Shown one piece after another: positions 1 through 10,241 of a DNA stretch of 10,241 nucleotides (positions within the stretch are counted from its first letter, which is position 1; each line of letters opens with the position of its first letter). The translations under genes and the position numbers were made by a program. The DNA is from a virus. The DNA lies in UHGV virus genome UHGV-1549180; one strand, 5' to 3'. The notes below the pieces were generated by a model. The model did no database searches and was not told where the DNA came from. It worked only from the letters and a program-made list of their open reading frames with translations.

Positions 1-32
1 TCGTGTGCTGGCGTATTTGATTTGATAGTCAT
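1..32 (-). CDS. 5' end of a minus-strand gene running off the left edge (partial; begins MTIKSNTPAH)
   Basis: ATG at 32..30 overlaps the NinB stop (ATGA arrangement) and the frame stays open to position 1. Only about 10 codons are visible. Confidence 0.25.
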   Translation of the reverse strand, partial: MTIKSNTPAH

Positions 33-475
33 GCAGCCTTCCCTTTTCGTTGTGACCATTCATACTCTCGCCGGGAGTCATCACTCCACCGCACGTTGCG
101 CTCTGAGCCGAACCAAAACATGATTTCGATAAGCTCAGTCATGCTGGCCTTTCGCATTTTGCTGGTACGCACGCCAAGCATGACAACGCCACCGTCGATA
201 CCAGGCACACTTCGTTGCTCCAGTTTTTTGGTCTTAAGCCACAGGGCAGTGAACAGGTCTTTCCAGTCCTCCGGTGCCAGCCGTTGACCATGCCATAGCA
301 CCTGACGCGAAACATCGTTCAGCATCGGCCACATACGGTCATTCTGCGCTTTGCTGCGTTTGGGTTCTCTAACGTGGACTTCGTGAGGTGACTTGTCGTC
401 GATGGGAAGTGAGAGTATTGCGTCTATGGCGTTGTTTCTTATTTCTTCGTTGCGAAGCATGTATCTTTGCTTCAT
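29..475 (-). CDS. ninB: NinB-like recombination protein (lambda NinB/Orf family)
   Basis: 148-aa ORF. Shares the motifs DVSRQVxWHG, WKxxFTA, TSxM and a C-terminal ERxVxWSD...EW...AA with lambda NinB as I recall it. ATG at 475..473 lies 2 nt after the upstream gene's stop. Confidence 0.75.
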   Translation of the reverse strand: MKQRYMLRNEEIRNNAIDAILSLPIDDKSPHEVHVREPKRSKAQNDRMWPMLNDVSRQVLWHGQRLAPEDWKDLFTALWLKTKKLEQRSVPGIDGGVVMLGVRTSKMRKASMTELIEIMFWFGSERNVRWSDDSRREYEWSQRKGKAA

Positions 476-477
476 CG

Positions 478-762
478 TTACTCCTTCACTTTGACTCCAG
501 CAGCGCGGATGGCGCTCTGCACCTCGCTTACATACAGATATGGGGTTCGCCCACTATGCATGGTAAAGCTTTCAGGAAGCTCAATCTCGATAGCTGCTCG
601 CGATGCCTTCCATAAAGCCCACCACTCATTTAAGGAGTGACGAATATCCATGCTTGAAAATGCGAAGTACCTATCACCATTTCTTGCCTCGGTTATCATC
701 TCGAATGGTAATCTCAATTTTTTGGCAACGTATTCCTCAAACTTCTTTCTTGATTCGTCCAT
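478..762 (-). CDS. hypothetical protein, nin-region (94 aa)
   Basis: Intact ORF tightly packed between neighbouring minus-strand genes. No family recognised. Confidence 0.5.
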   Translation of the reverse strand: MDESRKKFEEYVAKKLRLPFEMITEARNGDRYFAFSSMDIRHSLNEWWALWKASRAAIEIELPESFTMHSGRTPYLYVSEVQSAIRAAGVKVKE

Positions 763-779
763 CGGTACTTACCCTCAGT

Positions 780-986
780 TCAACTCACAAAACGCCACGC
801 CATTTTTGCTACAGCGACAGGCATAACACCGATAATCACCCAGACAAATGCAGCGCCAAACAACGTATACCATGGGTCTTTACCGTCATTCACAAGACGA
901 ATGTAGCTATGCAGAACAATAAAAAACGTCAGAAGAATCCATCCAACGCCAACGCATTTGAGTGCGACGAGCATAAACTCAGCCAC
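780..986 (-). CDS. small membrane protein with two predicted TM helices (68 aa from GTG 986, or 64 aa from ATG 974)
   Basis: Two hydrophobic stretches (GWILLTFFIVL and FGAAFVWVIIGVMPVAV). GGGAGAG sits 6 nt upstream of the GTG at 986. Confidence 0.45.
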   Translation of the reverse strand: MAEFMLVALKCVGVGWILLTFFIVLHSYIRLVNDGKDPWYTLFGAAFVWVIIGVMPVAVAKMAWRFVS

Positions 987-1062
987 GATTTACTCTCCCC
1001 CAAATAAAAAGGCCTGCGATTACCAGCAGGCCTGTTACAAGCTCAGTGATGTAGATGGTCAT
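979..1062 (-). CDS. 27-aa hydrophobic micro-protein (MTIYITELVTGLLVIAGLFIWGRVNRG)
   Basis: ATG at 1062..1060 immediately follows the stop of the upstream ORF (TAA-ATG). GGAG lies 6 nt upstream. One TM-like segment. Below the ORF-track length cutoff. Confidence 0.25.
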   Translation of the reverse strand: MTIYITELVTGLLVIAGLFIWGRVNRG

Positions 1063-1350
1063 TTAATACTCCGTCACGTTTTCCTGTCGCCACGCCTCGT
1101 CATATTCCGATTTCGGCATATTAGCGATGTAGCTATATGGCGACCCTGATTCAAGTTGCAGGAACTGGTGCGATTGCTCGTCAAGGAACAACGGGACACC
1201 ACCTTCCCAACCTTCGCCGTTACGTTGTTTTTCAAGCATCAAAACAGATGCCGGAGATGCCAGTAGCTGTTCGTCCTTCTCTGACATCTTTTCACCACTC
1301 TGAACTCTCTGTAACGCTCTCTCGCGAGCCTTGTTACGCCAGATGATAAA
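1063..1350 (-). pseudogene. C-terminal segment of the replicative helicase in the -1 frame (FIIWRNKARE ... KQRNG ... to stop at 1063)
   Basis: This frame carries the DnaB-family C-terminal signature (IIWRNK, EKQRNGEG, LFLDEQSHQF). The upstream frame carries helicase motif H4 (GSGAITDLTDN) and then runs into unrelated sequence and a stop at 1239. The frames join at the T4 run (coding strand) at 1348-1351. Confidence 0.6.
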
Positions 1351-2942
1351 AGGTTGTCTGTCAGGTCTGTTATCGCTCCAGAGCCTTTTACGTCCATTTT
1401 CCCGGTTGGTTTTTCTTCGCTGTCTCCTTTTCGCGAGTGAGTAACGAGAATGACGTGGGAGTTTGTTTTGTTTTTGAAGTCGCAAATCGAGTCAACAAAC
1501 GCCTTCTGCCCGTTATAGTCATCGTCGCCTATGCCACATTTCATCAGGCTGTCGATGATGAATAACTGGATCCCGTATCGGCGGCGAGCGTAGTCGAATA
1601 TTTCGATCAGCCTGTCGGCTTTCGCCGTTCCGGTCAGGCCAAACACCCAAAGTCTTTCGTCATAAAATTTAAATGCAGAGTCAATTTCCAGCACTGGCGG
1701 CATCTTGCAGCACGTCGCCTGACGGGTAAGGCGCTTAAGGAGAATACCAGGCTTCAGCTCAAGTGACGCGATGCACGTCTTCACACCCTGACGCATTGCC
1801 TCAAGTGCCATATGCCCGACAACCTCCGTTTTTCCGTGACCGTTCACACCATTGACCAGCGTCAACTCTGCCTCACGGAACTGGAATTTATCTGCCAGAG
1901 ATTCCCACGGTGGATTAAACAGATACTGCTGCTTGCCGTAGAAAGCGTTGATAGTGTCCTGGTAAAACTCTCGCGCGCTGTAGAGTTCTTCAGGATCGAA
2001 GTAGGATGCCGTGCCGATGTACTGCCAGATTTCATCCTCGGTAACACCGTTCATCAGGCATTCGTTGATGTCTTTGTACGGCAGAGTAACAAGACGGCAA
2101 CGATGTTCACCGAGTCGGCTTGCGATTTCCCTTGCGGCTTCACGACCAACATCATCAACATCCATCGAGATGAATATTTCCTCAAACCTGTCGAGGTTGT
2201 GATACTCAAACTCAATCCACTGTTGCTTAGCGCCTTTCCCGCCACCAAACGGCACGGATAACGCCGAGATGCCGTATTGCGCATAGCTCATACAATCAAT
2301 TTCGCCTTCGCAAAGTACAACCGCCCTCACGCCAGCGTCCAGAGCCTGCCATCCGAACAGACAAGGTTCGCAATCACCTTCTGCCATAATGACTTTCTTC
2401 CCGTCCGGGCGCTCAGTGCTGATTCGCTTTACCTGCAACAACTCACCATCGCGTTTGTACGGAATCACCAGAGCATCCAGTTCTCGCTCTCCATTCCACA
2501 CCTTGCCGCTGACAACCTCGTAGCGCTTTACGATTTCTGGCGATATGCCACGCGATTGCAGGTACTCAAGATGGGATTCTGTTCTGGTAACGTAGCGGGC
2601 GATTTTCTTGCGGTCAGGTCTGGAGAATTTCTTCTCACGTTTGGCATCGAAATGGTGATCGTCATCCTTGATTCCGAGAAAGGCTTTCGCTTCCTGCATA
2701 GCCTGATGCAGGTTAATTCCACGACATGCCATCCACAAATCAAGCATGTCACCGCCGTCTCCCTCAGCGAAATCAGCCCATTTTTTCTTGCCGCTAAGGT
2801 TGACCTTAAGGCTGTTTCCCTTGTCACCGTTGACGTTACCGGCAACCCACTCATGCCCCTCTTTCTTGCCGTTTGGCAACAGGTGCGGAGCCACCCTGTC
2901 AACCTGCGCCCAAAGCAGGTCACTGAGTTCACTTGGCGTCAT
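1239..2942 (-). CDS. bifunctional toprim primase / DnaB-like (RecA-fold) replicative helicase; C-terminus truncated by a frameshift
   Basis: 567-aa ORF. Central Toprim-like region (VVLCEGEIDCMSYAQYGI), Walker A (GVNGHGKTE), Walker B-like (LFIIDSLMK) and H4 (KGSGAITDLTDN). The last ~37 aa look like out-of-frame read-through. Confidence 0.75.
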   Translation of the reverse strand: MTPSELSDLLWAQVDRVAPHLLPNGKKEGHEWVAGNVNGDKGNSLKVNLSGKKKWADFAEGDGGDMLDLWMACRGINLHQAMQEAKAFLGIKDDDHHFDAKREKKFSRPDRKKIARYVTRTESHLEYLQSRGISPEIVKRYEVVSGKVWNGERELDALVIPYKRDGELLQVKRISTERPDGKKVIMAEGDCEPCLFGWQALDAGVRAVVLCEGEIDCMSYAQYGISALSVPFGGGKGAKQQWIEFEYHNLDRFEEIFISMDVDDVGREAAREIASRLGEHRCRLVTLPYKDINECLMNGVTEDEIWQYIGTASYFDPEELYSAREFYQDTINAFYGKQQYLFNPPWESLADKFQFREAELTLVNGVNGHGKTEVVGHMALEAMRQGVKTCIASLELKPGILLKRLTRQATCCKMPPVLEIDSAFKFYDERLWVFGLTGTAKADRLIEIFDYARRRYGIQLFIIDSLMKCGIGDDDYNGQKAFVDSICDFKNKTNSHVILVTHSRKGDSEEKPTGKMDVKGSGAITDLTDNLLSSGVTRLARERYREFRVVKRCQRRTNSYWHLRHLF

Positions 2943-3046
2943 GATTCCCTCAGATTGAGATTTTTAAACCAGAAATCGACAAACGAAATACTTAACCAGC
3001 CGTGGTTATAACCAGCGACCAGTAGCGATTTGATTTTTGATTTCAT
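2939..3046 (-). CDS. 35-aa micro-ORF between O and the helicase (MKSKIKSLLVAGYNHGWLSISFVDFWFKNLNLRES)
   Basis: ATG lies 3 nt after the O stop, preceded by AGGTG. Its TGA overlaps the helicase ATG (ATGA). Could instead be untranslated linker. Confidence 0.2.
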   Translation of the reverse strand: MKSKIKSLLVAGYNHGWLSISFVDFWFKNLNLRES

Positions 3047-3049
3047 GGT

Positions 3050-3910
3050 TCACCTGTCGAAAAACACGTAGCCAGTTTTCGATACGGTGATTGCGGATGA
3101 TGGTTTGGATTGTGGTTGAATAGTTTCTGGCTTCTCGTCGTTCCAGCGCTGACCGTTCAGGTAGCTCGATGGTAACAACCTGTCGAATCCGAACTGCTTA
3201 CCATTCCTGCATGCGATGTCTTCTGCCAGCATCGTGGCAAACTCGCTTGCCGTCCCCCTGGTAGTTTTACGCCATTCCCTGAACTGTGTTCTGAATGCCG
3301 AAGCTGCGTTTTTCTTCCCGGCCTTCCGCATGCCTGTACACCAGAATATTTCCTCGAATGCCTTGTCGGTTTCTTCGTGACGGTCAGGTGATTTTTCACA
3401 CTCCGTCCGAACACTTTCGGACATAGTGTTTTTATTATTTCTTTTTTCTTTTGTAATAGTTTCTTTTGTGTGTCCCTGTTTTGGTGACAGCGCTGTCACC
3501 GTTTTGGTGACACTTTTTGTCACCAATGCAGTGACATTATCACCAGAGTAGTGACACCCTTCGATTTGCCATTCCTCGATGTTCTTGTTGGGCCCGATTT
3601 GCTGGCCTTCGCGAAGGATAACCTTCATCGCGATAAGCTCATTCTTGGCCTTGTTTACCTTCTGTCTTGGCAGCCTGGTAATTTGAGCTAACTGACTATC
3701 AGAGATGCGATCCATCTTTTTACCGTAGCCGTATGTTTTACGGCATATGGCGTGGGCAACCTTGCTCTGATTTTTCGTTAAATCTGCGCCGATAAGCTCT
3801 TCATACAGGGCATTTGCAAGACGGGTATAACCATCTTCAACTTCTGCCACACGACGCTCCACAGGCCGTTGTGAAGGCCTTAAATGTGTTACGGTTGCAA
3901 GATTACTCAT
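3050..3910 (-). CDS. O: replication initiator protein, lambda O-like (origin-binding)
   Basis: N-terminal region matches the lambda O N-domain as recalled (DDGYxRLxN, GADLTKxQxKV, RKTYGxxKxMDRIxDSQL, FGPNKNIxEW). The ori iterons lie inside the coding sequence, as in lambda. Confidence 0.85.
3425..3475. other. AT-rich DNA-unwinding region of the replication origin (inside the O gene)
   Basis: About 50 bp of mostly T/A (tgtttttattatttcttttttcttttgtaatagtttcttttg) directly beside the iteron block, the same iterons-then-AT-rich order as lambda ori. Confidence 0.6.
3483..3557. repeat. ori iterons: repeated GGTGACA / TGTCACC half-sites arranged as inverted repeats
   Basis: GGTGACAGCGCTGTCACC (3483-3500, perfect 18-bp palindrome); GGTGACACTTTTTGTCACC (3506-3524); GTGACATTATCACC (3531-3544); GTGACAC (3551-3557). 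Confidence 0.7.
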
Positions 3911-4049
3911 GACCTTTCTCCTTCTGCATCAGCTTCACTTTTTCCAACTCAGCCCGGAATCGACCAGGCTGCTTGAAGCTGGACAGGAAGCGATCACGTA
4001 GTATGTGTTTGTGAATTTTGTCCTGGTAAGGACTGAGTTGTTTTGTCAT
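3903..4049 (-). CDS. 48-aa basic micro-protein between cII and O ([48 protein letters not shown])
   Basis: AGGAG lies 5 nt upstream of the ATG at 4049..4047. The 3' end overlaps the O start (ATGAGTAA). Below the ORF-track cutoff. Confidence 0.35.
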
Positions 4050-4057
4050 AATGACTC

Positions 4058-4126
4058 CTGTGGATTGATCCAGTCTTTCTACATCAGGCCTCGAAGAATT
4101 CGCCGTTCTTCGGGGCTTTTTCTTTT
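4058..4126 (+). ncRNA. oop: candidate oop-like antisense RNA (promoter po plus intrinsic terminator), antisense to the cII 3' end
   Basis: Extended -10 TGtCATAAT at 4044-4052. About 65 nt downstream is an 11-bp stem (4088-4098 / 4106-4116, one G-U pair) followed by TTTTTCTTTT (4117-4126). The structure is plus-strand specific and covers the last codons of cII, matching the lambda oop arrangement. Confidence 0.4.
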
Positions 4127-4365
4127 GTCAGGTAATTGGCAAGCCGCTTAGTCAGCTCAGCCATTTCATCGTCTTCGATTCCGTATTCCAGAACAGCCAG
4201 CATCATGCTTACCTGCGAGAAGAAACCATTCTTCCATCGGCTTACCTGATATTCAGGAACCCCCATTGCTCGAGCGAATGTCTTCTGCCCCATCAGTGCC
4301 AGTTTGTTCAGCAAGGCTGACTCGATGCGAGCCGCTTTCTTGCTTTTAGTTGCAATAGTACCCAT
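4084..4365 (-). CDS. cII: CII-like transcriptional activator (lysogeny establishment)
   Basis: 93 aa. Matches lambda CII motifs as recalled (RIESALLNK, GVxxxQxSRWK, SMxLAVLExG, DDxMA). AAGGA lies 9 nt upstream of the ATG. Confidence 0.8.
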
Positions 4366-4372
4366 AGATAAT
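4340..4372 (+). promoter_or_regulatory. PRE-like CII-activated promoter: TTGC-N6-TTGC direct repeats plus -10 GATAAT
   Basis: TTGCTTTTAGTTGC at 4340-4353 is antisense to cII codons 5-9, the same placement as the lambda PRE repeats. GATAAT at 4367-4372. It points towards cro (antisense) and cI. Confidence 0.5.
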
Positions 4373-4441
4373 TTCCTTAATGATTAGATAGAGTTGGCTT
4401 CGCAAAGAAACGCAAAACCATAGAGATTTGTTTCTGGTAAT

Positions 4442-4473
4442 GCCCTTTTTCAGGGCGGGGATGTGTAAGAGCG
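4442..4473 (-). promoter_or_regulatory. nutR (boxA + boxB) N-utilisation site
   Basis: The minus strand reads CGCTCTTACACATCCCCGCCCTGAAAAAGGGCA: boxA CGCTCTTAC and the boxB hairpin GCCCTGAAAAAGGGC, matching lambda nutR as recalled. It lies between cro and cII. Confidence 0.8.
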
Positions 4474-4481
4474 TTAATAAC

Positions 4482-4712
4482 TTAAGCGGCCATTAATTCA
4501 GGCCAGATGCTTTCCCAATCAACCGGATGAAGGTCTTTGCGAGTCACTTCACCATTGCTGAACCTCTCAATCAGAACACAAAGTGCTGCGCCCAATTCAT
4601 GATTACGGCTAAGTGCTTTCCTCAAATAGCCGATAGAAGTTCCGCACTTGGTGGCAAATTCTCTCTGCTCTTCCAGTGAAAGGGAGTTCAGATACAAGCG
4701 GAGTTCTTCCAT
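4482..4712 (-). CDS. cro: Cro-like HTH regulator (first gene of the PR operon)
   Basis: 76 aa with an HTH-like segment (EFATKCGTSIGYLRKAL). Divergent from cI across the operator region. AGGAG lies 8 nt upstream of the ATG. Confidence 0.65.
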   Translation of the reverse strand: MEELRLYLNSLSLEEQREFATKCGTSIGYLRKALSRNHELGAALCVLIERFSNGEVTRKDLHPVDWESIWPELMAA

Positions 4713-4744
4713 TTGCTATCTCCTTCCCGTTGTTGAATAAGATG

Positions 4745-4815
4745 AGTTTACCTGTAGGTAAAAAAGCAAATCAATACCCATAGGTTATTTACCGGCAGGT
4801 AATCAAAGATAGAAT
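4745..4815. promoter_or_regulatory. OR operator region with divergent PR (minus strand) and PRM (plus strand) promoters
   Basis: Operators TTACCTGTAGGTAA (4748-4761), weaker ATACCCATAGGTTA (4774-4787) and TTACCGGCAGGTAA (4789-4802). PR on the minus strand: -35 TTGATT (4769-4774), 18-bp spacer, -10 TAAACT (4745-4750). PRM on the plus strand: -35 TTTACC (4788-4793), -10 TAGAAT (4810-4815), giving a leaderless or near-leaderless cI start. Confidence 0.65.
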
Positions 4816-4821
4816 TAAATC

Positions 4822-5508
4822 ATGGATAAATACGAACAAAGACGACTAAGGCTGATAGAGATAAGAGACCGATTCTGTAATGGAAAGGCCTCAGAGTTGG
4901 CTCGTCGAATAGAAAGGGAACCATCATACGTTTCCAGAATGCTGTATCCGGAAGGAAAAAGCGGAAAAAAACGCATTGCTGACGATATGATGGAACTAAT
5001 TGAAAAATCTTTTAATCTCCCACGCGGATGGATGGACATGCTTGCAGATGGTAAAGCTGGAGCTACGGACCATCTTGAGTTTGCGGGTAACGTTCGTGCG
5101 GGTTTTGTTCCGGTAATTGGTGAAGCCGTTTTGGGAGTTGATGGCTCAGTGGATATGATTGAATTCAGATCCGGTTGGTTAAGCATCTACAGCGGCGATA
5201 AAGATGCTTACGGTCTGAAGGTTAAGGGTGACAGCATGTGGCCAAGGATTCAGTCAGGAGAATATGTTGTTATTGAACCAAATACGCCAGTACATCCAGG
5301 TGATGAAGTCTTTGTAAGGACCAAAGACGGTCACAACATGATAAAGATCATGAACAAAACAAGAGACGGTGATTATCAGTTTAGTAGCATAAACAGTGAT
5401 CACCGCCCAATCACTCTTCCTGTTGAAGAAGTTGATAAAATGCATTTTGTTTCAGCTATTGTGAAACACACCAGGTACGTAGACCAGGACGATCTGCCAA
5501 AAGTTTGA
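4822..5508 (+). CDS. cI: CI-type prophage repressor (N-terminal HTH, C-terminal LexA-like S24 autopeptidase domain)
   Basis: 228 aa. C-terminal domain has the S24 signature (GDSMWP ... GEYVVIEP ... GDEVFV, with the catalytic Ser in GDSM). No SD before the ATG, consistent with a leaderless PRM transcript. Divergent from cro. Confidence 0.85.
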   Translation: MDKYEQRRLRLIEIRDRFCNGKASELARRIEREPSYVSRMLYPEGKSGKKRIADDMMELIEKSFNLPRGWMDMLADGKAGATDHLEFAGNVRAGFVPVIGEAVLGVDGSVDMIEFRSGWLSIYSGDKDAYGLKVKGDSMWPRIQSGEYVVIEPNTPVHPGDEVFVRTKDGHNMIKIMNKTRDGDYQFSSINSDHRPITLPVEEVDKMHFVSAIVKHTRYVDQDDLPKV

Positions 5509-5522
5509 GGATAAAGCAGCAA

Positions 5523-5819
5523 ATGTTTATACCCGGCATAGTAGTCGCTGTTGTAATCATCTGCTTCATATGGGCAAAGTTATCTCCTGTAAGCTCTAAG
5601 CATACAGCTGAACTCATGAGGAAGAAGAATCTTATACATGAGGCAGAATCGATAATTAAAAAGTTCAAAGGCATGTCATACGACGACATGTCATCAGAGC
5701 AGATTGCTATGTATAAATGCGCCATTGAGCGCCTTGACTACTTAAACGGACTCAAACCCAAACACACCCCAGTAGAATCAAAATTGCCGCAATGGCCAAG
5801 CAATCCAAATAGCTTCTGA
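5523..5819 (+). CDS. cI-cotranscribed single-pass membrane protein (98 aa), candidate superinfection-exclusion / lysogenic-conversion gene
   Basis: ATG at 5523 with GAGGA upstream (the track's 5505 start is a TTG overlapping the cI stop). N-terminal TM helix (FIPGIVVAVVIICFIWAKL) followed by a charged soluble domain. An intrinsic terminator follows directly. Several ATA codons. Confidence 0.55.
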   Translation: MFIPGIVVAVVIICFIWAKLSPVSSKHTAELMRKKNLIHEAESIIKKFKGMSYDDMSSEQIAMYKCAIERLDYLNGLKPKHTPVESKLPQWPSNPNSF

Positions 5820-5828
5820 CATCTCCTT

Positions 5829-5853
5829 TCAGCCCGCAAAGCGGGCTTTTTTA
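5829..5853 (+). terminator. rho-independent terminator ending the cI operon
   Basis: CAGCCCGC-aaa-GCGGGCTG-type GC stem followed by TTTTTT (5847-5852). Plus-strand specific. Confidence 0.75.
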
Positions 5854-5915
5854 TATCAATCCAAAAAATTAATTACCTGAAAATTCAAGCAGGTAAACTC
5901 TCACATCAATTTTAT

Positions 5916-5957
5916 TTACCTACAGGTATAGACATGGGTTTTACCTGTAGGTATATT
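5916..5957 (+). promoter_or_regulatory. OL operators and PL promoter
   Basis: Operators TTACCTACAGGTAT (5916-5929) and TTACCTGTAGGTAT (5941-5954), same family as OR, centres 25 bp apart. PL: -35 TAGACA (5929-5934), 17-bp spacer, -10 TATATT (5952-5957), overlapped by the second operator. Confidence 0.65.
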
Positions 5958-5997
5958 TTAAGCCATCAGCAGGACGCACTGACCACCATGAAGGTGA

Positions 5998-6028
5998 CGC
6001 TCTTAAAAATTAAGCCCTGAAGAAGGGC
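5998..6028 (+). promoter_or_regulatory. nutL (boxA + boxB)
   Basis: CGCTCTTAAAAATTAAGCCCTGAAGAAGGGC: boxA CGCTCTTAA and the boxB hairpin GCCCTGAAGAAGGGC, as in lambda nutL. Confidence 0.85.
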
Positions 6029-6200
6029 AGCATTCAAAGCAGAAGGCTTTGGGGTGTGGTGAAGGGTTCATGGATGGGAATATGTCGCACGTAAAGCGGC
6101 GAGGCCTGCGGAACTATTGCCGAATTGAAGTCGGCCGAAGCAGGTCGAAATGGGTCTCCCACCTACCACACCACCAAAGCTAACTGACAGGAGAATCAAG

Positions 6201-6533
6201 ATGGATGCACAAACACGCCGCCGCGAACGTCGCGCAGAGAAACAGGCTCAATGGAAAGCAGCAAATCCCCTGTTGGTTGGGGTAAGCGCAAAACCAGTTA
6301 ACCGCCCTATTCTCTCGCTGAATCGCAAACCGAAATCACGAGTAGAAAGCGCACTGAATCCGATAGACCTTACGGTGCTGGCTGAATACCACGAACAGAT
6401 TGAAAGCAACCTGCAACGTATTGAGCGCAAGAATCAGCGCACATGGTACAGCAAGCCACGCAGTGAAATGGGTGTGACTTGCTCAGGCCGCCAGAAGCAA
6501 CGCGGAAAATCAATTCCAGCTTATTACGATTGA
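6201..6533 (+). CDS. N: antitermination protein N
   Basis: Begins MDAQTRRRERRAEKQAQWKAANPLL, the arginine-rich boxB-binding motif of lambda N, and is near-identical to lambda N over most of its length (from memory). AGGAG at 6189-6193. The ORF-track start at 6150 is an upstream extension. Confidence 0.9.
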   Translation: MDAQTRRRERRAEKQAQWKAANPLLVGVSAKPVNRPILSLNRKPKSRVESALNPIDLTVLAEYHEQIESNLQRIERKNQRTWYSKPRSEMGVTCSGRQKQRGKSIPAYYD

Positions 6534-6541
6534 GGTGAGCC

Positions 6542-6679
6542 ATGCTCAAGAAAGTCAAACGTCGACTTTACAAAGAAGGTAGATATTCATGCCAGTTGCC
6601 AAAATGCGACACAACAAAATGGAGTGTCGACGATTGGTGTAACTGGATAGATAGATACGGAACTTGGTGGGATAAATAA
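6542..6679 (+). CDS. 45-aa Cys/Trp-rich micro-protein (MLKKVKRRLYKEGRYSCQLPKCDTTKWSVDDWCNWIDRYGTWWDK)
   Basis: ATG lies 8 nt after the N stop, preceded by GAGGTGAG. Three Cys and five Trp in 45 residues. Below the ORF-track cutoff. Confidence 0.35.
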   Translation: MLKKVKRRLYKEGRYSCQLPKCDTTKWSVDDWCNWIDRYGTWWDK

Positions 6680-6733
6680 CAGGTAACTTAAGCGGATTTA
6701 TTTTCGCAGCAAACCACTTATTTGAGGTGAGAT

Positions 6734-6820
6734 ATGGAAGAAGAATTTGAAGAGTTCGAAGAGCATCCGCAGGATGTGATGGAACAATACCAGGATTATC
6801 CGTATGACTACGACTATTGA
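6734..6820 (+). CDS. 28-aa hyper-acidic micro-ORF (MEEEFEEFEEHPQDVMEQYQDYPYDYDY)
   Basis: Preceded by the same GAGGTGAG SD-like motif. Its 3' end overlaps the start of the ral-like gene. Could be a coupling or leader ORF. Confidence 0.3.
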   Translation: MEEEFEEFEEHPQDVMEQYQDYPYDYDY

Positions 6821-7004
6821 TAAGAATCAATGGTGTGGACAATTCAAGCGATGCAATGGATGCAAGCTGCAATCGGAATGCATGGTTAAGCCTGAAGAAA
6901 TGTTTCCTGTAATGGAAGATGGGAAATATGTCGATAAATGGGCAATACGAACGACGGCAATGATTGCCAGAGAACTTGGTAAACAGAACAACAAAGCTGC
7001 CTGA
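6804..7004 (+). CDS. ral: Ral-like restriction-alleviation protein (66 aa, Cys4 pattern C-x5-C-x2-C-x5-C)
   Basis: The sequence MTTTIDKNQWCGQFKRCNGCKLQSECMVKPEEMFPVMEDGKYVDKWAIRTTAMIARELGKQNNKAA matches lambda Ral as I remember it, and it sits downstream of N as in lambda. Recall-based. Confidence 0.6.
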   Translation: MTTTIDKNQWCGQFKRCNGCKLQSECMVKPEEMFPVMEDGKYVDKWAIRTTAMIARELGKQNNKAA

Positions 7005-7140
7005 TAGTGGCCTTTATTTTTGGCATAAATAACAGAATAAACACTGCACTGTGTATTCATTCCAACGAGTGAATACACGGAGCAATGTCGCTCGTAACTA
7101 AACAGGAGCCGACTTGTTCTGATTATTGGAAATCTTCTTT

Positions 7141-7167
7141 GCCCTCTAATGTGAGGGCAATTTTTTT
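7141..7167 (+). terminator. rho-independent terminator inside the PL operon (tL-like, expected to be read through under N)
   Basis: GCCCTC-taatgt-GAGGGC stem-loop followed by AATTTTTTT. The next gene's SD (GGAGGA, 7171-7176) follows immediately. Confidence 0.7.
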
Positions 7168-7179
7168 GACGGAGGATAT

Positions 7180-7491
7180 ATGAAATTACGTGTCTGGCAT
7201 ATCCCGCAAGTACCTATGAAACCGTTCATTGTAGAAGTGGCAAGTGTTGAAGAGGGTGTTCGCCTGATGGATGCACTGGCTGATTATGACGCCTTTCAGT
7301 ATGACAACAACATCAAGCCTGACTACTGCAATGCTAACGGCCTTGAGATGTGGGATGAGAGCCTTACTGATGAAGATTTATCAGATATGGGGCTTACGGA
7401 TCGCTGGGTAGATTGGTACAGCGAATGTCAATGTTACGACGACCCACGTAAATATATCGAAAGCCTGAAAGAAGAAATCTCAGCCGCCTAA
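7180..7491 (+). CDS. strongly acidic hypothetical protein (103 aa)
   Basis: Strong SD (GGAGGA). By my count 23 Asp/Glu against 9 Lys/Arg. Lies between ral and cIII in the PL operon. Confidence 0.6.
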   Translation: MKLRVWHIPQVPMKPFIVEVASVEEGVRLMDALADYDAFQYDNNIKPDYCNANGLEMWDESLTDEDLSDMGLTDRWVDWYSECQCYDDPRKYIESLKEEISAA

Positions 7492-7566
7492 GCGCGGCTT
7501 TACCGCATACCAATAACGCTTCACTCGAGGCGTTTTCGTTATGCAATCAAACAGAAGGAGCATCCT

Positions 7567-7737
7567 ATGCAACAGTTCGCTATTGCAGGGGCGGCATCGG
7601 TTCGCCCTTTCAACCCAATTTTATCGGTACAGCATTCACGAAAAAATATTTTAACCGGAGCAGACTTTAAACAACCAAGAATGAAAAGTTTGCTCGAAAA
7701 GCTTTGGGATATTTTGAAACAACAAGGCCGTCCATGA
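7567..7737 (+). CDS. cIII: CIII-like protein (protects CII from FtsH)
   Basis: 56 aa. Begins MQQFAIAG (lambda CIII begins MQYAIAG as recalled) and has a central amphipathic segment SLLEKLWDILKQQG. AAGGAG lies 6 nt upstream. Confidence 0.6.
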   Translation: MQQFAIAGAASVRPFNPILSVQHSRKNILTGADFKQPRMKSLLEKLWDILKQQGRP

Positions 7738-7892
7738 GTTTTACGGATAACTGGTCAGACGAAGAATTCATTCGTCAGATGAAAGAATTAATCGGTAACG
7801 AAGGAGATATTCATGTCACTTGCAACCACAGTGAAGGAGAGCAAGTTACAGAGACGCATGTACACGCAGAAAGCTCTCTGGTATCGCCATAA
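7734..7892 (+). CDS. 52-aa ORF in the kil slot, translationally coupled to cIII
   Basis: ATG overlaps the cIII stop (ATGA). Acidic; no family recognised. Overlaps the alternative ORF 7813-7983 in another frame. Confidence 0.3.
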   Translation: MSFTDNWSDEEFIRQMKELIGNEGDIHVTCNHSEGEQVTETHVHAESSLVSP

Positions 7893-7983
7893 TGGTGACC
7901 GCGAAGGAATGCGGGTATGCCTTAATTTGTCCCGAGTCGAAGTATTAAATCAGCGTTATTTCCTTGGGCCGTGTCCATTCTGA
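7813..7983 (+). CDS. 56-aa ORF in the kil slot (MSLATTVKESKLQRRMYTQKALWYRHNGDREGMRVCLNLSRVEVLNQRYFLGPCPF)
   Basis: Strong SD AAGGAGAT 6 nt upstream. Stops 10 nt before the erf ATG. Below the ORF-track cutoff. Confidence 0.4.
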   Translation: MSLATTVKESKLQRRMYTQKALWYRHNGDREGMRVCLNLSRVEVLNQRYFLGPCPF

Positions 7984-7993
7984 GAACAATCAT

Positions 7994-8599
7994 ATGAGCA
8001 AAGAATTTTACGCAAGACTGGCAGCTATTCAGGAGAATCTGAACGCGCCAAAGAATCAGTACAACTCATTCGGTAAATATAAATACAGAAGCTGCGAAGA
8101 CATTCTTGAAGGCGTTAAGCCGCTACTGAATGGCCTGTTTTTATCAATCAGCGATGAAGTTGTGTTGATTGGTGATCGGTATTACGTGAAAGCCACGGCA
8201 ACTATTACCGATGGCGAAAACAGTCATACGGCAACCGCCCTTGCACGAGAGGAAGAAAGCAAGAAAGGAATGGATTCTGCACAAGTTACTGGAGCTACAA
8301 GCTCTTATGCACGCAAGTATTGCCTCAATGGTTTGTTCGGCATAGATGATGCGAAAGATGCAGATACAGACGAGCATAAACATCAGCAGAACGCAGCAGC
8401 AAAGCAATCAAAGCCATCACCTACACCTGAACAGGTTTTAAAGGCATTCACTGACGCAGCAATGCAGAAAAACACCGTAGAAGAGCTTAAACAGGCGTTC
8501 GCCAAAGCGTGGAAGATGCTCGAAGGCACACCGGAGCAGCACAAAGCGCAGGACGTTTACAACATCAGACGAGATGAATTAGAAGGAGCGGCTGCTTAA
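7994..8599 (+). CDS. erf: Erf-family single-strand annealing recombinase
   Basis: From the internal ATG at 7994 the protein begins MSKEFYARLAAIQENLNAPKNQYNSFGKYKYRSCEDILEG, which matches P22 Erf as I recall it. 201 aa. Confidence 0.8.
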   Translation: MSKEFYARLAAIQENLNAPKNQYNSFGKYKYRSCEDILEGVKPLLNGLFLSISDEVVLIGDRYYVKATATITDGENSHTATALAREEESKKGMDSAQVTGATSSYARKYCLNGLFGIDDAKDADTDEHKHQQNAAAKQSKPSPTPEQVLKAFTDAAMQKNTVEELKQAFAKAWKMLEGTPEQHKAQDVYNIRRDELEGAAA

Positions 8600-8982
8600 T
8601 GGCACATTCGATTACTGTAAGACTAAACAAGCCAGCAAGAGAGTTTCAGGCCGGGGAAAATATCGGATTCAACATCCGTGCTGGCGTTCAGTATTACGAT
8701 CGCCAGACAAAAAAGAAAGAATGGACAAACTACAGCGCCGTTGTATTTGCCAAGCCGGGAGCGCAAGCGGATTACTACCGTAGTGTTCTTGTTGAAGGTG
8801 GCATTGTAGAAATTACCGGAGAAAACATCAGGGTTGATGTTTATCAGGGGCAAAATGGTCAATCAATCACTCTTGAATTACTGAATGCAAAGATTGGATT
8901 TGCAACTTCAGGAAACAGCCAACAGCAGCAAAGTAGCAATCATCAAAATCATCCTGAATACGACGATTCAATTCCCTTCTAA
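8599..8982 (+). CDS. ssb: short phage SSB-like single-stranded DNA-binding protein
   Basis: ATG overlaps the erf stop (TAATG). OB-fold-like pattern (EWxxxSAVVFAK ... GGIVEITGENIRVDVYQGQNGQ) and the acidic C-terminal tail DDSIPF, characteristic of SSB. Confidence 0.7.
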   Translation: MAHSITVRLNKPAREFQAGENIGFNIRAGVQYYDRQTKKKEWTNYSAVVFAKPGAQADYYRSVLVEGGIVEITGENIRVDVYQGQNGQSITLELLNAKIGFATSGNSQQQQSSNHQNHPEYDDSIPF

Positions 8983-9005
8983 AGTAGCAACATAAGGATT
9001 CCATT

Positions 9006-9302
9006 ATGCCAGCGCCTCTGTATGGTGCGGACGACGCGCGCCGCTGTTCCGGCAATTCCGTATTGGAGGTGCTGGATAAATTCAGAAAAAACTACGACCT
9101 GATAATGTCGCTACCGCAGGAAACGAAAGAGGAAAAGGAATTTCGTCATTGTATATGGCTTGCAGAGAAACAAGAACGCGAGCGAATTTACCAGACATCA
9201 ATCCGACCATTCCGCAAAGCCACATATACCAACTTCCCTGAATATATCGACCCGCGTCTGCGTAATTACCGCTCACGCTATGGCGCTATCAGTAATGACT
9301 GA
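9006..9302 (+). CDS. hypothetical protein (98 aa)
   Basis: AAGGA lies 7 nt upstream. Intact ORF in operon order after ssb. No family recognised. Confidence 0.5.
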
Positions 9303-9312
9303 GGAATTTACC

Positions 9313-9477
9313 ATGAGAGGACTTGCATACAATCCCGGCATTCTTCCGGCAGAAATGATTATTCGCCAACGCGTAAAGCCAATGCCATCGAGAGAGGAAT
9401 TACTTAAGAGAAATAGTTTCGGTTCTGTTAATGACAACAAATATCTGAATGCGATGTTGCGGAGTGGGAAGAAATGA
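9313..9477 (+). CDS. hypothetical small basic protein (54 aa)
   Basis: GAGGAA lies 6 nt upstream of the ATG at 9313. The stop overlaps the next gene's ATG (ATGA). Confidence 0.4.
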
Positions 9478-9935
9478 AACAAATGTCACTAATTGAGATG
9501 GATGGATTCCTGAAAGGTAAATGCATCCCCCGAGATTTAAAGGTTAACGAAACAAACGCTGAATATCTGGTGCGTAAATTTGCTGAAGCGGAGGCCAAGT
9601 GCGCGGCGCTGGCGGCGTTGAATGCGGCAATGCATGAAACTATTGAAGCCGTTCGGAGTGTTGCGGATAACTCCAGTGGAATTGCCGGGTGGCATTTGAA
9701 TGGCGATATCGCTACATGGGAAGAGATTCTTCCTGAAATTAACGATATCGAAACCACAGCCACCGACGCTTTCTTGGCTGAAGTACGGGCGCAGGCGTTT
9801 AATGACCTTTGCTCGGTGTTCGTTAAGGACGCGACGGTTGCCGGGCTGGACGATGGCGACATCGTTACGGTGAAAGAAGCGACGGACGCCCTGCTGCATT
9901 GTGCGGAGCAGCTTCGCAAAGGAGGCAGCCAGTGA
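9474..9935 (+). CDS. hypothetical protein (153 aa), Ala-rich
   Basis: Translationally coupled on both sides. Coding character is strong enough to create long spurious antisense ORFs. Confidence 0.55.
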
Positions 9936-10241
9936 ACAAGATTGACTATCAGGCACTGCGTGAGGCGGCAGAAAAAGCAACGTGTGGCGTGTGGTCGCTC
10001 GAATATGGAGAGGAGAGATTTGATGCTGGTGATGCGCTAATTCATCGTGAAGTTGTTGGATATCTTCCCATTTGCAGAATTGAAGGAGCGCATCCTGAAA
10101 GCGGTTTCGATGAAGATTTCCAAATAGAACAGCAGGCCAATGCTGAATTCATCGCCGCAGCCAATCCGGCTACCGTGCTGGCACTACTGGATGAACGGGA
10201 AAGAAACCAGCAATACATAAAACGCCGCGACCAGGAGAACG
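9932..10241 (+). CDS. Ea22-like family protein, N-terminal part (partial, runs off the right edge)
   Basis: GTG start overlaps the upstream stop (GTGA) and AAGGAGG lies 6 nt upstream. The frame is open to the end of the window. The motif NAEFIAAANPATVLALLDERE is typical of lambdoid Ea22/ead-like proteins as recalled. Confidence 0.5.
   Translation, partial: MNKIDYQALREAAEKATCGVWSLEYGEERFDAGDALIHREVVGYLPICRIEGAHPESGFDEDFQIEQQANAEFIAAANPATVLALLDERERNQQYIKRRDQEN

Follow-up and report, generated by a model that had tools for sequence, protein, structure and literature searches.

The bifunctional primase-helicase gp4 of phage T7 (PDB IDs: 1Q57, 5IKN, and 6N7I) and human Twinkle (PDB IDs: 8E2L and 7T8B) consist of a Toprim primase domain joined to a hexameric helicase domain of the SF4 RecA type, which has a Walker A motif and motif H4; the protein described here shares this arrangement. 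In T7 gp4, motif H4 comprises residues 480–500 and a DNA-binding loop residues 503–513; Arg522 is an arginine finger acting on the neighbouring subunit, the critical role of which was confirmed by mutagenesis, and the acidic C-terminus mediates contacts with partner proteins (PMC1616965). The lambdoid and P22-like primase-helicases of PHROG 239 (WP_001331794, gp55 of phage mEp043 [YP_007111555], gp61 of phage ES18, and the Sf101 protein) are all single ORFs of 626 aa, and their genes occupy the same position as the gene studied here, downstream of an O-like initiator and upstream of the nin region.

The stretch of DNA analyzed here, hereafter the window, was the virus genome UHGV-1549180 of 10,241 nucleotides. 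The primase-helicase gene of the window was found in two overlapping ORFs in different frames (Table 1). Frame A reads ...GSGAITDLTDNL and continues into 36 unrelated residues, LSSGVTRLARERYREFRVVKRCQRRTNSYWHLRHLF, up to a stop at 1241–1239; before this tail it ends with ...KGSGAITDLTDNL. The −1 frame contains, in this order, ...FIIWRNKARERALQ...MLEKQRNGEGWEGG...VTEY, including FIIWRNK and KQRNG, and the four T residues of the coding strand at 1351–1348 (T4) lie inside AACCTTTTATCATC. Re-reading the ORFs of the window gave the same coordinates for both ORFs and for T4 as the initial annotation, which had also described an unrelated tail of about 37 aa; the tail is present, and its length is 36 aa.

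When positions 1000–3000 of the window were searched with megablast, the region was found in 1805 of 5426 complete Escherichia coli genomes and in 384 phage records, and full-length matches with up to 99.4% identity aligned 2002 subject bases with the 2001-base query. A single ORF of 1881 nt, annotated as 'toprim domain-containing protein', represents the gene in E. coli YY76-1 (WP_001331794) and in phage mEp043 (gp55); its neighbours are the O-like replication initiator on one side and the nin region on the other. The codons at the site are CTT TTC ATC in YY76-1, CTT TTT ATC in mEp043, and CTTTTATC in the window; read from the preceding codon, the window has AAC CTT TTA TCA, compared with AAC CTT TT[C/T] ATC in intact copies. 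Alignment with intact homologues showed that exactly one base is absent between 1348 and 1347, bearing out the junction at CTTTTA and the −1 direction of the change that had been proposed at first sight. When one base was put back between these positions, a single 626-aa ORF was obtained with either base. The proposal that a fifth T repairs the frame was thus correct in that one restored base rejoins the frames, but T is only one of the two possible ancestral bases (C or T). The repaired protein was identical to WP_001331794 at 624 of 626 residues, and at 95 of 95 residues after the lesion. Because the repaired gene forms one 626-aa ORF with this level of identity, it was confirmed that the two ORFs are one gene split by a single missing base, far beyond what chance would produce.

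Table 1. Features of the split primase-helicase gene in the window, contigs encoding the same product, and other small lesions of the gene
Feature	Location	Strand	Description
Frame-A ORF, 567 aa	1239..2942	(−)	Residues 1–531 authentic primase-helicase; residues 532–567 out of frame
Overlapping −1-frame ORF	1063..1485	(−)	Stop at 1063
Lesion	1347..1352	(−)	Coding strand CTTTTA, compared with CTTTT[C/T]A in the intact gene; codon 532 (Phe)
Out-of-frame tail of the frame-A product	1239..1349	(−)	36 aa and stop; without similarity to the family
Stranded 3' part, −1 frame	1063..1347	(−)	Residues 533–626 and stop; protein 100% identical to intact homologues
Upstream partner, lambda-O-like replication initiator	3050..3910	(−)	286 aa, intact; PF04492 Phage_rep_O, phrog_277
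Contig L003	ERZ28657215, ZELL14-1_SAMEA2467035 scaffold_3183		12.7 kb
Contig L004	ERZ1689842, NODE_1773		6.6 kb; coverage 2.1x
Other lesions, 1-nt deletions	Codons 490, 492, 514, and 567		
Other lesion, 10-nt tandem duplication	Codon 542; L010:4335-6225 (Logan SRR4241815)		AGAGCGTTAC; products of 553 aa and 74 aa
Other lesion, 13-nt deletion	Codon 526		

The initial annotation had left room for intact homologues that end naturally at about 567 aa. In the protein cluster at 90% identity, which has 5632 members, 13 of the 15 members listed were 626 aa long, and this possibility was dismissed. The version of the site with five T residues (T5; codon TTT) had an exact match in 61 of the 286 complete E. 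coli genomes carrying the stretch, and about 225 of the 286 were one base off this version, consistent with TTC. The closest relatives among the loci compared had TTC, and one T5 copy was about equally close. The base lost may therefore have been a C flanking the T4 run, as these codons suggest, rather than one T in a contraction from T5 to T4, which slightly weakens a reading of the lesion as a homopolymer error.

In Pfam searches, Toprim_2 (PF13155) matched residues 209–296 (E = 2.3e-12; 47.5 bits against a cut-off of 22.1) and AAA_25 matched residues 357–507 (E = 2e-6; 28.2 bits against a cut-off of 27), and DnaB_C was matched by the intact protein only, up to residue 594 and below the threshold (23.8 bits against a cut-off of 27). 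The best-matching PHROGs family was phrog_239, 'DNA primase/helicase' (E = 1.9e-171). Frame A contains the SF4 RecA-type helicase domain from about residue 355, with the Walker A motif GHGKT at about 368–372 and motif H4, GSGAITDLTDN. Among solved structures the best matches were those of T7 gp4 (5IKN, 6N7I, and 1Q57; E = 2.7e-23 to 3e-21); the T7 gp4 primase fragment (1NUI) was aligned with an E value of 2e-13, and human Twinkle (8E2L) was matched with an E value of 6.5e-14. The alignments with T7 gp4 and Twinkle spanned residues 190–539 approximately, through H4 (that of phmmer with T7 gp4 stopped at 539), and paired GSGAITDLTDNLFIIWRN with T7 GSGALRQLSDTIIALERN, which places codon 532 at about T7 residue 500. 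The C-terminal piece alone had no significant match to solved structures. Judged by its sequence, the protein is a T7 gp4/Twinkle-type (SF4) bifunctional primase-helicase, a member of this group by descent with a predicted truncated product, and the Pfam, phrog_239, and T7 gp4 matches agree with the naming of the gene as a replicative primase-helicase in the initial annotation. A complete helicase domain in one frame was absent from the window, as frame A departs from the family after residue 531.

In the stranded 3' part, the strand that follows H4 (IIWRN) is succeeded by a loop rich in insertions, then by KQRNG and the C-terminal tail. We infer that KQRNG is the predicted arginine finger, equivalent to Arg522 of T7 gp4 and to the arginine finger of DnaB, on the basis of motif knowledge, the T7 gp4 study (PMC1616965), and the sub-threshold DnaB_C match, rather than of a direct alignment. 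Translation from the normal start would yield a 567-aa protein in which the Toprim primase domain and motifs H1–H4 of the helicase are preserved. Missing from this product would be the β-strand that follows H4, the last DNA-binding loop, the C-terminal tail, and the predicted arginine finger, which acts in trans. Because coupling of NTP hydrolysis between the subunits of the hexamer depends on the arginine finger, we predict an inactive helicase. None of the starts in the −1 frame could make up for the lost strand: two ATGs, at 1287 and 1239, are situated downstream of this strand, and the −1-frame ORF that begins with the TTG at 1485 has out-of-frame sequence as its first 44 residues. At 1237–1241, the frame-A stop overlaps a −1-frame ATG (TGATG) that opens a 58-aa ORF, MLEKQRNG..., an overlap that is probably coincidental; because of this ATG, a 58-aa fragment was called as a gene at L004:5600-5776.

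Phage lambda relies on P plus the host DnaB in place of a primase-helicase of its own. In a phage of the present type, the O-like initiator and the phage's own primase-helicase constitute the replication module instead, and a prophage with this lesion is therefore predicted to be unable to replicate its DNA autonomously. The gene is best explained as part of a lambdoid mEp043/ES18/Sf101-like prophage of a gut Escherichia.

To describe the distribution of the frameshifted allele, we used a 61-nt query centered on the site, for which there were matches in 289 complete E. coli genomes and in 18 phage records. The deletion was found in none of them; each match had the extra base, with 62 subject bases aligned at 98.4% identity. 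No match to the 32-nt frameshifted junction itself was obtained in species-representative genomes, IMG/VR, or JGI metagenomes. Among the complete E. coli genomes and the phages, coverage of the window stayed below 80% in every record. The exact 567-aa product was encoded on two ENA gut-metagenome contigs, L003 and L004, both of which carry CTTTTATC and which belong to different ENA analyses with different styles of contig naming. L004 differed from the window by two SNPs. L003 carries a cassette of about 330 bp in the place of a short divergent patch of the window at 6989–7045, and L003 ends one base short of the first base of the window. The allele is common to at least two to three non-identical sequences, possibly from the same or related read sets. 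The cassette of L003 (5356–5735) contains small ORFs and lies just downstream of a ral-like gene; a cluster of SNPs flanks it and the phage is otherwise identical, so that the two carriers of this frameshift allele appear to differ by the presence or absence of a moron-type element.

The allele could be an artefact of sequencing or assembly, in which case the DNA in the sample would be intact and one base would have been dropped next to or within the short T run. The location of the lesion at a short homopolymer, the coverage of L004 of only about 2.1x, and the absence of the allele from the 289 complete E. coli genomes, the 18 phages, and the genome, viral, and JGI metagenome scans are in line with such an error, and the start of the window within 1 nt of the end of L003 means that the assemblies might share reads. 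On the other hand, the deletion recurred in three sequences that are not identical to one another and that come from two or more separate ENA analyses. The contig names resemble the output of short-read assemblers, and in data of this kind a T4/T5 run seldom gives rise to single-base indels. If the ancestral codon was TTC, as in the closest relatives, the lost base was not homopolymeric at all. Furthermore, when the window was aligned with mEp043 over about 5 kb at 98.7% identity, there was a single other 1-nt indel, which is intergenic at 4760; the assembly is therefore not prone to indels, and no change other than the lesion in the primase-helicase gene broke a frame in the alignable coding sequence. 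There was no decay after the lesion, with 0 amino-acid changes in 95 residues, a result that has been counted in favour of an artefact and that fits a very recent mutation and an artefact equally well. The event is regarded as recent, because of the identity of 624 of 626 residues after repair and the lack of downstream decay. Because the allele recurs in other contigs and no other frame-breaking indel occurs in about 5 kb, we consider a real mutation much more likely than a sequencing error, which is an improbable source of the allele. The ranking in the initial annotation, with a real mutation first, a sequencing error second, and programmed slippage last, was sensible, and the recurrence in two non-identical contigs shifts the balance further toward mutation. 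We conclude that the lesion is very likely a genuine and evolutionarily recent 1-base deletion in codon 532 of the gp4-type gene of a lambdoid prophage, with predicted loss of the helicase and of replication. The indel at 4760 consists of A6 in the window and A5 in mEp043 and UPEC129, and is situated in the cro-cI intergenic region, where operators and promoters lie.

Orphan C-terminal fragments of 74 aa (MSEKDEQ...) and 58 aa (MLEKQRNG...) were called as genes on many contigs. We considered whether the C-terminal fragment is a separately conserved gene with its own start, as the initial annotation had allowed, and rejected this, since every inspected case was broken upstream by an IS element, a deletion, an indel, a gap of Ns, or the context of the contig; the orphan calls are broken copies. 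Small lesions other than that of the window are listed in Table 1, and large deletions were also found. The allele with the 10-nt duplication was recurrent, being listed for six samples with at least seven further similar places. L011 has a run of 10 Ns at nearly the same place as this duplication. IS3- and IS21-family elements were inserted in the 3' third of the gene in Shigella and E. coli chromosomes (L006, L007, L016–L020, L022, and L023) at reference nucleotides of about 1484–1490, 1526–1528, 1561–1567, and 1687, and these insertions are independent inactivations in decayed prophages. None of the other inspected indel alleles was at the site of the window, and a hot spot at the T run was not found. 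The gene has thus been inactivated independently in many other prophages of E. coli and Shigella, which is what ordinary prophage decay would produce.

Runs of N inside the gene were present in two records. One of these, phage vB_EcoP-720R6 (L009; ON470605), has a run of 19 to 20 Ns at about reference nucleotide 1466, and its annotation as 'DNA primase/helicase (x2)' is due to an assembly gap and not to a biological split. Matches in three pieces raised the possibility of a naturally split helicase in viable Stx2 phages, which was also rejected. The 'P' gene of phage vB_EcoP_24B (L026:1830-4736) is one ORF of 968 aa with an in-frame, intein-like insert of 342 aa, which has LAGLIDADG/Hint hits and lies exactly in the Walker A loop (GHGK/ACPLNEP...VATHN/TEVVG); further alleles with the insert were found at L021:3284-6001 and in L006. 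The insert seems to start with Ala-Cys and not with Cys, which could mean a non-canonical class of intein. In Min27 (NC_010237, L027:2156-2165), the gene is annotated as two genes of 860 aa and 111 aa because, compared with 24B, CAAAAACAAAACAAACTCCC contains two insertions of 1 nt each at a distance of 12 nt; the insertions are probably sequencing errors in the record. The 111-aa fragment of Min27 matches the full length of phrog_23248 ('DNA primase'), and the PHROGs families phrog_23248 and phrog_32971 are made of such C-terminal fragments.

Another reading is that the truncated protein is itself useful, either as a primase-only form or as a dominant-negative subunit. In the latter case it would poison the helicase hexamers of related phages that superinfect, and the host would keep it as a defence. 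In favour of such a function, the primase domain and the linker are intact and in frame, as is most of the helicase domain, the allele is present in more than one contig, and C-terminal lesions of the gene recur in other prophages. Against this, the recurrence reflects ascertainment, as orphan C-terminal fragments were what was searched for and only lesions near the 3' end give rise to these. The lesions are also heterogeneous (IS elements, deletions, and Ns), as neutral decay predicts, nothing shows selection on the truncated form, and the three carriers are so nearly identical that recent common descent explains the persistence of the allele. We therefore regard a useful truncated form as highly unlikely, and hold the same low expectation for a combined version in which the allele is maintained because low-level slippage at CUU-UUA yields sufficient full-length helicase to keep the phage viable beside a mostly primase-only product, or because the product acts as a dominant-negative subunit.

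Slippage has also to be considered in its own right, since a −1 slip of the ribosome at C CUU UUA would give some full-length protein beside the truncated form. A −1 slip at CUU-UUA would restore exactly the wild-type ...DNLFII..., and the allele persists in more than one contig. However, the junction C CUU UUA is not an X XXY YYZ heptamer: its first triplet is not homopolymeric, so that the P-site tRNA would have to re-pair from CUU to CCU and only the A-site tRNA could re-pair. The 77 nt downstream folded with −17.6 kcal/mol (z = −1.4), and 18 of 200 shuffled sequences folded at least as well; by inspection of the sequence, there was no Shine-Dalgarno-like stimulator at the customary distance of 10–14 nt upstream. 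The two-frame arrangement occurred in 0 of 307 homologous copies (289 E. coli genomes and 18 phage records), so that selection cannot have acted on any stimulatory element. Transcriptional slippage would need a run longer than T4. Programmed −1 frameshifting was rejected for want of a slippery heptamer, a significant downstream structure, and conservation, and we give recoding of any kind almost no weight. Two products made in this way would be comparable to tau and gamma of E. coli dnaX or to the two forms of T7 gp4, and dnaX is likewise a replication gene in which the 5' part is followed by a 3' part in the −1 frame. However, the shift in dnaX ends the protein early by design, whereas the gene of the window would need a shift to rescue the protein, and the junction of the window has no slippery heptamer, no stimulatory elements, and no conservation.

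The locus is an ordinary pseudogene, made by a recent frameshift that is most likely a true mutation in a well-known replication gene of phages, and it requires no new mechanism. The two ORFs should be annotated as one frameshifted primase-helicase pseudogene and not as two genes, and the prophage should be predicted to be replication-defective. Phage replication genes are often inactivated independently in the prophages of enterobacteria, and the locus is one more example. As phrog_23248 and phrog_32971 indicate, a gene that is called in pieces in a deposited phage record can give rise to a small, spurious protein family.

Compared with T7 gp4, the similarity of the window protein is distant only: its N-terminal 190 residues do not align to T7, its loop between the strand after H4 and KQRNG is about 20 residues longer, and the equivalent of T7 residues 500–566 approximately is out of frame. 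The relation to the lambdoid and P22-like primase-helicases is far closer, with DNA identity of 98.5–99.4% to the E. coli, mEp043, and Sf101 copies and of about 87% to ES18 gp61; whereas these genes are all intact, that of the window is without one base in codon 532 and is split. Like the defective prophages of E. coli and Shigella, the window has a single lesion in an essential phage replication gene in an early region that otherwise looks intact, but the −1-nt lesion in codon 532 was found only in the window and in two near-identical metagenome contigs.

Follow-up and report, generated by a model that had tools for sequence, protein, structure and literature searches.

A small open reading frame, here labelled famA, lies directly behind the cI-type repressor gene of a lambdoid immunity region, and this location raises the question of what its product, a predicted membrane protein, might do in a lysogen. 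Lysogen-expressed prophage genes are among the chief sources of resistance to phages in natural E. coli and Salmonella, few exclusion proteins are understood, and how a phage's DNA gets through the inner membrane is poorly understood even for P22. A sequence-only reading of the window (the whole stretch of 10,241 nucleotides of UHGV virus genome UHGV-1549180 that was analysed) had proposed that this frame encodes a prophage defence or exclusion determinant. We examined the layout of the locus, the conservation, topology and genomic positions of the protein family, its evolutionary rate and its relation to known exclusion systems.

Layout of the cI-famA locus

Read along its plus strand, the window follows the lambdoid immunity region leftward, and its features (Table 1) keep the order of the lambda map: cI, cargo, terminator, OL/PL and N, with famA occupying the rexAB slot as the sequence-only reading had recognised. 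The −10 element of the PRM-like promoter and the cI ATG are 6 nt apart, which would give a leaderless cI message of the lambda kind. The cI protein is identical to that of phage mEp043, and its gene ends with a TGA codon at 5506-5508. A spacer of 14 nt then leads to the famA ATG, in agreement with the earlier description of a 98-aa frame close behind the cI stop, although that description had called the frame fused to the 3' end of cI and famA is a separate cistron. The strong intrinsic terminator that had been noticed right after the frame was also recovered, with a hairpin at 5831-5847 in which six of the base pairs are G-C and a TTTTTT tail behind it; its free energy is −12.6 kcal/mol (z = −3.45 relative to shuffled sequences).

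With no terminator between cI and famA and one after famA, the arrangement is that expected of lysogen-expressed cargo (a moron) in a repressor operon. Since nothing separates the two genes, the natural reading of this sequence is that famA would be co-transcribed with cI from the PRM-like promoter in the lysogen. Further downstream, the boxA and boxB elements at 5998-6028 match the lambda nutL motifs. As a side observation, the inverted repeat at the OL3 position is followed by a T-run in relatives that do not have the GC hairpin. An Rfam scan of the window at gathering thresholds returned no RNA family.

Table 1. Positions of features around cI and famA in the window
Feature	Positions	Strand	Evidence
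Cro-like gene	4482-4712	minus	
OR-like operator cluster between cro and cI, three 16-bp sites (TTTACC-N4-GGTAAA)	4747-4803		read from sequence
PRM-like promoter, TTTACC-16-TAGAAT	4788-4815	plus	consensus scan; putative function
cI-type repressor, 228 aa, S24 peptidase C-terminal domain	4822-5508	plus	Pfam PF00717, E = 1.4e-17; PHROG 4 'transcriptional repressor'
GAGGA, Shine-Dalgarno-like, 10 nt ahead of famA start codon	5508-5512	plus	sequence
famA (gene under study), 98-aa predicted single-pass membrane protein	ATG 5523 to TGA 5817-5819	plus	PHROG 10450
Intrinsic terminator, t-imm equivalent: 7-bp stem, 3-nt loop, T6	5831-5853	plus	
Inverted repeat TTACCTG-N10-CAGGTAA at OL3 position	5873-5896		conserved in window, L007, L008, L049, L050
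OL2- and OL1-like operators, same motif as OR-like sites	5915-5930, 5940-5955	plus	sequence
PL-like promoter TAGACA-17-TATATT, overlapped by OL2/OL1-like operators	5929-5957	plus	consensus scan
nutL boxA CGCTCTTAA	5998-6006	plus	sequence
nutL boxB GCCCTGAAGAAGGGC	6014-6028	plus	sequence
Antiterminator N	6201-6533	plus	Pfam PF11438, E = 1.6e-26; PHROG 271

famA is a conserved gene

famA is a genuine, conserved gene. Without exception the frame is unbroken in the 37 close copies compared (those of the window and mEp043 plus copies at E. coli and IMG/VR loci), with ATG as the start in 28 and GTG in 9. Segregating sites among these copies number 10 synonymous and 10 non-synonymous (mostly conservative) in famA, and 20 synonymous and 9 non-synonymous over the 228 codons of cI. 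One close pair shows 7 synonymous versus 4-6 non-synonymous differences in famA, and pairwise dN/dS of famA among close copies ranges from 0.14 to 0.20. The immunity region of mEp043 is 98.8% identical to that of the window, and famA is recorded there as a 'hypothetical protein'. The gene was found in 52 of 5426 complete E. coli genomes. The RefSeq (PGAP) annotation omits it in 38 of the 40 carrier genomes listed, and famA is therefore invisible to annotation-based defence surveys.

Such missing annotation, together with a rather long Shine-Dalgarno-to-start spacing of 10 nt, would be expected if famA were a chance open reading frame or a dead, untranslated remnant. That explanation is scarcely credible, however, with the frame intact in 37 of 37 copies and under purifying selection, and with homologues at 30-45% identity that keep its length, start and motifs and have strong AAGGAGG sites. 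The antisense frame at 5456-5725 is not conserved in relatives.

The start codon was placed at 5523 because the N-termini of homologues align there and because phage N7 has stop codons and an AAGGAG immediately 5' of the start of its famA homologue. All full-length homologues begin with M/V-[YFW]-I at the equivalent position, running straight into the hydrophobic segment. Homologues carry GAGGA or AAGGAGG 6-8 nt ahead of the start. The upstream TTG at 5505, from which the feature had been drawn in the sequence-only reading and from which the mEp043 GenBank record predicts 104 aa, was rejected since the resulting N-terminal extension is not conserved in homologues. The remark that both famA and cI use many rare codons holds for ATA (five in each gene) but not for AGG, which occurs once in famA versus five times in cI.

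A small family of predicted single-pass membrane proteins

By profile match the famA protein falls into PHROG 10450 over its whole length (E = 3.7e-54; residues 1-98 aligned with all 98 profile positions), as do ORF14 of phage N7 (E = 3.2e-52) and the divergent protein P0009 (E = 9e-24). The match covers famA entirely with nothing differing, and the PHROG carries no functional annotation. PHROG 10450 is a small, uncharacterised enterobacterial-phage family, in keeping with the sequence-only reading, which had not recognised the protein. Its members are 97-114 aa long, and ten columns of their alignment are invariant (K34, I38, E40, A41, M56, C66, A67, L71, W91 and P92).

Among 1.84 billion representative proteins, exhaustive searching with HMMER gave 11 matches at E <= 0.001. 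Seven of these (55-150 aa) were taken as family members, and three long ones (350-1309 aa), each matching in several partial stretches, were taken as spurious. A profile search of a 5.8-billion-protein set yielded 25 proteins, the named sources being E. coli, E. fergusonii and Salmonella. With 11 matches in 1.84 billion proteins, and a presence in about 1% of complete E. coli genomes for each of its two clades (described below), the family is rare.

Scans of the famA protein and family members against Pfam and NCBIfam gave no match, and no PADLOC-DB 2.0 model matched the famA protein or N7 ORF14 at E <= 1. A PDB sequence-profile search returned only matches at E > 3 to designed helical filaments, which we took as compositional. 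The profile and structure searches that the sequence-only reading had suggested thus gave no characterised homologue or fold: Foldseek comparison of the AlphaFold model with BFVD and PDB produced no match at E <= 0.001, the best being generic helical hairpins. No published study of famA turned up in literature searches that covered mEp043, accession WP_000470488, genes carried behind cI and the exclusion systems of P22-like phages.

The single N-terminal transmembrane helix that had been proposed is supported as a prediction. The protein has one hydrophobic segment, at residues 2-18 (Kyte-Doolittle 19-residue mean up to 2.5), with no charge ahead of it and five K/R within the next 20 residues. 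All 15 family members likewise have a transmembrane segment without a preceding charged residue and 3-7 K/R in the 20 residues that follow. Given this uncharged N-terminus and the K/R residues after the helix, the positive-inside rule predicts an N-out, C-in topology in 15 of 15 members, placing about 78 residues of the famA protein on the cytoplasmic face. An AlphaFold model built from the 15-sequence alignment (pLDDT 77.7, pTM 0.56) has a long helix at residues 5-47 that includes the transmembrane segment, a second helix at 58-76 and an extended tail with the invariant W91-P92, so that the cytoplasmic part is modelled as a helical hairpin plus tail. A cleavable signal peptide was considered less likely, there being no basic n-region and a hydrophobic stretch of 16-20 residues in 15 of 15 members. 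A type I toxin was rejected because of the protein's excessive length and the conservation of its soluble domain.

The family occupies two genomic positions

In the loci examined, PHROG 10450 genes occupy two positions only, either after one family of cI genes or at gene 16. We refer to the window type and its relatives down to 34% identity as clade A, and to N7 ORF14 and its relatives as clade B. Clade A lies directly after the same cI family and ahead of OL/PL-N in all 52 carrier E. coli genomes, in L007 and L008, and in 33 of 33 loci from a species-representative genome scan and IMG/VR. The species-representative scan, run with the clade A alignment, contributed a single locus, in Escherichia sp. 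E1V33. The sequence-only reading had asked whether the same gene also stands beside unrelated cI genes. No clade A gene was found next to an unrelated repressor among these loci, at any level of divergence, and it is instead the diverged clade B that appears elsewhere, in the sieA slot.

The phages that carry clade B are P22-like podophages, and the gene converges there on ejection gene 16 (encoding gp16) at its 3' end, which is the position of P22 sieA in both place and orientation. This arrangement holds for 25 of 25 IMG/VR loci and also for N7, L004, L006, L009-L011 and E. coli E2865, and clade B was found in 57 of 5426 E. coli genomes. A P22-type sieA was looked for in the clade B loci, the 25 IMG/VR loci included, and none was found; nor does ORF15 of N7, which lies next upstream in the sieA region, resemble SieA. 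Upstream neighbours of clade B are variable, with a mosaic junction about 40 bp ahead of the start codon. Gene 16 is the constant neighbour, even for a locus at 37-41% identity (L076). Clade B loci have in common an AAGGAGG located 6-7 nt before a GTG or ATG. Separately, we observed that the divergent member P0009 adjoins gp7-like and gp20-like genes at an apparent prophage-host junction.

One contig, IMGVR_UViG_2563366933_000009 (38,108 bp), has both paralogues, a clade A gene after cI (L026) and a clade B gene at gene 16 (L070). The presence of two diverged paralogues in one phage suggests distinct specificities. Phages with the clade A module are not confined to a single virion type, since mEp043 is a lambda-like siphovirus (with Cor) and the early-left operon of the window is P22-like, encoding a gene-17-like protein, erf and abc2.

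famA diverges faster than its neighbours

Between the window and the relatives L007, L008, L049 and L050, synonymous sites are saturated in cI, cro and famA alike. Amino acid identity in these comparisons is 83-85% for cI (dN 0.10-0.13), 82-91% for cro (dN 0.07-0.14) and 35-43% for famA (dN 0.52-0.65). In the unsaturated pair L008/L050, cI has a dS of 0.37, a dN of 0.009 and an omega of 0.025, while the values for famA are 0.60, 0.164 and 0.27, respectively. famA therefore changes roughly ten times faster than cI in terms of omega while still being under net purifying selection, and as its omega is below 1, positive selection is not demonstrated. The saturation of synonymous divergence in famA and cI alike indicates that famA has long been retained beside its cI. 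The fast rate fits an arms-race gene and would also fit a weakly constrained small protein.

A candidate inner-membrane exclusion factor

We favour, with slightly less than even confidence, the reading that famA encodes a lysogen-expressed inner-membrane superinfection-exclusion factor that would interfere with genome delivery at the inner membrane. The gene would be expressed in one operon with cI, running from the PRM-like promoter through leaderless cI, the short spacer and famA to the terminator ahead of OL/PL. The protein would expose its first few residues to the periplasm and hold the remaining ~78 on the cytoplasmic face as a helical hairpin with the W91-P92 tail. From this location at the inner membrane it may, like P22 SieA, disturb the final step in which an incoming phage delivers its genome. 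We infer such a role because the family is found only in the rexAB slot and the sieA slot, because the P22-like phages that carry clade B lack a P22-type sieA, because famA evolves far faster than its neighbours and because two diverged paralogues coexist in one phage. The occurrence of clade B in the sieA slot points independently to a lysogen-expressed exclusion role, and PHROG 10450 may replace sieA in these P22-like phages. Also in favour, both slots are classic ones for exclusion genes, and the interval between cI and N is a recognised hotspot with access to the strong repressor promoter (PMC8585504).

Several considerations weigh against exclusion. The sequence and fold are unlike those of any known exclusion protein and match no PADLOC model, and with the bulk of the protein predicted to be cytoplasmic, it would make no direct contact with a periplasmic conduit. 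Clade A, being fixed to one cI family, looks more like a component of an immunity module than free-moving defence cargo, and position alone is weak evidence, as genes with other roles are found in these slots too. The omega of famA also stays below 1. Furthermore, since the lambda-like siphovirus mEp043 carries famA, any target would have to be broader than P22-type ejection proteins. A wider version of the exclusion proposal, which we regard as possible but doubtful, is that PHROG 10450 is a new inner-membrane superinfection-exclusion family acting from the cytoplasmic face. In P22-like phages without sieA it would substitute functionally for SieA, and in one lambdoid immunity module it would take the place of RexAB, with fast-diverging alleles of different phage specificities. 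Allele-specific phage ranges, if true, would explain the two paralogues in one phage, one per slot.

The same observations were weighed against other roles. Stable retention of famA with its neighbours over saturated synonymous divergence, the many roles of lysogen-expressed morons and the lack of any defence-database match would all suit a lysogenic-conversion factor unrelated to defence, one that alters a host inner-membrane process (transport, stress tolerance or envelope signalling) and raises lysogen fitness. We consider this unlikely, since both conserved positions are classic exclusion slots and the 25 of 25 linkage of clade B to an ejection gene is hard to explain by host fitness. The famA slot is also that of rexAB and bstA, both abortive-infection systems, and a predicted membrane anchor joined to a cytoplasmic domain with which a product of the phage might be sensed, in a fast-evolving gene, is what might be expected of an effector or sensor of the RexB/SieB kind. 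Such a protein would be inert in the lysogen and, on infection, would oligomerise or open the membrane and kill the cell before phage release. However, famA has only one transmembrane helix, no partner gene and no similarity to RexB or SieB, and the sieA slot is known for an entry blocker rather than for abortive infection, making this possibility distinctly improbable.

The confinement of clade A to one cI family (85 of 85 loci) and the proximity of many clade B genes to the immI genes mnt, arc and ant would instead fit an accessory of the immunity or lysogeny circuit, for instance a protein tethered to the membrane that modulates repressor cleavage, proteolysis of the FtsH/HflKC type or the induction of the prophage. 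Yet the constant neighbour of clade B is gene 16 and not immI, at several clade B loci neither mnt nor ant of the N7 type lies within 5 kb, and the omega of famA, about ten times that of cI and cro, is unlike that of a co-adapted regulatory partner; we therefore rate a circuit role as very unlikely.

famA is a well-supported and readily testable candidate exclusion gene with an unusual two-slot distribution, although it would not in itself surprise a specialist. Being small and easily cloned, with both slots and many diverged alleles available, it offers a compact genetic handle on the passage of DNA across the inner membrane. If famA excludes phages, escape mutants should reveal its target or the inner-membrane step of genome delivery. 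If it does not, the result would caution against reading function from slot position alone.

Comparison with known systems

P22 SieA (PHROG 7745) is, like famA, encoded by a prophage gene and located in the inner membrane, the latter being a prediction in the case of famA. The best-conserved SieA motif is predicted to be cytoplasmic (PMC10883804), as is most of the famA protein. sieA is carried by only 22 of 66 P22-like phages, and gp16 and gp20 are where mutations that escape SieA map (Leavitt et al. 2024, PMC10883804). Its slot, convergent on the 3' end of gene 16, is that of clade B, whereas famA itself adjoins cI; accordingly, it is only clade B, and not famA, that a P22-like prophage has between genes 16 and 9. 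The proteins also differ in that SieA is a multi-pass protein of 163-164 aa and PHROG 10450 members are shorter with one predicted transmembrane helix. Alignment of the famA family with SieA by hhalign gave a probability of 0.2%, and the SieA motif FxRYPxEAxxFNK is absent from the PHROG 10450 alignment.

Lambda RexA/RexB share with famA both the slot and the operon logic of cI, cargo, terminator, OL/PL and N. However, RexAB is a two-gene abortive-infection system with a sensor, RexA, and a multi-pass RexB of 144 aa, whereas famA is a single gene, and hhalign of the famA family against RexB gave a probability of 0.3%. The same value was obtained against lambda SieB. The earlier label of a 'sieB-type' slot does not hold, as sieB lies beyond N on the opposite strand.

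The interval between cI and N is a hotspot that holds rexAB and bstA and shares the strongly expressed repressor promoter (PMC8585504). In Salmonella prophage BTP1, bstA follows cI directly, as famA does, and has a Rho-independent terminator of its own at its end; it is thought to share the cI promoter (PMC8585504). Its product, by contrast, is soluble with a putative KilA-N domain (PMC8585504), unrelated to the famA protein in sequence and not a membrane protein. HK97 gp15 resembles the famA protein in being a small moron-encoded protein with its own terminator after the gene, but it has 62 aa and is encoded inside the tail gene cluster, and the hhalign probability against the famA family was 1%.

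Taken together, PHROG 10450 shares the genomic logic of SieA, RexAB and SieB without belonging to any of them, and if famA is an exclusion protein, it would add a new protein family to a kind of function already known.

Terminators downstream of the membrane-protein gene

Comparison of five loci in which the membrane-protein gene follows cI (the window, L007, L008, L049 and L050) showed that a GC hairpin with a T-run lies directly 3' of the gene in the window and L007, and is absent from L008, L049 and L050. In L008, L049 and L050, a T-run instead comes directly after a conserved inverted repeat at the OL3 position, TTACCTG-N10/11-CAGGTAA; the window and L007 have no T-run there. Judged from sequence, the GC hairpin and the repeat plus T-run look like complementary terminators across the five loci, and the repeat may have a double role as operator and terminator.

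Features of the window downstream of the membrane-protein gene
Feature	Position	Remark
GC hairpin + T-run	5831-5853	immediately 3' of the membrane-protein gene
TTACCTG-N10-CAGGTAA repeat	5873-5896	OL3 position, between the membrane-protein gene and PL/nutL/N
N leader	6047-6180	nutL-to-N interval
ral	6804-7004	
PHROG 1510 protein	7180-7491	'superinfection exclusion'
erf	7964-8599	
ssb	8599-8982	
abc2	9006-9302	anti-RecBCD

Annotation and other loci of the family

The gene (window 5523-5819) is without NCBI PGAP annotation in 38 of the 40 listed carrier E. coli complete genomes (RefSeq), one RefSeq E. coli genome has a truncated call of 67 aa, and the start codon is GTG in 9 of 37 copies. The PHROG 10450 family will therefore escape annotation-based surveys.

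Both paralogues of the family are found on a single 38-kb viral contig, IMGVR_UViG_2563366933_000009 (L026 and L070), one after cI and the other convergent on gene 16. In another IMG/VR locus (L043), the cI reading frame is disrupted and the membrane-protein gene downstream is intact. Phage N7 carries a perfect 11-bp inverted repeat, GCTGCATGATT ... AATCATGCAGC, between ORF15 and the family gene ORF14 (L002 3860-3895), with no T-run. Just upstream of the family member in a P22-like prophage lies a gene matching PHROG 6324 (L004 2554-2886) and, weakly, holin and hemolysin families, so that the sieA region here encodes a second small membrane protein.

The N leader and the early-left operon

A minus-strand hairpin flagged by the terminator scan at 6014-6028 proved to be the nutL boxB (GCCCTGAAGAAGGGC), with boxA (CGCTCTTAA, 5998-6006) upstream. 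About 1100 E. coli genomes match the N leader at roughly 96-97% identity, far outnumbering carriers of the window-type immunity region, and these matches are mostly unannotated. Long-range complementary runs, TTTGGGGTGTGGTG ... CACCACACCACCAAAG, are present inside the leader, which gave no Rfam match but probably corresponds to the conserved structure that lambda has in its N leader. The early-left operon (6804-9302, from ral to abc2) resembles that of P22 rather than that of lambda; on this basis, the phage to which the window belongs could be a P22-like mosaic.
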